Shown here in pieces: positions 1 to 64,000 of a stretch of 64,000 bases of DNA. A model generated the notes under the pieces. It searched no databases, was not told the origin of the DNA, and was given only the letters and a program-made list of their open reading frames with translations. Source of the DNA: a virus (Duplodnaviria > Caudoviricetes). The stretch covers positions 1 to 64,000 of IMG/VR virus record IMGVR_UViG_3300035663_000005. One strand, 5' to 3'. Within the stretch, counting starts at the first letter, position 1, and every line of letters starts with the position of its first letter. Both the position numbers and the translations under genes were made by a program.

Positions 1-427
1 GTTGGTTTGCTGTTGTAACCTGTGATATATTTCTAGCATTTCCACTCTTGTCGTTCCATTGAGATACGGTGCTACCATTAAGAGTTATAGTAGATGCATC
101 GGCTGCATCAAACCAAAGGTCTGTCGTGATTTGTGATGGTGTCCAAGGAATGCTATTAAACAGCCCTAAATCCCGCTCAATGTAGTGCTTCAGAGCAGGA
201 ATGGTTCCCGCTTTGGTGCGGCGTTGGTCAGTTGTTCCGTTGTAACCAGAGTTTAATCCAAATCCTCGTTTAGGAATTAGAAGATTCTGCTTTGCCCATA
301 TGTTGCTCTTTTGTATTCCTGTTTCTTGACGCACACCCACCCATGAAGAACCATCCCAACGCCACACCTTTCCTTCGTAGGTGTATTCTTGGTTTACTGA
401 CGGAGATGTTGGAAATTGTATGGGCAT
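1..427 (-). CDS. Tail fibre/adhesin-like virion protein, partial (runs off window)
   Basis: Manual translation MPIQFPTSPSVNQEYTYEGKVWRWDGSSW...WFDAADASTIT...WNDKSGNARN; open to the window edge; paralogous to 433..1320. Confidence 0.7.
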   Translation of the reverse strand, partial: MPIQFPTSPSVNQEYTYEGKVWRWDGSSWVGVRQETGIQKSNIWAKQNLLIPKRGFGLNSGYNGTTDQRRTKAGTIPALKHYIERDLGLFNSIPWTPSQITTDLWFDAADASTITLNGSTVSQWNDKSGNARNISQVTTANQ

Positions 428-432
428 GGTGT

Positions 433-1320
433 TTATGCTTGTGGTGCTGCGTTTAGATACGGATGACCAACAGGAAGACTGCCTTGCAATCCCCATTTCC
501 ATGCAAGATAGCCTTCAATGAGTTGTCGGGTTGTGGTATTTGTAGATTGCACCATTATGACCTCTGCAATTACTATGTTGGATGCTCTACTGACAGTATA
601 TTGTCTTGCTAATGAATAACCAACATTGGTGTTGTCTGGTGTTGCAATAGTGTTAGTGGTGCTTTCCAAGGTTCCGTTTCTCCACACTCCCCATCCTGTG
701 GTATTGCTTTGAAATGCCATTATGTTACCAACATTATTGGAATATGCAGTTCCGCTACTCAAATCATAACTTGCTGATGCAGCCCCACCAAAATATGGAT
801 AGCAAGCACCAAAATTGTTACTGTTTTTTACATAGTGTAAGGCTCCACGATCTGTTCCTTGTCCTGCTGAAGCCAAAACGCCTATTGATGGTCTATAGGC
901 ATCACCACCAGTTCCTGCTCCACTTCTTGACCATACCCAATACACTCCGTGTGTTTGGTTTTGCATTGCTGTTGTGGAAATATCCATAACATCGTTGGAA
1001 CCATCAAACAAAACTCCCGGCAACGAACCGGGAAAGGCGGTTGCAGAATATGATGGCTGATTTGCTCCTGTTGCTTGCACGGCATTTACTCCACCACCTT
1101 TTCTATCAGCCCATGTGGAAACACCTGTTGCAATAGTGATTGTACTAGAGTCTGCTGCATCTAACCAAAAGACAGTAGAAATATCGGCAGGTGTCCAAGT
1201 AGAACTAAACAATCCCAAATCTCTCTCCATGTAATGCTTCAGAGTAGGAATAGTTCCTGCCTTTGTACGGCGTTGATCTGTGTTGCCACAGTATCCTGAA
1301 TTGAGTCTCCATCGCCTCAT
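433..1320 (-). CDS. LamG/concanavalin-like virion fibre protein
   Basis: [11 protein letters not shown]...W.D N-terminal motif and [12 protein letters not shown]-terminal motif typical of phage LamG-like modules; ATGA overlap with upstream stop gives start 1320. Confidence 0.65.
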
Positions 1321-2147
1321 AACATGAACCATCCTCTCTTGAAGTCCGTGATGTATTGAACTGCTCCTGTGAGTCCGTTGACTGAGATTACATAATCACC
1401 AACTGGTCCTGTTGCACCTGTGACACCTTGAGGACCTGTTGCTCCTTGAGAACCTGTTGCTCCTTGAGAACCTGTTGCTCCTTGAGAACCTGTTGCTCCT
1501 TGAGGGCCAGTTGCTCCTGTAACTCCTTGAATGCCTTGAGCACCCGTAGCACCATTTGACCCTGTAACTGCACTTCCCCCAACGGTGCTACCTACCCCTA
1601 TGTCATTCTGAACCCATTGATAATTTCCTGATGGGCCCAAATATCCTGTGTATAAAACGCCAGTGTCAGTATTGAACCATAAAGCACCATCATTTATAGG
1701 TGATGGCACAAGACTGGTAGCCAAATATGATTGTGTTATAACAACAGAATCGCCTACTACAAACCCCGAACCGGGAGGAAGTTCTGGTGCGCCAGTAACA
1801 GTTAATGGATATAACGGAGTCCAAACTCCAACTGCGGTTGATCCGGTAGAAGACGGTAAAAACCCGTATTGATAGCGAGTATCTCTTTCAATAAATAAAT
1901 CACCGTATTGGAACCAACTTTCGTTTCCTGCGGTTCCATACACGCCAGCATCAATATCAGCAACAAAATCTGTGTAGGTATTATAAACGAAAGTTTTTTG
2001 TAATGGATAATCTTGAACTCCTCCTGTTATTCCGCCAACAAACAAAGTTCTGTCAAAAGTATTGACAGCAAGTTCACCAAACGATAATGCAGAAGGAATA
2101 TTTCCTGCGGTTAAACCCCGCTTAATTCTTATTATTTTGTCTGCCAT
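1317..2147 (-). CDS. Collagen-repeat tail fibre protein
   Basis: IRIKRG...GELAVN tail-fibre N-terminus, G-X-Y repeats (GATGSQ)n, SVNGLTGAV motif; TAATG overlap sets start. Confidence 0.7.
1425..1520. repeat. 18-bp tandem repeat encoding collagen GATGSQ units
   Basis: ccttgagaacctgttgct and close variants repeated about 5 times. Confidence 0.85.
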
Positions 2148-4093
2148 TAGTATTGCACCCATACTCCTTGGTTAGCCGCTGTGCTGCCAGTAAGAACTGT
2201 GTATAGATATAACTTTCCGTTATCTGTATTTACCCATCGGTCTCCATTATACATTCCACCAAATGGAGTTGTTGTTTGAGTGAATGTTCTAACTCCCAAT
2301 AGATTTAGATTTGCTGATACTGAACTACCATCACTCAAAGTAGAAACTAAATTTGCAGTTCGTGTAACTCCCTCATCAGTAACAGCGGTTGTTATTGTGA
2401 CATTTGTAGCACTAATATTTGTTCCAGCATCACCCTTACTTCCTGCTGCTCCTAACCTACCACCAGGAATATAGTAAACACCAAATCTTTCTCCGTTTAA
2501 AAATGTCCCTCCTGTGGTGGAAGAGTTGCTAGACCAATTAAATGTATAAAATGCAGTTGCGCCAGTTCCAGTTTTTGTTACGCTACCAATCGTGTAAGCG
2601 AAAACTGTGTTTCGGTCATAACTAGTTACATATAACTGCCCAACTTCAGTTCTACCGGTATTTTGGTTGTCCCGCCCATAATCCCAATACTTTTCTCTAG
2701 AAATTGATTCAAAATCTGTAGCAGAAATGTATAGGTTATTACTACCTGCTACAGGGGTATTAACATCATAATTGCCTGTGATATATCCTGTGGCTCCTGT
2801 TGCTCCTGTGCTGTATTGATAGCGTAAACCAAAGAATCCTGTTATGCCTTGAGAGCCGGTTGCACCTGTAGCACCAGTTGCTCCTTGAGGACCAAATGGT
2901 TCAACCCAATATGAAGACGAGCCATCTGTGATGTAAACAAACACATTTCCGCTGCTTGTGTTGAACCACATATCACCGTATGTGGCTCCTGTTGGTGCTG
3001 TGGTTGATGAGGTGAAACTTATTGCACCTGAGATACCTTGAGGGCCAGTTGCTCCTGTAACTCCTTGAATGCCTTGAGCACCCGTTGCACCTGTTCCTCC
3101 TATAACACCATTTCCACCAGAACCTCCACCGCTAGAAGAAATGGTTAGCGAATTTGTGGAAGGATCTGTTGTTATTGAGACATTAGCACCAGCAACAAAG
3201 GTTAGAGTTTCTGCATCATACTGAACTGAGTTTAAATCGGATTGTCCTGCAACTGAAATAGTTTTGAATGCAGTATCCATGCCACCGCCACCGCCGTCAC
3301 GACTTACACTTCCGCCAGCAATTCCTTTGACTTTGCTTAGATCAATGCTCAGAGACTTTTTATTTGCATCATATTGAAGTGGATAATTGGCGTGAAGCAG
3401 ACCAGATTCGCCCTGTTCTCCTTTATCACCTTTATCTCCCTTTTCTCCTCGCTCTCCTCGTTCCCCTTGTTCGCCGCGTTCGCCTCTTGCTCCTACAGCC
3501 CCATCGCGTCCATCCAGTCCAGAATCGCCCTTCTCGCCTTTATCGCCTTTTTCTCCGCGTTCTCCTGCATCACCCTTCTCGCCCTTTGCTCCCGGCTCTC
3601 CCGCTTCCCCTCGCTCACCTTTCGGGCCCATTTCGCCTTTCGGGCCTTGAACGCCTTGAGGGCCGGGTGCTCCTTGTTCTCCCTGCTCTCCTCTCTCACC
3701 TTTCTCTCCCTGTGGCCCTTGAGCACCTGGAACTCCTTGTGGGCCTTGGACTCCCTGCGGTCCCTGTGCTCCCGGTTCACCTTTCTCGCCCCGTTCGCCT
3801 TTTTCACCTTGGACACCTGGTTCTCCTTTATCTCCAGGCCACCCATCCCGTCCATCCTTGCCTGGCACTCCTTGTTCACCACGCTCTCCCCGCTCTCCGC
3901 GTTCACCCTTTGACCCTTGAGGGCCTGGAATGCCACGCAGACCACGGAGACCTCGAATGCCTCGTTCTCCTTGAGGCAATTCGATATCACCCGAAGGGGA
4001 TTCCGGGTTAGAATCCGATTCTAAAAACTCTCCGAACTCGCGGAGAAATTCCTCATCGGATGGATTGTGGTTTTCTCGGTCAGACTGTCCCAT
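2147..4093 (-). CDS. Collagen triple-helix fibre protein
   Basis: About 190 aa of continuous G-X-Y (GEKGERGE...) plus Gly/Thr-rich GDxW fibre modules. Confidence 0.85.
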
Positions 4094-4790
4094 CGCCTGT
4101 ATTTAGGGGCTGCGTTAAAGCCTTCCATGAAACAGGAAACAGCGGTTCAATCAGTTTAGAAATAGCGGCAGCATATTCTCGCACTTCCCATTGAGCATGT
4201 GGGTCTGAACGCAGCCCGTAAACTCGGGCATATGCCGCAAGTGAGCCTGTCCACCACCATTCTGTATAAGTGCCTTGTGGCAACACAAATCTAGCCTGCT
4301 CGGGAGCAACGCCATCGCGCAATAAAGCGTTGTAAGTGTCGAGCGCATCCAAAGCCACACGATTATACATGCGGTCAAAATCATTGATAATAATATCCTC
4401 AATGAAATCTTCACTGCCCTGCTTGGCTCCATTTGTGGGAGCGGAACGCCAGTCGGGTGTGTAAAAGTCTGGCTCATCTTTAACATAACGACGGCTCACT
4501 TCATTCTCCACGAATCCTTGTTTGTGCTTGAAAAGTTGAGTGCGAATCGAAATTGGAGCCTTGATGTGCAAGGTAATCTGAGGATGAGCAAATGGAGTCC
4601 AGTGTTTGTGTGTAGCAAGATACCCGATAAGTTTTGCATCTTTCTCTGTGATCTGTGTGGATTTTTTATTGAAAGACACACGGGCTGCATTCACAACCAT
4701 TAGATCGTTGCCCATGTGAGAAACAAGAGAAACAAATCCCTTGTCTAAAACTTGAATGGTGTCGCCATCCTGCTTCGCCACATTATCCAT
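4080..4790 (-). CDS. thyX: Flavin-dependent thymidylate synthase
   Basis: NAARVS, H.TPF, NEVSRRY, EQARFVLP, HAQWEVR motifs. Confidence 0.95.
   Translation of the reverse strand: MDNVAKQDGDTIQVLDKGFVSLVSHMGNDLMVVNAARVSFNKKSTQITEKDAKLIGYLATHKHWTPFAHPQITLHIKAPISIRTQLFKHKQGFVENEVSRRYVKDEPDFYTPDWRSAPTNGAKQGSEDFIEDIIINDFDRMYNRVALDALDTYNALLRDGVAPEQARFVLPQGTYTEWWWTGSLAAYARVYGLRSDPHAQWEVREYAAAISKLIEPLFPVSWKALTQPLNTGDGTV
4100..4107 (-). promoter_or_regulatory. T4-type late promoter (CCTAAATA)
   Basis: Variant of gp55 consensus TATAAATA, 6 nt before collagen gene ATG. Confidence 0.55.
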
Positions 4791-4808
4791 AGTATAAACT
4801 CCTAAAAA

Positions 4809-5333
4809 TTAACCGTGTCGCTTAAAGTATTGAACTTGTCGTTCTCTCTTAATGATGTCTTCTTTAGTCTTTGCTCTACCAAGAACTTTTGAACCATCCT
4901 TGGAATAAAGGACCCATTCTCCGCCTTCATGTCGAATCGTTTCTTCTATATCTTTACGAGGCGTATCAGGTCGCTTAACTTTAGCCTTCTTTGCTTTACC
5001 GGAACCGCCTGGCTTGGTTAGCACACCCAAGTCCATTGCAGGTTCTGTGCCACTGATTTCCGTCATGGTGTCTTCAACAGTAGCCAACACTTTATCGTCT
5101 TTGCCCAATATTTCAACTCGGTCAACTCCGTCTACGGCAGCAAGAACCTGCTTCGCATCTTTCTTTGCATCTTCTAGCGAAGCACTGCCCATCTTACCGG
5201 TCTTAACAATCTTATCGCCTTGGTAAGCCACCCACACAAACTCGGCTCCACGATACTGATACGAGCCTGCGTTCTTTTTCACATACTCGATATCGGTAGT
5301 GATGGCTTCAACGAATTTACGGAATGGTTTCAT
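4809..5333 (-). CDS. Hypothetical, probable internal head protein
   Basis: Starts MKPFRKFVEA just after CCTAAATA (5339-5346); basic C-terminal module WVLYSKDG..LG..RERQVQYFK. Confidence 0.6.
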   Translation of the reverse strand: MKPFRKFVEAITTDIEYVKKNAGSYQYRGAEFVWVAYQGDKIVKTGKMGSASLEDAKKDAKQVLAAVDGVDRVEILGKDDKVLATVEDTMTEISGTEPAMDLGVLTKPGGSGKAKKAKVKRPDTPRKDIEETIRHEGGEWVLYSKDGSKVLGRAKTKEDIIKRERQVQYFKRHG

Positions 5334-5347
5334 ACGGATATTTAGGG

Positions 5348-6367
5348 CTAGCATCGCTTCCATCCCATGAATTTAAGTTTTGCTGTCGCACCACGAGCCG
5401 CATTTTCTGTAATGATTCGCAAGGGGTCAAGACCAGCCAGCACCATATCGTTGATATCTTTTTGTTCGACCGACGAGGGCCAAATGCATACTGTTCTGCC
5501 TGCTCCAATCAATCCTTCCACCACTTTTACCACTTCTCGGTTTCTGGGCTCGTTGTCCAACGCGAAAACGGGATTTGCACCTACCTCTTCAGGCAAGACA
5601 GCAGATTTACCCAATCCTGCTGTGGCTACCGCATTAGGAAGAAACAAAGAATCTAGAGGCCCTTCCACCACAATTACCGGCTTGCTTTTATCCACGCGGT
5701 CAAGACCAAACCACATTCTTTCTTCGCCTCGCTCTTTGCGAAGCGTGATGTAGCGAATGGTTTTTGTGTCGAGGGCACGACAGTTTGCACCAATCAATTT
5801 GCCGTGATGAATGATAGGTATGATGAGTCTTGGTTCATCTCCCAACTCTTTTTCAGGGTCTATGGTTTTAGCCCACTCACCAAAGTTTTCGGCGTAATAC
5901 AGAAGTTCGTGAGCCGACTCAGGAATCTTTCTAGCGTTTAAGAAGGCTTTCGCAGGATGAGTCGAAGCGAGTTCCGAAATTTTGGGCAGTCCGATTCCCA
6001 TCTCGGACGAGTTTGAATTAACCACTTCAGGTCTTCCAAATCTTGGCTGTTCGAAGGTGAAGATAGGCTCGGCTTCGTTTCTGCCGGTGAGTCCACCTCG
6101 GTATTTTTCAAGAGTGTATTCATCATAGAGTCGCCTGTCAAACTGTTCAAGGAATTTGGATAGTGTGGTTCCGAAGTCACAGTTATGACACTTGACAAAG
6201 AATCCACCCTTCTTCTCGTAGAAGTAGAAGCGGGTTTTGGTTTTGTTTCGTTTGGAATCGCCGCATATAGGACACCTGCAAACTGCTAGAGCGTTTGTTT
6301 TCTTCCAAGCAAAGCGGGAAAGCCTTGGGGAAACCATGTTTATGAACTTCACATCCAAGTAACTCAT
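5348..6367 (-). CDS. DNA primase (T4 gp61-like)
   Basis: Zn finger CPICGDS...CHNC, TOPRIM VVEGPLDS, DNEPRN, KDINDM. Confidence 0.95.
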   Translation of the reverse strand: MSYLDVKFINMVSPRLSRFAWKKTNALAVCRCPICGDSKRNKTKTRFYFYEKKGGFFVKCHNCDFGTTLSKFLEQFDRRLYDEYTLEKYRGGLTGRNEAEPIFTFEQPRFGRPEVVNSNSSEMGIGLPKISELASTHPAKAFLNARKIPESAHELLYYAENFGEWAKTIDPEKELGDEPRLIIPIIHHGKLIGANCRALDTKTIRYITLRKERGEERMWFGLDRVDKSKPVIVVEGPLDSLFLPNAVATAGLGKSAVLPEEVGANPVFALDNEPRNREVVKVVEGLIGAGRTVCIWPSSVEQKDINDMVLAGLDPLRIITENAARGATAKLKFMGWKRC

Positions 6368-6571
6368 GGCGAAAGTATACACTAGTATTTAGCGGAATGC
6401 AACTAAAACCCGCACTTTTACGGTTTGCGAGTCCAGGCGGTGTCATTACGGCAGACGATTACAAATTCAAGGTTTAGTTAACTTTTCCTTGAAAGTAAAC
6501 ATTTTTCCTGTGCCAGAAAAATTATTTTCCAGGTGCTCGCAATTTCTGCAAACTTCCGTATACATAGTCGA

Positions 6572-7261
6572 TTACGAATTCGGCTTTACGATATTGATGG
6601 TTTGAATGTCTTGTTTGATACGATCTTGTTGACGACGCTGAATCTTTTTACGCTTCTGCATGGCAGTGGTTTTTGGCATTGGAGGCTCTTGTCCTGGAGA
6701 TACCCCCGCCATTTGTCCACCACCCACATTATTTGCAGGAGCAGCCACAGCAGCACCATCTTCCGCCATCTTACGAAGTTCTTTAATTGTGGCTATTCCT
6801 TTGTTGGCTTTGTATAACGCAACTCCAAATATTGTATCCACCAAAGGGTTATCGGTTTTAAAATCTGGCGTTTCCACCATCAACATTCCACCTAACTGTT
6901 CACAAGATACTCCTTTTTCTTGTAAATAGTTCAAAATGTGAGTTTCAAACTTTTCGGGGGTTGAACCGCCGTATTGTGTTTTTAGTGCCCATATCGACTT
7001 AATAAAATTGTTAGTGTCTAGACTATTGACAAAAACCTGTTCAACCAATCGCTTTACATTCCAACAGTATGCGTAGAAAATATCAGGATACGCTTGTCGT
7101 TCGTGCGATTCTGTTAACTCGTGACGGTTTCGAAGAATTTTACCATTTTCGCTTATGATACCAAGTTTATAAGCGGCTTGTTTTTTCCAAGGAGTTGTGA
7201 GTATCTGAAGGAAGCGATGCTCTGCCATAATTTCTTCAAGTCGCGGATCTATACTCATCAC
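6572..7261 (-). CDS. Hypothetical protein
   Basis: 229-aa ORF coupled to upstream gene; PW....AYKLGII...G motif recalled from T4-like phages. Confidence 0.65.
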   Translation of the reverse strand: MMSIDPRLEEIMAEHRFLQILTTPWKKQAAYKLGIISENGKILRNRHELTESHERQAYPDIFYAYCWNVKRLVEQVFVNSLDTNNFIKSIWALKTQYGGSTPEKFETHILNYLQEKGVSCEQLGGMLMVETPDFKTDNPLVDTIFGVALYKANKGIATIKELRKMAEDGAAVAAPANNVGGGQMAGVSPGQEPPMPKTTAMQKRKKIQRRQQDRIKQDIQTINIVKPNS

Positions 7262-7644
7262 AGACTCCTTAGTTTCTCGATTATTTCGGTTTCTAGTGGT
7301 ATTTTCACTATATCTATACCTTCTATGTTTTTTGTATTTTCAGGCAAATAATGCAGGTAAACTAAGAAGGTTTTGAGTAGAGGTAAAAGATCAGCATCCA
7401 TTTTATAGAACAACATTCGTGTAGCAGGCACAATTCCAAACACATTATAGAATGTTATAAGATGATTAAGAATTAAACGATCTCTTAATTCCCCACTTCT
7501 TTTGTATTTCTTAAACAAACGCTTAAGGTAAATGATACGAGTTAAATCTTCTTCAAATTCTCGCATGCTGTGGCATTGAGGATTATCATAATGCTTCACA
7601 GCATATAAAGTAAAATTATCATTGTTTAATACTTTAAATAACAT
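7258..7644 (-). CDS. Conserved T4-like hypothetical protein
   Basis: NF.LYA.KHYDNPQC...EF.ED...RLILNH pattern recalled from T4-like phages. Confidence 0.75.
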   Translation of the reverse strand: MLFKVLNNDNFTLYAVKHYDNPQCHSMREFEEDLTRIIYLKRLFKKYKRSGELRDRLILNHLITFYNVFGIVPATRMLFYKMDADLLPLLKTFLVYLHYLPENTKNIEGIDIVKIPLETEIIEKLRSL

Positions 7645-7675
7645 TCTATAAAACCCTTGACCTTGTATCTATAAT

Positions 7676-7702
7676 AAAAAAGAGAGCCTTACGGCTCTCT
7701 TT
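7676..7702 (-). terminator. Rho-independent terminator
   Basis: Hairpin aaagagagcc-ttac-ggctctcttt with T-run on minus strand downstream of 7733..8278. Confidence 0.75.
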
Positions 7703-7732
7703 GGGCGGTGAAATGCGGATTTTAGAACGCCC

Positions 7733-8278
7733 TTAGCCCTGAACTATTTCAGGCTTGACCGAGAATGTTCCGTCTTCGTTTTTAGCAATCTCAACAACAA
7801 GATTTAAAGGTGTTCCTGTTTTGTTGCTAATATTGTCGGCATGATACGGCTCATAGCCAGGATCTGTTGGGTAGCGACCGTATGAGCCTCCAAGATACTT
7901 TAGCGGAAAAGAGTGAGAACCTTCACCAATTTCATTTACAGGGCCTCGCTTGTTATCAACGCTAGCAACTGCACTTTGATCTAGTCCTGTTTTTGCAGGA
8001 GGCATGCGATATTCAAAGAATAAACCAACAGTTTCCAATTTGCTCTTAATTTGAGTTAAAACATTGTAAGGATTGATGTAAGTTTTTCTTACAGCAGCCC
8101 CAAGAAATGTATTAAGTCTAGCAAGAGCCTCGTTATTTAAAGAAGCAATGTTAATTTCTGGAGTATCAACTGCTCCATCAGGATTGTGGGGCCCTACAGC
8201 AGGATTTAAATGTCCTGCTTCGGAAGAAGCCATACCCCATTGTTCCTTTAATTTGCCTCTCAATTCTTTAAAACGCAT
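7733..8278 (-). CDS. Hypothetical, probable head-associated protein
   Basis: Starts MRFKEL...LKE; AGGAG RBS. Confidence 0.65.
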   Translation of the reverse strand: MRFKELRGKLKEQWGMASSEAGHLNPAVGPHNPDGAVDTPEINIASLNNEALARLNTFLGAAVRKTYINPYNVLTQIKSKLETVGLFFEYRMPPAKTGLDQSAVASVDNKRGPVNEIGEGSHSFPLKYLGGSYGRYPTDPGYEPYHADNISNKTGTPLNLVVEIAKNEDGTFSVKPEIVQG

Positions 8279-8290
8279 GATAAACTCCTA

Positions 8291-9169
8291 TCAACGAACT
8301 GTTACACGGAAAGAAGCATGTCCTGTTCCTGAAGCGGCATTAGCAGTTGCACCATCGTATACTGTTGCAGTTAGTCCGTATGCTCCCGAAGTTAATCCTG
8401 CGGGAAGGATTACCACACCAATATCACTATTGTATGTTGATGTTGGGCCGAAGAATGCTTCATAGACTGCTGTTGGAATTCCATTTGCTCCACTACTAGT
8501 AAGTAGTGTGCTTCCTGTTACGAATGTGATTCTCTTCAAATCGCTGTGAGCAGCAGGTCCTCCGCCTGTCATGTTTCCAGTTACTGTCAAAACAAGATTT
8601 TGTGTGAAATTCACATCATTTGCTTTAACTTTAATGTAACCTGTGTTTCCTGCGGGGAAAACCGTTCCTACAACATTAGTATATGTTGGAACCGAATTAG
8701 TTAAACCAAGACTTGTGGTTCCCCAGAACAGGGTAGAAACACCGTATTCATTTAATCCGAAATTTGCAGTTGCAGAGTGGCTTAAACCTAGACCTGAATT
8801 GCCACCAGATGTTGCTCCATCACCATTGAATGGGGTTGTGATGTATGGAGAATAGTTTGTAATTCCTTGACCTACGAGCAAATCTCCAGAAGTAAAACCA
8901 CCGGTGATGCTAAGGCGATTGGCAAATGCACTTGATGTTACTCCTGTGATACCAGGATCGTTAGGCATAGCAACAATCAGTTCCATTTGAGGATAACTTG
9001 AAGTTGCTCCAAGTGTTTTTACACCTTCGAATTGACCAGCCAAATTTGACAAGGCGTTCCCAACAGGAAGTTCCCATCCTGCGTTTGTGCGAACACAGAA
9101 CCGCTTTTGGGCTGCTGTCAACCATGTTGGTTTTGATTCTTCTCTATCGTTATTATTCCAAGTTCCCAT
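8291..9169 (-). CDS. Virion structural protein (Gly/Thr-rich)
   Basis: MGTW...KPTWL...GW N-terminus; GCTAAATA late promoter at 9189-9196 and RBS. Confidence 0.6.
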   Translation of the reverse strand: MGTWNNNDREESKPTWLTAAQKRFCVRTNAGWELPVGNALSNLAGQFEGVKTLGATSSYPQMELIVAMPNDPGITGVTSSAFANRLSITGGFTSGDLLVGQGITNYSPYITTPFNGDGATSGGNSGLGLSHSATANFGLNEYGVSTLFWGTTSLGLTNSVPTYTNVVGTVFPAGNTGYIKVKANDVNFTQNLVLTVTGNMTGGGPAAHSDLKRITFVTGSTLLTSSGANGIPTAVYEAFFGPTSTYNSDIGVVILPAGLTSGAYGLTATVYDGATANAASGTGHASFRVTVR

Positions 9170-9191
9170 TTCGGCTTCTCCTTGTCGTTAT

Positions 9192-9725
9192 TTAGCGAGT
9201 TTCGTTGATGATATTACGAAGGGTTGCAACTTCTTCTTCAGAAAGTTGAGTCAAAAATTCACGAAGACCCAATTCAATCTGTGATGGTTGAGTTTCTTCC
9301 TTCTTCATACCAGCGGTTTTAATACCGGCAGCGGCTTTAGCGGGAGTAGCCAACTTGTTTGCTTCTGCGCTTGATGAACCGCCCTTTGGAGCAGTCTTGC
9401 TCTTTACTTCGGCGGGGGTAGCCAATGCTGCCTTTTGTGTTGGCATTTTAACATCGGCTTCATTTACCAACTCATCAAAACGAACCACCATTTCTGGAGT
9501 TAGCGAGCAACCACACTTTGCAGCACCCTCTTTCAGATGCTTGCGTAGAATATTACGCTTGGTTTCAGCAACCATAACGCTTTCTGTAAGCGTCTTTAGT
9601 TCGGTTGCGGCCGCCTTGGCTGCTTCCTTTAGCGACTCGGGAAGTTCAACTTTTGTGGTTGTCTTACCAACGAGAACATTTGTGATGCTATTGTAAAAAT
9701 CTTTGCTGATTGGTGAGTTGTGCAT
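9192..9725 (-). CDS. Hypothetical late protein
   Basis: 177-aa Ala/Lys/Glu-rich ORF; RBS; ACTAAATA at 9766-9773. Confidence 0.65.
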   Translation of the reverse strand: MHNSPISKDFYNSITNVLVGKTTTKVELPESLKEAAKAAATELKTLTESVMVAETKRNILRKHLKEGAAKCGCSLTPEMVVRFDELVNEADVKMPTQKAALATPAEVKSKTAPKGGSSSAEANKLATPAKAAAGIKTAGMKKEETQPSQIELGLREFLTQLSEEEVATLRNIINETR

Positions 9726-9781
9726 TGCTGCTCCTTGTAAATTTTATACTCTTGCCGCTAGGTAGTATTTAGTTAAATTTA

Positions 9782-10396
9782 TCAGTTGGGGGTTGTCCAA
9801 AGAGTTCCTTCTGCGTTTCTTCTTTTAATCAGACCTGGTAAAACTTTTCCATCTGATCTGATATATTTTGATAATGCACTAGGCACTTGACTCCAGTTTG
9901 AAGGCGTTTTTAAAGCCCTAGTTATGGATTCAAATCCTTCTTTACCATAGAATCCAGGTCCAACATTATAAGCAAAAGATATTAGCGCAGCCTTTTGATT
10001 AGAATTCATAAGATTCCAATTTGGTATATTTTTTAATTTAGGCAAAATTTTAGTATTAACATAATGTTCCATATATGCATCCGCTTGCTGTTTTGTTATT
10101 TTATCTCCTTGTCGAACAGGTCTACCGTCTGGATGTGTGGTTGAACCTTTGCCTATAGTCCAAATTTTTCCAGTTGCATCCCAATAAGCACTAGTTCTAA
10201 ATCCTTCAAATTTTGAAATTATTTCTTTCCATGCTGTTGTGCTTGTTGAAGTTTGTGTTATTTTTTGTGTGGTTGCGGCTTGTGCAGAAAACGAAGGTAC
10301 ACCCAGACCTAAACTCATAGCCATTAATCCAGGAATTAACATGTTTGGTTTTTTAATTTCTTCTAGGGATTTAGTATACTGAATAAAAGTTTTCAT
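9782..10396 (-). CDS. GH24 phage lysozyme
   Basis: EGF...AYWD.TG..WTIG.G (E-D-T triad), ALISFAYNVG, GLIKRR..E. Confidence 0.9.
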   Translation of the reverse strand: MKTFIQYTKSLEEIKKPNMLIPGLMAMSLGLGVPSFSAQAATTQKITQTSTSTTAWKEIISKFEGFRTSAYWDATGKIWTIGKGSTTHPDGRPVRQGDKITKQQADAYMEHYVNTKILPKLKNIPNWNLMNSNQKAALISFAYNVGPGFYGKEGFESITRALKTPSNWSQVPSALSKYIRSDGKVLPGLIKRRNAEGTLWTTPN

Positions 10397-10399
10397 TAT

Positions 10400-10660
10400 T
10401 CATCCCTTGGCTTTCTTCCAAAGGTCTGCATCAGCAGTTCTTCGTGTCTTTCCCCCGGTTAGGAATGAATTGACTCTAGCCAAAGCCCATTGTTGAGGAG
10501 TTGCACCAGGACGATGACCACCTTTCCAAGCCGCCATGCCTCGGTCATACACTTGTTTTAAAATTCCATATGAAACACCAGATTGCTTGGCTTTGTTTTG
10601 TAAAGCCTTTTTGCTTTCTGTTAATTCTAGTTCAGTTTTTAAATCTTTAAAGCGTTTCAT
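10400..10660 (-). CDS. Hypothetical (DUF5824-like C-terminal half)
   Basis: VYDRGMAAW..GHRPGATPQQWALARVNSF...ADADL; family assignment from memory. Confidence 0.65.
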   Translation of the reverse strand: MKRFKDLKTELELTESKKALQNKAKQSGVSYGILKQVYDRGMAAWKGGHRPGATPQQWALARVNSFLTGGKTRRTADADLWKKAKG

Positions 10661-10661
10661 G

Positions 10662-13652
10662 TCATTTCTCCGGATTGTGTCCCCAAATCTTAAGGGCTAG
10701 TAGTTTACGAGTTGGCTCACCTTTATCGTCACGAAGTGGGCCTTTGGCTCCCTTCATGCGGCTGATAAATGAAATTTGCTTGTTTGCCCATTTCCAGTCG
10801 CCTGCCTGCCAATCATCCTTTTTCTTGTCAAGCATTCGGACAATAGCACGAGCCGAATCGCGTCCCGAGGTAATCTTACCTCCACCAGTTCCTGCTTTAC
10901 CTGCTTCCTTACGAGACAAGCCTGCCGCTTTCCCATCTTCTGAATCTATAAAATTCTGAAGTTCTTTGGCTCCCATGTTCACAAGTTTAGACCATTCTTT
11001 GTAGATACGATCTTTTTCTTCATCATCAGTTTCTTCTGCGACTTGACCGGGTGTATCTTTAGCGTAAGTTTTACGAATCTTGTTGGTTCCAATTTCCAAC
11101 ACTTCTTTGTAAATCTTTCTGGCAAAACTGTTTTCATCGGTATGCTCATACATCATCCACTCAAACTCTTGTTCTAGAGTGGAGGAAACTTTAGGAGCGT
11201 GTTCCGCATACATGGCTCGCTTCTGTTCTTCGATATACACTTCCCATGCGGTTTGTTCTTCAGGGCTTCCTGCTTTAGCCTGCATATGACGAGCCTTTTC
11301 GATTCGGGTTGCAATTTTGTCGCAATCATCCAAGCGAACCGCCTCATCTAAAATTTCTTGCAGTTCAAATGCTTCTGCTTTGGTTCCAAACTTTTTCGCA
11401 AACGCTACAGAATACTTGGAACGGCGAGCAGTTTTTTCGGGGTCGCCTGGTAGTTTTTTCCAAGCCTTTGGGTCTGAATCGGAGCGAGCCTTACGAGCAG
11501 CGAACTGTTGAACTCTAGCCTTGGCATCCGCTCGGCTTAATCCTGAAACATATTTTTTAGGTAATCCTGTGCTTTTATCTTTTGGTGAAGCCTCTGCTTT
11601 TCCTTCAATCATTGCGAACTCCTCTGTTTTTGGTTCTGGTTTTGCAGCAGCCATATCTTTCGGATCAACCTGCATACCAGTTTGACGCAGGAATCTAAGT
11701 CCTATCAAAACTTTGTATTCCATGTGCTGCCTGTTAGTTAATGAAAACTTAACATTCTTGTATTCTCTGCCGCCAAATTCCACATCCATGAATACCACAG
11801 GACGAATTTCTCGTTCTTCGGTTCCGCCTCGCTTAATCTTGATTCGACTAGCGATATCTTTGGTGATGGTTTTATCGTTAATTTTAAAGGTTACAGTATG
11901 GTTCTTTTCGTTAATCTTGATATCTTTCGCATCAATAGAATTGTAACCGCTATTGCCGGTATCCACTTTCGCGTTGTATTCTACTCCATCAACCGTAATC
12001 TTTTCTGATACTGCAACATTACTGAATAGTTTCCAATTACTCTTGTTACTGACATGTTCAATCAAAGCATCCATCAGACCTTGACCTTCCACTTCTTTGG
12101 TTGGTTTGCCTCCATCGTATAGCGTGTAAACATTACCGCTACCAGGTGAAGCGTTCATCTCGATGATATAAGGTTTACCGTCAACTACAACATGGTCAAC
12201 GCCAACATAATAGCACTTACTCACAAGTGCAACCTTTTCTACAAGTTCAATCTCTTCTGGAGATAACTTGAATGCGCCCCCTGAGGAACCCCTAGCAATA
12301 TTTGTTCGGAAGTCTCCCTTAGCCTTGTCCCGCTTTGCACAAGCAAAAATCTTGCCATTTAATACGATGCTACGAACATCGTTCTTAAAGCCTGGCAGGA
12401 ACTCTTGCAGAATTACTTCTGCACCAAACTTCCACAGGGATTGTAGAACCGAGCGTAGTGACTTCTCGCTTTCAATAATAGAAACACCGATACCTTCTGC
12501 TCCTGTAACAGTTTTAACTACTACAGGATACTTGCCGCCGATAGCCTTCATCGCGTTTTCCACGGAGTCTTCATCGGAAACAAATGCAGTTCTTGGGTGT
12601 GGCAGGTTATACTTCTGAAGGGCAAGAGCGGTTTGCAATTTGTTTGCACACAACTCCATTGCTCCCTTCTCGTTAACCATGAACACACCGTTGTTTTGTA
12701 GAATAGTAGCCAAACCGATTCCTAGTTCGGAATTTATTACACCGCCACGCACAAAGCAAAGAGTGTCACGCGGGCTTATGGTAATCTTTTTCTTTTCTTC
12801 GCCTTCAGTAATCTGAATGACTATCTTATCACCATTGGCTTCCATCGGATTGATATGAGCATACTTCATCTTTACAGTATGGAATTCTATGCCCTTTTTC
12901 TTGCAAGACTTTTCCATCTTTTCAATAGATGAACCGTCTGTGCTGCCTTCAGCGGAAGTCAGACAAATCAGAGTTACATCAGATGACTTCTCTTCCCATA
13001 GCCATTCTTCCTTTAGTTGCATTCCCTTTTTCACAGCCATGAATATCTTCTTGGCATCCGCCTTGCTCACATGAGCAGGAACTCCCTTAAGGAACGCATC
13101 GTAATCGCCGTCAAACACCGCCTTACGCATCTTGGATGCCGACATGCCTTGCACACCTTCCGCATCAGGGTCGCGGTTGCCAGCACTAATCACCTTGAAG
13201 TCTGAGAACTTGTAGCCCTCGGTGCTTTTTGGGTCAAGGTCAATGTATTGCTTAATCTTGTTGTATTCCGCGATGTGGTCTGCGCCAGTCACAATGTGAA
13301 CGCGAGTATATCCTGCATCACTCAACTTTTGTGCAATAGCATAAGGTCCTGCAACTGTCTTGCCGTCCTTGTTTTGAAAAGGCTTTGGCATCAGTTGGAA
13401 CTTCATCTTCGGGAAGAACTTCTTTAAAGTCTCAAGTTTAGTTTTTGCGTCTAGCGGATTCTTCTTTGGGTCTTGCGAGTAGGAAGCGTAAACACAGAAC
13501 TCTGCACCAATCTTTTGTGCTTCGGTCATCACTTTGTTTACAAGAACTTCGTGCCCTGTAGTTGGAGGATTAAAGCGTCCAACGCCAATAACAATTGACT
13601 TTTCTTTCTTCGGGGCTTCGGTGATGACTTGTGAGAGTTTTTTCACTTCCAT
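10662..13652 (-). CDS. Multidomain protein: HIGH-type nucleotidyltransferase + RimK-like ATP-grasp ligase + RimK-associated aspartic protease + DUF5824-like + DUF3140-like
   Basis: GRFNPPTTGH...MSASKMR; NKLQT...PVVVK..G..G.GV...QEF...DVR...FRTN..RG...GVD...EMNASPG; AKVDTG...RPVV...LTNR..M...LIG..FL; VNM...SGR...WGHNP. Confidence 0.85.
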   Translation of the reverse strand: MEVKKLSQVITEAPKKEKSIVIGVGRFNPPTTGHEVLVNKVMTEAQKIGAEFCVYASYSQDPKKNPLDAKTKLETLKKFFPKMKFQLMPKPFQNKDGKTVAGPYAIAQKLSDAGYTRVHIVTGADHIAEYNKIKQYIDLDPKSTEGYKFSDFKVISAGNRDPDAEGVQGMSASKMRKAVFDGDYDAFLKGVPAHVSKADAKKIFMAVKKGMQLKEEWLWEEKSSDVTLICLTSAEGSTDGSSIEKMEKSCKKKGIEFHTVKMKYAHINPMEANGDKIVIQITEGEEKKKITISPRDTLCFVRGGVINSELGIGLATILQNNGVFMVNEKGAMELCANKLQTALALQKYNLPHPRTAFVSDEDSVENAMKAIGGKYPVVVKTVTGAEGIGVSIIESEKSLRSVLQSLWKFGAEVILQEFLPGFKNDVRSIVLNGKIFACAKRDKAKGDFRTNIARGSSGGAFKLSPEEIELVEKVALVSKCYYVGVDHVVVDGKPYIIEMNASPGSGNVYTLYDGGKPTKEVEGQGLMDALIEHVSNKSNWKLFSNVAVSEKITVDGVEYNAKVDTGNSGYNSIDAKDIKINEKNHTVTFKINDKTITKDIASRIKIKRGGTEEREIRPVVFMDVEFGGREYKNVKFSLTNRQHMEYKVLIGLRFLRQTGMQVDPKDMAAAKPEPKTEEFAMIEGKAEASPKDKSTGLPKKYVSGLSRADAKARVQQFAARKARSDSDPKAWKKLPGDPEKTARRSKYSVAFAKKFGTKAEAFELQEILDEAVRLDDCDKIATRIEKARHMQAKAGSPEEQTAWEVYIEEQKRAMYAEHAPKVSSTLEQEFEWMMYEHTDENSFARKIYKEVLEIGTNKIRKTYAKDTPGQVAEETDDEEKDRIYKEWSKLVNMGAKELQNFIDSEDGKAAGLSRKEAGKAGTGGGKITSGRDSARAIVRMLDKKKDDWQAGDWKWANKQISFISRMKGAKGPLRDDKGEPTRKLLALKIWGHNPEK

Positions 13653-14857
13653 TCCTTTGCTAGATTAAAGTTGTTGCGTGAGAACTCGTTGCGGTCAACA
13701 AGTTTCACGATACTACATGTCTTACCACAAACTGCTACGAAACCTTCAGGAGCAGTTGGACGATATCCATCCTTGTCTGCAATAAAGGTTGAGACAGTTT
13801 GGGTAAGAGAAAGTTTAGAGATGACTAATCCTTTAGCCTTTGCAAGCATGGCATGCAACGCAAACAGGCGGTCAATCTGAGAAGCGTAGGCTTTAAGATA
13901 CTTCGTGATACGAACCATCTTTTCCGCTTTCTCGTCTTTCTTGCTTTGAGTCTTCAAGGCTTCCGCTTCAGCAGCAAGTTTAGCCTGCACGAAAACAGAA
14001 AATCCGTTTGTGGTATTATTGCTTAATCCTGCCTTGACCGTGGAATTAATGTATTGTGAAACATACTCAGCCGCTTCACTCTTCAAGAAAGAAAGTAGAG
14101 CAGACTTAAGATTTGCACCTTCGGCTTCAATCTTTTTGGTTAACTCAACAATCTGCTTTTCTTCCGAGGTTTGCAGAAGCAGATTCTTTGGAAGTGTTGG
14201 AACTTTCGCATCCACCACCCATACCGCTGTGGAAGTTCCCATCGCAGGAACACCAGGCGACCACGAACCGCGTTCCTTGATGTCTCCGCTGCCACTCCAC
14301 TTGGTGTGAAATACCACACCTATCTTTGCTGCTGCAACTTCTGCTGCTGCTGACGAATCTGTAGGAATAGCATAAGTGATGGTGTTCGGTCGGAACACAA
14401 TATATTCTCTACCATCAATTGTTTGTGTTTTCTTTTCGCCTTGAGTAAAAAGCAAATCGCCCCAAGCCACACCACGAATGTTCAACGGCTTGAACAGTTT
14501 CAGAGCAGCGATTAGTTTATCTACCACACCGCCTTCATGGTTCTTGCGAATATCGGCTTCAGTATAATTAACCTTGGAAGCCTTAGAGAAGAACGATTTG
14601 GTGGCAACGAAAAACTTCTTGGTTTCAGGATGTATACCAGTAATGATAGCAGGAGCCCCGTCCCACTTGGTGGATACATTCAGAGAAGCGGTTTGCTTTC
14701 CGCCTGCGGAAATACCACTAACCACATCTTTCAGAATTTTGATGGAGGTCTGTAAGCCAGCCCAACCATTTTCGAACATGCCGTCTTCAAGATGGCTAAT
14801 ATGTCCGTTGGATTCTTTTATAAAATTAGGGGTTGCGTGTGTGGAAAATGATAGCAT
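13643..14857 (-). CDS. Conserved T4-like protein with ligase-type KxDG motif
   Basis: HISHLED, TKWDGAPA, GDLLFT, PEGFV, VKLVDR.EFS..NF. Confidence 0.75.
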   Translation of the reverse strand: MLSFSTHATPNFIKESNGHISHLEDGMFENGWAGLQTSIKILKDVVSGISAGGKQTASLNVSTKWDGAPAIITGIHPETKKFFVATKSFFSKASKVNYTEADIRKNHEGGVVDKLIAALKLFKPLNIRGVAWGDLLFTQGEKKTQTIDGREYIVFRPNTITYAIPTDSSAAAEVAAAKIGVVFHTKWSGSGDIKERGSWSPGVPAMGTSTAVWVVDAKVPTLPKNLLLQTSEEKQIVELTKKIEAEGANLKSALLSFLKSEAAEYVSQYINSTVKAGLSNNTTNGFSVFVQAKLAAEAEALKTQSKKDEKAEKMVRITKYLKAYASQIDRLFALHAMLAKAKGLVISKLSLTQTVSTFIADKDGYRPTAPEGFVAVCGKTCSIVKLVDRNEFSRNNFNLAKEWK

Positions 14858-14863
14858 ACCCCA

Positions 14864-14871
14864 TATTTATA
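14864..14871 (-). promoter_or_regulatory. T4 late promoter TATAAATA
   Basis: Perfect consensus 6 nt before ATG at 14857. Confidence 0.75.
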
Positions 14872-15378
14872 CTATTCCTCAATCCACCTAGACCAAGTTT
14901 TCGGGCCCAAATGGTCAATAATTGTCATTACAATCATCTTCCTGTTAGGCACAATTGGAGGCTTGGCTAGCGGCATCTTGGCTTCCTGCGGGGTTCGATT
15001 AGCCTTCTTATAGTTACATTTACGACAAGAAGCCACAAGATTCTTCCATTCAAACTTACCACCACGGCTTACCGGCATAACATGGTCTACGGTTCCGTTT
15101 GCAGCATTCAACGAGCATCCACAATACTGACATTCATACTTGTCACGACGGAATACCCCCTTACGGGTGGCTCCCTTGACCCGATAAGGCAAGTTAACAT
15201 ACTGCACCAACACGATAGCGGTTGGGAGTTCGTAGTGTCCTCGGGGAGTAGGAATGCGATAGTAGTCTTCGTGACCATAGGGCTTCTCGGCTCTACCTGA
15301 ACACAGCAGGTTAACCGCTCGCTTCCAATCAATCACATTTAAGACTTCCTCGCTAGCGTTGAGGAGGAGAACCTTCAA
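14872..15378 (-). CDS. HNH endonuclease (McrA-like)
   Basis: RD.Y.CQYCG...TVDHV.P.SRGG...W.NLVASC..CN..K. Confidence 0.9.
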   Translation of the reverse strand: MKVLLLNASEEVLNVIDWKRAVNLLCSGRAEKPYGHEDYYRIPTPRGHYELPTAIVLVQYVNLPYRVKGATRKGVFRRDKYECQYCGCSLNAANGTVDHVMPVSRGGKFEWKNLVASCRKCNYKKANRTPQEAKMPLAKPPIVPNRKMIVMTIIDHLGPKTWSRWIEE

Positions 15379-15382
15379 GGAG

Positions 15383-15739
15383 TTAACCCTTCAGCAGTTG
15401 CGGATTGGTGTCCTGTTCCATTTCCTGATTGAACAAGTTTATTTCTTCTTGCTCATCACGAATGATAGCATACACTTCTGCTTTAAAACAAATTGCCAAT
15501 GCTTGATCGTTTTCTGACATCAAAGTGATGTAACCACCAGCAATAACTCTATCTCCCTTTTGAATGGGAAACGCTTCTGGCTGTCGAGCAAAAGAGAAAT
15601 TTCTGCCATCGCCGCCAACAGGCTGAGGAGCAAATGCGGTTTGCCCAACAGAATAAACAATTCCTTCAAACGCCTCACCAGGCTTAACTTTGGAACGATC
15701 AACTTTAATAATCACATACTCAGTATTTGGAATAAGCAT
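15383..15739 (-). CDS. Divergent GroES-like co-chaperonin
   Basis: P....VII...GIVYSVG...KGDRVI pattern. Confidence 0.45.
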   Translation of the reverse strand: MLIPNTEYVIIKVDRSKVKPGEAFEGIVYSVGQTAFAPQPVGGDGRNFSFARQPEAFPIQKGDRVIAGGYITLMSENDQALAICFKAEVYAIIRDEQEEINLFNQEMEQDTNPQLLKG

Positions 15740-15767
15740 TTTGTTTCTCCTTGTTGTTAGTATCTAG

Positions 15768-15841
15768 TAGGAGTGCCAGGATTCGAACCTGTTCCAATCG
15801 GGTATAAACCAATCTGGGCCAACCAAAGACCCCCCACTCCC
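15768..15841 (-). tRNA. tRNA-Ile(TAT)
   Basis: Acceptor GGGAGTG/CACTCCT, anticodon arm ATTGG-TTTATAC-CCGAT, T loop GGTTCGAATCC; D region atypical. Confidence 0.65.
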
Positions 15842-15842
15842 A

Positions 15843-16079
15843 TTAAACAAAAGCCACGCGAGACTTTTTGTTTGCTACATGTCCTGATTCCGTCTTGATA
15901 AGGTAGTTACTTTTCTGTCTGTCCTCATCATTACCTAATCGGTAGTTCACTTCTGTGATTCCCTTGTCGCGTAAAGTCGGTGTGATGTTACTTGCCAACT
16001 GGGCAACAATAGTTTCCGACAAGGCTGCTGCGGTAGCCTCATCAGTGTTCAGGGGAATATCAATGTGAAGTCGGAACAT
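15843..16079 (-). CDS. Hypothetical protein
   Basis: 78-aa ORF directly after a sigma70-like promoter. Confidence 0.65.
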   Translation of the reverse strand: MFRLHIDIPLNTDEATAAALSETIVAQLASNITPTLRDKGITEVNYRLGNDEDRQKSNYLIKTESGHVANKKSRVAFV

Positions 16080-16085
16080 GGATGT

Positions 16086-16113
16086 ATTATATCTTGTGAT
16101 TTGATTTAGTCAA
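16086..16113 (-). promoter_or_regulatory. Sigma70-like promoter
   Basis: TTGACT-N16-TATAAT, 6 nt before ATG 16079. Confidence 0.65.
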
Positions 16114-17531
16114 GACCAATCAGCAAAATCTCTCTTTTTAAACTTCTCGCCCATGCGTTCACGGAAAGTTTTAAATTCTCCTGTGTCTTCCTCGTCCGTA
16201 TCCTTGGATTCGGTAATATTAATAATTCCCCGTTGAGCCGATTCATCCAAATCAAACAGTTTCATTTTGCTACGATCAATGCCTATAACGAAACGCCGAT
16301 TCGTTGCAGGGTCGGCATAGCGGTTCTTCAACTGCTTCACCATAATCTGACCAAGACCTTGAAGTTCTTCAGTGGACACCAAAGCAAACATAAAGTCTGC
16401 GGTTTGTGGTAGACCGAACGATTCACTAGTATCTGTCAACTCAACATCCGTGCTAGAGAAGCCAGAACGATTAGTTTGAGTTGCCGTAAAGATGGGAACA
16501 CCAGTCTCCACCGCAAGACCGCGCAGTTCCTCTGCAATAGCCTTGATGAATGTATATGAGTTTACTGTAGCACTCTGTTTCATACGAGAAGATGCACAAA
16601 TGTTTAAGTAGTCGATAAAAATAATTTCAGGAACAAAGTTCTTCTTCAAACGCAGTTCATCCAACAGATGCTTGAAGTGCATTACTGAAGCACTCGCTGT
16701 CGGATACTCTTTGATAATCAGTTTCCCCGTAGTCTGTTCCATAATACGCTTCATTTTGCGGTCGTAGATATCCTTGGGCAAAGCCTTCAGGTCATCCAAA
16801 CTAGTATCCATCAGATTGGCATCAATGCGCTCAGCAATACGCTCTTCCGCCATTTCGCAAGTTATATACAGCACATTCTTACCTTGCATCAGACAATTTG
16901 CAGCATGGTGACAGAGGAACAAAGACTTACCCACGCCCGTGCCCGCGAGACACACATTCAGAGTTTTGTATGGTGTTCCGTTGTTGGTAATCTTATTCAT
17001 CAAGTCAAGGTCAAACGGAATACGCTTCTCTACGGTGTGATAGAAGTCGTATCGCTTGTCCGCGTCACCAATAAAATCGTGACCGATATGAGAATCAAAA
17101 CTAACTGCAAGAGCAGTAGAAAGAATGCTTGGAATAGCAGTTTTAGTTTTGTCTTTGGACTTTCCATCAATAATCTGAATGGATTCCATGATACCATTAT
17201 AGAGTGCCTTTTCCTTGCAGAAGTTTTCCGTGTTATCTAGCAACCATTGTGTATCGGGAGCATCATGCGTCTTAAAACTCTTGATGATTTCTCGAATAGA
17301 TTTGAACTCGGTTTCGCTTAAATCATCGCGCTTTCCCAAGTCGATAAGTAGACTTTCAACACTTGGCTTGGCGTTGTATTGAGTGTAAAACTCACTTACG
17401 CAGTCGTAGATAACCCGCTCGTCACGCTCATTGAAATACTCAGGCTTCAAGAACGGTAGAACTTTTCTACCATACTCCTCATCATGGAGCAGAGACCTAA
17501 GAATTAAAATTTCTGTTCTGTCAGCAGACAT
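16110..17531 (-). CDS. Replicative DNA helicase (T4 gp41-like)
   Basis: Walker A AGTGVGKS, YITCEMAEERIAERIDAN, IDYLNIC, ATQTNR, SESFGLP, KQLKNRY. Confidence 0.95.
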   Translation of the reverse strand: MSADRTEILILRSLLHDEEYGRKVLPFLKPEYFNERDERVIYDCVSEFYTQYNAKPSVESLLIDLGKRDDLSETEFKSIREIIKSFKTHDAPDTQWLLDNTENFCKEKALYNGIMESIQIIDGKSKDKTKTAIPSILSTALAVSFDSHIGHDFIGDADKRYDFYHTVEKRIPFDLDLMNKITNNGTPYKTLNVCLAGTGVGKSLFLCHHAANCLMQGKNVLYITCEMAEERIAERIDANLMDTSLDDLKALPKDIYDRKMKRIMEQTTGKLIIKEYPTASASVMHFKHLLDELRLKKNFVPEIIFIDYLNICASSRMKQSATVNSYTFIKAIAEELRGLAVETGVPIFTATQTNRSGFSSTDVELTDTSESFGLPQTADFMFALVSTEELQGLGQIMVKQLKNRYADPATNRRFVIGIDRSKMKLFDLDESAQRGIINITESKDTDEEDTGEFKTFRERMGEKFKKRDFADWS

Positions 17532-17552
17532 CAGGTGGACTCTTGAACAGTC

Positions 17553-17580
17553 AGTATACCCCAAATCCCCGAAAAGTCAA
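17553..17580 (-). promoter_or_regulatory. Sigma70-like promoter for helicase
   Basis: TTGACT-N16-TATACT. Confidence 0.6.
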
Positions 17581-18044
17581 GCAAACTTTTTCTGACAATC
17601 GTAGATAAAATCCGAGCAAACTGCCCCAAAACCAGTTTTGTTGTAAGCGGCTACAGATTCTTTAGAAAGAAGAGGAATGATACATTCGGAATTCATATCA
17701 TTTGTTAAATCGTGTGACCAAATCCAACCATTACTTACGAGAGTATATCTGTCAGACTCGTGGCAAAAATGTCTAAGAACTCGCATTAAAGATCTTTGAA
17801 AAATCCATTTGAGAGCGGCGTATTCCTTGACATGAATCCAAAGATATTCACGGCGTTGCCAAAGCCACTCCTCGGTCACAGGATACTGAGCGTAATCGTG
17901 ACCTAGATGGGGTTGTTCGTTTTTCATACGCAGATCTATCTCTACATCATAGCCTGCATCAATGGCTTCTTGAATGTAATCCAATGAGTTTTCACGCTCG
18001 GGAATAACTCCGTCAAGATTGCCTCGGTGTGAAATGTAAATCAC
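17577..18044 (-). CDS. Glycerophosphodiester phosphodiesterase-like protein
   Basis: ISHRGN...ENS...GYDVEID...LGHD...WIHVK...VCSD. Confidence 0.8.
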   Translation of the reverse strand: MIYISHRGNLDGVIPERENSLDYIQEAIDAGYDVEIDLRMKNEQPHLGHDYAQYPVTEEWLWQRREYLWIHVKEYAALKWIFQRSLMRVLRHFCHESDRYTLVSNGWIWSHDLTNDMNSECIIPLLSKESVAAYNKTGFGAVCSDFIYDCQKKFA

Positions 18045-18343
18045 GATAATTCCTCGATTCTAATACTACGGTCTTCAATAAACATGTCGTAATACGGTTT
18101 GTCGCAGCGCAGATCATGGTGCTTTGCGCCCCAATCCTCTAACTGTTGCTTGGTTAGATCATACCAATCTATTCCACTTCGACTACCTCTAGCCGTCCAA
18201 TAAATGATAGTGTTACCTTTATCATATAATCTATTGATCTTTTCTATGTTTTCAGGAATAGGCTTTGCCTTCTTATACTCCCGAGGATGGTCAGGAGTAA
18301 TGCAAATCGTTTCATCAATGTCAACAAATATGATTTTAGTCAT
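18041..18343 (-). CDS. HAD-family phosphatase (capsule-biosynthesis type)
   Basis: FVDIDETIC, WTARG, KP.YD.FI.D. Confidence 0.85.
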   Translation of the reverse strand: MTKIIFVDIDETICITPDHPREYKKAKPIPENIEKINRLYDKGNTIIYWTARGSRSGIDWYDLTKQQLEDWGAKHHDLRCDKPYYDMFIEDRSIRIEELS

Positions 18344-19160
18344 TGTGATACGAGTCCCAATACAGATAGCAGTTAATCAGATCATCTACAGACTTTACCT
18401 GCTTTCCTCTGGTTATAGTTGCCCAAGCCTCAAAGTTTTCAACTTCTTCAGGAGTTCCAAATACGGTTACGAATGGGGTATCGTAGTAACCAACCTTTAA
18501 ACCATCTTGAATCAGCAGATTGTATACCAAAGTAACATAGAATTCTCCATTATACTGAACTCCCCTCTCCATAGCAAGATCAAAATATTTCTTGATGTCT
18601 GCACCACACCTAAAGTAATACATGCCAGTAGAAGCATGTTCATTCATCGGATTGTCGGTATAACAAGCCTTTTCTTTAATCTCAGTAATGTATGGAGTTC
18701 CTGGCACATCTTTAACAAACGCCATCTTTGTTTGAGCCAAGGTATGTGGATGAAATCCTGTGTGCGTTAAAACGCAACCGTCCATATTGTATTGTTTAAC
18801 ATACTCCTTAAAATGTTCCATGTCCCAAATGTGAGGATTGTCGCAGTAAGAAACAATTACTTCTTCGTCATCTTTGATATGTTCGTATACTGCTTTAACC
18901 GTCCACACAGGGCCCAACTTATGCTGAGGCATGGATACAATTGTAGCGTTCGGCTTTAGAGATAGAAGCACATCTCGCATATCAGTTGTTGCTAGATGAG
19001 TATCATTACAGATGAATACAATTTCATCGTTTGGATCAAACATTTCTAGAATGTATTCGATGATGCGCTTTCCGTTCACACGAATAAGCGGCTTAGGATC
19101 TGTGTATCCCTTTTCAACAAACCGGTTTCCTGTTCCTGCCATCGGCACAATAATTTTCAT
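18336..19160 (-). CDS. Sugar-phosphate nucleotidyltransferase
   Basis: PMAG.G.RF...GY..PKPLI, YCD, EIKEK, NGEFYV, FGTPEE. Confidence 0.85.
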   Translation of the reverse strand: MKIIVPMAGTGNRFVEKGYTDPKPLIRVNGKRIIEYILEMFDPNDEIVFICNDTHLATTDMRDVLLSLKPNATIVSMPQHKLGPVWTVKAVYEHIKDDEEVIVSYCDNPHIWDMEHFKEYVKQYNMDGCVLTHTGFHPHTLAQTKMAFVKDVPGTPYITEIKEKACYTDNPMNEHASTGMYYFRCGADIKKYFDLAMERGVQYNGEFYVTLVYNLLIQDGLKVGYYDTPFVTVFGTPEEVENFEAWATITRGKQVKSVDDLINCYLYWDSYHND

Positions 19161-20563
19161 ACTAAAGCCTTTCTATATTTCTCTGAAGGCATATTGTTCA
19201 GAGATTCAATTTCATCTGCATTTAAAAATTTAGGAGTTAAACATGCTCCTGTCATCAGACCTAGTATGTAGTTGTTGATTGACTGCATTTCGTTTGGAAA
19301 TACGGCAGCATCAGGAAAAAGTGGAGAGTTTGCTGTTTCATTTTCTTCTGTATCAACAAACGATTCAACATGATTACTTAACCACCTTTTACATCTACTG
19401 TTAATTCGCTCCGTAGTTTCAAACGCTTCTTGTGCATCCTTAGCCGTAACAATAAGTCCATGATTTTCAAGAAAAAACACACTCTTATCTGTGGAAATTT
19501 TAGACATCAAACAAGAGCCAGGCTTAACATATTCCACATACTCGTATGTCATATCAGAAAATAAATTAGCAATCAAGGACTTGCCTTCTTTGCTGCATAA
19601 AATTGCATTCAAGTGAATTGGGTGTGTATGAATCACCACTCGGTCTGCTAGCAAAGCATGAAATCCAGTTTCCATAGATGGTCTATACTCGCCTGTTTTG
19701 TTTGAACTTCGAACCCAATCGGTGTACTCGTCTTCGGTTTGAAATTCATTTGGTATAGATTTATTAAAGTTGCACACGCAAAATCCGTGATGTAGATTGA
19801 CATCAGCCATTTTAGCGCCAGATGCTTTAATAAGTAAGCCGCTATCAGACTTCACGGAAACATTACCTCCTCTACCTTGAACTAATGCAGGATCGAGAGA
19901 TAACCATTTACAGATGCTCATAAAGTCCATCATGGAATCGTAGAACTCTTTAACAGTTTCCAACAACTCCACTCCTCTACCGTTAACAGAAACATAGTCT
20001 AAAGAAATAGAAGCATTTCGGTTGCGAGTAAACTTGATAACGATATCTGCTTCTTTCTTTTGAACTGTTATGAAGCGATCTTCATCAATCTTTCTACGCT
20101 TCATCATCTCTACTACTTGCTTCTCGGTGTATCCTCTTTTTTTAGTATCTCTTTTAATTTTCCACTCGGTTTTTAGAGTTTCATCTGTATCAACGAAAAT
20201 TTTAAGAGTTGCCATATCTGCGGTTGGTCTGTGATACAACGCATGAAGACCCTCGTACACAACCCAAGGTCTTGGAGAAATCATTGCCGCAGAATCAAAC
20301 TTACCAGTATCGTGATTATAAATCTTTCGGTTTATAGAGTTTCCGTTGGACAATTCCAACAAATGACCATACCCCATTTCAAGATCATTTGATTGAGGAT
20401 CTAGGTGAGTTTTGATTTTCCACATGGGATCATTTCTTTCCCATCGGTGCAGATCATCTCCACTAAGACATAAACATTCTTTAGTTCCAAGAATAGACTG
20501 TATCAGTTTTGAAACAGTAGTTTTACCTACCCCCGAACTACCAGAAATACAAATCAATTTCAT
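19157..20563 (-). CDS. PRK/uridine-kinase-like P-loop kinase fused to class II aldolase
   Basis: GSSGVGKTT, GDDLHRWER, YNHDTG, EGLH; then GGNVS, PSMETGFH, HTH, LENHG. Confidence 0.85.
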   Translation of the reverse strand: MKLICISGSSGVGKTTVSKLIQSILGTKECLCLSGDDLHRWERNDPMWKIKTHLDPQSNDLEMGYGHLLELSNGNSINRKIYNHDTGKFDSAAMISPRPWVVYEGLHALYHRPTADMATLKIFVDTDETLKTEWKIKRDTKKRGYTEKQVVEMMKRRKIDEDRFITVQKKEADIVIKFTRNRNASISLDYVSVNGRGVELLETVKEFYDSMMDFMSICKWLSLDPALVQGRGGNVSVKSDSGLLIKASGAKMADVNLHHGFCVCNFNKSIPNEFQTEDEYTDWVRSSNKTGEYRPSMETGFHALLADRVVIHTHPIHLNAILCSKEGKSLIANLFSDMTYEYVEYVKPGSCLMSKISTDKSVFFLENHGLIVTAKDAQEAFETTERINSRCKRWLSNHVESFVDTEENETANSPLFPDAAVFPNEMQSINNYILGLMTGACLTPKFLNADEIESLNNMPSEKYRKALV

Positions 20564-21486
20564 AACATTCCTGCAATACTTAAAATTTGTTTCAATGAAC
20601 TTTCAATTTTATCAAAAGACACAATTATATCATCCATTGATGCTACTGGCCCAACAGAGTGAAAATCAATGTATTCATTTGTTTTTAGTCGTTTCAAATC
20701 AACAAAAGAATAGTTCGTACCATCCCAATTACATCTGTCTATTCTGTTCCACAAATAAGGATTAGCATTAACAACGGGAAAATTTGAACCAAGAAAATTA
20801 ACCTTGTTAGTTCTAATGGCATTCCACAACATAGTGGATGAATAACTTTCATCCGCACACCAAAAAGGTTCCATAGAATGTTTACTTCCTAGAAAGTTCA
20901 TACTATTTGCTATTTGTTTTGGAGACATTGACATATATTCTTCAGATATGTTTCTTCCATATATCTTTTGAGAAACTATACTGTTAACATAATCTATAAA
21001 ATCAATAGAACCACATTTGTAAACAGAATCAAAAATCTTTCCTTTTGCTAAATGATAATAAGCCGGAAGATTTTGTCCTCCCGTCAATTCGCTACCATTA
21101 GTTTCAAAATAAGCAGAAGGATTGTGTCTAGTTTGATGTCTACACGCTAAATGAACATAAGAGTCATCTGAAATTTGCGTTATTGTAGATTCAAAATATT
21201 TTTTTTGTAGTGGAAAAAGGTCAATATCTCCTATCAACCATGTTGTATCTGGTTCTGTGCTTGTGTGATAAAATTTACTCCAAGTCATTTGAAGAGATTT
21301 TATTGCATGTTCTGAATATTTCATTTCAATAACTTCACCATGAGTATCAGTAACATTAGTATTTTTAACTTCTCCCCAAAGTAGTAAAACAGGAGTTACT
21401 CCAAGTTTACTCCAAACCTTTGATTGATAGTTCCAAAAAGGACTATATTTTTCAGAAGAAGAAAAAACAATCTTATCAATCTTCAT
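20560..21486 (-). CDS. Putative glycosyltransferase
   Basis: GDID (DxD), P.YYH.AKG, W.ADE; paralog of next gene. Confidence 0.55.
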   Translation of the reverse strand: MKIDKIVFSSSEKYSPFWNYQSKVWSKLGVTPVLLLWGEVKNTNVTDTHGEVIEMKYSEHAIKSLQMTWSKFYHTSTEPDTTWLIGDIDLFPLQKKYFESTITQISDDSYVHLACRHQTRHNPSAYFETNGSELTGGQNLPAYYHLAKGKIFDSVYKCGSIDFIDYVNSIVSQKIYGRNISEEYMSMSPKQIANSMNFLGSKHSMEPFWCADESYSSTMLWNAIRTNKVNFLGSNFPVVNANPYLWNRIDRCNWDGTNYSFVDLKRLKTNEYIDFHSVGPVASMDDIIVSFDKIESSLKQILSIAGML

Positions 21487-22391
21487 ATCATGCCTGCTTT
21501 CTCTAAAATTTTCATCATGGCCTTTTCTTGCTCGTGATAGGGGCGATGGCAATGGAGATCCATGTATCCTTTATTGCGAAGTTTAACCTCGTCATAAATG
21601 TAATCTTCACCTGTCCATTGTTTAATCCATTTTCCGTTTGAATCCACCAATCTTCCCACTCGGTCAATTTTTTGTTCCCACATATGGTACTCTTTTCCAA
21701 AAAAATCTTTTATATACCCCCGGCGTAAACCATACCATATTTGTTCTGTTGTATAACTTTCTTCTGCAACCCAGTAATTTCCGTGTATTTCTTTACTCAA
21801 CATACGCAAATGTTCTTCAGAGCGCATTCCATATTGAGGAGAATCTATAATGTAGCGTAAAACATCTTCAAAAGATTTTTTATTAAAAAACAAATCTCTA
21901 AAAAGTTTTCCTTTTGCTACATGATAGTGACCTGGAAAATCATACCCCCCATTAACACAAGCACCAACTTTAAAAAATGAATCTGGAGATAAACCAGGCA
22001 TTCCATCAGTTCTAGTAGTTTTACGCATTTGAGCAGTTAGCGTATAATTTAAATGTGCGTAACCATCATCAGAAACACTAGGTAAATCATTTAAAAAATA
22101 CTCTGTTTGTAGTGGAATTTGATCTATGTCACCAATAATCCATGTAGTTTCAGGCTCTGTTATTGGATGATAAAATTTATAAAACTGAATTTGAATTATA
22201 TCTGGTAAAGTTTTATCAAATTTTCTTTCAATTACTTCACCATATTTTTCAGATAAATTACAATTTTTTTTATCACCAAATAAAATACAAACAGGTTCTA
22301 CATCAAATTTAGTTTTCCAAACCTCTGATTGTATGTTCCAAAATGGGCTAAATGTTTCAGAACAACTAAAAATAACTTTATCAATTTTCAT
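21483..22391 (-). CDS. Putative glycosyltransferase
   Basis: MKIDKVIFS start, GDIDQ, PGHYHVAKG, IDR, DLHCHRP. Confidence 0.55.
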   Translation of the reverse strand: MKIDKVIFSCSETFSPFWNIQSEVWKTKFDVEPVCILFGDKKNCNLSEKYGEVIERKFDKTLPDIIQIQFYKFYHPITEPETTWIIGDIDQIPLQTEYFLNDLPSVSDDGYAHLNYTLTAQMRKTTRTDGMPGLSPDSFFKVGACVNGGYDFPGHYHVAKGKLFRDLFFNKKSFEDVLRYIIDSPQYGMRSEEHLRMLSKEIHGNYWVAEESYTTEQIWYGLRRGYIKDFFGKEYHMWEQKIDRVGRLVDSNGKWIKQWTGEDYIYDEVKLRNKGYMDLHCHRPYHEQEKAMMKILEKAGMI

Positions 22392-22392
22392 G

Positions 22393-22992
22393 TTAATTTG
22401 TTTCTTTTGCTTCTCTAATTTTTTTTATTATTTCTTGGTAGTTAACAAATTTTGGATTTATATACCAATCCTCAAATGGCCATCCTGCGTGAAGATTGTT
22501 TAAGGTGGCTCGATGACCAGCATTATCAACAATACGAACATAGCCACATGAACTCAAAAGCATAAATGTATTCATCTTTAATTCATAAACTCCAGGATTT
22601 TGACTGTATATACTGTGTTCTATAGTAGCAACTTTAAAAGAATATTCCGATTCGATAAAAGATTTAACAGCATCAAAATCTGGACCGTCAATATCAATTG
22701 ATAAGTAATCTACTATTTTTGGAACTTTATGTTTTTCAAGAATATTTCCTAATTTTTGTGTTCCATTATTTCCATCCCCAACAAACGCTTGTTCAAAAGA
22801 ACAAGTTCTGTTAAAAAATCTACTTTTGTCTGCATCAACAACTAACCCTTTCCATCCTAGTTCTTCAAATAAAAGACTGTTACTTTCAGTTTTTAAATCT
22901 GCACATCCACCACCAACATCAACAAAATATCCTTGTTGTTGATTATTTAAAACTAAATTAACAAAATCATCTTGAGACGCTTGAGAATACAT
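22393..22992 (-). CDS. FkbM-like methyltransferase
   Basis: YSQ..QD, FVDVG, SNS...E..GW.G, DYLSIDIDG, EDWY. Confidence 0.8.
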   Translation of the reverse strand: MYSQASQDDFVNLVLNNQQQGYFVDVGGGCADLKTESNSLLFEELGWKGLVVDADKSRFFNRTCSFEQAFVGDGNNGTQKLGNILEKHKVPKIVDYLSIDIDGPDFDAVKSFIESEYSFKVATIEHSIYSQNPGVYELKMNTFMLLSSCGYVRIVDNAGHRATLNNLHAGWPFEDWYINPKFVNYQEIIKKIREAKETN

Positions 22993-22994
22993 TT

Positions 22995-23873
22995 TTAACT
23001 CCTTATTAATTTTGATAGTGAAGAAATAACGCTTCTTTTGTACGGTTCTGGAATATTCTGAACACACGCATCGTCAATAAGGTGTATGTTGTTTACATCT
23101 CCGCCATGTTGATATGCAAAATCTTTAACTGCCCAAACTTTGTTTGAATCCATGAACATCGTAGACCCCAACCATCTTATACAATGGTCTCCCCACCTTT
23201 TGTAAAAGATGTTGTTGGTGTTTTCCAAATATTTGAAATAATTTTGATAATTTTCAGAACGATAGAAATCCATATCAACAATTTCAAAATTTGTATTATA
23301 AACTTCTAAATTCCAATCAAAGTTTTTATTTGTTAGTTTTTTATAATTTTCTTCCATAAACTTTTTGGTAGTTTCCCACAATCCTTCACAAGCCCAAGGA
23401 GCATCATATCCTATATTTTCCATATGCGCGTATTGATACTCATTTTCTCTCATGGTAACAAAAGGATCTTTAGTAATTTTTGTTAAAATAAAAGAATCAG
23501 AATCCAATCTCATGTACCACTTATATTTTTCTAGAGAAGGATGATTGAAAATTTGACCGCCATAAAAACGGCACATATGTCTGTAACCCATTCTAAACTG
23601 ATCTAGTGATGGACTGTATAAACTTGGGTCTGAAGAAATTCTTTCTGGCAAAATAAATTCTAGTTTTTCAAACTTTATACTCGGCATAAATCCTAGAGAC
23701 AAATTTATTTCTGTTAAAAGATTTGTTATGTCTATTTTTGTTAAATCATCATAAAAAACTATAACAGGATAATTTGCTTCTCTGTTAAAATTTTTATATA
23801 AAAAATTTATACTGTGTTTAAAAACCCACAGGTCATTTTTTCGTGTCATGTATACGATTGCAGCATTTTCCAT
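22995..23873 (-). CDS. GT15 (Kre2/Mnt1-like) glycosyltransferase
   Basis: GYRHMCRF, WYMRLDSDS, DPF..M, YNTNFEI, FYKRWGD. Confidence 0.8.
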   Translation of the reverse strand: MENAAIVYMTRKNDLWVFKHSINFLYKNFNREANYPVIVFYDDLTKIDITNLLTEINLSLGFMPSIKFEKLEFILPERISSDPSLYSPSLDQFRMGYRHMCRFYGGQIFNHPSLEKYKWYMRLDSDSFILTKITKDPFVTMRENEYQYAHMENIGYDAPWACEGLWETTKKFMEENYKKLTNKNFDWNLEVYNTNFEIVDMDFYRSENYQNYFKYLENTNNIFYKRWGDHCIRWLGSTMFMDSNKVWAVKDFAYQHGGDVNNIHLIDDACVQNIPEPYKRSVISSLSKLIRS

Positions 23874-23891
23874 AATATAATTCCTCGTTTA

Positions 23892-24626
23892 TTATTTCCA
23901 CCAATCCAACTTATAATCAAACGCATTTAAATTATTAGGTGTGTCTATAATTGATGGATATTCAGAATAATCTATCTCATCAGTTGAAATTCCTAAAGAT
24001 TTGTTTATATAACAGCATTCTACAACTGCTGGAATTTTAGTACCGCCATAATTGGGTATATCATAATTATTCCCATGAATGTGAACTAGGTGATGGGTGT
24101 TTTTAATAGAAACAAGAACATCATATATTGAGAGTAAATTACGACTTCTATAATACTCATTGTTCAAATGATATTCGACAACCAACATATTCATTTTAGA
24201 CTTATGCGAATCGCTCATATTTCGCAAAACTTCCCATTCTCCACCTTCTATATCCATTTTTAGAAAATATGATTCGGTAGGTATAATTGAATCTATATTA
24301 TTTCCATCAACATTGGTACGATGATAATTTAAATTTAAACTTAAATTTTTAGACCCGCCAATAGGAATATCTTTTAATTCTGGCAAATGATTGAAATCTG
24401 GTTCTGCATCAAAACATTCAGTTTTTTTGCCTATACTAGCCAGATGTTTTTCTACATCAATATTACCTCCCGCACCAAAGCATAAACAAAATTTTGTATT
24501 TGCTAACACCTCATTAATTATTACATAACCACCATCATTTCCGGCTCCTATTCTTCTTTTAGTTCCGGTGCATTTATTTGGTGTTAAAACTTTATGCATC
24601 ATTTGTATTGCTGAAATATTATTCAT
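23892..24626 (-). CDS. FkbM/Methyltransf_22-like methyltransferase
   Basis: RIG..NDGGY, LKMDIEGGEW, VEYH, HIHGNN. Confidence 0.8.
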   Translation of the reverse strand: MNNISAIQMMHKVLTPNKCTGTKRRIGAGNDGGYVIINEVLANTKFCLCFGAGGNIDVEKHLASIGKKTECFDAEPDFNHLPELKDIPIGGSKNLSLNLNYHRTNVDGNNIDSIIPTESYFLKMDIEGGEWEVLRNMSDSHKSKMNMLVVEYHLNNEYYRSRNLLSIYDVLVSIKNTHHLVHIHGNNYDIPNYGGTKIPAVVECCYINKSLGISTDEIDYSEYPSIIDTPNNLNAFDYKLDWWK

Positions 24627-24629
24627 AAT

Positions 24630-25589
24630 TTATTCCCCCCAATTCAACCAATCGGGGCCACCTGCTCTATATCTATTCAAACCAAAAGTGATTCTTTCTA
24701 GACGACTGTAACGATGTTGAAGATTTCCATCAACCAAGTTCATAATCTTCTCGGGAATTTCCTTGTTGGGCAAAGCACTCATGTTGCGTATCCAAGCATT
24801 GTGCTGATAGGTGATATCGCTCACCGCCCAAACCTTGCTTGGGTCTAACAACATCTTTACACCTAGCCAATGGATTGGAGCATCGCCCCATCTCTTATAG
24901 AAGATGTTGCCTGTCTGATCCAACTGGTCAAAGTATGCCATATACTTTTCGCTTCTAAAGAAAGAGAACTTGGCAATTTCAAAGTTTGTGTAGAACAACC
25001 GACAACTCCACTTTCCGTCAACCATGCTGTCTTCAAGGTCTTTAGTCATCGGAATGTTGTGAGCCTTCATAAATCGCTCAGTTTCATCCCAAAGTCCTTC
25101 AGCAACGCTTGGAACTTCTCCATCTTCGGTTGCCATGAAAGCATATTCTTTATCATTCTTTGCCATGTATTCAAATGGATCGTAATTGATTGGCGAATAG
25201 ATGTAAGAATCAGAATCCAATCTCCAATAGTAATCATACTTCAGCAGGCGAGGATCGCGGTAAATACCACCTGAATGATAACGGCACATGTGGCGATATC
25301 CCATCCAAGCCTGATCCAAAGGAACAGTATACTTTGCTGGATCTTCCGAAACCCATTCGGGCATTACGAAATCCAAATGTTCAAACTTCAAATTTGGAAT
25401 GAATCCCAAGTTCTTGTGAAGTTCAACCATTAGATTGGAAATAGTTCCCTTGTCTATATCGTCGTGGAAAACAACGATTGGATATTCTTGAATATGCTTG
25501 AAATTCCATCCAAGCATACTAAGACTGCGATACAAAAGAGGAACATCCCTCATGCGTGACATATAAATTATTGCAGCATTTTCTGCCAT
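24630..25589 (-). CDS. GT15 (Kre2/Mnt1-like) glycosyltransferase
   Basis: GYRHMCRY, YDYYWRLDSDS, YDPF.YM, FYTNFEI, FYKRWGDAPIH. Confidence 0.85.
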   Translation of the reverse strand: MAENAAIIYMSRMRDVPLLYRSLSMLGWNFKHIQEYPIVVFHDDIDKGTISNLMVELHKNLGFIPNLKFEHLDFVMPEWVSEDPAKYTVPLDQAWMGYRHMCRYHSGGIYRDPRLLKYDYYWRLDSDSYIYSPINYDPFEYMAKNDKEYAFMATEDGEVPSVAEGLWDETERFMKAHNIPMTKDLEDSMVDGKWSCRLFYTNFEIAKFSFFRSEKYMAYFDQLDQTGNIFYKRWGDAPIHWLGVKMLLDPSKVWAVSDITYQHNAWIRNMSALPNKEIPEKIMNLVDGNLQHRYSRLERITFGLNRYRAGGPDWLNWGE

Positions 25590-25590
25590 C

Positions 25591-26376
25591 TTATTTCCTC
25601 ATGTTGAAAAGTTTTTCGTAGGTCAATTTCACACCTGCTTCAAGACCATAAATATTTATTTCTGGTAGATTACTTTCCCCGCAGTAAAACTCCAAGTTTG
25701 TTGGATTTTGAACAATGATAGGAACAGTATGATGTCCCATAAAATTTATGAGTCTGGCTATGTTCTTCAGAGTGTGTTTTTGTTCATAGGAGCAGTTAAC
25801 TTCTTTGCTTGGATTTAAGTCGTTGATGTAGAATTCCACCAACGATATCAAATCTTTCATGTAGAAAAAATCCATGATTCTATTGGTGTGTATCTGTATT
25901 GATTCGTGATTCAAGTAACGACTTATACTTGCTCGTATGAAACGAGTTTCAAGTTCATTTTCATCAAACACTCCAAATATTCTTATGTTGTAAAACTGCT
26001 CGGTGTCTTGTATAGACTTTGCTATTTCTGTTTTGCTTAGGCTGTATTGGGTTTGATGAAAGAATTCCGCACCAGACCCAAAGTGTATTAGTCTTCCAAA
26101 CCTACCTCTGTTTGCAAGCATATTACGATACATTTTCAGGTTTTGATCTCGGACATGATGATTATCTGATTTAAGCCTACTACCACCAGTTGCAGCCGCG
26201 TGAATAACCACATCAAAAATTTTACCTGAAAACCAGTTGTTTAGCGCATCAGTATCAGAAAGATCAAAATCTGTTCTAGAAATAGTGGTGACATTATACC
26301 ACGAACAAAGTTCACGATTTAGGCTCTTAGCAATATAACCATTTCCTCCGGTTATCAAAATACTTGGTTTTTTCAT
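25591..26376 (-). CDS. NAD-dependent epimerase/reductase
   Basis: ITGGNGYIA, GSGAE, YSLSK. Confidence 0.85.
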   Translation of the reverse strand: MKKPSILITGGNGYIAKSLNRELCSWYNVTTISRTDFDLSDTDALNNWFSGKIFDVVIHAAATGGSRLKSDNHHVRDQNLKMYRNMLANRGRFGRLIHFGSGAEFFHQTQYSLSKTEIAKSIQDTEQFYNIRIFGVFDENELETRFIRASISRYLNHESIQIHTNRIMDFFYMKDLISLVEFYINDLNPSKEVNCSYEQKHTLKNIARLINFMGHHTVPIIVQNPTNLEFYCGESNLPEINIYGLEAGVKLTYEKLFNMRK

Positions 26377-26849
26377 TTTCGGAGATTTAAATAAGTTGGT
26401 TGAGGATTCATTAAAATTTCAGCAAATTGTTGTACCATATCTTCTACAGTTTCAGGATGCAAAACTCGCAAATTTTCTAGAGTTCTCATTATTCTTTTGT
26501 CATCTTCAGCCCAATGAGAAAATCCCAAGTATCCGTAATCTTTGCCCCTGCCACCACCAATAATATTTACAGGAATATTTTCATGGCTTAGATAATTTCG
26601 TATCATCTCAAAAGGTCTGTAGATTGCAAACGGGCTAATGGAGTATACTAACGGAATCTTTCCATCCATAGCCAGCCCTATAGCCATACCCATCATAGCC
26701 ATTTCGGACGATCCAACATTATAAAACCTGTCCTTGTAATCATCTCGGATTTTGTCCCACAACCCGTAACCCAAATCTCCTGTTATCAGGTAAATTTTTG
26801 AGTTTGCTGCCATCGCACCATGAAGAAGTTCAGCAAATTGCTTTCTCAT
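26373..26849 (-). CDS. Transketolase-like pyrimidine-binding subunit
   Basis: TGDLG, NVG.SE..MMG.A.GLA, RPFE.IR, G.SH. Confidence 0.85.
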   Translation of the reverse strand: MRKQFAELLHGAMAANSKIYLITGDLGYGLWDKIRDDYKDRFYNVGSSEMAMMGMAIGLAMDGKIPLVYSISPFAIYRPFEMIRNYLSHENIPVNIIGGGRGKDYGYLGFSHWAEDDKRIMRTLENLRVLHPETVEDMVQQFAEILMNPQPTYLNLRK

Positions 26850-27466
26850 TTTAACATCTCCAATGCTTGCTTGTAATCGGATTCTTTCATAACATGATAG
26901 TGTGCATTCAGTCCCTTCAGAAAGGGAAACTGTTCAACTGTGGTATAGTGTATCTTAACTTCTGGAAGGAATGCTTTCAACCTCTCTGTTAGGTATTGCT
27001 GATCCACCTCCATGTAAGCAGCATAACCATTCACATTAACATGAACCTCAATATTTTTAATGTTCTGCTCACGAATTGTTTTCAAAGCCTCCCACACGCT
27101 ACCCTCGGCACACTCTCCATCACTCACAAGAACCCAAACCTTTCTCTTTGGATTGGCTACGGCTCTTCCTAATGCAATTGTGATGCCCAAGCCAAGACTT
27201 CCCGTTGAGCAGTAGATTTGATTAGCCTCGTCACGATGTGGATGTCCACCGTGCTTCAAAAACATCTCTTCGGCATTTATACCACGGTGCTTCTGTAGGC
27301 AAGCATATAAAGCAACGGCAGCATGTCCCGAAGACAAGATGAAAATGTCATCCTTGCCCATGTTGCCATACATTTGATCTATAATATCAACAGATGAGAA
27401 GTAACTACCTAAATGACCTAGTTTATGCTTAAATGCTATATCCAATATGATTTTCTTCAGATTCAT
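26846..27466 (-). CDS. Transketolase-like ThDP-binding subunit
   Basis: GHLGS, LS.GH, STGSLG.G, SDGE..EGS.WEA. Confidence 0.85.
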   Translation of the reverse strand: MNLKKIILDIAFKHKLGHLGSYFSSVDIIDQMYGNMGKDDIFILSSGHAAVALYACLQKHRGINAEEMFLKHGGHPHRDEANQIYCSTGSLGLGITIALGRAVANPKRKVWVLVSDGECAEGSVWEALKTIREQNIKNIEVHVNVNGYAAYMEVDQQYLTERLKAFLPEVKIHYTTVEQFPFLKGLNAHYHVMKESDYKQALEMLK

Positions 27467-27470
27467 ATTA

Positions 27471-28421
27471 TTACCAAATAAAATTATTACTGTAGTATTT
27501 GACTATTCTAGGAAGTTCTTCATCAAACTTTTTGACAGGATTCCATCCTAGTTTTCTAAGTTTAGAATCATCTAGAGCGTATCGGACATCTTGTCCAGGT
27601 CTGCTATAAGAAAAGTCTATGTAATCCGAATATTGGTCTTCTCTAATACCCAAACCCTGTAAAATCTTCGCAACAGTTTCCATATTTGATTGTTCAAATC
27701 CGCCGCAAATATTGTATATTTCATTCTTGGTTTCTGATTCAATTATGGTGATGATGGCTCTAGCAGTATCTTCAGCATGTAACCAATTTCGTATTGGAGT
27801 TCCATTGTTGTGTAGAGGAATCTTTCTTCCCAAATGCAAATACTTACAAACCTTAGGTATAAGTTTTTCAACATACTGACCTATACCATAATTATTCGTA
27901 GGTCTAACTATTACATACGGAATCTTGTAAGTTCTTGCCCAAGCCAACACCAACATGTCGGCGGCCGCTTTAGTGGCTGAGTATGGATTTGATGGCTTAA
28001 GTAAATCTTGTTCAGTATGTGCACCATCTGCAATATCTCCGTAAACTTCATCTGTGCTGAAGTGTAAAAAGGTCGGAGTTTTTCCATTCTCTTGCCGATA
28101 GTTCTTAATCAACTCAAGTATGTTGTGAACTCCATTGATGTTTGAACTTACAAAATCATCACTATTGCTTATGGAATTCCCAACATGAGTTTCTGCGGCG
28201 ATGTTTATAATGTAGTCGCAGTCATAAAGAAACTTAAGATCATTAATGTCAGATTGAACGAACGAAAAATTTGGATATTCCAAAAATTCTGTTAAAAGAT
28301 CATCGTTAGCAGCGTAAGTGATTTTATCAACTCCTTTAACCCACCATCCCTTCTCTAGGCATAGTCTAGTCACATAAGAACCTATAAATCCTAAGCATCC
28401 TGTTACATAAACAACTTTCAT
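27471..28421 (-). CDS. NDP-glucose 4,6-dehydratase (RmlB-like)
   Basis: TG..GFIGS, DKITYA, AAETHV, STDEVYG, PYSATKA, RPGQD.RY. Confidence 0.9.
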   Translation of the reverse strand: MKVVYVTGCLGFIGSYVTRLCLEKGWWVKGVDKITYAANDDLLTEFLEYPNFSFVQSDINDLKFLYDCDYIINIAAETHVGNSISNSDDFVSSNINGVHNILELIKNYRQENGKTPTFLHFSTDEVYGDIADGAHTEQDLLKPSNPYSATKAAADMLVLAWARTYKIPYVIVRPTNNYGIGQYVEKLIPKVCKYLHLGRKIPLHNNGTPIRNWLHAEDTARAIITIIESETKNEIYNICGGFEQSNMETVAKILQGLGIREDQYSDYIDFSYSRPGQDVRYALDDSKLRKLGWNPVKKFDEELPRIVKYYSNNFIW

Positions 28422-28452
28422 ATTTGCCTCAATTCTACTTCTGTCATATGAT

Positions 28453-29790
28453 TTATTGATTAATAATAGACAAACGAACTCTTTTTTTAGTCATAAAGTC
28501 ATTCAAAGTTGATTCAATGTAATCTAATTGTTCATCTGTTATGACTGGACTGGTTCCCAAGAAGAAGGTATCGGTTGTAACCTTTCTTGCATTAGGATAA
28601 TCTTTAACTACTCGCTCGGTATCCATCAGCCCTTCATACGCAGGCTGCAACATGATGTTGCCTGCAAAATACGGTCTAGTTTGAATCTTATTCTCTTCAA
28701 AGTAGTCAACAATATCCTTACGCTTGAATGGACATCCATCTTTCAAGGTTACTGCAAATGCAAACCAAGCAGGATCAGAATTTTCGGTTGCTTTTGGAAT
28801 GATGAAATGCTCTTCATACTTGGAGAACATTTTGCACAGTCTAGCATGGTTATGCTTTCGTATTTCAATAATCTTGGGTAATCTCTTAACCTGAACAAGA
28901 CCCATAGCAGCCTGTTGATCTGTAGGCTTCAGATTATAGCCTATCTCATCGTACACATATTTGTGGTCAAAAATCTCATTCGGTAGAGCAGGAAGCCAAT
29001 TTGAAAATCTCTTCTTGCAACTGCCGTTCTTCAGGAAATTCGCCTGCTTTCCTACGCAATAGCAACCTCTTCCCCACTCACGGAAACTTCTAGCAACAAT
29101 CTCTTGTTCCTTGGTGCGAGTTGCAACAAACCCACCTTCTCCCATAGTAATATGATGAGCAGGATAGAATGAACATGAAGCAAACTCACCAAAACTACCT
29201 AGAGATTTTCCTCCATAGGTTGATCCTAAAGCATCACAACAGTCTTCAAGTAAAACAAGATTGTATCGGTTAACAATCTCCATCAATCTATCCATGTTTG
29301 GAGGATTACCTAGAACATGAGCAAAAGTTATGATACGACACCCCTCCTTTGCTCGTTGTTCAACCTGATTCAAATTCAGATTCAAAGTATCCAAATCTAT
29401 ATCAACAAACACTGGCTCAAACCCGACTTGAAAAATTGGATTTATTGTAGTTGGGAATCCCGCGATGGGGGTTATTACTTTGGTTCCTTTTGGAAAATTG
29501 TTCAAACGCTTAGAGGTCATACACGACATCATTATCAAGTTTGAACTGCTTCCGCTGTTAGTTAAGATACCGTACTCTTTGCCCATCAGATTAGGGAACT
29601 GATGCTCAAAGCGAATACCGTTTGATCCTAAAACCAACCAGCCCTCAAGCAGAGTCTTTACCGATTCGGTGTATTCCTCCGTACCAAAATAAGGCCCTGC
29701 GTACTGAACCCAATCAACACCAGCCTTCCATTTCTTAGAAACTTGCTTTTCCTTAATGAAGTCTTCAACTGCTTTGAGTATGTGTTCCAT
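28453..29790 (-). CDS. rfbH: CDP-4-keto-6-deoxyglucose 3-dehydrase (RfbH/DdhC)
   Basis: NSGSSSNL, EDCCDALG, SFYPAHHITMGEGG (His in place of Lys), WGR.C.C..G....C, DHKY. Confidence 0.85.
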   Translation of the reverse strand: MEHILKAVEDFIKEKQVSKKWKAGVDWVQYAGPYFGTEEYTESVKTLLEGWLVLGSNGIRFEHQFPNLMGKEYGILTNSGSSSNLIMMSCMTSKRLNNFPKGTKVITPIAGFPTTINPIFQVGFEPVFVDIDLDTLNLNLNQVEQRAKEGCRIITFAHVLGNPPNMDRLMEIVNRYNLVLLEDCCDALGSTYGGKSLGSFGEFASCSFYPAHHITMGEGGFVATRTKEQEIVARSFREWGRGCYCVGKQANFLKNGSCKKRFSNWLPALPNEIFDHKYVYDEIGYNLKPTDQQAAMGLVQVKRLPKIIEIRKHNHARLCKMFSKYEEHFIIPKATENSDPAWFAFAVTLKDGCPFKRKDIVDYFEENKIQTRPYFAGNIMLQPAYEGLMDTERVVKDYPNARKVTTDTFFLGTSPVITDEQLDYIESTLNDFMTKKRVRLSIINQ

Positions 29791-29796
29791 AATGTA

Positions 29797-31359
29797 TTAG
29801 TGTATTCCAAATCCCCAATCATTCAAGTTGGGAATACTATATTTTGCCACACTTTCTTTGATAAACTTATACTTATAGTTAGTAGTTAAATCTTGATCTT
29901 TGTAAATATCAGAACGAACTTTTAATGGAAAAGAGAATTCTACAGGTTGCCAAGAAAAATTGTTAACAGATTTGTCGTACTCAGTATAATCAATAACATC
30001 TGCATTGAATCTATTCTTGTTAACATAGTCTTCAATTTTCCAGTAGTATTGCTTGACGGCAACAGCCTTTTTATCAATCCATTGCAAATGAGAAATGAAG
30101 ATGTTTGGAACCTGAATTGATAACTGATTCTTTGGTACAGGAATATGCTCAGAATGCATTTGACGATTCTTAAAAACTGCTCTATTTGAATAGGAGCCTA
30201 TACGATCAACCCAGTGTACTTGCCACTTTCCGTCTGTTCGTATTTGATTTTTGCCTACATATTGAATCCATTGGGTATAGAACAAAGTATCCTTATGGGC
30301 TTCAAGTATTCCTTTCAACTGCTCTTTTTTAATGTTGCCATCTATGTACTCATCTGAATCCAAGCAAATTATCTTGCTAGAGTATTTAAATGCTTCATCA
30401 AATAACATCTGTCTGGCATCAGACTCTATTGCCAACTTATCGTTGTCCCTGTCTATTTTTAAAATACTAACAATGTTATACTTGTTTGCATTTTCTTTTA
30501 GATACTGGTAAGTTCCGTCTGTACAACTATCCAATAAGAACACAAAAGCATCAGCATACTCCTTCCACACAGGAAGCATTTCTTTCAACAAGAACAGTTC
30601 ATCTCTAGTTCTAGTAATTTGCACTATCCAGCCATCATTAACCTTTGGTTCAATACTTTTAAAGCCATTTGCTTTTCGTGTTTCATAAATTGCTTGGTCA
30701 ACACTCGCACCCACTCGCATATTATGCTGCATCAATTCGTCTTGGTTTTCTGCCCACTTATGAACTATGGGGCGACGGTTAATGTGTCGTAGAACACCCA
30801 TCTGTTCAAACACTTCAGTCTGCTCGTTGTCACACCATTCAGACTTGTAATCTGGATGGTAGATGTATCCAAAGTGCTCGTACAGTTTTCTCCCAATAAC
30901 AGGTAGAGTGATTAGAGTCTTAAATCCGTCTGCTCCCTTTTGCTCTAGACGAGGATCATTGTTATAATTCAAAGATCCATTGGTATCGGGAAATTCTTTA
31001 GCCATATCTTCGGCTATGATATCGTCCCAACCATTTTCAACAGGCTCCATATCATCTGCTGTAGAAATCAAAATATCCCAAGGAGTGCTTGGAATATTTC
31101 GGTTTATTGCAGATATCTTCCCATTCTTCTCCCCGTAGAAATAAAGAACCGAGCACATATCAGTCTTAGGTAAGTTGTCCAAAAAGTGCTTGATTCTAGG
31201 ATTGTTTAGGAGTAGATCATCAGAATCCATGCTGATTACATAAGTGATCTTATGCTTACCTGATGCCTTTTCCATATAGGCACGAAGGTTGTTCATAAAC
31301 TTACCTGGTCTCTGACGAGTTGGGTACTTTAAAAGAAGATGCTTCTTATCGCTTTGCAT
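29797..31359 (-). CDS. Two-domain glycosyltransferase
   Basis: KYPTRQRP...ADDM...WCDNE domain followed by GT2-like D.CTDGT...LDSDE domain. Confidence 0.8.
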   Translation of the reverse strand: MQSDKKHLLLKYPTRQRPGKFMNNLRAYMEKASGKHKITYVISMDSDDLLLNNPRIKHFLDNLPKTDMCSVLYFYGEKNGKISAINRNIPSTPWDILISTADDMEPVENGWDDIIAEDMAKEFPDTNGSLNYNNDPRLEQKGADGFKTLITLPVIGRKLYEHFGYIYHPDYKSEWCDNEQTEVFEQMGVLRHINRRPIVHKWAENQDELMQHNMRVGASVDQAIYETRKANGFKSIEPKVNDGWIVQITRTRDELFLLKEMLPVWKEYADAFVFLLDSCTDGTYQYLKENANKYNIVSILKIDRDNDKLAIESDARQMLFDEAFKYSSKIICLDSDEYIDGNIKKEQLKGILEAHKDTLFYTQWIQYVGKNQIRTDGKWQVHWVDRIGSYSNRAVFKNRQMHSEHIPVPKNQLSIQVPNIFISHLQWIDKKAVAVKQYYWKIEDYVNKNRFNADVIDYTEYDKSVNNFSWQPVEFSFPLKVRSDIYKDQDLTTNYKYKFIKESVAKYSIPNLNDWGFGIH

Positions 31360-31960
31360 ATTGTATACTTTCCGATGTTCTGTCATCATATTGATAGTAG
31401 TGAAGCACTTTATCTAGGTGAGTTTCGCTTGTAACAAACGGATACATTCGTGAACACCAATCAATATCCTCTCCGTATGAAACTGCTCGGAACGGAATGT
31501 TTTTGGCAATCTTGCTTGCCCACACGCACATATGATATGGAGGACGCTTAATATCTCCTAGTGTTCCATCAGGATTGTGCTTAAGTCCTTCGTGAGGATT
31601 TCCCATACGGAAATCAACCTTGAACTCCTTACCATTTACCGTGCAATGCTGTTCAAAGGTAATCACATCCGCAGGGTTATTTCTCAAGGTTTCAATTAAA
31701 GTTGAGATATAATCTTCAGATACGGCATCATCATCATCCAAGAAAGCAACCCACTTACCTCTAGCAGATTGAATCAAAGCCTGACGCTTTTCTCCGATGC
31801 TCATGCTCTTATTGTCTACAAGAGTTAAAACCTCAACGCAGGTCTCATTTCCAATTTGTTCCAACAAACGATTGTAAGTTGGAATCAGACACTTCTCAAG
31901 ACGAGAAGGAATAGAAAGAATCAGAACACTTAGTAAAATTTGATTAGGAGGCGTTGGCAT
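31346..31960 (-). CDS. GT2-family glycosyltransferase
   Basis: SIGEKR..L, FLDDDD, YGED..W. Confidence 0.85.
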   Translation of the reverse strand: MPTPPNQILLSVLILSIPSRLEKCLIPTYNRLLEQIGNETCVEVLTLVDNKSMSIGEKRQALIQSARGKWVAFLDDDDAVSEDYISTLIETLRNNPADVITFEQHCTVNGKEFKVDFRMGNPHEGLKHNPDGTLGDIKRPPYHMCVWASKIAKNIPFRAVSYGEDIDWCSRMYPFVTSETHLDKVLHYYQYDDRTSESIQYAKR

Positions 31961-32633
31961 CTTGAGTTAAACCGAAACCGGCTTCCTTTCTTCTATTATA
32001 AACTGCGTTATCATGGGCGTACAGTTCTCGGTTCTCGTTACGCATATACAACGCATCTATTCCAATCTCTATCCAAAAGTGGCGAATGATAACGCGGTCA
32101 ATATAAGTTGCTTTTCTTAGAATTCTGCTGACATCAGTAAACTCATTGTCAGGAAACACACTGATGTATTCAGGATTGTAGATATAACCAAATCTTTCAA
32201 AATACTTCTTACCAAAGATGCAAAGAGTATTTAATCTCTCGCCCTGCTTGCCGTCATTGTAATGTAGAACACCATCACCATCAGGATAGTAGGTCTGCAT
32301 ATCCTGCATGATAATATCATCGTATCCATGAATCTGAGGAATCATATCGTCTGATGCAAGCAACATTACATCATAATCGCCTGCGTGTTCTAAATCAGCA
32401 TTAATGGCTTCTATCTTGGTTTTTGAATTGCCCCAAAATGCTTTAACCAAATCGCCTTGCTTGGCAATCCAGTTACGCATACCAGGATTGTTCATAGTGA
32501 CATCATCAAGATCAAACGAGCATAAAAACCTAACATCGTGCTTACCGGATGCCATATTCTTATAGAGATTAAATACCTCCATGAACTTAGCCGGACGCGA
32601 TCTGCTTGGTAACTTAATCAGAAGTTTCGCCAT
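31944..32633 (-). CDS. GT-A fold glycosyltransferase
   Basis: PSRSRP, KIEAIN, ASDDM, DNEFT; paralog of N-domain of 29797..31359. Confidence 0.8.
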   Translation of the reverse strand: MAKLLIKLPSRSRPAKFMEVFNLYKNMASGKHDVRFLCSFDLDDVTMNNPGMRNWIAKQGDLVKAFWGNSKTKIEAINADLEHAGDYDVMLLASDDMIPQIHGYDDIIMQDMQTYYPDGDGVLHYNDGKQGERLNTLCIFGKKYFERFGYIYNPEYISVFPDNEFTDVSRILRKATYIDRVIIRHFWIEIGIDALYMRNENRELYAHDNAVYNRRKEAGFGLTQDANAS

Positions 32634-32913
32634 GTAGTTCCGCCTCTTCTTTAAACTCTTCTATAGTACAACGATTTACAAGCACAGGAGTTCCTTCTCC
32701 AAGATACCCACCAAGTGTATTCACTTCCAACCACTCGTAAGCATCAACCACATCCATACCCTGTGCCACTAAAATGTCTAGACACTTTTCGTAATCATAG
32801 ACAGCCACAGGCATGGTCTGCCCAAACTTACGCAGGTTGCCTAAGAACGCGGCTTCAAACTCAGGATAGACGATTATCTCATCATTCCGCTTCAACGGTT
32901 TCCGAGGTTTCAT
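32614..32913 (-). CDS. Conserved phage hypothetical protein
   Basis: AFLG...VAVYD..KC...A.EW...NT.GGY.GE.TP. Confidence 0.65.
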
Positions 32914-33946
32914 TGGTGTTTGCTCCTTCCTGGTCAGAGCCATACTTGAACTCTTTGGCTGCTGCTGTTTCCAAAGCCTTCATCACTTCTTCGGTGAAAT
33001 ACTTGGTTGGATTCTTCACAATCTGGCTTTCGAAGGCGGTTGTGCCGTTTGGCAATTCAATCTTGGTGGAAACCTTCTTGAACACTCCCTGCTTCAGAGC
33101 AAGGTCAACCAAACCGTAGTATCGGTCAAGTCCCTTATCAAAGGTTAGAAGAACATCAATCATCTTATTCTCTCGGGTAAGACGACCCTTGTAGAGTTTG
33201 CAATGAACAATATTGCCAACCACTTCGTCATCCACCTTGTGCTTCTTCTTGGAAAGATACACGATGGTTGAAGCCGCATACTTAAGTCCTGTGCCACCAC
33301 CCATCTCCTTGGTTGGCACATACGCACCCACTACCTCGTAGGTGTGATTGGTGACAATCATAGGAATGTTATGCAGACCCAACTTCAAGGTAAGCACACG
33401 GAACGCACCCTTGATAACCTGAGCGCGAGTCATGTCTCGCACTTCCTTGCCTTCCAAGGTATCGTTGGTTTCCTTAGAAGTGCTCAACATTCCGAGCGAG
33501 TCCAACACCACAAAGAACGGCTTACGCTTCTTCTCGTCCAACTTACCGTAGTTGTCGATGATTTGCAGCAACTGATGACGGAACTGCTCCACGGTTGCCA
33601 CAGGGAATACGGCAACGCGATTCGGGTCAAGTCCGCGTGACTTAATCATATCGCTAGTTACAGCCTGTTCGGAGTCAAAGTAAAGAATCGCTCCTTCAGG
33701 ATTATCGTTCAAGAACTGTGCGGCGATACCCAAAGCAAAATAAGTCTTGCCTGTGGCAGACTCGCCTGCGATACCTAGAATCTTGTTGTTGGCAATACCG
33801 CCAGTCAGAGAGCCTGACAGAAGAGCGTTGAAAGAATACGAGCCAGTATCCACAAAGCCCGTGATATCTCCTTCAACTCCATCTTCGGCTAGCGAAGCAA
33901 ACTCATTACCTGATGCACGAATCATACTCTTTAAAAAGTCACTCAT
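32882..33946 (-). CDS. uvsX: RecA-like recombinase
   Basis: [37 protein letters not shown]. Confidence 0.95.
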
Positions 33947-33966
33947 TGTGTATTCTCCATTGTGTT

Positions 33967-33995
33967 ATTGTATCACACTTTTTGTTTCCAGTCAA
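33967..33995 (-). promoter_or_regulatory. Sigma70-like promoter for uvsX
   Basis: TTGACT-N17-TACAAT. Confidence 0.55.
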
Positions 33996-34140
33996 GTCTT
34001 TTAAGAGCGTCCCTCACTCTTTTCCGTTTTTCTCGTAGTTCATGTTCATGGTATCGTTTATCTTTAATGTGTTCGGTTATTATGTGAAAAACCACTAATA
34101 TTGTAAAACATAAACTAGTTATAAAAATTATTCCATTCAT
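33973..34140 (-). CDS. Small membrane protein (55 aa, not in ORF track)
   Basis: Manual translation MNGIIFITSLCFTILVVFHII...REKRKRVRDALKRLDWKQKV; ATGA overlap with polymerase stop. Confidence 0.55.
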   Translation of the reverse strand: MNGIIFITSLCFTILVVFHIITEHIKDKRYHEHELREKRKRVRDALKRLDWKQKV

Positions 34141-36674
34141 GTCCATGTGAACAAGCCTTCTAGACTGCTAACTTCTCGCATCTGCCACCCGATTACATTT
34201 AAGATTGCGTTCAGAGGTTCTTCGAACGACTTCTCAAATTGAGTGTCATAGTCTATGTATTTCGCCTCTAGTCCAAACTCCTTGGGAATTCCGGCTGAAA
34301 AAGAAATAACCTTGTCACGAATCGGATTGGGAACTCGCAGATAAACATACTTAATTTTCTCACCATCGCCAATTTTAGGATATCGCTTTCCTAAATCCTT
34401 TTCACGAAGCCAATGGTTATACAATAAGGCTCCCTTAACATGAAGCGGAGTAGACTTGCGATAGATGGTGGTGTCATCCCGATACTCTTTCAATCCGTTG
34501 CATCCACGCGGGAACGCAATTTCTTCCACCGAACGAGCAAAGAAGTCAGTCTTAAACTCGGCAACATATTCTCGCAATTCAGATTCTTTGCCCACCATGA
34601 TAATACCGATGGCTTTCTTTAAAGCATCACGAACAATCTCAGGGGTGCTACTCTTCGCGGTTTCAAGACCCATGATTTTAGTTTCAGGCTTGCTCAAAAG
34701 AACATCATCTTCTCCCATCCAAATGCTCAACATGTAACGCTTCTTGGCTGTCCAAATGCCCTTGGAAGAAATGCCTTCTCGCTTCATTCTCATCTTTTGA
34801 GCGTAGGCGTTCTGTTGTTCTGCAAGAGCAGCGTATTGCTTATCAATGAACGGCTGCAACACCTCGTTGCAGAACTTGTTCAAGAACTTTGTAATCTTTT
34901 GTGGGTCAGTTTCGTTGGGCATCACTTGCTTTACAAGCGAGCCTAATCGCAGATATACGGAATCGGTATCTGATGCTATCACATAATCGACTCCTGTGGT
35001 CTTCAGGGTTTTATTCAAGAATCCATTCAAGCCGTTCTCAATCCAACGAATGGATACCTGTCCTGAGATGGTGATAGCCTCGGCAATCTCTTGGTCGTAA
35101 TAGCGGAAGTATTGATTGCCGCAAGCACCGAATGCCGAGTTCAATTGAATCTTACGAACCAACTGAAAGTTGTGGAACTTTGTAATGTCAAGTTTTAGTT
35201 GTGCTTCCTGTTCAGGTGTAGGATTCACAAGTTTCTTTAAAGCGGCTTTGGCTTCCAACATCTTCTTCTTGAAAGCCTTGCGTTCCTCATACATGGTTTC
35301 CATAAGTTTCGGCAAGAATCCTTGTGTATCCTTGCGAAACGCTACACAGTTTCCTGCTACACTAAGATTCTTGGCTCGCATGTTATCAAGATAATCTCTC
35401 GCGCCTGCGCTCGCACCCGCGCCCGCGAGGAAGTCGTTCACACTAAACTTGTTGCGAGTTCCTGCATTAGTCTTGGTTTCAGGAGACAGATTGTATTGCA
35501 TGATAAGATGCGGATACAGCGAGTCCAAGTCAAAACTCACAACCCAATCGTGCGCTCCAACGATAGGGTCTTTCACATACGCACCTTCAAACTTATCTTC
35601 CTTGTCTTCCGCATTTCCCTTCATGGGAATCGCAATTCGCTTCTTGGTTAGGTGATGGTAGATGATGGCATCCCATGTGCGAACCTGCGAGAACACATCG
35701 TTCAGATTCACCTTGGCGGAATACGCAAGTGCTAGAGCAAGTTCCATCAGTTTAAGTTTGTTCTCAAGCATTCCTACAAGTAGAGTATCGTGGTGATTAT
35801 ACTCCATGAATCGTTGGAAATCATTCTTGTAGAATTCTGCTAGAGTCCCATCGTAGTGTTTCTTGCGCTCGCCCAACTCCACCCAAACAATATGGTCAAG
35901 TTTATAGGTTTCGCGGGTCACATAAGTGAACTTACGATACAGGTCAAAGTAGTCCAAGGTAGCAATACCTAGCAGGTCATACACCTCGTTCTTCTTGTTC
36001 ATTACTTCCACTTCGCGGGAACGAATCTCTCGCCAAGGAGAAAGACGCATGGCTTCCTTCTCGTCAAACAGGCGAGTGATACGATTCACAAGATACGGAA
36101 TATCAAAGAAGTTGACATTCCATCCTGTCACAATGTCTATATCCATTGCTTCCCACGCTGCAAGGAAGTCTCGCAACATGTGCTTCTCATCGTCGTATTG
36201 GAAACACTTGGCATCAGGAATGTTAAACTCACCCAATCCAAACACCAACACCTTGTTTCCCACCTTCAGAGTGATGGCGTTCACTCGTTCGGTTGCAGTC
36301 TTGATGGACGGAAAGCCTCCCTCGCATTCCGTCTCAATATCAATAAAAGCCACCTTTAGTTTAGACGGGTCGTATTCCACTTCATTCGGAAACGCTTCAC
36401 CAATGTATTGATACAACCACTCCGTATTTCCAAATATTTCAAAGCCTGCCACTCCCTTGTATTCGTTGATGAAATCCTTGGAATCGCGGATGGAACCAGG
36501 CTTGAAAGGCTCAACATACTTGCCGTCAAGAGTCTGCCACTCAGTCTTTTTACCCTTCGCAGGCACAAACAAAGTAGGCATGAACGGAACCTTTTCGGCT
36601 ATCCGCTTGCCGTTCTCGTATCCACGATAAAGGATATGAGAACCTCTAACAGCAACATGGGTGTAAAATTTCAC
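34137..36674 (-). CDS. Family B DNA polymerase (T4 gp43-like)
   Basis: DIET exonuclease, SFDLDSLYPH, K...NS.FG, SDTDS, KKRY. Confidence 0.97.
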   Translation of the reverse strand: MKFYTHVAVRGSHILYRGYENGKRIAEKVPFMPTLFVPAKGKKTEWQTLDGKYVEPFKPGSIRDSKDFINEYKGVAGFEIFGNTEWLYQYIGEAFPNEVEYDPSKLKVAFIDIETECEGGFPSIKTATERVNAITLKVGNKVLVFGLGEFNIPDAKCFQYDDEKHMLRDFLAAWEAMDIDIVTGWNVNFFDIPYLVNRITRLFDEKEAMRLSPWREIRSREVEVMNKKNEVYDLLGIATLDYFDLYRKFTYVTRETYKLDHIVWVELGERKKHYDGTLAEFYKNDFQRFMEYNHHDTLLVGMLENKLKLMELALALAYSAKVNLNDVFSQVRTWDAIIYHHLTKKRIAIPMKGNAEDKEDKFEGAYVKDPIVGAHDWVVSFDLDSLYPHLIMQYNLSPETKTNAGTRNKFSVNDFLAGAGASAGARDYLDNMRAKNLSVAGNCVAFRKDTQGFLPKLMETMYEERKAFKKKMLEAKAALKKLVNPTPEQEAQLKLDITKFHNFQLVRKIQLNSAFGACGNQYFRYYDQEIAEAITISGQVSIRWIENGLNGFLNKTLKTTGVDYVIASDTDSVYLRLGSLVKQVMPNETDPQKITKFLNKFCNEVLQPFIDKQYAALAEQQNAYAQKMRMKREGISSKGIWTAKKRYMLSIWMGEDDVLLSKPETKIMGLETAKSSTPEIVRDALKKAIGIIMVGKESELREYVAEFKTDFFARSVEEIAFPRGCNGLKEYRDDTTIYRKSTPLHVKGALLYNHWLREKDLGKRYPKIGDGEKIKYVYLRVPNPIRDKVISFSAGIPKEFGLEAKYIDYDTQFEKSFEEPLNAILNVIGWQMREVSSLEGLFTWT

Positions 36675-36943
36675 TTGTCCTCTCGTTCAACCATTGAAAT
36701 CCAATCCTGATGAATCAGATTGTTTCTGCCGTATCCTTGTCCACGAATCTTGGAAATATCCCACAGCACCTTGTCGCCAACCTTGACATCTTCGGTGAGT
36801 TTATCGCCAACAGAAATCACCGTGCTCCACACCAACTGCGAGTTAATCTTCTCGGTGTAGATGATACCTTCTGAGGTCTTCTTTTCACCACCACCAACAG
36901 TCTGCACTTCAATCCACTTACCAATCGGTCTCAACTTGTTCAT
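36671..36943 (-). CDS. GroES-like co-chaperonin
   Basis: LRP.G...KTSEGII...VISVG....VKVGDKVL. Confidence 0.8.
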   Translation of the reverse strand: MNKLRPIGKWIEVQTVGGGEKKTSEGIIYTEKINSQLVWSTVISVGDKLTEDVKVGDKVLWDISKIRGQGYGRNNLIHQDWISMVEREDK

Positions 36944-37887
36944 GCTAAAAATCCTTGTAATGAGTTTGCCACTTCTTCACGAATTCGGTCTTCCGCAATC
37001 TTAACATACTCGGGGTTCAATTCGGTTCCCACATAGTTTCTACCATTGTTCAAAGCCACCACAGCGGTTGTGCCGCTGCCTGTGAACGGGTCAAATACCG
37101 TTCCACCAACAGGCGAACCTGCAAGAACACATGGAGTAATTAGTTCCTTGGGATACACCGCAAAGTGTGCGCCCTTGTATCCCTTGGTGTTCACAGTCCA
37201 CACGGAACGCTTGTTCTTCTTGCCGTCTGCGCCCCACAATCTCTCAGGCTCTAAAGCAGGGTCACGGGCTCCCTTATCTTCAGGTTGTGTGCGATTCTTG
37301 TTGCCAGGAGCATGCGGAGGACTAACAGCGGCTTCCTTGATGGCTTCATGGTCATAATAGTAGTGCGACTTCTTGGAGAGCATGAAAATGTATTCGTGAG
37401 CACGGGTGCATCGGTCGGTAACACTCTCAGGCATAGGATTAGGCTTGTGCCAAACAATATCTTGACGCAACCACCAACCATCGGCTTGCAAGGCAAACGC
37501 TACTCGCCACGGAATTCCAATCAGGTCTTTCGTCTTTAATCCCTTTTGGTCTTTACGATTGCCTGGCACAAAGTCGGTTGGCATACCACGCTGACCACCG
37601 ATGGTTTGTGGTGGAGGAGCACAATTCTTTGCTGCCATGTAAGAATCGCCAAGATTCAACCAAAGTGTTCCGTCATCACGAAGAATACGACGCACCTCGC
37701 GGAACACCTCCACCATCTTCTGCACATACTCTTCTACAGTTTCTTCCTGACCGATTTCCTCATCTCCACCCTCGTAGGAACGCAAGCCGAAATACGGTGG
37801 GGAAGTTACGCAAGTGTGAATGCAGCCATCGGGCAGCGTCTTCATGCCTGCTATACAATCACCAAGAATGATGCGATGTGTGTTCAT
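36940..37887 (-). CDS. DNA amino-methyltransferase (N4C/N6A, beta class)
   Basis: TSPPY N-terminal, W.KPNPMPES, HFA.YP, DPF.GSGTT C-terminal. Confidence 0.92.
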   Translation of the reverse strand: MNTHRIILGDCIAGMKTLPDGCIHTCVTSPPYFGLRSYEGGDEEIGQEETVEEYVQKMVEVFREVRRILRDDGTLWLNLGDSYMAAKNCAPPPQTIGGQRGMPTDFVPGNRKDQKGLKTKDLIGIPWRVAFALQADGWWLRQDIVWHKPNPMPESVTDRCTRAHEYIFMLSKKSHYYYDHEAIKEAAVSPPHAPGNKNRTQPEDKGARDPALEPERLWGADGKKNKRSVWTVNTKGYKGAHFAVYPKELITPCVLAGSPVGGTVFDPFTGSGTTAVVALNNGRNYVGTELNPEYVKIAEDRIREEVANSLQGFLA

Positions 37888-38285
37888 CCAATATCTCCAT
37901 ACTTGGTTCCACGCACAAAGAACTGCTCTTCGTGCCACTCAAAACCAAAGCATTCTCTAGCATAATTCAAAATGATATCCTTGTCAAACTTGTTGCAGGA
38001 ATAAACATCAAGCGTAATGAATCGCTTTGGCTCCATTGAGTGAATCTGAATACCACTCTCAATGAGTGGAACCCAACCACTCACTCCTGCCTTGTCGGGA
38101 TATAGTTCCGTGCCGTGATTGGTTGGACCGTGCATTACTACAGGCTGACTCATGCGAGTCATACCAATCTTGTCTACAACTCGTTCAAGAAAGCGATAGT
38201 GCAACTCCAAGTCATCGGCTGCACCGACGCGGCAATTATACATGTCCAAATAGTAAGAATATCCGAATGGTTTAATTTCACTCAT
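37884..38285 (-). CDS. S-adenosylmethionine decarboxylase-like pyruvoyl proenzyme
   Basis: GVSG..PLIE-SGIQIHS self-cleavage site, LDVYSC..F, RG. Confidence 0.8.
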   Translation of the reverse strand: MSEIKPFGYSYYLDMYNCRVGAADDLELHYRFLERVVDKIGMTRMSQPVVMHGPTNHGTELYPDKAGVSGWVPLIESGIQIHSMEPKRFITLDVYSCNKFDKDIILNYARECFGFEWHEEQFFVRGTKYGDIG

Positions 38286-39232
38286 TATTTGCCTCGTTGC
38301 TTTGGATACGGCTTCGGAGGATTACGCTCCTCAAACTCTCGCCGCAGTTTCTTGGTTTCTGCTTTAGTTCTGCCCAACACAAACGCATACTTATGTTTGC
38401 TAGGCATTTCCACTTTGGTGGATGTCTTCTGCTTTTCCTTGGAGTGTTCTCGCAACCGCTGCTCAATCTCATCAGGGATATTTTCCCAAAGTATCTTTTG
38501 GTCGTTGTTCCAATCCTTTTCCCAAGGAATACCCAACTCTTTCGCATACTTCTTGTATGCACTACGCACACGAAAGAATCGGTCACTTACTACTTTGCCG
38601 GTATACGGATTGATATACCTAGTCGTGGTTCCTGAATCTTGACCAAGGTAGTAGAAATTACAAGCCTGATAGATGGTTCCCAATTCTTTTGCGGTTGGGT
38701 CAGAGTAAGCAGTGAACAAACGATACTGCGTGTTCTTTACCATCCAATTGATGCACCACATCAGAAACGAACTAGCCAAACACTTTGGACTCCATGATAC
38801 GCAAGCACCACGGCTAACCAATCGTTCAATTTCTTTGGTATTTTCACCAAGTAGTTTAGAGAAAGCGTTCGGCAAGTTCATCAGGATAACTCCCGCCATG
38901 ATATCCTTGCCTATCAATCCTTGATTCGGAGCATGATAATACGCACCAAACCAATGCGTGGTGTATTGCGAAAGATTACCAAGCCATTCGTGACGCTTGA
39001 TGAATTCTGTGGCTTCTCGCTTCTCGGCTTCCGTTGTAAGCGGCTTGAAAATGAAATCGGAAACTCGCAGTTCGGCTGCTTGTTCTTGAGACAGGTCGGC
39101 TTCCGCCAAATCTTGCTGAAGATTGTTTAAGCGTATATCATACTGCCAACAATGTTCTTTGTCGTAAGATTTAGTTCGCTCAATAATGTCTACCGATTCA
39201 CTTTTGCTTTTCGAGTTCACTCTTAACCTCAA
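38285..39232 (-). CDS. Mom-like (GNAT-fold) DNA modification protein
   Basis: FI.RH.WL, R......P....S, AYSDP....GTIYQA.NF.YLG, K..Y motifs. Confidence 0.65.
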   Translation of the reverse strand: MRLRVNSKSKSESVDIIERTKSYDKEHCWQYDIRLNNLQQDLAEADLSQEQAAELRVSDFIFKPLTTEAEKREATEFIKRHEWLGNLSQYTTHWFGAYYHAPNQGLIGKDIMAGVILMNLPNAFSKLLGENTKEIERLVSRGACVSWSPKCLASSFLMWCINWMVKNTQYRLFTAYSDPTAKELGTIYQACNFYYLGQDSGTTTRYINPYTGKVVSDRFFRVRSAYKKYAKELGIPWEKDWNNDQKILWENIPDEIEQRLREHSKEKQKTSTKVEMPSKHKYAFVLGRTKAETKKLRREFEERNPPKPYPKQRGK

Positions 39233-39305
39233 TAAGTATCAATAGAATTGTTGTTACTCACAACAACCCTACATTTTTTTTACTTGACAAATAGAATCAA
39301 AAAAC

Positions 39306-39791
39306 TTATGAGTTTCTTGTGGTGTCTTTCCACGGAGAGGAAATGTAATAGGTTTGAAGAGGTCTTGCGGACTCATCTTGCTTGATTGTGTTTTTGCAGC
39401 AGCCATTGCCGTTGGTGTGAACAACATCAGAAGGCTTAACATCAGCAATGAACAGGGGAGCAGACTGAGCAGATTGGGCTTTCTTGTCATGTAGGTAACT
39501 ATACATCAAAACTGCGTAGTTGACAATATCAATTATGGTATCTTCGAAAGATTCATTTTCAACAGCCAATTTTCCAGATTCAACAAAAGATGAAAGACGA
39601 CTCATCTTATCGGTCATGCGAACCAAGAATCCTTGTTCTGTGCTGCAAATCCCCATTGCTTCTACTCGGGTGAAATTTGCAAATGGTTCATTGCCTCCGT
39701 TTCCTGCGTAGTCTGCATTCTTTTTACGCATAAGACTACGACCCTTATCACAAATTGTTTCATGTATTTTTAATAATTCATCGCGTGTCAT
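39306..39791 (-). CDS. Nucleotide-modification-associated domain (DUF1599/Nmad1-like, MazG-like helical fold)
   Basis: KKNADY....PFANF...VR..DK..RL....ESFEDT..D..NYA. Confidence 0.75.
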   Translation of the reverse strand: MTRDELLKIHETICDKGRSLMRKKNADYAGNGGNEPFANFTRVEAMGICSTEQGFLVRMTDKMSRLSSFVESGKLAVENESFEDTIIDIVNYAVLMYSYLHDKKAQSAQSAPLFIADVKPSDVVHTNGNGCCKNTIKQDESARPLQTYYISSPWKDTTRNS

Positions 39792-39792
39792 T

Positions 39793-40329
39793 TTAAGAAA
39801 CTCCAGTAGAGCCGAATCCACCTGTTCGGCTAGTCTTGGGCTGAACTCGCTCATCGGTGGACTGTAGCGAGTATTTCAAAACAGGAATCATTTCCCCCTG
39901 ACAAATTCGGTCGCCGTGTGTTACTCGAATAGGAATATTTGAAAGATTAATAACAGGAATCATTAACTGATCTGTGTAATCAGAATCAATAACACCTTCA
40001 GAATTTGCTAAAATTAATCCTCCTTTTATTGCTAGCCCACTTCTAGCATGAAGACGAACAGAATATCCTTCAGGTATATCTAAAACAATACCTGTTGGAA
40101 TTAAAACTCTAACTCCATCTGGAGGAACAAGTAAAAACGCTGGAGCATCTGCTCTCTCAAATGCTGCCAACAATTTATAATTTGCATTGTTTTTATCATA
40201 AGCATCAACAATTCTTGTTTTACTACCAAAGTATGCTTTAATATCAAAACAAGCAGATTGTTCTGTTGCAAATGAAAGGTCGAAAGAATCGGACCACAAC
40301 TTATTGTATTTTAATATCAATTTATTCAT
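39793..40329 (-). CDS. dut: dUTPase
   Basis: ACFDI, IPTG, RSGLA, GVIDSDY, GDRICQ, R.GGFGSTG. Confidence 0.93.
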   Translation of the reverse strand: MNKLILKYNKLWSDSFDLSFATEQSACFDIKAYFGSKTRIVDAYDKNNANYKLLAAFERADAPAFLLVPPDGVRVLIPTGIVLDIPEGYSVRLHARSGLAIKGGLILANSEGVIDSDYTDQLMIPVINLSNIPIRVTHGDRICQGEMIPVLKYSLQSTDERVQPKTSRTGGFGSTGVS

Positions 40330-40365
40330 AATATAATCCAAATTACTAGCAAAAATATTTATCAA

Positions 40366-40800
40366 TCATTCTTCTGAATCGGGGTCATACACTTCATAGT
40401 TTGTTCTTTTTCTTCCTATGTTATATTTGGGTATTAATTCCCAATTTTTCTTTTCGCCAAATGGTAAAATTTTTAAATAAGAAATTGGAACTGTTGGTTC
40501 TTTACTTTTAGAAGAAACTTTCAATTTTAAAAGACCCCAATCTTGCAATAAGTTACATATAGTGTTTCTTCTTGCAACATCTGTTTCTGGAAAATCTGTT
40601 GGAAGCCCATCCAACATAAAAAGTTCTTTAAAATGCACAATATAATACTTGCCTCTTTTATGAAGAATGTGGCAAGATTGATATAATTTATTTTCTGTTT
40701 TAGAAGATATACCAATTCTAGTTAAAGTTTCTTTTATTTTAAGAAAATTTTCTGGATTGGGTAATTCTACTTCTATAAATGAGTCAATCAATTTGTCCAT
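40366..40800 (-). CDS. regA: Translational repressor RegA
   Basis: FLKIKETLTRIGI...LYQSCHILHKRGKYYIVHFKELF. Confidence 0.95.
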   Translation of the reverse strand: MDKLIDSFIEVELPNPENFLKIKETLTRIGISSKTENKLYQSCHILHKRGKYYIVHFKELFMLDGLPTDFPETDVARRNTICNLLQDWGLLKLKVSSKSKEPTVPISYLKILPFGEKKNWELIPKYNIGRKRTNYEVYDPDSEE

Positions 40801-40838
40801 AACAATACTCCTTACCATTTAAGAGTATTTAGATTTTT

Positions 40839-41222
40839 TTATTTTCTGCCACCTGTATTTGTTTTCGCAATCAATTCATCTTTGTCGTTTTCAGACATCA
40901 TAGACAGATACTCTCTAGCCTTAACGCGACTAACTTTATAATAATCTGATACTAACTTTTCTATAATTTCGTCTCGTTCTGATTTCTCCCACTTTGAAAA
41001 CCTTTTTTTCTTCTTGATAGTATAATACAAATAATCATATTGCATTTTTTTGTCTAAATGATTCATGCAATTCATAATGTTTGCTGGCATAACACATTCA
41101 GCAAAATTGGAAAATGTTCGATTAACAATAAATGGAAGATAAGCCCTTTCACATTCAGGATCTCTGTCCATAAGATTTTCGGTTTTTTCGTTTATACTTT
41201 TAACAAAATCAAAAGGATTCAC
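40839..41222 (-). CDS. Clamp loader small subunit (gp62)
   Basis: PFDF..SIN, Y.PF.VNR, QYDY, KKRFSKW, TGG; synteny. Confidence 0.9.
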   Translation of the reverse strand: MNPFDFVKSINEKTENLMDRDPECERAYLPFIVNRTFSNFAECVMPANIMNCMNHLDKKMQYDYLYYTIKKKKRFSKWEKSERDEIIEKLVSDYYKVSRVKAREYLSMMSENDKDELIAKTNTGGRK

Positions 41223-41926
41223 TTTACAGTCTCAATGATACTAATTAAATCGTCTTCACAATCCAATTTTACAATCAATCTAATTGGTATATAAATCCAA
41301 TCTTTCTTTTTAACATCATAATATGATCTTAAAAGGAAAGAATCATATGCATTTATACCATGATATCTGTCAATTAGTGGGGCTTCAACATATTCCTTTG
41401 TAACTGAGGAAATTTTATTTTTTATTTTCGTAACTATTTTACTTCCATTTAAATCTTCATAAGTTATATCCAAGTGTTTTGGTGATATTTTTACTAAAAC
41501 TTTGTCAATAAAATCGCCAAGTACAACATCTGCTGCGCCACTAATATCAAAAATATTTTGCATTCCATCTTTATTTTTATGATTTCCTATGGCTTTAGTA
41601 GAAAAATAGTTTTTTCTATCTTTAAGAAACATTTCTCTCAAACTATTACATTCATCAAGATATTCATTGTAGTTGTATTTTTCTGTTATATTTTCTGTCG
41701 ATGATACAATTTTTTCAATCATTTCATCGGACAGTTTAGAAGATAAATCTACTATTTTTTGAAATGGGTTTACACTATTTGTTTCTTTTAGTTCGTTAAT
41801 GACATTTAAACTAACATCACCTAGTGTTTTTTTATAAACTTCAATAAAATCTTCAATCTTATACTTCTTGTTCACTTCGTGAAGTGCGATTGTTAAATCG
41901 TTTAGGCTTTTTATTTTGTGATTCAT
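41219..41926 (-). CDS. Hypothetical AT-rich protein
   Basis: 235-aa ORF between gp44 and gp62. Confidence 0.65.
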   Translation of the reverse strand: MNHKIKSLNDLTIALHEVNKKYKIEDFIEVYKKTLGDVSLNVINELKETNSVNPFQKIVDLSSKLSDEMIEKIVSSTENITEKYNYNEYLDECNSLREMFLKDRKNYFSTKAIGNHKNKDGMQNIFDISGAADVVLGDFIDKVLVKISPKHLDITYEDLNGSKIVTKIKNKISSVTKEYVEAPLIDRYHGINAYDSFLLRSYYDVKKKDWIYIPIRLIVKLDCEDDLISIIETVK

Positions 41927-41932
41927 ATACCT

Positions 41933-42865
41933 TTATTTATCGAAAGAACAATCTGAAGCGAGCATCAAACAACAAGCAACCATGTTCAATTCTTGGTCTG
42001 CAACAAACGCAGCCTTGTATTGATACTCGCTCAGGATAAGAATTGCTTGCGGTATAGATCCCAAATTCATCTTGTCTTGAAGTCCGTCATAAATACGCCG
42101 GAAGATCATTGCAGGTTCGGTGTCCGAGTGTTCCGCAACCCATTTGCGAATATCAGCAAACGACTTGCTCTTCATCGCCTTCACCAAATGGTCGATATCA
42201 ATATCTTTGCCAGTAGCAAGAGCACTAGAATTCACCGCTCCTGCAACAGAGTGTCTCTGAATAGTATTCAGTATTCTACGAAAGTCGGGGAAGTAACGAA
42301 TGATGAGTTCAGCAATCGCTTTCTCTTCATATTCGATGCCTTCCGCTTCCATGATTCTCTTGGCTCGCTCAAGGAATTCTCCAGCGAGTTGCGGCTTCTC
42401 TTTCGCAGGAATCTTGAAGTCAACAACCGTGCAACGAGAGTGTAGTGGCTCAATGATACGAGCCTTGTAGTTGCAAGTCATAATGAATCGACAGTTCACA
42501 GCAAACTCTTCAATAGCACCACGAAGAGCAGGCTGTGTAGACTGTGGATTCAGATAGTCGGCTTCGTCAAGTATGATGACTTTCTTGCCACCATTCAAAG
42601 AAACGGTTGAGGCGAAGTTTCGAATCTTGGTGCGTAGTGTATCAATGCCACCCTCCTCGCTCGCATTGATAAACATGTAGTCCACCCCAAGTTCCGAACA
42701 CATCGCACGGGCTATGGTTGTTTTACCACAGCCTGCGGTTCCCGACAGTATCATGTTCGGGATTTCGCCTGACTGCACTACACCTTCGAAGGTGGACTTA
42801 ATCGCCTTCGGAAGAACGCAGTCTGCAACCGTCTTCGGTCGATATTTTTCAACCAACGGCAGCAT
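41933..42865 (-). CDS. Clamp loader large subunit (gp44)
   Basis: VEKYRP, GTAGCGKTT, ILDEAD, PLHSRC. Confidence 0.95.
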   Translation of the reverse strand: MLPLVEKYRPKTVADCVLPKAIKSTFEGVVQSGEIPNMILSGTAGCGKTTIARAMCSELGVDYMFINASEEGGIDTLRTKIRNFASTVSLNGGKKVIILDEADYLNPQSTQPALRGAIEEFAVNCRFIMTCNYKARIIEPLHSRCTVVDFKIPAKEKPQLAGEFLERAKRIMEAEGIEYEEKAIAELIIRYFPDFRRILNTIQRHSVAGAVNSSALATGKDIDIDHLVKAMKSKSFADIRKWVAEHSDTEPAMIFRRIYDGLQDKMNLGSIPQAILILSEYQYKAAFVADQELNMVACCLMLASDCSFDK

Positions 42866-43574
42866 TGGACTTCTTCTTGCTCTTGGTGAACTTGCTGTCA
42901 GTCTCCAAAGAAATCCAATAGGTCAACGCCTGATTCTTGGTTTCAAACTGAGCCACCTTCTTGTCGGACACCTTAACTTCGTAAGTGCCAGGAATCATTT
43001 TTAGATTCTCCGACTTGAACATGAACTCAAAAGAATCATCACCATCATACTCGCCAACATCAATTGAATAGGTGTGTCCTGTGCTGTCCTTGCGGTCAAA
43101 CACATTCAAAGTTAGACGGTCACCAGAGTTGCGAAGAGCAAGGTCAGGAGCAGCAAGAACTGCTGCGGCTTTCTGTAACTCGTTGAAATCCTTGGAATCC
43201 AAAGTGAAATCCACAACAGATTCTGGCATGTTGAAACTCTTGCCGCTCTTGATGATTTGCAGAATCTGCGGGTCAAGCATTTCAAGGTTTGAATAGTAGT
43301 AGCGAACCTTGGCTCGACTGCCTTCCGACTTAATTACCACATGGTTGTTTTCAAATTCGAAGTGTGGTTCCTTGAACATGCTTACGGTTGCAAGGAACTT
43401 GCTTAAATCCCAAACACCGAACTCTATCGGGAAGTCCTCCTGAACTTCCGCCTCAACCATAATGTTCTTGGTTGGGCTGATAGTCTTCAAGATGTTGCCT
43501 GGCATCACAATTAGGTTGCTGTTGATAGTGCTGAAATTCTTCAGAACTGCCAGCGTGTCGTGCGAAATCTTCAT
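42849..43574 (-). CDS. Sliding clamp (gp45)
   Basis: T...LKNFSTIN, FG..DL..FL, ENLK..PG.Y, YWI.LE; synteny. Confidence 0.93.
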   Translation of the reverse strand: MKISHDTLAVLKNFSTINSNLIVMPGNILKTISPTKNIMVEAEVQEDFPIEFGVWDLSKFLATVSMFKEPHFEFENNHVVIKSEGSRAKVRYYYSNLEMLDPQILQIIKSGKSFNMPESVVDFTLDSKDFNELQKAAAVLAAPDLALRNSGDRLTLNVFDRKDSTGHTYSIDVGEYDGDDSFEFMFKSENLKMIPGTYEVKVSDKKVAQFETKNQALTYWISLETDSKFTKSKKKSNAAVG

Positions 43575-43625
43575 AGTGTAATCTCCTTCAAAGGTTGTGG
43601 TATACTACCACGAACTCAGGAGAAG

Positions 43626-44456
43626 TCAAGCACTAGGTGGAAGTAATTCTCCTTGATTGTGTCGTAGCAGTGTCTCTTTTAAAAACAAGGCTGGCACAGA
43701 ATATATTTGCCAATTACGGCAGTTTAGCATAACCACTACACCAATGCAAGCCCCGGAGTCTGCACGATACAATCCGCCGCCTGAGGAGCCTGGAGCACCA
43801 TCAGCATCTGTTTGATAATAATAAGGTAGATGCTCGGATAGTGAACCCCGGCTCCTGTGATTGTTTCCAATGATACCGCGAGTAATGCTCATGTAATCCG
43901 ACGATGGGTTTCCCATGATGTATACAGGCACTCCCATTCGTGGAGTAGCATAATCAAACCTGCATCCTTTAACAAGAGCGGTCAATGGTTTATCGTTTGC
44001 CACCTCTAGGATGGCTAGGTCATATTCTGGATCGTTGAATACCAATTTACAAGTTTCTTTACTTATTGGAGACTCTAACTCTCCTGCAAACAGAGTAACT
44101 TCTATCTTTTTTGTTCCCCATGTTTTATCATTAGATGATGCGTCTTCAGAAAAAGAAGGAAACATAGGAACAAAATCTATTTCCACATAATTATCAGGAA
44201 AAATACATCTTCTAGTTTTAACTTGTTCTTCATCTTCAATCACATGTGCTGCTGTGAGCACATACAACTTGCCGTTCTTGCGATATGCAATGCCAGAACC
44301 AAGAGGCACACCGTCGTAGTGGACAACGGCATTTGCTCCCACGATACTTTCCACAACCTGTTGGTTGTAACTATTGCAATCGCAATTTGCTGATGAATGG
44401 CAGGATACTTGTCCTGCTGTAAGCACGCTTGCAAGCGTTAGTAGCACGCTCGCCAT
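43626..44456 (-). CDS. Trypsin-like serine protease with hydrophobic N-terminus
   Basis: LTAAH, DLAIL, GSSGGG triad; GAGGAG RBS 7 nt before ATG 44456. Confidence 0.85.
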   Translation of the reverse strand: MASVLLTLASVLTAGQVSCHSSANCDCNSYNQQVVESIVGANAVVHYDGVPLGSGIAYRKNGKLYVLTAAHVIEDEEQVKTRRCIFPDNYVEIDFVPMFPSFSEDASSNDKTWGTKKIEVTLFAGELESPISKETCKLVFNDPEYDLAILEVANDKPLTALVKGCRFDYATPRMGVPVYIMGNPSSDYMSITRGIIGNNHRSRGSLSEHLPYYYQTDADGAPGSSGGGLYRADSGACIGVVVMLNCRNWQIYSVPALFLKETLLRHNQGELLPPSA

Positions 44457-44500
44457 GACCAAACTCCTCGGTCTACGCATACGCGGCTCCAATCTGTCCT

Positions 44501-44566
44501 TTTAAGACGGCTAGTTTTTGGTTAATCTAGCCGTTTAAGACGGCTAGTTTTTGGTTAATCTAGCCG
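44501..44566. repeat. Exact 33-bp tandem duplication within an inverted repeat
   Basis: tttaagacggctagtttttggttaatctagccg at 44501-44533 and 44534-44566. Confidence 0.95.
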
Positions 44567-44583
44567 TTTGAGAAGGACAGAAT

Positions 44584-44591
44584 TATTTATA
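44584..44591 (-). promoter_or_regulatory. T4 late promoter TATAAATA
   Basis: Perfect consensus upstream of protease gene. Confidence 0.6.
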
Positions 44592-44594
44592 AAA

Positions 44595-45215
44595 TTACTG
44601 CTTTTGATTTTTTAAATCGTAGTAGTAACTATCATCATCGCAATCAATAACCCAACGGTCGCTTGTTCCCTCGCATCGGAAAATCTTATCGTCAACCTTG
44701 TAGTCAGGCTTCTCAGGGAACGGCTTAGTTACAAACGACATATGCTTCCAATAGATTCTGTTGTTTGGCTGTAGGGCAAAGCACCCGTTATCCAAACGAA
44801 TCATATGCAAGCACTTGTATTGAGTTGGCTCATCGCTGTATGCGTTGTTATACCAATCAAAAGTTGTCATGTAATCTCCCCAATATGCTTTACCGTCTTT
44901 CAAGATAACCTTGCAACGAGACCCACGAAGAGGTTCGTATGTGGTGACAGTTGAGTTAATGGAGAAGCAATCCCATAACTGAAGATGATCTAAAGGAATC
45001 TCAGGTGCGTCTTCACGATGACAAAGCATGTGAATAGGAACACGACTGCGAACCAAACCGTTATCTGTTAAAACATGAAACAGGATTGCTCGCTCAGGAT
45101 TGGATTGAGCACCAAATACCATAACTTTATCAAACTCACCTCGGTGAGTCTTATGCTGATACATGTGTTCACGACGAAGCAAACAGAAAAAATTTGGTAT
45201 GTTTAGGTTTAGCAT
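44595..45215 (-). CDS. Conserved phage hypothetical protein
   Basis: LN.NIP, LQLWDCFS, G.Y..T.DW, LDNG.FA.QPNNR. Confidence 0.75.
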   Translation of the reverse strand: MLNLNIPNFFCLLRREHMYQHKTHRGEFDKVMVFGAQSNPERAILFHVLTDNGLVRSRVPIHMLCHREDAPEIPLDHLQLWDCFSINSTVTTYEPLRGSRCKVILKDGKAYWGDYMTTFDWYNNAYSDEPTQYKCLHMIRLDNGCFALQPNNRIYWKHMSFVTKPFPEKPDYKVDDKIFRCEGTSDRWVIDCDDDSYYYDLKNQKQ

Positions 45216-45219
45216 GTAA

Positions 45220-45291
45220 AGCCATCTGTGGGATTCGAACCCACGACCTCCAGATTACAAATCAGGTGCACTACCACTGTGCTAAGATGGC
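45220..45291 (-). tRNA. tRNA-Thr(TGT)
   Basis: Cloverleaf; anticodon loop TTTGTAA. Confidence 0.9.
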
Positions 45292-45296
45292 GAAAG

Positions 45297-45369
45297 TAGT
45301 CCCTATAGGATTCGAACCTACAACTTCTTCCGTGTAAAGGAAGCACTCTAGCCGTTGAGTTAAGGGACT
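45297..45369 (-). tRNA. tRNA-Val(TAC)
   Basis: CTTCC-TTTACAC-GGAAG. Confidence 0.9.
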
Positions 45370-45374
45370 ATTAG

Positions 45375-45456
45375 TGTCGGTGGAGGGAGTCGAACCCACA
45401 CGCCTTGCGGCAAAAGAACCTAAATCTTTCGTGTATGCCAATTTCACCACACCGAC
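45375..45456 (-). tRNA. tRNA-Leu(TAG)
   Basis: AAAGA-TTTAGGT-TCTTT, long variable arm. Confidence 0.9.
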
Positions 45457-45462
45457 TATTTC

Positions 45463-45996
45463 TTACTTCTTGACTTTGGTTTTCTTTTCCTTCTTTGCCA
45501 AAGACTTCTTAACCTTGGCAACCATTTCCTTCAGTTCAGGAGGAGAGAATGCGTTTGTCTTCAGTAGATCGTTTCTTCGCTTCTCTTCTTCCTTCTCTGC
45601 CTTCATTTCTCTGGCCTTTTCCCCACTATCAAGTTGCTTGCAGTATTCAACGAGAGCAGCCTGACATTCTGCTTCGTTAACAAAAGGCCCGTGAAACTGT
45701 GCCCATGTTTCATCCCAAAAAATCCAACCTGAATGCTTGGGAGAATACTCTACAGGATCGTGACGACCGATAGCAATGTATCCCTTCTCACTTGCCTTGG
45801 GCTTACTCCACTCGCACATTACCTTTTCGGTATTCTTGACCCACAGTTCAACATCAAAATCAAACGGGTAGTGCTTTAGCAAATCACGAGCCTGCTTGCG
45901 AATTGCATCCTTGCCCATCTTGGTGTTGCCCATAAGTTCCTTCAGAAATTCTGAAGTCTTAACAACTGCCCAATAAGATTCATATGGTAGCGTCAT
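45463..45996 (-). CDS. Hypothetical protein
   Basis: MTLPYE...A..LLKHYP phage motif; W.FWDETW module. Confidence 0.7.
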   Translation of the reverse strand: MTLPYESYWAVVKTSEFLKELMGNTKMGKDAIRKQARDLLKHYPFDFDVELWVKNTEKVMCEWSKPKASEKGYIAIGRHDPVEYSPKHSGWIFWDETWAQFHGPFVNEAECQAALVEYCKQLDSGEKAREMKAEKEEEKRRNDLLKTNAFSPPELKEMVAKVKKSLAKKEKKTKVKK

Positions 45997-46177
45997 GGTA
46001 TAGTTTCTCCTTCCTACGAGACTGTCGCTCGTAGGCTTTAAATAATCCTTCACTAAATCCGGCATGCTTGCCGTGACCGTATCCTTGAGAATACGCCCAA
46101 GTATATAACTTGATTTGTGAGGCTGCGAATGCGGAAATTGCCGAAACGATGAAAAAGATTGTTGCTATTGTTTCCAT
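45980..46177 (-). CDS. Small membrane protein
   Basis: METIATIFFIVSAISAFAA TM, then GY..G...GF..G. Confidence 0.6.
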   Translation of the reverse strand: METIATIFFIVSAISAFAASQIKLYTWAYSQGYGHGKHAGFSEGLFKAYERQSRRKEKLYHDATI

Positions 46178-46213
46178 ATCATTAGTTATAGTATAACACA
46201 ATCTGAACAAAAG

Positions 46214-46299
46214 TGCGAGAGGTGGGATTCGAACCCACACGCCTTTAGAGGGCAGCGGATTTTGAATCCGCCGTGTATGCCAATTCCAGCCACTCTCGC
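46214..46299 (-). tRNA. tRNA-Leu(CAA)
   Basis: GCGGA-TTCAAAA-TCCGC, long variable arm. Confidence 0.9.
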
Positions 46300-46305
46300 A
46301 AACAG

Positions 46306-46378
46306 TAGGACTGATGGGATTCGAACCCATACTTTGCGGATTTTAAATCCGCTGACTCTGCCGTTGGTCTACAGTCCC
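46306..46378 (-). tRNA. tRNA-Leu(TAA), short variable loop
   Basis: GCGGA-TTTAAAA-TCCGC. Confidence 0.85.
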
Positions 46379-46387
46379 GTCAAGTAT

Positions 46388-46415
46388 AGTATACTGTCTA
46401 CTCCAACAAAGTCAA
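46388..46415 (-). promoter_or_regulatory. Sigma70-like promoter for tRNA-Leu genes
   Basis: TTGACT-N16-TATACT. Confidence 0.65.
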
Positions 46416-46434
46416 GCACAAAATAATTTTAAAA

Positions 46435-46506
46435 CTGGCTCGGCTGGATTCGAACCAGCAACCTATCCGTTAACAGCGGATCGCACTACCGTTGTGCTAC
46501 GAGCCA
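46435..46506 (-). tRNA. tRNA-Asn(GTT)
   Basis: ATCCG-CTGTTAA-CGGAT. Confidence 0.9.
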
Positions 46507-46511
46507 ACTTT

Positions 46512-46676
46512 TTAAATTTGCTTTTCTCGCTTAATCCAAAGTGGAAGAATACCACGCTCTTCAAGTTTACGAAGAGTTTCCTTCTTTGCATTAAGTAGCA
46601 GTTCCTGTCGCTTCAAGCGACGAGATTCATAACGACGCTTACGACGACGACGAAGTTCTCTCATTTTGTCTATCAT
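46512..46676 (-). CDS. Small Arg-rich protein (54 aa, not in ORF track)
   Basis: Manual translation MIDKMRELRRRRKRRYESRRLKRQELLLNAKKETLRKLEERGILPLWIKREKQI; fills the gap. Confidence 0.6.
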   Translation of the reverse strand: MIDKMRELRRRRKRRYESRRLKRQELLLNAKKETLRKLEERGILPLWIKREKQI

Positions 46677-47274
46677 TATCTAAACCTTTCTTCTTCATAA
46701 GATGCTTCACCCAAATTTCAGTTACAGTCATTGGATGATGGAATTCCTCAAACTTGAAACCACTAATTGGCTCCTTGTTCTTGGTCTTGAGTGCAGTATA
46801 GATGCCGTTGAGTCGGTTAGGCTTGAACTCACCAACAGGTTCTTCCTTACCTAGACCAGGCCATGCTTCTGCCTTGGTTCCGATTACCAATCCTTGTGGA
46901 GATGCAGGCGACTTAAAGAATATGGCATCCTGCTCATACTTTGCGCCCATCTTCTTGGCAAAGCCTTTGATGGCTCCGCTCTTTGTTGGAGTGGCATCAT
47001 CTCCGATAATCATAAAAGACTCTTCAGTAACACGACGCTTCTTGCCGTCACCAAGGTCTTCTTCGTAAGTGCCAACAACTTTCTCAAAACCAAAACCTGC
47101 TGCACGAATATCATTCTCCAACTTCTTGTTGAGTCCACGATTCACCGACAGCGAATTGCTGCCACGAAACGCGGTAAGCAAAGCAAACGGTCGCTTCTCA
47201 ACATGTGAGAACACGCGAGCAAGTGAGATTTCTGTAATCAATTCTTTTCGATAGGTTTCAATTTGTTCAGACAC
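46639..47274 (-). CDS. Conserved phage hypothetical protein
   Basis: SL.RV, LTAFR, G.GF....G.Y.E, E.SF, KYEQDAI. Confidence 0.75.
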   Translation of the reverse strand: MSEQIETYRKELITEISLARVFSHVEKRPFALLTAFRGSNSLSVNRGLNKKLENDIRAAGFGFEKVVGTYEEDLGDGKKRRVTEESFMIIGDDATPTKSGAIKGFAKKMGAKYEQDAIFFKSPASPQGLVIGTKAEAWPGLGKEEPVGEFKPNRLNGIYTALKTKNKEPISGFKFEEFHHPMTVTEIWVKHLMKKKGLDNDRQNERTSSSS

Positions 47275-47452
47275 TTGTGGCTCCCCTGATTTCTTCTGTA
47301 GATTGTTTTAGTGACAAGTAAACTTTTCGTATCTCTTCAAACGCTTGCGATGCGGTGAACTTGCCTTCCAATTCCCACTCAACAATACGAGCAGTTTTGC
47401 GGGCTAGTTCTCCAATGTTCGCATGTGCTGCGAAGTCTTCAATCTCCATCAT
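47267..47452 (-). CDS. Hypothetical protein
   Basis: 61-aa ORF with GGAG RBS. Confidence 0.6.
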   Translation of the reverse strand: MMEIEDFAAHANIGELARKTARIVEWELEGKFTASQAFEEIRKVYLSLKQSTEEIRGATSV

Positions 47453-47526
47453 TTTTCTCCGAATGCGACTTGCTGTAACCGCTCCAACAAGTCTGGTAAA
47501 GTTAAGGTATAGTGTTTAGTATACCG

Positions 47527-47661
47527 TCACTTTCCCTTCGGTGCAATTTTTTTATTTGCTTTCCGCTTTTTCTTAAAAATTGCGTCCCAATTCTTTGACC
47601 ATAAAGCGTAATCCACCTTACGGTATCTATCTCCCTTGCCTGCTGCATGCTTGCCGCTCAT
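47527..47661 (-). CDS. Small basic protein (44 aa, not in ORF track)
   Basis: MSGKHAAGKGDRYRKVD....KNWDAIFKK; AGGAG RBS. Confidence 0.6.
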   Translation of the reverse strand: MSGKHAAGKGDRYRKVDYALWSKNWDAIFKKKRKANKKIAPKGK

Positions 47662-47766
47662 ATCGTCTCCTGGTGGCTTGAGAAGGTGATTTGGTGAACA
47701 GGTAGACCGCAGTTTCCTGCATCGCCAATAGCATCAATTATAAAAACCTTCAGTTCGCCTAAATCT

Positions 47767-48003
47767 TTAAAATTGTGCAAGGCGGTCAAGTGCTTCGTTT
47801 GCAGTTCCCCACCGCTTACGCCATGCCTTCCAACGAGTGAATGCGTTACGAAGACTTGGCGTAGGAGGATTCTCCATTGCTTCAAACAATCGCTTCGCGT
47901 CTTCAGGAGACATGGCATTCAATCTCCACTCCATCTCAGCAGAATTCATCTGATTGAGTGGAAGATTCAAAAATTCTTTAACACGGTCAAAAGGTTCAGT
48001 CAT
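47767..48003 (-). CDS. Hypothetical protein
   Basis: Start MTEPF with GGAG RBS. Confidence 0.55.
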   Translation of the reverse strand: MTEPFDRVKEFLNLPLNQMNSAEMEWRLNAMSPEDAKRLFEAMENPPTPSLRNAFTRWKAWRKRWGTANEALDRLAQF

Positions 48004-48019
48004 TTTATATACTCCAAAG

Positions 48020-48094
48020 TCGGGGTGATAGGATTTGAACCTACGACCTCCTGCTCCCAAAGCAGGCGCACTAGCCAAACTGTGCTACACCCCG
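48020..48094 (-). tRNA. tRNA-Pro(TGG)
   Basis: CCTGC-TTTGGGA-GCAGG. Confidence 0.9.
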
Positions 48095-48098
48095 AGAA

Positions 48099-48170
48099 AG
48101 CGGGTAGAGGGATTCGAACCCTCGGCCTTTGGTTTGGAAAACCAATACTCTACCGCTGAGTTATACCCGC
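48099..48170 (-). tRNA. tRNA-Gly(TCC)
   Basis: TTGGT-TTTCCAA-ACCAA. Confidence 0.9.
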
Positions 48171-48191
48171 AAAAAGTCCGAGCCATTATAG

Positions 48192-49250
48192 TTAGGTGAA
48201 AATGGTATTGAGTTGACGGTTAACTCGGACAAATGTTGTGCATTTTGGCAAGTCCTTCAGGCGAGCAGCACCCACATAAGTGCAAGCCGAACGAACTCCA
48301 CCAAGAATTTGTTGCATCACGCCATCCACAGGACCAACAGGCTTCACATGAACCCGCTTACCTTCTGCGGCACGATATTGTGCAACCCCTCCTGAATACT
48401 TTTCCATTGCAGTAGCGGAACTCATGCCGTAGAACTCCTTGCCGTCTTCGGTTTCCTCACCTGCGGCTTCATCAGTTCCTGCAAACATGCCACCAATCAT
48501 AACAAAGTCTGCGCCTGCACCGAATGCCTTGGCTACATCACCGGGGCAGGTGCACCCACCGTCCGAAAGCACATAGCCACCTAGTCCGTGTGCGGCATCA
48601 GCACACTCCATGATGCACGACAGTTGCGGGTAGCCAACACCTGCAACCTTTCGTGTGGTGCAAACCGAGCCAGGCCCAATTCCAATCTTGACAATGTTCG
48701 CACCTGCAAGAATCAAGGCTTCAGTCATTTCTCGTGTCACCACATTACCTGCAATCAGAATATGATTAGGAAAAGCCTCACGAATAGTTTGCACATACCG
48801 CACAAACTTTTCAGTATAGCCGTTAGCCACATCCACACAGATAAACTTGATGGACTTGTGGCGATTCAGAATTCGTTCAGCCTTTTGGATTTCTTCCATG
48901 CTGGAATTCATATCACCCATACCGATAGTATACACCACATTGGTAGACCAATTCAAATGACTACTTGCCCAATTATTCATAAACTTATCCCATTCTGCTT
49001 CCGTGTAATACTTGTGAATACCACACAGCGCAGCGTACTCGCTAAGACTATCAGCCATTTCAAATGTACCAACAGTATCCATGTTGGCTGCAACAATTGG
49101 CACACCAGTCCAAGTTTCTTCATTTTTATTTGGAAGTTTAAATACAAATGTGCGAGACACATCAACCTTGCTACGACTATCAAGATTGCTGCGCTTTGGG
49201 CGAATCAGCACATCAGCGAAATCCAACTTTACATCGTCTTCAATCTTCAT
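48192..49250 (-). CDS. guaC: GMP reductase
   Basis: [43 protein letters not shown]. Confidence 0.95.
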
Positions 49251-49274
49251 GTTGTAAACTCCTAAACTATTTAG

Positions 49275-49378
49275 ACGGGGATGCGGGAATCGAACCCGCC
49301 ACTAATGAATTATCCGGAATATTTTCATCAGCGATTCTACCGATGGTTGTTACTCCTTCAACCAAAGAACTCTCCCCA
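49275..49378 (-). ncRNA. tRNA-like ncRNA with elongated arms
   Basis: Perfect T arm GCGGG-TTCGATT-CCCGC, acceptor TGGGGA/TCCCCG, two long hairpins instead of D and anticodon arms. Confidence 0.6.
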
Positions 49379-49386
49379 TAAAAGAA

Positions 49387-49540
49387 AGGCGGTAGACCTG
49401 ATGCTCTCTAGTGGCCATCTAGAAGAAACATCCAACTACGCCTCTTTGTTTGCCACCGCACACTATTCTTCCTGCCGTTAGTGGGCAGGTAGGTGGGTGA
49501 GAGCAACCAAAGTTTTTGATGGGGTTAACAATCCCACCAA
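49387..49540 (-). ncRNA. Putative structured ncRNA (three hairpins)
   Basis: Stems at 49387-49443, 49444-49512 and 49516-49540; no credible ORF. Confidence 0.45.
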
Positions 49541-49549
49541 GGTTTTAAG

Positions 49550-49621
49550 TGACCCCAACGGGACTCGAACCCGTGTCAGAAGAGTGAAAGTCTTCGATCC
49601 TTGCCGCTAGACGATGGGGCC
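49550..49621 (-). tRNA. tRNA-Glu(TTC)
   Basis: GAAGA-CTTTCAC-TCTTC. Confidence 0.9.
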
Positions 49622-49633
49622 TAGAACAACTAT

Positions 49634-49661
49634 AGTATACTCAAGAGTTGAACTGTGTCAA
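49634..49661 (-). promoter_or_regulatory. Sigma70-like promoter for tRNA-Glu/ncRNA unit
   Basis: TTGACA-N16-TATACT. Confidence 0.7.
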
Positions 49662-50699
49662 GTATTCCGAACCAACTTCTGAAGAAATTTTTTCTGAAAT
49701 AGGATTTAAAATTGCTTCATAATCTTTATCAAACATAAGTTTGGCAAGTCTTTCGATATCATACTCCGTTTTCCAACCCAAAACTCGCTTTGCTTTTTCT
49801 GGATTACCCAAAAGAAAAGGAACTTCATTTGGTCGTAATAGCCTAGGATCAATTTCAACATATTTGTTATAGTCTCCCAAACCGGCGTATTCAAAAACAA
49901 TACTTAAAAACTCTCTAACTGTGTGTGTTTGTTGGGTTGCTATAACATAATCATCTGCAACATTTTGTTGTAGCATTAACCACATAGCCTTTACATAATC
50001 TCCAGCAAATCCCCAATCTCTTAAAGCGTCAAGATTTCCTAAAAACAATTTATCTTGTAATCCTGCTTTAATTTTTGCGGCTGCTATTGTTATTTTTCTA
50101 GTAACAAAAGTTTCTCCTCTTCTAGGACTTTCGTGATTGAAAAGTATTCCAGAAGAAGCGTGAAGACCGTAAGCATTTCTATAAATTCTTACACTATGAT
50201 GAGCATACAACTTTGCGGCAGCATAAGGAGAAACTGGAGTCATTTTACTGTTTTCAGTAAATCCATTTGAACCATAATCTTTGCTGTCGCCAAACATTTC
50301 CGAAGAAGATGCTTGATAAAATTTAGTTTGGGGACTAACTAGACGAATGCCATCCATTATTCTAATTGTTCCCATAGCAATACCATCGGAAGTGTATTGT
50401 GCTAGATCGAAAGAAACACCAACATGGGATTGAGCAGCAAGATTATAGAACTCATCAGGCTGATACTCTTGCAAAAGTCTCACCACAGATGTTCCATCCA
50501 TTAAATCATAGTAATGCATCTTGAAATTTTTACTTAAATCTTTATTGTTTATGATATGATCTAGTCTAGGTGTATTGATGGTTGAGGTTCTTCTTTTAAG
50601 ACCAACAACAAAATAACCCTTTTCAAGAAGTAAGTCTGCAAGATAAGAACCATCTTGACCAGAAACACCAGTTATTATGGCAACCTTTTGCTTTCTCAT
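49641..50699 (-). CDS. gmd: GDP-mannose 4,6-dehydratase
   Basis: ITGVSGQDGSYL, YNLAAQSHV, QASSSE, FNHESPRRGETFVTRKI. Confidence 0.95.
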   Translation of the reverse strand: MRKQKVAIITGVSGQDGSYLADLLLEKGYFVVGLKRRTSTINTPRLDHIINNKDLSKNFKMHYYDLMDGTSVVRLLQEYQPDEFYNLAAQSHVGVSFDLAQYTSDGIAMGTIRIMDGIRLVSPQTKFYQASSSEMFGDSKDYGSNGFTENSKMTPVSPYAAAKLYAHHSVRIYRNAYGLHASSGILFNHESPRRGETFVTRKITIAAAKIKAGLQDKLFLGNLDALRDWGFAGDYVKAMWLMLQQNVADDYVIATQQTHTVREFLSIVFEYAGLGDYNKYVEIDPRLLRPNEVPFLLGNPEKAKRVLGWKTEYDIERLAKLMFDKDYEAILNPISEKISSEVGSEYLTQFNS

Positions 50700-50724
50700 T
50701 ATATTAAATCCTCACATTAAAAAG

Positions 50725-51087
50725 TTATTGCAAACGAAGCAGATATTTTGTTTGGTTTAAAACTCCAATCATTTCGTCACGAATATTTAAAAGGTCGGTA
50801 TCGTTTGTCGCATCCAACTTTTGTGGCATTTCGTGTGAAAGATAGTAGATGGCGTTGTTAATCACGCCCAAAGAGTTTGAGTCCTTATAGTTGTTAACAT
50901 TGAAACTAAAACTTGGATTGCCTAAAGTGTTGCCGTATTTGCCTGTGTGGACTTCCATAAACTGGTCAATCAATCCATCAAGCCCTTCATAAGCCTTTCC
51001 TAAAGCCTTATGCTCGGCATAAGACTTGGTTTGCCAGTGAAGCACTCGCAATTGAGATTGAAGTTGTAGGAAGAAGGTTACGCACAT
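50725..51087 (-). CDS. Ferritin/Dps-like protein
   Basis: LHWQT.SYAEHKAL...Y......D.F.E, LLNIRDE....N...YL. Confidence 0.75.
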   Translation of the reverse strand: MCVTFFLQLQSQLRVLHWQTKSYAEHKALGKAYEGLDGLIDQFMEVHTGKYGNTLGNPSFSFNVNNYKDSNSLGVINNAIYYLSHEMPQKLDATNDTDLLNIRDEMIGVLNQTKYLLRLQ

Positions 51088-51105
51088 AGTCTAGTATATA
51101 TTAAA

Positions 51106-51180
51106 AGGTCGGAGTGAGATTTGAACTCACGAAATCACGGATTTGCAATCCGTTCCCTTAAGCCACTTGGGTATCCGACC
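51106..51180 (-). tRNA. tRNA-Cys(GCA)
   Basis: ACGGA-TTGCAAA-TCCGT, U73. Confidence 0.9.
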
Positions 51181-51184
51181 AAAG

Positions 51185-51269
51185 CGGACAGAGAAGGATT
51201 CGAACCCTCGGAGGCATTCACCTCGGCGGTTTAGTAAACCGCTGCATTAGACCACTCTGCCATCTGTCC
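51185..51269 (-). tRNA. tRNA-Ser(ACT)
   Basis: GCGGT-TTACTAA-ACCGC, long variable arm, G73. Confidence 0.85.
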
Positions 51270-51272
51270 TAG

Positions 51273-51353
51273 TGCGTCGTGTAGGACTCGAACCTACGAA
51301 GTCAAAGACAACAGATTTACAGTCTGTCCCAGTTGCCGCTTTGGTAACGACGC
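51273..51353 (-). tRNA. tRNA-Tyr(GTA)
   Basis: ACAGA-CTGTAAA-TCTGT. Confidence 0.9.
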
Positions 51354-51357
51354 TTAA

Positions 51358-51445
51358 CGGGCAGAGAGGGATTCGAACCCCCGGTAGATTGTTCACCTAC
51401 TGTTGTTTTCAAGACAACCGCGTTAGACCACTCCGCCATCTGCCC
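51358..51445 (-). tRNA. tRNA-Ser(TGA)
   Basis: GTTGT-CTTGAAA-ACAAC, long variable arm. Confidence 0.9.
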
Positions 51446-51451
51446 CATATT

Positions 51452-51658
51452 TCACTCAGAAAGAAATCGCTTGCTTTCGCTGATTCCTTGCTTGGCTCGT
51501 TCAATGATATTTCGTTCCGCTTCCGCATATCCCTGTCGATACTCAGCCCAATACGGTTGAGTTGCAGCATATGCAACAGAACGATCTGCTAGTCCTGCCA
51601 TTCTATCTTGATAGCCGTCCTTATAGCCTTGTCCTGGAATGTATTCGTGTGTGTTCAT
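51452..51658 (-). CDS. Hypothetical protein
   Basis: GY.DGY.D...Y..GY motif; AGGAG RBS. Confidence 0.65.
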   Translation of the reverse strand: MNTHEYIPGQGYKDGYQDRMAGLADRSVAYAATQPYWAEYRQGYAEAERNIIERAKQGISESKRFLSE

Positions 51659-51675
51659 ACTGCGGTCTCCTGTAG

Positions 51676-51748
51676 TGGATCGAAGAGGACTCGAACCTCC
51701 AACCCATGCCTTGCAAAGGCATTGTTCTCCCAATTGAACTATCGACCC
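51676..51748 (-). tRNA. tRNA-Ala(TGC)
   Basis: ATGCC-TTTGCAA-GGCAT; G3-U70. Confidence 0.9.
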
Positions 51749-51961
51749 TTATTCATCTCTCATAAATTCTATGCCGTCAACTTTAGTGAATGATGAGGCA
51801 TAATCGCCTGCTCGCTTCCACAGATCTTTATCCATCTCTTTCACATATTCGGCAAACTTCAATCCAAACAACATGATAGCCTGATGATATCGCTTCACCG
51901 TTTCTGGATCACGAATCTCATTGCCGTCATCATCTGTTGGATAGAAGTTCCACTTTTCCAT
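51749..51961 (-). CDS. Hypothetical protein
   Basis: GGAG RBS; lies between tRNAs. Confidence 0.65.
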   Translation of the reverse strand: MEKWNFYPTDDDGNEIRDPETVKRYHQAIMLFGLKFAEYVKEMDKDLWKRAGDYASSFTKVDGIEFMRDE

Positions 51962-51976
51962 ATCTGTCTCCAAAAA

Positions 51977-52047
51977 TTGCCCGACCTAGATTCGAACTAG
52001 GACACAGAGGACCAAAATCTCTGGTGCTACCGTTACACCATCGGGCA
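51977..52047 (-). tRNA. tRNA-Gln(TTG)
   Basis: Loop TTTTGGT; U1-A72. Confidence 0.88.
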
Positions 52048-52072
52048 AGTGCATCCTTGCACTACTCCTCTA

Positions 52073-52285
52073 TCAGCAAGCGGGAGTGTTGCCGCCAAAA
52101 AGACCCATCACCACATTGATGACAGCGACCACGGCGTTCTTCAGCCACAAGGCTCCGTTCCAAGCGAACGGAAGCAGGGCGAGAGTAACGAGCATGCTAC
52201 GATTGACCCCAACCTTGGAAAGAAGGCAGTTCAACTTGTCGCAGCCACCAGTAACAGGGCATGAGCCCGATTCAAACTTAGCCAT
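52073..52285 (-). CDS. Small membrane protein
   Basis: AAGGAG RBS; hydrophobic C-terminal half; Cys-rich N-terminus. Confidence 0.65.
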   Translation of the reverse strand: MAKFESGSCPVTGGCDKLNCLLSKVGVNRSMLVTLALLPFAWNGALWLKNAVVAVINVVMGLFGGNTPAC

Positions 52286-52331
52286 TTTTTTCTCCTTATG
52301 TAAAAGTTAATTGGGGATGGCAATCCCCTTA

Positions 52332-52688
52332 TCAGTTACGCTTCTTACTCTTACGAGAACTCTTGGTCTTAGCCTTGGGTTCCGTGTAATCGTCAAGATC
52401 GTAAACCTGATTTTCATAGACCTTATCAGTAAGGTCTTCAATCATACGCGAAAGTGTGTCAATGTTATCGTTGAACTCTCGTCGCACATCGTTAATCTGC
52501 GAATCAATTTCATTACGAAGACTAGAAATTTCCAAATCAATTCTCTTGTTCGTTTCTTCGTGAACACCGTTAATAGTTCTCTGATTCTCATCGTCACGCT
52601 TCTTTGAGTTAGCAACCAAAGTGTTGATGGCAGAGAATGCGTTAGCCGCGAGTGAGAGACCAAGCAATCCGTAAAGATAAGTATCCAT
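52332..52688 (-). CDS. Membrane-anchored coiled-coil protein
   Basis: N-terminal TM, heptad-like region; AAGGAG RBS. Confidence 0.7.
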   Translation of the reverse strand: MDTYLYGLLGLSLAANAFSAINTLVANSKKRDDENQRTINGVHEETNKRIDLEISSLRNEIDSQINDVRREFNDNIDTLSRMIEDLTDKVYENQVYDLDDYTEPKAKTKSSRKSKKRN

Positions 52689-52726
52689 AATGTATTCTCC
52701 TTTCAAGAGAAGGTGAGTTTATTTAG

Positions 52727-52799
52727 TGCCCCCGACAGGACTCGAACCTGTAACCTACCGATTAAAAGTCGGCTACTCTACCAATTGAGTTACGGAGGC
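52727..52799 (-). tRNA. tRNA-Lys(TTT)
   Basis: GCCGA-CTTTTAA-TCGGT. Confidence 0.9.
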
Positions 52800-52804
52800 G
52801 GAAG

Positions 52805-52879
52805 CGTTCCTGATAGGATTCGAACCTATGACCTGATGCTTAGAAGGCATCTGCACTATCCAGGCTGTGCTACAGGAAC
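52805..52879 (-). tRNA. tRNA-Arg(TCT)
   Basis: GATGC-CTTCTAA-GCATC. Confidence 0.9.
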
Positions 52880-52887
52880 TTAGTTTT

Positions 52888-53154
52888 TTAAGATTCCTGT
52901 TTTATTTCTTTGATTTGTTCTACTGAAAATCCTCGCCACGCATTCTTATCCAAATCCCAAACAGCGAGCGTATCAGGATTAGTTTTGCGAACCTTAACTT
53001 CTGTGGTTGGCTTTGTGGCGACAGGAGCGGGAAGTAAATCGCTCTTCAAGGTGCATCGCATCACACGCTCTGTGCCATCACGCTTGGTGAAAGTAACAAC
53101 ACAAATGTTATCACGAAGCAAAGTCAAGTAGTCATTACGAGTTAGTGTAGTCAT
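52888..53154 (-). CDS. WYL_2/SH3-fold phage protein
   Basis: VTFTK.DGT.R.M.CTL...VWDL....WR.F. Confidence 0.8.
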   Translation of the reverse strand: MTTLTRNDYLTLLRDNICVVTFTKRDGTERVMRCTLKSDLLPAPVATKPTTEVKVRKTNPDTLAVWDLDKNAWRGFSVEQIKEIKQES

Positions 53155-53380
53155 TGTTGTTCTCGTTACGCTTATTATACTCGGTCTTGTTCAGTCCTGC
53201 AAGTATACCACGAAAAAAAGCGTGTGCAAATGAAAATGCTAAAGGAATCCAAAGTGGGGAAAGAGTCCATCTCCACGACCAATCAAGTTGTCCGTCAAGA
53301 CGAAGAACCACAAGCGTCAGCGTGGATGATGCTGCTGCAATTGCAGTTTTATTAAAAGTGTTGTCTTTCAATTCATTCAT
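53135..53380 (-). CDS. Small membrane protein
   Basis: L.L.G...WSW...LSPLWIP motif. Confidence 0.7.
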   Translation of the reverse strand: MNELKDNTFNKTAIAAASSTLTLVVLRLDGQLDWSWRWTLSPLWIPLAFSFAHAFFRGILAGLNKTEYNKRNENNNDYTNS

Positions 53381-53406
53381 ACAGTAATATTACCATACGA
53401 ATGCGG

Positions 53407-53823
53407 TCAAGTCAAGCCCCTTCTGATTGCATTTCCTCTAGCAAGTAAAGGAAGTTTTAAATCTGTTGAGCCTTTCTTTTTAGAAATAGATTTATAAACT
53501 TTACGAAGGGCTCGCAAAGAATTTTTACTTTCGTGTATTTCTACCGCTTCAGTTTCGCCGTCCGTAGCAAATGCAATCCATCCACCTGCTTTTCTTTTTT
53601 TTAGAGTTCCATAAAATCTACGCATAGTCCCTGTTGGTTCTTTTAAAGCCCAATCATACGATTCTCTACCTACACGATAATCTTTATGTTTTTTAATCAT
53701 TACCGTAATAACTGGTTTTTCATGTCTCATATCTGAAGGTCTGACAACTATGGAGCCCGATGGCTCAAGTGGTTCATCACTTGTTCCCGTTAACTTAGAC
53801 CAAAAATCTTTAAAACTTATCAT
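53407..53823 (-). CDS. Hypothetical protein
   Basis: 138-aa ORF starting MISFKDF. Confidence 0.65.
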   Translation of the reverse strand: MISFKDFWSKLTGTSDEPLEPSGSIVVRPSDMRHEKPVITVMIKKHKDYRVGRESYDWALKEPTGTMRRFYGTLKKRKAGGWIAFATDGETEAVEIHESKNSLRALRKVYKSISKKKGSTDLKLPLLARGNAIRRGLT

Positions 53824-54021
53824 TTATTTTTTTCTAGGATTTATTTTTTTGCCTGAGTAGGGAGAAACTTCAATTGCTATTGATGTTTTTCCATCATTTG
53901 TTGAAATTGCATCAACAACTTTGAGTAAAGGTAATCCTGGTCTGTCAATAACAGTTCCTGAAATTAAAAAACTATTGTAAATCTCATCAGTAACAGAAAG
54001 ATTGATTATTTTTTTTGTCAT
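53824..54021 (-). CDS. Hypothetical protein
   Basis: 65-aa ORF with AAGGA RBS. Confidence 0.55.
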   Translation of the reverse strand: MTKKIINLSVTDEIYNSFLISGTVIDRPGLPLLKVVDAISTNDGKTSIAIEVSPYSGKKINPRKK

Positions 54022-54066
54022 GTAGTTTTCCTTTACAATTAAATTTAAGTGTTTAAAACATAAAAA

Positions 54067-54888
54067 CTATATCAAGGAAAATTCTTTTAATTTTTGATAA
54101 ACTTTACCTTTAACTTGTGGCATATTTTTATATCCCATTATATGAACATATCCTTTATCTGTAGCATCATTATCTGTTTGAATTTTTCTTTCTCTAGTTT
54201 TATCATCCCCATTTAAATAGGATGTAACAGAAATATTTTGTTTATGAGTTAACAACCACAGATAATGTTGCTCTGTTATTGTTGCAGGAGCCCAAGATTT
54301 GTATTTGAACATTTCTGCATAAGTTTTTTTTGTATCTTCTTCTAAAGAAAATTCTACGGCTTTTGTACCATAGTTAACAACAAAATCATAGTCTTTAAAA
54401 CAACCAAAAATTCCCATATTAAATGCTTTATATGTTTCGTCTGAAGATTCAAACCCATATTTTTCTTTTAAATATGGTGTCAATGAAGAATAAAATTTTT
54501 CTAATTGATAATGTTTGTATGAACCTGTTTCTAAACTCTGCACAAGTATGTTAGACTCTTCTTCATATTTTTTATCTATAGGTTTCATTAAAAAAACATC
54601 ATAATCTATATGCAAGAACGGTTCTCGTTTTTCGGCAATAAGTTTATACGCATACAATTTTCCTAAAGCCCAATTTTTACACTCGACTCCATTAAAAACA
54701 TCCAATTCTGTTGTTATAGTTGAAAATGGTGCGTCTTTAAAAAATTCTTTACTATTACTATCTGTTATTAAAGTAACATCTCCGTAATTTATTTTTGCAT
54801 AGTATGCTGCTAATTTATGTAAGTCAACAACATATTGATTAGGAATTTTTTGATAACCACCAGACCAATAAGACATGTAAATTTTCAT
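54067..54888 (-). CDS. Putative glycosyltransferase (DUF6734-like)
   Basis: LITD, WA.GKL, PFLHIDYD (DxD), NMGI.G, EQ, Y.H..G. Confidence 0.65.
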   Translation of the reverse strand: MKIYMSYWSGGYQKIPNQYVVDLHKLAAYYAKINYGDVTLITDSNSKEFFKDAPFSTITTELDVFNGVECKNWALGKLYAYKLIAEKREPFLHIDYDVFLMKPIDKKYEEESNILVQSLETGSYKHYQLEKFYSSLTPYLKEKYGFESSDETYKAFNMGIFGCFKDYDFVVNYGTKAVEFSLEEDTKKTYAEMFKYKSWAPATITEQHYLWLLTHKQNISVTSYLNGDDKTRERKIQTDNDATDKGYVHIMGYKNMPQVKGKVYQKLKEFSLI

Positions 54889-54933
54889 ATTTTAACTCCC
54901 TTAAAGTCTCAATCTTTTTGGTTTAAATTTCAT

Positions 54934-55224
54934 TTATCGTTTTACTGATTGCCATGCTGGTGCTAGAGGCAAAGAGGTTTTAGCAACTGCTTGTTCGCTG
55001 CCTGCTCCTGCCGCTTGTAACCATTTTGCAACCATCCCCCTTCTACGATTTGCGTATAGTGCGTTTTCTACTTCCCAAGGAAGTTTTGTTCTTTCAAAAC
55101 CATCATATTTTTCCACATCAAAATCTGTTGGAACCATGTCTGCTTGAAATCCTAAACCATAAGTGAAAACTCCGGTTCCATTCGCCGGCCCTTCTTCACG
55201 AATGTATTGTTTAAACGATTTCAT
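54934..55224 (-). CDS. Hypothetical, probable internal head protein
   Basis: Starts MKSFKQYIREE. Confidence 0.65.
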   Translation of the reverse strand: MKSFKQYIREEGPANGTGVFTYGLGFQADMVPTDFDVEKYDGFERTKLPWEVENALYANRRRGMVAKWLQAAGAGSEQAVAKTSLPLAPAWQSVKR

Positions 55225-55225
55225 T

Positions 55226-55507
55226 TCACGATTTAGAATTATCTTTTTTGGGTTCTTCTGTTGTGGTTTCTTCCTCTTTGCACTTCTGCTTTAGATAATG
55301 ATTGTAAGCCCACACCACAACCAAGAATACTACAGGCAGATACCATAGAATCCATCCCCAATTAGTTGTTAGATGGGTATTGTTTGTAATTTCCCATTGA
55401 AGTCTCTTCATAACCACATTGTCTTTGGTTGTGTCGGGAACAATAACTGGTGCTGTGCTGCAAGCCGTTAGAACGAGTGAAGTGATTAATCCTATTAGGT
55501 ATTTCAT
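55226..55507 (-). CDS. Lipoprotein with C-terminal TM helix
   Basis: Lipobox LTA-C; TM WGWILWYLPVVFLVVVWAY; AAGGAG RBS. Confidence 0.7.
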   Translation of the reverse strand: MKYLIGLITSLVLTACSTAPVIVPDTTKDNVVMKRLQWEITNNTHLTTNWGWILWYLPVVFLVVVWAYNHYLKQKCKEEETTTEEPKKDNSKS

Positions 55508-55517
55508 GTTTACTCCT

Positions 55518-55946
55518 TTACGACTTGTTTGCTGCTGCTGCTGAACCAAAGTAGAATCCTACAATGCTCAACAAGATTTGACGATTCTCTGATGTGAACA
55601 GGAACCCGTTGATTTCTACAAAGTATTTCTTGATGTTGTCCATGCCAAACAGGTTTGTTTGCGTGGCATCCACTTCAACAAAGGTTGGCACACCGAAGAA
55701 CGGCAAAACAAACGGAGCCAAGAAAGTTGCAAAGAGTGTTGACAAAACGATGACTTGGCGAACTCCTCTGCCAACATCAATCCCAACTCTTTGAACTGCT
55801 GCGTTTTGATTTTTTGTGGTTCTTTCGTTCGCTTGCATCATCTGTTGAAAGAGTTCCTTTTGGTCTTGAGACTTCTGTGCTATGAAGCGGAACAGGAAGC
55901 CAACAGCAGAACCTCCAAGCATTGATAGTAGTTCAATCATAGGCAT
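55518..55946 (-). CDS. Putative holin-like membrane protein
   Basis: Three hydrophobic segments, C-terminal IVGFYFGS; CCTAAATA at 55974-55981. Confidence 0.55.
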   Translation of the reverse strand: MPMIELLSMLGGSAVGFLFRFIAQKSQDQKELFQQMMQANERTTKNQNAAVQRVGIDVGRGVRQVIVLSTLFATFLAPFVLPFFGVPTFVEVDATQTNLFGMDNIKKYFVEINGFLFTSENRQILLSIVGFYFGSAAAANKS

Positions 55947-55980
55947 GATAACCCCTTTCTAAAAATACTAAAGTATTTAG

Positions 55981-56012
55981 GAAAAGAAAAGGGGAGGAGT
56001 CGCCTCCTCCCC
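55981..56012 (-). terminator. Rho-independent terminator
   Basis: ggggaggag-tcgc-ctcctcccc followed by TTTTCTTTTC on minus strand. Confidence 0.85.
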
Positions 56013-56039
56013 AATCTCTGACAGTATTGAATTGTAAAA

Positions 56040-56795
56040 TCAGAACTTGATGCCGATACCGGCGGTGACATTCCAACTGTTCTCGTTGGCAGCGTTTACT
56101 TCCTGCCATACGGGAATACCGAAGCCTGCGTTCAGGTCAACATTGTTGGAGACCTTCCATTCAGCCTTTGGCCCAAGGAAAGCAACATTGCTGCCCTCGG
56201 TATACCACTGATTCAAGTCTAAGCCGACAGCAAGTGAATCCCACTTATAGGCAACAAACGACTCGGCGTTCAAACCGTAGTTATTGTAGTTACCGAACAC
56301 GGGGGTATAAGCATATGAGCCAACCCACAGAACATCAAAAGTCTGTGTGTAGACAACCGAACCCCAAGTCATGTCATAGTTGAAACCGACATGTGGGTTC
56401 ACATTATCTGTGCCGTATCCTGCTGACCCTGTTGGCATCCATGCACCCGCTTCAACGCTGAAGTTGGTGACTGAACCAAGAAACTTCTCGCCTGTGAACA
56501 AAGCGTAATCTACACCAACATCAATAGCACCATAACCGGTGGAGTCCTGTGAATAAACAGGAACGGTGATGTGCCAACCGAGCAGGTCATACAACTTGCC
56601 CTTAATGGTTGAGTCCAACTCCGTAACGGTGTCAACATTCTTCTTGCCCCAGAAGGTCAAGGTTTCGTCAACCGATACGCTGTTGAACATGGCAGGTGAT
56701 GCCTTCGTAGCCGGAGCCGAAGCAGTCTGAGCGAAAGTGCTGTGTGCCAAAACTACTGCGGCTACAGCGGCGAAGTATCTAAAGAATCGTGTCAT
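56040..56795 (-). CDS. Outer-membrane beta-barrel protein
   Basis: Signal peptide (TFA-Q), amphipathic strands, PTG motif, C-terminal AGIGIKF. Confidence 0.8.
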   Translation of the reverse strand: MTRFFRYFAAVAAVVLAHSTFAQTASAPATKASPAMFNSVSVDETLTFWGKKNVDTVTELDSTIKGKLYDLLGWHITVPVYSQDSTGYGAIDVGVDYALFTGEKFLGSVTNFSVEAGAWMPTGSAGYGTDNVNPHVGFNYDMTWGSVVYTQTFDVLWVGSYAYTPVFGNYNNYGLNAESFVAYKWDSLAVGLDLNQWYTEGSNVAFLGPKAEWKVSNNVDLNAGFGIPVWQEVNAANENSWNVTAGIGIKF

Positions 56796-56886
56796 TTCAT
56801 TTCTCCTTATAAGTTAGAACCCCTCAACTCCGAGGGGTCTAGTATATTGGCCTGAAATGTCTGACAGATTAGATTTATAAAATAGT

Positions 56887-57036
56887 TTAAATTTTAACTT
56901 TTATCGCTCTCAAAGTCACATCGTGACCTGGTGGATAAAGTTTCGGCAATCCTTGACGAGAAACGCCCTTTGGACGCTTGCGGGTTTTGTAGCCACCTTT
57001 TCGGAAAGCCTTTGTGCCATCTCTATTCTTTGCCAT
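56887..57036 (-). CDS. Small basic protein (49 aa, not in ORF track)
   Basis: MAKNRDGTKAFRKGGYKTRKRPKGVSRQGLPKLYPPGHDVTLRAIKVKI. Confidence 0.5.
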   Translation of the reverse strand: MAKNRDGTKAFRKGGYKTRKRPKGVSRQGLPKLYPPGHDVTLRAIKVKI

Positions 57037-57199
57037 CTGATTTGCTCTTTGATTTAGTTTCTTTTTTAATTTCTTCTTGTTCGTTGTGTAAATTTTCCGC
57101 TGCTTGTTCTTCTGGTGTTGCAGAAGGAAATTTTATAGGTTCGATAGAACCCATTTTCAATTTTTCTCTGAAGTTTGGCCCAAGAAAAAAATTTTTCAT
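57023..57199 (-). CDS. Small protein (58 aa, not in ORF track)
   Basis: MKNFFLGPNFREKLK...; TGATG coupling to upstream gene. Confidence 0.55.
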   Translation of the reverse strand: MKNFFLGPNFREKLKMGSIEPIKFPSATPEEQAAENLHNEQEEIKKETKSKSKSDGKE

Positions 57200-58092
57200 C
57201 AAGCGGTTCCTTTCATCACAAGATTATGTGCTTGTGTGAATCCTTTAACTATCTCGTGCCAATCACGAAGATTGATGAATGCTCTATTTACCGTGTTTTC
57301 ATCTCCAGGATCTCCGCCAGAGCAAACATTTGCTTTCTTGCAAAGTGCATCAGGAATGAAACTTAAATCTCCGTATATTGACCATCTTTGTCTAAAACCA
57401 CCGAATGTTTTTTTAATTCCACCTTCAGAATACATTACTACTATAGTTCCAATTCCAGGAATAATTTTTTCGATTGCAGGAATACCAGGACCAGTTGGAT
57501 CTTCTATAGTTGTTGCTTTCCATCCTTGTGGAGGACGATTATAAAAATCTGGAATTTTTGGTGGGGTTTTTTTGCCGCCAAAACCAAAAATCTTCTCTGT
57601 TAGAGAACGCTTTACTTCTTCGTGCAACTTCTTTTGATAGTAGTAAGCACTTCCGCTTAGTTGTGCAGATTCAATTTTACCTAAAGCGTAACGCCTTGAT
57701 AGTGCAGGAATAATTTCTGCCGCAAGTTTGGTGATTAGATCTTTCTCTTTTTGTGTGCATTCCGTCTTTAGAATGCTTAGAACCTTGTCTGGATTATTAG
57801 AGTTCTGATTGATTTTTGCTGCCAATCGGGGGAGAACGATTGAAGAGAAAGAAGTTAAAAGTAGTTGTTCGTTTGGAGTAGCCGACTTCTTGAACCATCC
57901 GAAAAATTCTGAAACAGGAATTACAATTTGAGGATTGCGATCCGAAAGTGTTTGCAACATTTCGTCAATAGTTACTTCACGATCTTCTTTCGACAAAACT
58001 GAAACAGGGGTTGGGGCGACGGGTGTAGTTTCAGCCTTATTTGGTTGAAACTTGGCGACTTCTTCCTGCAATTTCTTTTGATAATGATACAT
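57199..58092 (-). CDS. Hypothetical late protein with duplicated motif
   Basis: AGGAG RBS; TATAAATA at 58123-58130; YxYQKKLxEEV occurs twice. Confidence 0.7.
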   Translation of the reverse strand: MYHYQKKLQEEVAKFQPNKAETTPVAPTPVSVLSKEDREVTIDEMLQTLSDRNPQIVIPVSEFFGWFKKSATPNEQLLLTSFSSIVLPRLAAKINQNSNNPDKVLSILKTECTQKEKDLITKLAAEIIPALSRRYALGKIESAQLSGSAYYYQKKLHEEVKRSLTEKIFGFGGKKTPPKIPDFYNRPPQGWKATTIEDPTGPGIPAIEKIIPGIGTIVVMYSEGGIKKTFGGFRQRWSIYGDLSFIPDALCKKANVCSGGDPGDENTVNRAFINLRDWHEIVKGFTQAHNLVMKGTA

Positions 58093-58187
58093 TTTTTCTC
58101 CCTGAAAAAAGTTTTTCTAAAGTATTTATATTTAATTGCCCTGCGGGGGGGTATAAAGTTTTCAAAACAACTTAATAAATAAATAAG

Positions 58188-58309
58188 ATCAATAAAAAGG
58201 ACTCAAAATGCACTCAAACAGAATTGAACACTTTCTGTACGCAAACACAATTCCAACCGAACTTAACTATCAAACCGATATTTTAAGATCTTTAGTGTAT
58301 ACTGATGGA
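58188..58309 (+). repeat. 122-bp direct repeat, copy 1
   Basis: Identical by eye to 59883-60004. Confidence 0.95.
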
Positions 58310-59890
58310 GCAGAGTATCCTTATTCTTTGAATCCTGTTGATATGCCAGTGTATGTGGGTCGATTACGAGATTCTGTTACAAAAATTTTAAATAATGCAA
58401 ATGGTGTAAGTCAAGAGTGTGTTGGTGCATTTACACAAGCCGTTTGTGATTACGAAAAAAAATTGGCTGATATTAATGATAAAATAAGACAAGAAACAGA
58501 TAATTTTCTAAAAAACCTAATAAACAACTACATGGATTGGTTAGAATCTTTAGGATCTTATTTACCGATATCTGAGATTTATGATAAGTTTTTAACTGCT
58601 TTAGGTCAAGAAGCAGAATCACTAGGACTTGCTGCTTCAGGTTTTTTTGGAACTTCTGAGGTTATTGACGCATATAATACTATACAATCTCAAATGCAAT
58701 CATTGCCTGAGAATATACAAAATGCTTGGAGAGGGTATAGGCATAATATTGCTCAGTCAACCAGGGTAACTGGTGAAATAAATCAATTAAATACATTAAT
58801 AGAATCACTTAGAAGAACCCCTCCTTCACTTATCCCCTCAAATGCTAGTAGAGAAAGATTACTTAATCAATATTTAAGTCAACTTAACGATAAAAAAAGA
58901 GAACTAATAGCAATTCAAAATCTTATATCATCGTATTCGAGTGCTTTATTAGACTTTGTTAGAAATAATCCACAAGCAGCAAGTATTCAGGGATTTAGAC
59001 GGGCTATAGAACAAATAATTATAGTAAAGATAAAGCCTACGCCTCCTCCGGGTGCTAGACCAGGATTTGTTAATGTTGAAAACATTAGAGATGCATTTAA
59101 ATGGATTGCTGGAACTTTAAAAAGATTAAAAAATGTGCTTAAAGCAGCATTAGTAGCACTGGGAGCAGCAGCACTTGGTGCTTTAATAGGAGTGTCTGTA
59201 CTGTTAACTGCAGCATTAGAAAGACTTTTGTTTGAAATATCATCGGCTTGCAATACTTGGGAAAATAAAGTTCGGGAATTAGAAAATGTTCATAGATTTA
59301 GAGCATCAAGCGAATTTTATGAAAAAATAAATGAAATTTTAACTGATGGTTGTTGCGATAAGTCCTGTCCTCCAATTTGTAGTGGTGGTTCAGGAAGTGG
59401 TTCAGGAAGTAATACAGGTTCTGGAGGAGGTTCTGGTAGCGGTGTAGGATCATCTTGCACTGAAGGAGTCGGATTAACTCTTCTGATGGGCAGCAAATAT
59501 ATTCCTACCTATTATGATTCCATCAATATAAATTACAAGAATATGTCTCAGGTGGCAGAACCTGGAAAGTGTGGATATTTGGATGATTGCCCTCCAAGAG
59601 ATGTTTTTAATTGCACTATATGTGGAAGTTTAACAGTTGATTCTAACAATATTCCTGTTTCATATCCTGATAATAACTGGAAAACATGTAGAGATACAAT
59701 AAGGACTATTCCTTCAAACACTGTAAACGAACCACCACTTATGCCAAGACACACTTGTGCTTGCGGATGGCCAGATGAACAAAATCTGACTAGTCCTTGT
59801 GATATTGCTGGTCAACTTTATGATGCTGCAACCGATTTAGTTAAAGATATACTGAGCACTATTGGCGGCGGAATTACAACAAATCAATAA
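58208..59890 (+). CDS. Hypothetical: helical region, hydrophobic segment, GS linker, Cys-rich C-terminus
   Basis: 560-aa ORF with AAGGA RBS. Confidence 0.8.
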   Translation: MHSNRIEHFLYANTIPTELNYQTDILRSLVYTDGAEYPYSLNPVDMPVYVGRLRDSVTKILNNANGVSQECVGAFTQAVCDYEKKLADINDKIRQETDNFLKNLINNYMDWLESLGSYLPISEIYDKFLTALGQEAESLGLAASGFFGTSEVIDAYNTIQSQMQSLPENIQNAWRGYRHNIAQSTRVTGEINQLNTLIESLRRTPPSLIPSNASRERLLNQYLSQLNDKKRELIAIQNLISSYSSALLDFVRNNPQAASIQGFRRAIEQIIIVKIKPTPPPGARPGFVNVENIRDAFKWIAGTLKRLKNVLKAALVALGAAALGALIGVSVLLTAALERLLFEISSACNTWENKVRELENVHRFRASSEFYEKINEILTDGCCDKSCPPICSGGSGSGSGSNTGSGGGSGSGVGSSCTEGVGLTLLMGSKYIPTYYDSININYKNMSQVAEPGKCGYLDDCPPRDVFNCTICGSLTVDSNNIPVSYPDNNWKTCRDTIRTIPSNTVNEPPLMPRHTCACGWPDEQNLTSPCDIAGQLYDAATDLVKDILSTIGGGITTNQ

Positions 59891-60004
59891 AAAGGACTCA
59901 AAATGCACTCAAACAGAATTGAACACTTTCTGTACGCAAACACAATTCCAACCGAACTTAACTATCAAACCGATATTTTAAGATCTTTAGTGTATACTGA
60001 TGGA
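59883..60004 (+). repeat. 122-bp direct repeat, copy 2
   Basis: Identical by eye to 58188-58309 (offset 1695). Confidence 0.95.
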
Positions 60005-60010
60005 ATATGA
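59903..60010 (+). pseudogene. 35-aa stub duplicating the N-terminus of 58208..59890
   Basis: MHSNRIEHFLYANTIPTELNYQTDILRSLVYTDGI then stop. Confidence 0.7.
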
Positions 60011-60040
60011 TATTGCCTGAATATTTACAACAAATAACAG

Positions 60041-60610
60041 ATGAAATCGTTTCGCACATTTTTAAACGAGCAAAGCGACCCAAAATGTTTGGAGCAATCC
60101 AAATTTGTTTGGCGTGGTGCTGTTAAAGAGAGTGCTATCTGTAATTTTAAAAATGGGATTGTGTGGCAGGGAGCCATTCAATCTGTTCCGCTTTTCAATA
60201 TTAAAGGTGGAATAATGTGGGAAGGAGCCTTGCAAGCCAAGGCTATCGGTAACTTTAAAGGCGGCATCCTTTGGGCAGGCATGATTCAACAAACTCCGCT
60301 ATGCAACATGCGCGAAGGAGTTGTATGGCAAGGAGCGGTTCAAGCAAAGGCTGTTGCCAACTACGGCATACAGATTGGTCAAGCAAACGAGTGCGGTTCT
60401 GAAAGTCTGTTCTTGTGGAAAGATATGGTTAGAAGTGTTGCGTTCTTTAATTCTAACACTAAACTTAGCAACCACATGAAAATGGCTTTAGTGTATTGGT
60501 TCTTGATGCGAACAACCAAGTCTACAAATAAAAAAGCAGCCTCGGCGGTTAAGCCAAAGGCTGCTGTTTCAAAGCCAAAGTCTAAATCGACTCAAGCATC
60601 CAAAGCGTAA
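60041..60610 (+). CDS. 18-aa repeat protein, probable internal head protein
   Basis: Starts MKSFRTFLNE; five W.GA.Q.....N...G repeats; basic tail. Confidence 0.75.
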   Translation: MKSFRTFLNEQSDPKCLEQSKFVWRGAVKESAICNFKNGIVWQGAIQSVPLFNIKGGIMWEGALQAKAIGNFKGGILWAGMIQQTPLCNMREGVVWQGAVQAKAVANYGIQIGQANECGSESLFLWKDMVRSVAFFNSNTKLSNHMKMALVYWFLMRTTKSTNKKAASAVKPKAAVSKPKSKSTQASKA

Positions 60611-61425
60611 TAATTCGTCGTTTTGCTTGGCGAGTTGTTGATGAAGTTTTCAATACCTTGCATGATTTCATAAAACTTCTGCTTGTCTGAAACCATCTCC
60701 TGCTCCGTCAGGTCTTCGGTAAGAATGCGAGGAGTGGTGAAATCTGGAAGTGCGGTATCTACACCTATATTCCAATTCCTGCTTCCCCATTGCAAACGAG
60801 GAGGCTGACTCTTCATGTCTTCAGGATGAGAAACTCGCTTAACCCTGTTCCATTGGTTTTCATCCCAACTGTTGTGAGAAGTCAACTCTCCGAATGTGCG
60901 AGTAGAAACATCGGGTGAGTGCGCCCACACGCGAGCGTAAACCTGCTCCCAAATTACACGAGCCAAGTCGGGAGTAATCAGAAGAAACTGACAACCGTTC
61001 ACCGAGATGCCCTTGCCTCTGCTGTAATCTTCTTCAAACATCTTGAACAAGCGGTTGTTCATGTTCGCTTCATGGGTAGCCATGTTCCACGAGTCGCTTG
61101 GGTCTGCATCAATCTTGTGAAGCACACTTAAAGGAGCCAACGGCTTATGGTCGGAAAGCATGGGTGTGCCGAACACACCCTCTAATTCCCGAATTTCCAT
61201 CGGATACCAACAGTTTGTCCCGTTGCTGCCAAGCCCACGCGGAGCAGCACCAAGCCACTCACGAGCAAACAGGGCAACGCAATGTGGGCGGTTGGACTTC
61301 AATCTCCAAAAGTGAAGTTCCACAATGTTGTGCTGCTGCAAACCGTTGAACAGAATGGTGTGCTTGTTCACTACAGGAACGCCGTGAATCTTGGATAGTG
61401 TCATGGTGTCGTCACGCATTTTCAT
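60592..61425 (-). CDS. Hypothetical protein
   Basis: 277-aa ORF; AAGGA RBS. Confidence 0.65.
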   Translation of the reverse strand: MKMRDDTMTLSKIHGVPVVNKHTILFNGLQQHNIVELHFWRLKSNRPHCVALFAREWLGAAPRGLGSNGTNCWYPMEIRELEGVFGTPMLSDHKPLAPLSVLHKIDADPSDSWNMATHEANMNNRLFKMFEEDYSRGKGISVNGCQFLLITPDLARVIWEQVYARVWAHSPDVSTRTFGELTSHNSWDENQWNRVKRVSHPEDMKSQPPRLQWGSRNWNIGVDTALPDFTTPRILTEDLTEQEMVSDKQKFYEIMQGIENFINNSPSKTTNYYALDA

Positions 61426-61648
61426 TTCCTTTTAACGCTGGATATCGGTCTTGGATTCGTCCCATTGTTTCCGATAAATCTTTTCCTTCCCGGAACGCTT
61501 GCATCATGTCCATCAGAAAAATGGTGTTGTGTTCGTTGCCTGCAATCAACACTTCATCAAACAAGAGATAGAACATCTCTCTAGTTTGTTCTGCGGTGAC
61601 TGCGTATTCCTTGCCTTCATGCCGGTAAATCCAAAGTGGAGAGGTCAT
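61412..61648 (-). CDS. Hypothetical protein
   Basis: Tightly packed ORF with RBS. Confidence 0.6.
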   Translation of the reverse strand: MTSPLWIYRHEGKEYAVTAEQTREMFYLLFDEVLIAGNEHNTIFLMDMMQAFREGKDLSETMGRIQDRYPALKGNENA

Positions 61649-61650
61649 AA

Positions 61651-62028
61651 TTAAATTCCTAGTTCCTTTCGGATGAGTTCCTTGTTTTCATTCGTTGGAT
61701 TGTAGAAGCAGTGCTGAAGGTGCGGAGGAAGAATTCTACAAATCCAACCAGTAGGGTCAGTCTGGTCGTAGTGCCGAAGCATCTGTTCCCAATCTGCACG
61801 AGCCATTGGTAAATCTTCAAACTGCTTTGTGCCGTAAGAGGTGCGACTGCCTGCCTCAAAGTCTCGCACCCATACCGAATCGCCGGGACGCAATACCTTG
61901 TATGTTGAGTCATGCAGGTCAAGCGGAATAAGGTATTCACGCATCCACATTTGACCAGTTAAACGATTGAAGCACAGCAGACAGTAAACCGAGAACGGGG
62001 CCTTCACATCGGTGGCATTACTCGACAT
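61651..62028 (-). CDS. Hypothetical protein
   Basis: Start MSSNAT after GGGAG; ARADWE motif. Confidence 0.6.
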   Translation of the reverse strand: MSSNATDVKAPFSVYCLLCFNRLTGQMWMREYLIPLDLHDSTYKVLRPGDSVWVRDFEAGSRTSYGTKQFEDLPMARADWEQMLRHYDQTDPTGWICRILPPHLQHCFYNPTNENKELIRKELGI

Positions 62029-62269
62029 CGAGAATTGCTCCCATGTTAACGAGCCTATCCCATTGCTTGCGAGCATTTTCAACCGTCAATTCAATGGTGT
62101 TGATGCACTTGTCTTTAAAAAAGTGACAGCACATTACATTTCGTGGGTCGGTTTTAACAAGAGTGAAACTCCAAGTTTCTTTCTCATATAGGTGATGAGT
62201 CATCACCAAACGATGAGTGATAAACTTTTCCTTGTTGGTCTGATTGGTTTCCCATTTAGCCCAATTCAT
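62018..62269 (-). CDS. Hypothetical protein
   Basis: TVENARKQWDRL motif; GGTGGAG RBS. Confidence 0.6.
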   Translation of the reverse strand: MNWAKWETNQTNKEKFITHRLVMTHHLYEKETWSFTLVKTDPRNVMCCHFFKDKCINTIELTVENARKQWDRLVNMGAILDVE

Positions 62270-62523
62270 GCTCCACCTTCTTCCGCAAAGATTTGACCTC
62301 GTTCGTGAAGTTCAGAAAGACGCAGAATGGGATGAGCAAGCGCGTCACGAAAACGATTGAGTGATTCGTGCAATCCTTCAATGGTATCTCCCAACACACT
62401 TGCAAAGTGCGGAGAGACCGCAGTAAGGATTCCGTTTTCATACCCTGCTTCGTGAATTGCGAAGTATTCGTTCTCGGGGTCGGTGTCGTGGTGAACCACG
62501 CGATGATTCCATGTGAATTCCAT
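62266..62523 (-). CDS. Conserved phage hypothetical protein
   Basis: WNHRVV....AIHE..Y.......L......A...PIL. Confidence 0.7.
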   Translation of the reverse strand: MEFTWNHRVVHHDTDPENEYFAIHEAGYENGILTAVSPHFASVLGDTIEGLHESLNRFRDALAHPILRLSELHERGQIFAEEGGA

Positions 62524-62535
62524 TTTCAATTTTCC

Positions 62536-62832
62536 TTACTTGGTGGGAGTATACGATTGGTCGCCACGACGCTCGGTTTTCTGAATGAGATACCTACCGT
62601 TCTGCTTGGTGATATAGTGTTCCCACAGTTGACGAGCGTTTTCCACAGTGCCAGTCCAAGTGCTGAGAATCTTGCCAGGCTCACCGTTGGTGTCTGCCCG
62701 AACCAAGACTCGGCACTGATGAACATGCTTGAAAGGTTTGGTGTGAACCACAAACTGCACCCATTCCTGTCGCTTGTAGCCGCCGTAGTCATCTTCAACC
62801 AACAGCCAATAGTGAATCACTTCCCAATTCAT
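62536..62832 (-). CDS. Hypothetical protein
   Basis: TVENARQLWEHY motif; GAGGAG upstream. Confidence 0.6.
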   Translation of the reverse strand: MNWEVIHYWLLVEDDYGGYKRQEWVQFVVHTKPFKHVHQCRVLVRADTNGEPGKILSTWTGTVENARQLWEHYITKQNGRYLIQKTERRGDQSYTPTK

Positions 62833-62834
62833 TT

Positions 62835-63065
62835 TCAGTCTTCTCCTCGCCAGTTTCTGGCCCAAACTTCTTCTCGGTAATCCTCAAGCCCCTTAACCTC
62901 TTCACGAAGGCTTTCAATCTCCATCGCGGCTCGGTCAAGCAGCCACTCAATACCCTTCTTCCCGCTGAACCATGCAGCGGCTTCACGCAAGTCCTTCACA
63001 ATATCAGGAGTCTCCTGAACGGGAGTCTTGCGAACAGTCTTCTTCTTGGTCTTCTTGGTTTTCAT
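62835..63065 (-). CDS. Hypothetical protein
   Basis: DIV..LR....AA.EIE.LR phage motif. Confidence 0.65.
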   Translation of the reverse strand: MKTKKTKKKTVRKTPVQETPDIVKDLREAAAWFSGKKGIEWLLDRAAMEIESLREEVKGLEDYREEVWARNWRGED

Positions 63066-63073
63066 TTTTTCTT

Positions 63074-63310
63074 TCAGTAAAGGTTCGGATAGTTTGGATT
63101 GTCTTTCAAGGTTTCGTTCATCACTTGAATCATTGCTCGCATGCGTGTGTCATCGTTTGAAAATTGGTTGGAGTAGTAAATGCCCCAAACAGTTCGCATC
63201 GCTTGACGCAACCGCAGTATTTCACTGCCCGCAGCACACGAAAGTTCATCGCTGCGACGAAACAGTTCGTCCACGATGTCTCGCTTGAATGATGCAGAGG
63301 TTGTCATCAC
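63074..63310 (-). CDS. Hypothetical protein
   Basis: DIVDEL....A..EI.RLR motif, similar to 62835..63065. Confidence 0.6.
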   Translation of the reverse strand: MMTTSASFKRDIVDELFRRSDELSCAAGSEILRLRQAMRTVWGIYYSNQFSNDDTRMRAMIQVMNETLKDNPNYPNLY

Positions 63311-63870
63311 AGTCCTGCTTTCTTACGAATCTCTTCCAACGAAATCGGCGTGTAGTTGATTCGTTCCACACACACCGAAAAGTAACGAGGGTCTTCCGCC
63401 TGACATGCTCGCATCGGCTCCTCGGGGTCATCGTGCATTTCCATCACGGCTTCCGCGTGAAGATGAGCATGAATGTTCAGCCACCATCCACCAGTCCGAT
63501 GCCGATACAAGGAATTCGGATGCAGCGGAATGTGCGAAAGAATCTCCTTGTCCATTCTGTGATACGCACGAATATCCTTGAAATACTTCAGGTATTCGCC
63601 TGGCTTCAGAATGTCGTGATTGCCCTTGATAAGAATCTTGGAACCGTTAAGAGAACCAAGAATTTTCAAAGCCTGATTCGTGAATGCAACATCACCCATC
63701 ACATACACCTTATCAGCAGAACGCACCGTAGCGTTCCACCGTTCTGCCATCACCGCATCTCCCTCGGCGGCATTCGCAAACGGGCGAACTCGCTCACCGT
63801 TTGAACGAGTGAAGCGGTAAATGTTGTCGTGCCCGAAGTGCGGACAACCGATGAAGAAGGTGTTAGCCAT
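63307..63870 (-). CDS. Calcineurin-like metallophosphoesterase
   Basis: PHFGH, MGDV, KGNHD, SHIP, HAHLH. Confidence 0.9.
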   Translation of the reverse strand: MANTFFIGCPHFGHDNIYRFTRSNGERVRPFANAAEGDAVMAERWNATVRSADKVYVMGDVAFTNQALKILGSLNGSKILIKGNHDILKPGEYLKYFKDIRAYHRMDKEILSHIPLHPNSLYRHRTGGWWLNIHAHLHAEAVMEMHDDPEEPMRACQAEDPRYFSVCVERINYTPISLEEIRKKAGL

Positions 63871-64000
63871 TATCGCTGCCCACCAATCTCCATCGTGAGG
63901 TTTGAGGGGGAAACGCGAGCATGCGGATTCGGCGTATCACCGATGGGAGGATATCGCATCAGCAGAGCAAGCATCTGCTTGGTGCGCTCGTCGCACAGTC
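63870..64000 (-). CDS. Hypothetical protein, 3' end (partial)
   Basis: Open frame from window edge ending TAA, overlapping next ATG. Confidence 0.45.
   Translation of the reverse strand, partial: LCDERTKQMLALLMRYPPIGDTPNPHARVSPSNLTMEIGGQR

What the first reader, a model, noticed from the sequence alone, without database searches (positions are those of the whole stretch)
49275..49378. 104-nt cloverleaf RNA with tRNA acceptor/T arm but no anticodon loop
Seen on the minus strand: acceptor TGGGGA/TCCCCG; hairpin TTCT..TGGTTG-(9 nt)-CAACCA..AGAA; hairpin CGCTGATGAA-(14 nt)-TTCATTAGTG; perfect T arm. Known: T4 tRNA clusters include stable RNAs of unknown function, and tRNA mimics exist (Y RNA, tmRNA). 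Inference: a processed tRNA mimic, possibly a decoy for anticodon nucleases or a non-ribosomal aminoacyl carrier.
Basis: partly seen in the sequence, partly recalled or inferred. Interest (0 to 1): 0.72.

Follow-up and report, generated by a model that had tools for sequence, protein, structure and literature searches.

The report
Non-decoding tRNA mimic in phage tRNA array
A lake phage related to T4 carries, among its tRNA genes, a 104-base RNA gene that keeps the top half of a tRNA but cannot read codons, much like the still unexplained "RNA C" of phage T4.

Summary
Window 49275-49378 (minus strand) folds into the cloverleaf described: an acceptor stem, a canonical T arm, and two long hairpins in place of the D and anticodon arms. 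ARAGORN and Rfam tRNAs in the window but not this element. It is the only T arm outside a called tRNA in the 86.7-kb record.

The host is an uncultured T4-like lake phage (gp43 about 50% identical to cyanomyophages). The element is the last part of a cassette: sigma70-type promoter, tRNA-Glu, a 170-nt covarying RNA, then the mimic.

I found homologues on only three other viral contigs. Outside the hairpin-2 apical loop they match at 90/90 and 86/90 positions, like the real tRNAs (97%/94%). Third codon positions next door are 73%/67% identical, and so is the loop (10/14, 9/14). No pair changes on both sides.

The architecture matches T4 RNA C (species 1 RNA). That family's covariance model does not recognise the element (12.4 bits, E 0.69).

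My reading: a selected, tRNA-derived, non-decoding RNA processed like a tRNA, and a new variant of the RNA C kind. Its function is unknown. An anticodon-nuclease decoy is unlikely, because the only anticodon-like loop is 14 nt long and hypervariable.

The parts
49275..49378 (-). The 104-nt tRNA-shaped element (acceptor, D-like arm, hairpin 2, T arm, discriminator U)
   Evidence: Sequence. Cloverleaf minimum-energy fold with z -2.57. Homologues at 96% and 92% identity. CM R1 scores 128-130 bits on 4 copies.
49372..49378 (-). Acceptor 5' strand (element positions 1-7, UGGGGAG). Position 1 is C in L003/L004.
   Evidence: The 1-103 pair is U.G in 2 sequences and C-G in 1. Position 7/97 is a G.A mismatch.
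49335..49369 (-). D-like arm (positions 10-44). The UUCU/AGAA stem encloses a 6-bp hairpin (15-35) with an invariant 9-nt loop AAGGAGUAA. UCGGU (36-40) carries a GG where a tRNA has G18 G19.
   Evidence: Helices 2 and 3 are 100% paired, with one U-A to U.G change at 18-32. The G18/G19 register is my reading against the standard tRNA layout.
49300..49333 (-). Hairpin 2 (positions 46-79): a 10-bp stem in the anticodon-arm position that abuts the T arm with no variable region
   Evidence: Of its pairs, 8 never vary, one changes G.U to G-C, and one changes A-U to A.C in L003.
49310..49323 (-). Hypervariable 14-nt apical loop of hairpin 2 (positions 56-69)
   Evidence: There are 4 of 14 (L009) and 5 of 14 (L003) changes, against 0 of 90 and 4 of 90 elsewhere. 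Fisher p = 2e-4 and 2e-3.
49283..49299 (-). Canonical T arm GCGGG-UUCGAUU-CCCGC
   Evidence: 17.0 bits to the tmRNA T arm, E 6.3e-5. (the only T arm outside a called tRNA).
49275..49282 (-). Acceptor 3' strand AUCCCCG (49276-49282) and discriminator U (49275)
   Evidence: It is followed by C-UAAAUA, the same trailer as tRNA-Lys.
49379..49548 (-). 170-nt structured RNA between tRNA-Glu and the element (three domains)
   Evidence: z -3.90, with 0 of 200 shuffles folding as well. 9 pairs change on both sides against 3.5 +/- 1.4 in shuffles, 0 of 500 reaching that. Alignment.
49549..49621 (-). tRNA-Glu(UUC), first gene of the cassette
   Evidence: 56.2 bits.
49634..49661 (-). Sigma70-type promoter-like site TTGACA-16-TATACT, 5' of tRNA-Glu
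   Evidence: 11 of 12 matches. L009 and L003 have TTGACA-16-TATAAT at the same place despite a different upstream gene.
49268..49274 (-). CTAAATA directly 3' of the element, 18 nt before the GMP reductase start: a candidate late-type promoter
   Evidence: 9 of 9 copies in the window are on the minus strand. Conserved in all 3 relatives.
48192..49250 (-). Downstream gene, GMP reductase (context, not part of the RNA)
   Evidence: NF003470, 523 bits, cut-off 397.

Best explanation
This is a real, selectively maintained small RNA gene derived from a tRNA that no longer decodes. It belongs to an uncultured T4-like lake phage.

It is the last module of a compact cassette: sigma70-type promoter, tRNA-Glu, a 170-nt structured RNA, then the mimic. 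It keeps exactly the parts of a tRNA that the maturation machinery reads: a 7-position acceptor stem, a canonical T arm, a D-loop GG for the elbow, and the N73-C-U trailer.

I therefore infer the following steps. It is transcribed with tRNA-Glu. RNase P cuts its 5' end, which at the same time creates the 3' end of the upstream 170-nt RNA. Its 3' end is then trimmed and given CCA, like the phage's 18 tRNAs, none of which encodes CCA.

The decoding half is replaced by two constrained helices. One is a D-position arm whose loop shows a Shine-Dalgarno-like AAGGAG. The other is a 10-bp helix stacked against the T arm. The mature L-shaped RNA would therefore act through its body, as a tRNA look-alike that binds a tRNA-handling or ribosomal partner.

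In layout and genomic setting it is the counterpart of T4 RNA C (species 1 RNA).

Shown here: sequence, fold, position, conservation pattern, promoter-like sites, and presence in RNA-library contigs. Inferred: processing, stability, and partner.
For: Structure and tRNA likeness.

It is not a decoding tRNA. ARAGORN finds 18 tRNAs, none here, and Rfam finds none here. It is the only T arm outside a called tRNA in the 86.7-kb record.

Selection:
- Outside the hairpin-2 loop, 90/90 (L009) and 86/90 (L003) positions are identical.
- The real tRNAs are 829/853 and 1028/1094 identical.
- GMP reductase third codon positions are 73% and 67% identical. Binomial p = 4e-13 and 3e-11.
- The adjacent spacer is only 136/168 and 90/134 identical.
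- tRNA-Glu of L009 is only 55/73 identical. The conservation is therefore local and not a recent transfer of the whole block.
- 3 of 4 stem substitutions keep pairing.

Cassette: the promoter, tRNA-Glu, spacer and element stay together while the gmd gene sits on different sides of them in the window and in L003/L009.

RNA libraries: a 153-nt contig at 100% identity in RNA run X16 spans 49302-49454, with 77 and 76 letters on either side of the element's 5' end.

T4 parallel:
- rnaC lies in the tRNA array and follows another small RNA, rnaD.
- It has a 7-position acceptor with mismatches, a long arm in the D position preceded by GG, a 10-bp hairpin 1 nt from a canonical T arm, and no anticodon arm.
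- 22 of its 44 pairs show compensatory change in 7 sequences.
- My scan for T arms outside called tRNAs recovers rnaC in T4 and in 5 of the 6 relatives.

The phage is T4-like.
Against: - No covariation: 0 of 31 pairs change on both sides, and there are only 3 distinct sequences.
- Narrow distribution. The element is on the window's record plus 3 viral contigs. None was found in 47 other related loci, in 3 large related records, in the 5 metagenome matches, or in 185,579 species genomes.
- The rnaC covariance model scores the element at 12.4 bits, E 0.69, below two ordinary tRNAs of the window.
- The reverse hit of my model on T4 rnaC (20.8 bits) is no better than its hits on ordinary tRNAs in other phages (22.8 and 22.5 bits). 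Homology with rnaC is therefore not shown.
- The RNA contig that spans the 5' end could be an unprocessed precursor or carried-over DNA. Contigs cannot show RNA ends.
- One stem substitution (A-U to A.C) breaks a pair.
- No partner or function is identified. The part of the phage sequenced (39%) shows no CCA enzyme, RegB or Rnl1.
Confidence: 0.62

Rival explanations
1. It is only a processing handle. The functional product is the upstream 170-nt RNA. The tRNA-like module exists to recruit RNase P and so define that RNA's 3' end, as tRNA-like signals do for other transcripts. The excised mimic is then a by-product.
For: The upstream RNA is strongly structured and covaries. It is flanked by tRNA-Glu on one side and the mimic on the other, with no gap. 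The cassette travels as a unit. The mimic keeps the acceptor and T-arm features that RNase P reads.
Against: By established knowledge, RNase P needs only the acceptor/T-arm half. Yet hairpin 1 (0 of 21 and 1 of 21 changes) and the hairpin-2 stem (0 of 20 and 2 of 20 changes) are as constrained as the T arm, while the neutral proxy predicts about 30% change. An ordinary tRNA could do the same job.
Confidence: 0.15
2. It is a dead tRNA gene that picked up two palindromic insertions and is decaying.
For: No decoding loop. Narrow distribution. No compensatory pair changes. One broken pair in L003. The hairpin-2 loop evolves at a neutral-like rate.
Against: Outside that loop, identity is 90/90 and 86/90, where third codon positions next door are 73% and 67% identical (p about 1e-11 to 1e-13). 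The flanking spacer and the L009 tRNA-Glu are much more diverged. There are no indels among the 3 sequences.
Confidence: 0.1
3. It is a decoy for anticodon nucleases or a non-ribosomal aminoacyl carrier.
For: It looks like a tRNA and sits in a phage tRNA array. From the listings and abstracts (for example PMC11464382), phage tRNAs are known to counter tRNA-cutting defences.
Against: By established knowledge, anticodon nucleases read a specific 7-nt anticodon loop. Here the loop is 14 nt on a 10-bp stem and is the least conserved part. There is no G3.U70 pair, no encoded CCA and no known identity set. No tRNA-repair or charging gene lies nearby on the sequenced 39% (weak evidence).
Confidence: 0.07
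4. It is a DNA-level or leader element for the downstream gene. One version is an internal promoter, TTGAAG-16-TAGAAT at 49361..49334. Another is a 5'-UTR regulator of GMP reductase.
For: A 9-of-12 promoter-like match lies inside the element. The element ends 24 nt before the GMP reductase start codon.
Against: In L003 and L009 the gene after the element is gmd, not GMP reductase, so it is not tied to one gene. A 9-of-12 match is weak: the region has 7 such sites against 2.5 +/- 1.6 in shuffles. A promoter does not explain the paired acceptor strands and the canonical T arm. The downstream gene has its own CTAAATA motif.
Confidence: 0.04
5. It is a decoding tRNA with an intron or expanded loops, for example tRNA-Phe(GAA) with a 22-nt intron.
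For: With the intron option and thresholds lowered to 80%, ARAGORN draws a tRNA-Phe(GAA) with a 22-nt intron over 49274-49378. Relatives do carry a group I intron in a tRNA. The array lacks a tRNA-Phe.
Against: ARAGORN does not call it at default thresholds, even with the intron option. The proposed intron sits at position 28-29, inside the anticodon stem. The proposed 3' strand of that stem (positions 58-62) lies in the hypervariable loop and loses 1 pair (L009) or 2 pairs (L003). There is no group I intron match in 49150-49650.
Confidence: 0.02

Closest known systems
Phage T4 RNA C (species 1 RNA, rnaC; AF158101 70908-71046) and its homologues in Tevenvirinae
   Same: - It lies inside the tRNA array of a T4-type phage on the tRNA strand, where tRNA finders do not call it.
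- It has a 7-position acceptor stem with mismatches, followed directly by a canonical 5-bp/7-nt T arm on the 3' side.
- It has no anticodon arm. A 10-bp hairpin touches the T arm instead (1 nt apart in T4, 0 nt here).
- A long irregular hairpin stands in the D position, with a GG just before the 3' strand of its closing stem.
- In T4 another non-tRNA small RNA (rnaD) precedes it, as the 170-nt RNA does here.
- Its function is unknown according to passages in PMC3014915, PMC9697503 and PMC12685909.
   Different: - There is no detectable sequence relationship. The rnaC covariance model gives 12.4 bits, E 0.69, below two real tRNAs.
- rnaC is 139 nt against 104 nt here.
- Its hairpin-2 loop is 6 nt and nearly invariant (GCGUCAAC context), where this one is 14 nt and hypervariable.
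- It has a 9-nt linker before hairpin 2, against 1 nt here.
- It has no Shine-Dalgarno-like loop.
- T4 rnaD is not notably structured (z -0.83), whereas the RNA upstream here is (z -3.9).
Canonical tRNA (Rfam RF00005), including the phage's own 18 tRNAs
   Same: The acceptor stem, T arm, D-stem-like helix with GG, N73-C-U trailer without encoded CCA, U-rich leader, strand and array position all match.
   Different: The D loop carries a 21-nt hairpin. The anticodon stem is 10 bp with a 14-nt loop. The variable region is 0 nt. Neither ARAGORN nor Rfam detects it.
tRNA-like domain of tmRNA (RF00023, and permuted RF04321, which more distant relatives of this phage encode)
   Same: The T arm is the only part of the element that any Rfam model recognises, and the best match is to tmRNA. 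Relatives L022 and L023 carry permuted tmRNA genes.
   Different: The score is 17 bits against a gathering score of 47. Pair 3-70 is G-C, not the G.U that I recall as the alanine identity mark. There is no tag reading frame or pseudoknots, and both acceptor strands lie within 104 nt.
tRNA-like 3'-end processing signals (the mascRNA type) and bacterial Y RNA (YrlA) tRNA-like modules
   Same: Recalled, not tested: these are non-decoding tRNA look-alikes handled by RNase P or tRNA-modifying enzymes.
   Different: No Rfam match to mascRNA covers the element (the 15.1-bit hit lies on tRNA-Glu), and none to YrlA is listed. As I recall, YrlA has its ends on the anticodon side. Here the ends form the acceptor stem.

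Membership tests
Canonical tRNA (RF00005) | 7-bp acceptor stem directly joined to a 5-bp T stem with a 7-nt UUCRANY loop | tested here: met
   6 pairs plus a G.A mismatch, and the T arm GCGGG-UUCGAUU-CCCGC.
Canonical tRNA (RF00005) | 5-bp anticodon stem with a 7-nt loop | tested here: not met
   a 10-bp stem and a 14-nt loop that varies among relatives.
Canonical tRNA (RF00005) | D arm with a loop of about 7-11 nt, and a variable region of at least 4 nt | tested here: not met
   a 27-nt 'loop' containing a 6-bp hairpin, and 0 nt between hairpin 2 and the T stem.
Canonical tRNA (RF00005) | Detected by tRNA finders at their normal thresholds | tested here: not met
   Only ARAGORN at 80% thresholds with the intron option draws a contrived tRNA-Phe.
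T4 RNA C (species 1 RNA) family | Lies in the tRNA array of a T4-type phage, on the tRNA strand | tested here: met
T4 RNA C (species 1 RNA) family | Layout: acceptor-like stem, long arm in the D position, 10-bp hairpin abutting a canonical T arm, no anticodon arm | tested here: met
   (consensus of 7 sequences, 22 of 44 pairs compensatory) compared.
T4 RNA C (species 1 RNA) family | Sequence-plus-structure similarity to the family (covariance model) | tested here: not met
   12.4 bits, E 0.69, ranked fifth of 9 hits, below two real tRNAs of the window. The reverse hit of 20.8 bits is no better than hits on ordinary tRNAs.
T4 RNA C (species 1 RNA) family | Accumulates as a discrete stable small RNA during infection | not testable with these tools
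   Only contigs from RNA libraries are available, and they cannot show ends or levels.
tmRNA (RF00023 / RF04321) | Covariance-model score at or above the gathering score, plus a tag reading frame and pseudoknots | tested here: not met
   17.0 and 13.3 bits against 47, T arm only; no match over the cut-off in the record. ARAGORN finds no tmRNA.
Intron-containing tRNA (group I) | Group I intron between tRNA halves | tested here: not met
   no Intron_gpI match in 49150-49650. For comparison, L023 gives 64.3 bits.

The most novel reading that the evidence does not exclude
The promoter, tRNA-Glu, 170-nt RNA and tRNA-mimic cassette is the functional equivalent of T4's rnaD-rnaC pair. If so, pairs of a structured RNA and a non-decoding tRNA mimic are a recurrent module of T4-type phages, reinvented or diverged beyond recognition. 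The mimic would be an L-shaped RNA that shows a perfect Shine-Dalgarno-like AAGGAG in an exposed loop, and would dock on 30S subunits or another tRNA-binding host factor early in infection to redirect translation or blunt a tRNA-directed defence.
Probability: 0.12. Interest if true: 0.72.

Novelty: new variant of a known kind. Interest (0 to 1): 0.45.

Why it matters
T4's RNA C and RNA D have been known for about fifty years, yet reviews and transcriptome papers up to 2025 still list their function as unknown (passages in PMC3014915, PMC9697503 and PMC12685909).

This is a second tRNA mimic, unrelated in sequence but the same in layout, in a distant T4-type phage. It is kept as strictly as the phage's real tRNAs and sits next to a covarying companion RNA. 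That suggests the kind is selected for and is not a T-even oddity.

It also gives a comparative handle. The features the two share are the acceptor/T-arm/elbow half, a 10-bp helix against the T arm, and the absence of a variable region. Those are the features to test. The features that differ (loop sequences, size) are probably not essential.

On the practical side, tRNA finders miss such genes, so phage tRNA arrays may hold more of them. A scan for T arms outside called tRNAs recovered both this element and rnaC.

Tried and rejected
**Distant homologues**
- The phages collection matched only tRNA-Glu, in 1 record.
- blastn and CM R1 over 51 GMP-reductase loci gave only the 3 known contigs. 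The 21-bit 'hits' in L007, L008, L022, L023 and L024 are ordinary tRNA-Gly.
- Of 5 large related records, 2 matched, both already known.
- Seven exact-pattern scans of viral contigs gave the same 3 contigs plus chance matches. Those were L054, L058, the 18 further loci (0 of the 19 loci searched hit the model) and L109. One search was empty because I miscounted the Ns; one search corrected it.
- One metagenome scan gave 5 loci and 0 homologues. Two 86-nt hits of 21.1 bits (L083, L085) were not followed up.
- Two scans of species genomes gave 0 and 0. The 3' half is therefore not a copy of a host tRNA end.

**Parent tRNA**: none of the 71 distinct tRNAs in the loci stands out.

**tmRNA reading**: rejected.

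**Intron-tRNA reading**: rejected.

**Small ORFs in the element**: the 8-codon and 9-codon frames are not kept in L009 or L003 (read). The plus-strand ORFs across the region are broken by the 31-nt deletion in L003.

**Kissing pairing between the two loops**: kept in the window and in L009 (the latter through one wobble), broken in L003 (read).

**Same kind of element in cyanomyophages S-RSM4, S-PM2 and S-CAM3**: the R1 hits I checked (the two best, plus one more) are ordinary tRNAs, and the fetched array pieces hold no T arm outside a called tRNA.

**RegB, CCA-adding enzyme and Rnl1 on the record**: none found, but the record is 39% complete, and for two of the families nothing matched in the control genomes either.

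**Earlier notes of this scan**: none.

**Literature**
- Searches found no description of such an element outside T4.
- PMC150520 and PMC389853 are not held.
- PMC1524935 has none of the four terms I searched in it (stable RNA, species 1, small RNA, tRNA-like).
- Supplements were not consulted, so the Northern blot of RNA C cited in PMC9697503 (its Figure S7b) was not seen.

**RNA run X15**: its contig reaches only 22 letters into tRNA-Glu, so it is not counted as bridging.

**Parts of the array without RNA-contig cover**: no conclusion drawn.
Full report
**1. Observation**

In element numbering, position n is window 49379-n.
- Positions 1-6 pair with 98-103. Position 7/97 is a G.A mismatch, and U104 sits where a tRNA has its discriminator.
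- UUCU (10-13) pairs with AGAA (41-44). This stem encloses a 6-bp hairpin (15-35) whose 9-nt loop is AAGGAGUAA.
- A 10-bp stem (46-55 with 70-79) carries a 14-nt loop.
- GCGGG-UUCGAUU-CCCGC (80-96) is a textbook T arm.

RNAfold returns this cloverleaf as the minimum-energy fold: -34.7 kcal/mol, z -2.57, with 2 of 200 shuffles folding as well. ARAGORN tRNAs in the window and Rfam gives 18 tRNA matches at gathering thresholds. Neither covers the element. A permissive Rfam scan of 49150-49650 recognises only the 17-nt T arm, best as the T arm of tmRNA: 17.0 bits against a gathering score of 47. In the whole 86,727-base record this is the only T arm that lies outside a called tRNA.

**2. Context**

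The window is part of an IMG/VR virus record that CheckV estimates as 39% complete. The DNA runs that hold it are labelled lake or freshwater metagenomes.

Its DNA polymerase is about 50% identical to gp43 of Synechococcus myophages. The record also encodes a UvsX-like recombinase and a DnaB-like helicase. It is therefore a T4-type phage.

All 18 tRNAs lie on the minus strand, 17 of them between 45.2 and 52.9 kb. The element follows tRNA-Glu (49549-49621) and a 170-nt non-coding stretch. It ends 24 nt before the start codon of GMP reductase. GDP-mannose 4,6-dehydratase (gmd) lies upstream of tRNA-Glu.

None of the 18 tRNAs encodes CCA. Most read N73-C-U. The element reads U-C-UAAAUA, the same trailer as tRNA-Lys.

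**3. Relatives**

I found homologues on only three other viral contigs, which hold two distinct sequences. L009/L053 differ from the window at 4 of 104 positions and L003/L004 at 9 of 104.

No other search found a further copy:
- a covariance model built from the three distinct sequences (R1), run over 51 loci that encode related GMP reductases;
- the same model over 3 more large related records;
- seven exact-pattern scans of viral contigs;
- one metagenome scan;
- two scans of 185,579 species genomes.

An RNA-library contig (run X17) matches 49300-49382 with 6 differences and then continues unlike the window, so some further variants exist in nature.

In L003 and L009 the order is tRNA-Glu, spacer, element, gmd, GMP reductase. 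In the window, gmd lies upstream of tRNA-Glu. The element therefore travels with tRNA-Glu and the spacer, not with any one downstream gene.

A near-consensus sigma70-type promoter stands just 5' of tRNA-Glu in all three. It is TTGACA-16-TATACT in the window and TTGACA-16-TATAAT in L009 and L003, even though the upstream gene differs.

**4. Is it under selection?**

Identity to the window:

| Segment | vs L009 | vs L003 |
|---|---|---|
| Real tRNAs, pooled | 829/853 (97%) | 1028/1094 (94%) |
| Element outside the hairpin-2 loop | 90/90 | 86/90 |
| Hairpin-2 apical loop | 10/14 | 9/14 |
| GMP reductase, third codon positions | 73% | 67% |
| 170-nt spacer | 136/168 | 90/134, plus a 31-nt deletion |
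| tRNA-Glu | 55/73 | 73/73 |

Against the third-codon proxy, the conservation outside the loop has binomial p = 4e-13 (L009) and 3e-11 (L003). The neighbours are much less conserved, so this is a local constraint and not a recently shared block.

The hairpin-2 apical loop stands out in the opposite direction. Its identity is indistinguishable from the third-position proxy and significantly lower than the rest of the element (Fisher p = 2e-4 and 2e-3).

Of the four stem substitutions, three keep pairing: U.G to C-G at 1-103, U-A to U.G at 18-32, and G.U to G-C at 47-78. One breaks it: A-U to A.C at 51-74. No pair changes on both sides. There is therefore strong evidence of constraint but no covariation proof of the fold.

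**5. What it is not**

- **Not a decoding tRNA.** There is no 7-nt loop on a 5-bp stem and no variable region, and the only candidate loop is hypervariable. ARAGORN draws a tRNA-Phe(GAA) only with the intron option and thresholds lowered to 80%. That model places a 22-nt intron inside the anticodon stem. The 3' strand of that stem falls in the hypervariable loop and loses pairs in both relatives.
- **Not a tRNA split by a group I intron.** The region has no such match. More distant relatives of this phage do carry such an intron.
- **Not tmRNA.** The score is 17 bits, there is no G.U at the third pair and no tag frame, and both acceptor strands lie within 104 nt.
- **Not a copy of a host tRNA end.** The 25-nt 3' half has no exact match in the species genomes.
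- **Not coding.** The small frames on either strand are not kept in the relatives.

**6. What it most resembles**

Read in tRNA register, the element keeps what the maturation machinery and elbow-binding factors use:
- the acceptor/T-arm helix;
- the T loop UUCGAUU;
- a D-type stem;
- UCGGU with a GG where a tRNA has G18 G19.

The register assignment is my reading against the standard tRNA layout.

The closest described object is T4 RNA C (species 1 RNA, rnaC). I fetched it from the T4 record and collected six diverged homologues from other Tevenvirinae. In these phages it usually sits between tRNA genes, a few bases apart. I then folded the alignment. Of 44 predicted pairs, 22 show compensatory change. 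The consensus has:
- a 7-position acceptor with two mismatches;
- a 3-bp stem closing a long irregular hairpin, with GG just before the stem's 3' strand;
- a 10-bp hairpin;
- one nucleotide;
- a canonical T arm;
- the acceptor 3' strand.

That is the same layout as the element here, including the unusual 10-bp helix set directly against the T arm.

In T4, rnaC follows tRNA-Arg and another small RNA, rnaD. Here the mimic follows tRNA-Glu and a 170-nt RNA. A simple scan for T arms outside called tRNAs picks up T4 rnaC and five of its six relatives, just as it picks up this element.

**7. Membership**

Similar layout is not the same as family membership.
- A covariance model of the rnaC family (R2) scores the element at 12.4 bits, E 0.69. 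That is below two ordinary tRNAs of the window.
- My model R1 scores T4 rnaC at 20.8 bits, but it scores ordinary tRNAs of other phages at 22.8 and 22.5 bits.
- The nearly invariant hairpin-2 loop of rnaC has no counterpart here.

Homology is therefore not shown. The element may be a very diverged relative or an independent invention. Rfam has no family for rnaC.

Passages in three papers state that the roles of RNA C and RNA D are unknown: PMC3014915 (2010), PMC9697503 (2022, which classes them as late RNAs) and PMC12685909 (2025). I read only those passages. The older biochemical literature on species 1 RNA processing is not held here. What I say about RNase P acting on such RNAs rests on general knowledge of RNase P substrate recognition.

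**8. Mechanism I commit to**

1. Host RNA polymerase starts at the sigma70-type promoter and makes one precursor: tRNA-Glu, the 170-nt RNA, then the mimic. This is inferred from the promoter-like sites and the absence of terminator-like sites.
2. RNase P cuts at 49378/49379. This frees the mimic's 5' end and sets the 3' end of the 170-nt RNA.
3. The 3' trailer is trimmed after U73 and CCA is added, as must happen for all 18 tRNAs.
4. The product is a stable L-shaped RNA that cannot decode. It acts through its constrained body.

A 153-nt contig from RNA run X16 matches 49302-49454 at 100% and spans the proposed cut site, with 77 and 76 letters on either side. This fits a precursor, but contigs cannot show ends, and carried-over DNA is not excluded.

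The partner is unknown. The invariant AAGGAG in an exposed 9-nt loop invites a 30S-binding idea, but with three close sequences its invariance carries little weight.

The decoy-for-anticodon-nuclease idea fits poorly, because the anticodon-position loop is the wrong size and unconstrained.

The main rival is that the mimic is only a processing handle for the 170-nt RNA. Against it, both long arms are as constrained as the T arm.

**9. The companion RNA**

The 170 nt between tRNA-Glu and the mimic fold far better than shuffles: z -3.90, with 0 of 200 shuffles as good. Across three sequences, 9 pairs change on both sides, against 3.5 +/- 1.4 in column shuffles (0 of 500 reaching that) and 0-4 when partners are slid. 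It matches no Rfam family and occurs only in the same relatives. It has better comparative support for its fold than the mimic does.

**10. Verdict**

This is a real, constrained, tRNA-derived, non-decoding RNA gene in a T4-type phage. In layout and setting it is a new variant of the RNA C kind, with a narrow known distribution, no proven expression ends and no known function. I rate it moderately interesting. It turns a lone T4 curiosity into a recurring pattern and names the shared features worth testing.

Noticed in passing
window 49379-49548 (-): A 170-nt RNA between tRNA-Glu and the mimic. It is strongly structured (z -3.9). Across 3 sequences, 9 pairs change on both sides (0 of 500 shuffles reach this). 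It matches no Rfam family. L003 lacks one 31-nt hairpin.
   Followed up: yes
window 49634-49661 (-); L009 about 1565-1600; L003 about 1600-1635: A near-consensus sigma70-type promoter lies just 5' of tRNA-Glu: TTGACA-16-TATACT in the window and TTGACA-16-TATAAT in both relatives. It is kept although the upstream gene differs.
   Followed up: partly
window 4100, 5339, 6386, 9189, 9766, 40826, 49268, 52720, 55974 (all -): CTAAATA occurs 9 times, all on the coding strand. The overall count is no higher than chance (10.1 +/- 2.9). At least five of them lie 4-20 nt before an ORF start, and one directly follows the mimic and another tRNA-Lys. It is a candidate late-type promoter motif.
   Followed up: partly
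window 51184-51269 (-): A tRNA-Ser with anticodon ACU (Rfam 54 bits), an unusual A34 anticodon. It is also present in L003 and L009.
   Followed up: no
window 45220-52879 (-): None of the 18 tRNAs encodes CCA, and most are followed by C then U. Metabolic genes (GMP reductase, GDP-mannose 4,6-dehydratase) are interleaved with the tRNAs. gmd sits on opposite sides of the tRNA-Glu cassette in the window and in L003/L009.
   Followed up: partly
L022 1534-1851, L023 555-982; T arms at L008 1924-1940 and L024 1517-1533: More distant relatives (GMP reductase 78-85% identical) encode permuted two-piece tmRNA genes (Rfam RF04321, 79 and 71 bits). ARAGORN misses two further copies.
   Followed up: partly
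L023 4817-4997 and 5030-5046; L052 1275-1291; L053 7366-7382: A group I intron (64 bits in L023) interrupts a tRNA in some relatives. This includes the contig that carries the closest copy of the mimic. The flanking anticodon-arm sequence resembles the window's tRNA-Lys, which is uninterrupted.
   Followed up: partly
L013 5452-5525 (+): Another tRNA-like gene that ARAGORN does not call. It has a 7-bp acceptor, a T arm and a 7-nt loop CUUCUAA on a 5-bp stem, but no D arm and a 20-nt stretch before the T arm.
   Followed up: no
phage records under hits H51 and H21: Annotators label the T4 rnaC homologue inconsistently: unannotated in most records, 'tRNA-Lys' in one, and 'hypothetical protein' in several.
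   Followed up: no

Follow-up and report, generated by a model that had tools for sequence, protein, structure and literature searches.

A 122-nt direct repeat around an ORFan gene of a T4-type freshwater phage, probably a recent partial self-duplication

Direct repeats and exchangeable genes in phages

Tandem duplications and insertion-duplications in phage T4 arise through illegitimate or single-crossover recombination, and homologous recombination tends to remove them. In poxviruses, gene families that expand and contract in tandem are known as "genomic accordions". The locus described here lies in a 64,000-nt stretch of DNA, hereafter the window (positions 1 to 64,000 of the IMG/VR virus record IMGVR_UViG_3300035663_000005), and contains a gene of 560 codons (gene X) between two exact copies of a 122-nt direct repeat (L, with copies L1 and L2), the second of which opens a 35-codon stub (Table 1). 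Like the T4 duplications, it is a direct duplication that would be prone to loss by homologous recombination, but it amounts to only 1.07 units in the window, and the sibling phages have no resident L at the site. As in the poxvirus accordions, the family to which X belongs expands and contracts in tandem, whereas the paralogues in its relatives are old and diverged rather than identical, and the window's site holds a single copy according to contig depth.

In phages RB49 and phi1, recombination between flanking PeSL repeats deletes, inserts and circularises ORFans, and the PeSLs are intergenic cassettes of a strong sigma-70-like early promoter and a stem-loop terminator, with many copies in the hyperplastic regions of the genome (Arbiol et al. 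2010, PMC2839356). The window is similar in that a strain-specific ORFan is located in a variable T4-type region, is surrounded by direct repeats and differs from the siblings by replacement, and recombination between its repeats is predicted here to give a small circle as well. It differs in that the window's repeat is coding, consisting of a ribosome-binding site and 34 codons, while the PeSLs are intergenic, and in that it is present in two copies, in a contig estimated to cover 39% of a genome, while the PeSLs are many. Ten promoter-like sites were identified in the interval 57900-60300 (mean of shuffled sequences 9.2), none of which is located in either copy of the repeat, and no terminator-like site was found in the same interval. 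Because it has only two copies and contains neither a promoter-like nor a terminator-like site, the 122-nt repeat is, judged by its sequence, not a PeSL-type cassette.

At the T4 internal-protein locus, diverse proteins share only a capsid-targeting sequence, according to a passage in PMC3012670 (citing Repoila et al. 1994). This arrangement, as summarized there, is the model behind the first-pass annotation of the window, which took the start of X to be a constant leader with exchangeable bodies. The locus differs from it in that the leader of X is always found on members of the same family.

The contig from which the window is taken, an IMG/VR virus record of 86,727 nt with an estimated completeness of 39%, is that of a T4-type freshwater phage. 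It encodes T4-type genes for replication and recombination, namely a gp43-like DNA polymerase, a UvsX-like recombinase, a clamp loader, a DnaB-like helicase and a primase. The UvsX-type recombinase, which had been invoked in the first-pass annotation, is thus encoded on the contig, and this makes recombination between the two repeats physically plausible. It is a reasonable prediction that the perfect repeats would serve as a substrate for UvsX-type deletion of X as a circle of 1695 bp.

Structure and copy number of the locus

The two copies of L are spaced 1695 nt apart and match without a mismatch, and the arrangement originally noticed, in which exact 122-bp repeats bracket the 560-aa gene and the second copy leads into the 35-aa stub, was reproduced at 122/122 positions. 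No exact direct repeat of the 86,727-nt contig is longer than this pair, of which the contig contains no further copy, and its length is far beyond what is expected by chance; the runners-up, of 53 and 50 nt, are both located within a collagen-like tail-fibre gene. The block is AT-rich, with a GC content of 0.354 between the copies (58310-59882) versus 0.42-0.46 in the flanks, and L2 has a GC content of 0.33, which is similar to that of X and dissimilar to that of the flanks. The identity of L2 to L1 at 122/122 positions, together with its X-like GC content, indicates that L2 is derived from X and is recent.

Table 1. Coordinates of the features at the locus and of related genes on the contig (numbering of the window, continued along the 86,727-nt contig).
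Feature	Position	Strand	Description
UvsX-like recombinase gene	32885-33946	-	On the contig of the window
96-aa gene	54934-55224		Start of the MKSF type
Conserved divergent 297-aa gene	57199-58092	-	Left border of the site; 94% identical in sibling
Lineage-specific block	58137-60018	+	Replaces ~295 nt of siblings (86-aa gene and upstream region); BLAST
Repeat copy 1 (L1)	58188-58309	+	20 nt with ribosome-binding site AAAGGA, then codons 1-34 of X
Gene X, 560-aa ORF	58208-59890	+	Member of an unnamed ORFan family; TAA at 59888-59890 inside L2
First 11-mer, TTACAACAAAT	59874-59884	+	Last codons of X; abuts L2 with a 2-nt overlap
Repeat copy 2 (L2)	59883-60004	+	Last two codons of X and TAA, duplicate of the ribosome-binding site, first 34 codons of the stub
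35-aa stub ORF	59903-60010	+	34 family residues, then I, then TGA
22-nt filler	60005-60026	+	Between L2 and the second 11-mer
Second 11-mer, then AACAG	60025-60040	+	What is left of the ancestral 86-aa gene (final codons and stop)
Conserved 189-aa gene	60041-60610	+	N-terminus MKSFRTFLNEQ; 98% identical in sibling
Second X paralogue	86266-86727	-	Cut by the contig end

When words were sampled from 57600-60600, a fraction of 0.89 or more was present in each of twenty public lake-water runs. Four of these (X1, X7, X12 and X20), which represent four samples and studies and were filed in 2020-2025, were analysed in the form of Logan k=31 contigs, which cannot span 122 nt. In all four runs, the contigs break exactly at the borders of the repeat, such that the upstream piece (U) ends at 58217, the gene body (X) covers 58280-59912 and the downstream piece (D) starts at 59975, and a separate 122-nt contig matches the repeat at every position. 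All four junctions, U-L, L-X, X-L and L-D, are present in each of the runs, and L is the sole graph neighbour of the gene body on both sides, which together give the order U-L-(X-L)n-D. The depth of L is approximately the sum of U and X, and thereby roughly double that of the other pieces, in each run (Table 2). Since X has about 0.7-1.0 of the depth of its flanks, as estimated from coarse mean word depths, n is close to one, corresponding to a single copy of X.

Table 2. Depth of the contig pieces in four lake-water runs. The ratios are coarse, as they are calculated from the mean word depth of each contig.
Run	L	U	X	D	X/flank
X1	18.5	10.1	8.8	11.4	~0.82
X7	13.1	8.6	5.4-5.8	7.7	0.69
X12	17.7	9.1	8.3-12.6	10.4	~1.0
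X20	39.6	16.7	19	22.1	~1.0

Amplification of X was not observed in any of the four runs, as the contig word depth of the gene never exceeds that of the flanks, and the accordion-like gene amplification suggested in the first-pass annotation is not supported by these ratios (0.69-1.0). AT-related coverage bias could suffice to explain the deficit of 13-30% in X1 and X7, which could alternatively reflect a subpopulation with the deletion and hence ongoing activity. An assembly artefact, which had been considered from the start, is not supported by the data, as the graph is identical and the repeat has about twice the depth in 4/4 runs. It may also be imagined that genomes of the form U-L-D are mixed with a separate L-X circle, or with another replicon, and that the two are joined only in the assembly graph. 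Such a mixture equally predicts that the depth of L is the sum of U and X, and the k=31 contigs do not link across the 122 nt. However, the depth of X tracks that of the flanks in all four runs, each of which represents a different sample and study, no graph neighbour of X other than L exists on either side, and the protein collection lists the 560-aa protein for JGI contigs of 86.7, 42.7, 6.7 and 2.7 kb, and the 35-aa stub for a contig of 3.6 kb. We therefore consider a mixture to be very improbable.

The family of gene X and its N-terminus

Gene X is a member of an unnamed family of ORFans from large freshwater phages. In addition to the cluster representative P0001, which is 99% identical to X and represents the same gene, the family includes 12 full-length homologues of 507-586 aa, which are 29-39% identical in the alignment, and 47 columns are invariant over the 14 sequences of the family alignment. 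The protein has a conserved N-terminus, a variable and long helical middle, a hydrophobic stretch that we read as membrane-spanning, a GCCDK motif and a Gly/Ser linker, which are followed by a nearly invariant block, GVGLTLLMG.KYIPTYYD, and a Cys-rich C-terminus. The family homology at the C-terminus of X seems to stop at GGGI, and the last codons, ITTNQ, overlap with the upstream 11-mer. The family profile identifies X in its own genome with an E-value of 4e-206, and the stub matches positions 1-39 of the profile with an E-value of 1.7e-17. Searches with X gave no Pfam family and only marginal matches of coiled-coil type in PHROGs (E 0.006-0.009). The AlphaFold2 model, which consists mostly of helices, is poor (mean pLDDT 56), and the ESM Atlas yielded no informative match, with a feature score of 0.75 for the best one and TM values that did not exceed 0.31. 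No match was found in a blastn search of phage GenBank records with 57000-61500, and no relative in a scan of IMG/VR with the single protein X.

An alignment-based scan of IMG/VR for the family identified two loci, which are both tandem arrays. One of these (L006) contains two copies, a gene for 584 aa and another that is cut by the contig end, and the other (L007) contains four. The best-conserved DNA in the arrays is that of the 5' ends, where neighbouring paralogues share 70-74% identity over 108-122 nt. The contig of the window contains a second paralogue 26 kb away (Table 1), and the site itself contains one full family gene and the stub, with no intact paralogue next to it. No family member is present in the 84-kb sibling contig L008. 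The earlier description as an accordion locus thus applies to the family, which expands and contracts as tandem arrays in the relatives, but not to the window's site, where the depth is that of a single copy.

The arrays suggest another origin of the stub, in which X was acquired in tandem with a diverged paralogue that later lost its interior and had its 5' end gene-converted to that of X. Tandem arrays in both related contigs and the high conservation of the 5' ends of the paralogues are consistent with such a contraction, as is the spacing at X and L2 (stop, 12 nt, ATG), which resembles that of the junctions between the paralogues in L007. However, no sequence resembling a paralogue was found after codon 34 of the stub or before the 11-mer, and the 5' ends of real array neighbours are not 100% identical. 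The scenario also requires an additional conversion event, with a tract that ends exactly where the homology ends, and we find it unlikely.

The consensus of the first 34 residues in the family is MQxNRIQHFLYTNNIPTGLNYETxMLRSLVYxEG, and the conservation continues beyond the border of the repeat with AEYPY...LPxYVGxxxDS. The stub has no family sequence after codon 34 but reads I-stop where the family has AEYPY. All 12 of the more distant homologues are full-length family members in which the conservation passes codon 34. A word-based search with the 41 N-terminal residues against longer proteins gave two matches, to the same gene and to one family member. An exhaustive phmmer search with the first 65 residues against 1.84 billion representatives gave 13 matches, which included six family members (P0011, P0012, P0002, P0009, P0031 and P0035) and four short N-terminal fragments (P0027, P0029, P0032 and P0034), the stub itself being among the latter. 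Three multi-repeat proteins of 497-2393 aa (P0028, P0030 and P0033) were considered as candidates for leader fusions and were judged to be spurious matches due to repeats or composition; the match to P0033 stays without explanation. The fragments P0034, P0027 and P0032 are located on contigs of 0.9-2.4 kb, and a scan with P0031 found nothing.

Hence, the two protein searches provided no credible case in which the leader of X is placed on an unrelated protein. The exact DNA of the leader had 0 matches in IMG/VR, which is weak evidence as the scan may have omitted close relatives of the record. The constant N-terminal leader on varied C-termini that was proposed in the first-pass annotation does not agree with the full-length homologues and with the conservation across the border of the repeat. 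Rather than an exchangeable module, the 34-codon segment is the conserved N-terminus of a single ORFan family.

The site in sibling phages and the origin of the second repeat copy

The flanking genes led to the sibling contig L008, in which their products are 94% and 98% identical to those of the window, and four further metagenome contigs (L011-L014) were retrieved by exact matching of a DNA word taken from the beginning of the downstream gene. The flanks of the sibling contigs are 92-96% identical to the window. In all five, the sequence before the downstream gene is the 3' end of an 86-aa gene (MRSDYGF...WKMHNK), of which L012, which begins 55 nt upstream of the matched pattern, shows the end only, and the stop codon is located 5 nt before the downstream ATG. 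For the 86-aa gene product, no Pfam family was identified and only one marginal PHROG of unknown function. According to BLAST, the homology to the window ends on the left side at 58136 in L008, L013 and L014, and at 58132 in L011, and it resumes at 60019 in all of the siblings except L012, where it does so at 60029. The replaced block thus comprises 1882 nt in the window versus about 295 nt in the siblings. In run X20, the 86-aa allele is present as a loose end at 60027, which shows that both alleles occur in the same lake data.

The repeat L is absent from the site in 5/5 sibling contigs, although these scans may not show records of the lineage to which the window belongs. Since all five have the 86-aa gene and lack L, homologous integration at a pre-existing L is not indicated, and the resident homology segment that an insertion-duplication by a single crossover needs was found in 0/5 siblings. 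About 20 other sites of indels or replacements were identified between the contig of the window and the 84-kb sibling contig, and none of these sites has a long exact flanking repeat. Among exact repeats of at least 20 nt, the 122-nt pair is the only one that brackets an indel or replacement site when the window's contig is compared with a sibling.

These data bear on the idea, put forward in the first-pass annotation, that the locus is an active cassette, from which UvsX-type recombination between L1 and L2 excises a 1695-bp circle that re-inserts or amplifies X. The perfection and length of the repeats, the encoded recombinase, the polymorphism of the site in lakes, with co-occurrence of the 86-aa allele in X20, and the depth of X at 0.69 and 0.82 of the flanks in two runs agree with this idea, and there is a published precedent in RB49 and phi1, where flanking repeats give rise to mini-circles (PMC2839356). 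Against it stand the lack of amplification in 4/4 runs, the lack of L at the site in the siblings, the failure of the protein searches to find the leader joined to other genes, and the presence of L only twice in the contig, which leaves no second docking site. An empty-site pattern had 0 matches in IMG/VR, in a search where the positive control worked, and this is weak evidence as records near the window may be hidden. No joints were reported in the four runs, where contigs built at k=31 have no bearing on empty sites or circles. Taken together, an active cassette seems quite unlikely. What stands of the exchangeable-cassette locus is the variability of the site, as the siblings have an unrelated 86-aa gene; the leader is constant within one family only. 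A related idea, to which we also give a low probability, is that X is a self-excising module, and that the 1695-bp circle, with the complete gene and its ribosome-binding site on it, re-enters genomes at the conserved 5' end of a family member. If true, the start of a coding sequence would function as a docking site, in a coding-sequence counterpart of the PeSL mini-circles, and this would explain both the building of the tandem arrays and the hopping between sites.

In the whole 86.7-kb contig, the 11-mer TTACAACAAAT is present exactly twice, at 59874 and at 60025. The second of these starts 20 nt after L2, and the pair brackets L2 and 22 nt of filler. At the end of the 86-aa gene, the relatives read ACAACAA[A/G]TAACAGATG, which identifies the downstream 11-mer as ancestral sequence of the 86-aa gene; this remnant of its last codons and stop lies 5 nt before the start codon of the 189-aa gene. 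The bracket formed by the 11-mers points to joining by illegitimate recombination, through microhomology or template switching. The similarity of the 22 nt to the body of X is not significant, as 148/1000 shuffled sequences and 8/53 other chunks of the genome score as high, and neither is that of their left part to the end of the 86-aa gene (p 0.14). A 25-nt pair was also considered as a remnant of the 3' end of a second paralogue and was rejected, since only the 11-mer is robust and is ancestral to the 86-aa gene.

We suggest, with a probability of about 0.6, that the repeat is the scar of a recent partial self-duplication, located in a hyperplastic site at the 3' junction of a gene that had been acquired. 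According to this reading, the AT-rich X was horizontally acquired and replaced a sibling-type 86-aa gene between two conserved genes. X would have been joined to the tail of the 86-aa gene by illegitimate recombination, and a copy of its own start would have been laid down in the junction. L2 may have been formed along either of two routes, by a template-switch insertion in one complex event, or by a full tandem duplication of X, of which the second copy then collapsed. The 35-aa stub would accordingly be a pseudogene fragment that has probably lost its function, and L2 is most likely not part of a dedicated system for cassette exchange. No new cassette system is revealed by the locus.

As for intermediates of the suggested self-duplication, the scans, from which variants of the window's lineage are hidden, gave no X that lacks the stub and no complete tandem duplicate. 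It might also be argued against a scar that the perfect repeats are unchanged in runs filed in 2020-2025, which might mean that they are selectively retained. That the data do not single out one order of events, and that the 22-nt filler has no significant match, also count against the reading. If the self-duplication reading is correct, the locus represents a natural snapshot of the remodelling of a T4-type variable region, in which the start of the incoming gene has served as template for a copy that is retained in the junction. Repeats of 122 nt that are placed 1.7 kb apart would also provide a natural experiment on the rate of deletion in a wild phage population.

A function of the duplicated start has to be weighed as well, and it would be compatible with an origin as a scar. 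The ribosome-binding site and the stub may have been kept because they deliver ribosomes to the 189-aa gene, which has no Shine-Dalgarno-like sequence upstream, as far as seen by eye, and would have lost its partner for coupling when X replaced the 86-aa gene. In the siblings, the stop codon of the 86-aa gene is located immediately before the ATG of the 189-aa gene, and no GGAG-like site was seen upstream. In the window, X stops 150 nt upstream of this ATG and the stub only 31 nt upstream, in frame with the ancestral terminal codons YNK-stop, and the structure is unchanged in 4/4 runs. However, the stub does not extend to the ancestral stop but ends with its TGA 31 nt ahead of the ATG, and there is no second example of such an arrangement. 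A selected leader ORF is in our view distinctly improbable, and self-duplication followed by loss of function remains the preferred reading of the stub.

The 189-aa gene starts with the motif MKSF[KRT]xx[LI]xE, and the same start is found on unlike bodies in the 96-aa gene (Table 1) and in six small genes that are located next to the L006 and L007 arrays. These neighbours, unlike X, may fit the T4 internal-protein model. Both the MKSF-leader neighbours and the family of X, which is large, Cys-rich, arranged in tandem and read as membrane-associated, may be worth study.

Small genes with a common N-terminus beside the X family

Eight small genes that lie beside genes of the X family (the family of X, the 560-aa ORF) in three phages have the N-terminus MKSF[KRT]xx[LI]xE in common, and their bodies are unlike. 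Three adjacent genes of this type in the related virus contig L006 are 73-80% identical over their first 45 nt. The motif is similar to what we take to be the T4 internal proteins' capsid-targeting sequence. The candidates for a constant leader followed by variable bodies are the MKSF-type genes rather than X.

Positions of the MKSF-type genes, the upstream sequences and a second X-family paralogue
Feature	Position	Strand	Remark
MKSF-type gene	window 60041-60610	+	shared N-terminus
MKSF-type gene	window 54934-55224	-	shared N-terminus
MKSF-type genes	L006 5219, 5629, 6399, 6866		shared N-terminus
MKSF-type genes	L007 3919, 4329		shared N-terminus
TATAAATA	window 58123-58130	-	31 nt upstream of the 297-aa gene; kept in siblings
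TATAAAGT	window 58152-58159	+	49 nt upstream of X
Second X-family paralogue	G000:C1:86266-86727	-	beyond the window; cut by the contig end

Further X-family members and fragments

The second X-family paralogue of the phage contig has a C-terminus identical to that of P0007, a protein from the collection searches. Three short proteins, P0034 (68 aa), P0027 (94 aa) and P0032 (103 aa), which are encoded on contigs of 0.9-2.4 kb, start with the X-family N-terminus and continue with unrelated residues. The first 74 residues of P0027 are identical to those of P0007. The first 36 residues of P0034 are identical to those of P0031, and the break in P0034 is thus placed two codons from that in the 35-aa stub of the window. 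The bacterial-looking repeat protein P0033 (497 aa) gave two matches to the N-terminal motif of the family (E 2.5e-5; matching sequence HIEHW.NSNYKIPTKL...SIVYTDGSDYASL); these would be fortuitous or else reflect a small, distantly related domain in common.

Upstream sequences, sibling differences and other repeats

TATAAATA is identical to what is presumably the T4 late-promoter consensus and TATAAAGT differs from it by one base. The homolog of the 297-aa gene at the sibling locus L008 (4748-5641, minus strand) is interrupted and reads as two ORFs (125 aa and 153 aa). Over the whole contig, G000 and its sibling G001 differ at about 20 indel or replacement sites, located between blocks that are 72-96% identical; one replacement, at 25590-30777 among sugar-nucleotide genes, comprises 5.2 kb versus 1.4 kb.

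An exact tandem pair of 36 nt with an inverted repeat inside is located at 44501-44569 in the window. Elsewhere in G000, an exact 28-nt repeat with CAT at its end is present at 68881 and 70031, 1150 nt apart, and the two copies may correspond to the common 5' ends of two minus-strand genes.

A further small duplication at an X-family gene junction was observed in L007, where tandem 31-nt copies (9704-9734 and 9743-9773) are 97% identical. The first represents the 3'-terminal 31 nt of the first paralogue in the array, and the second, directly past the stop codon of this gene, provides the AGGAGGA upstream of the next paralogue.
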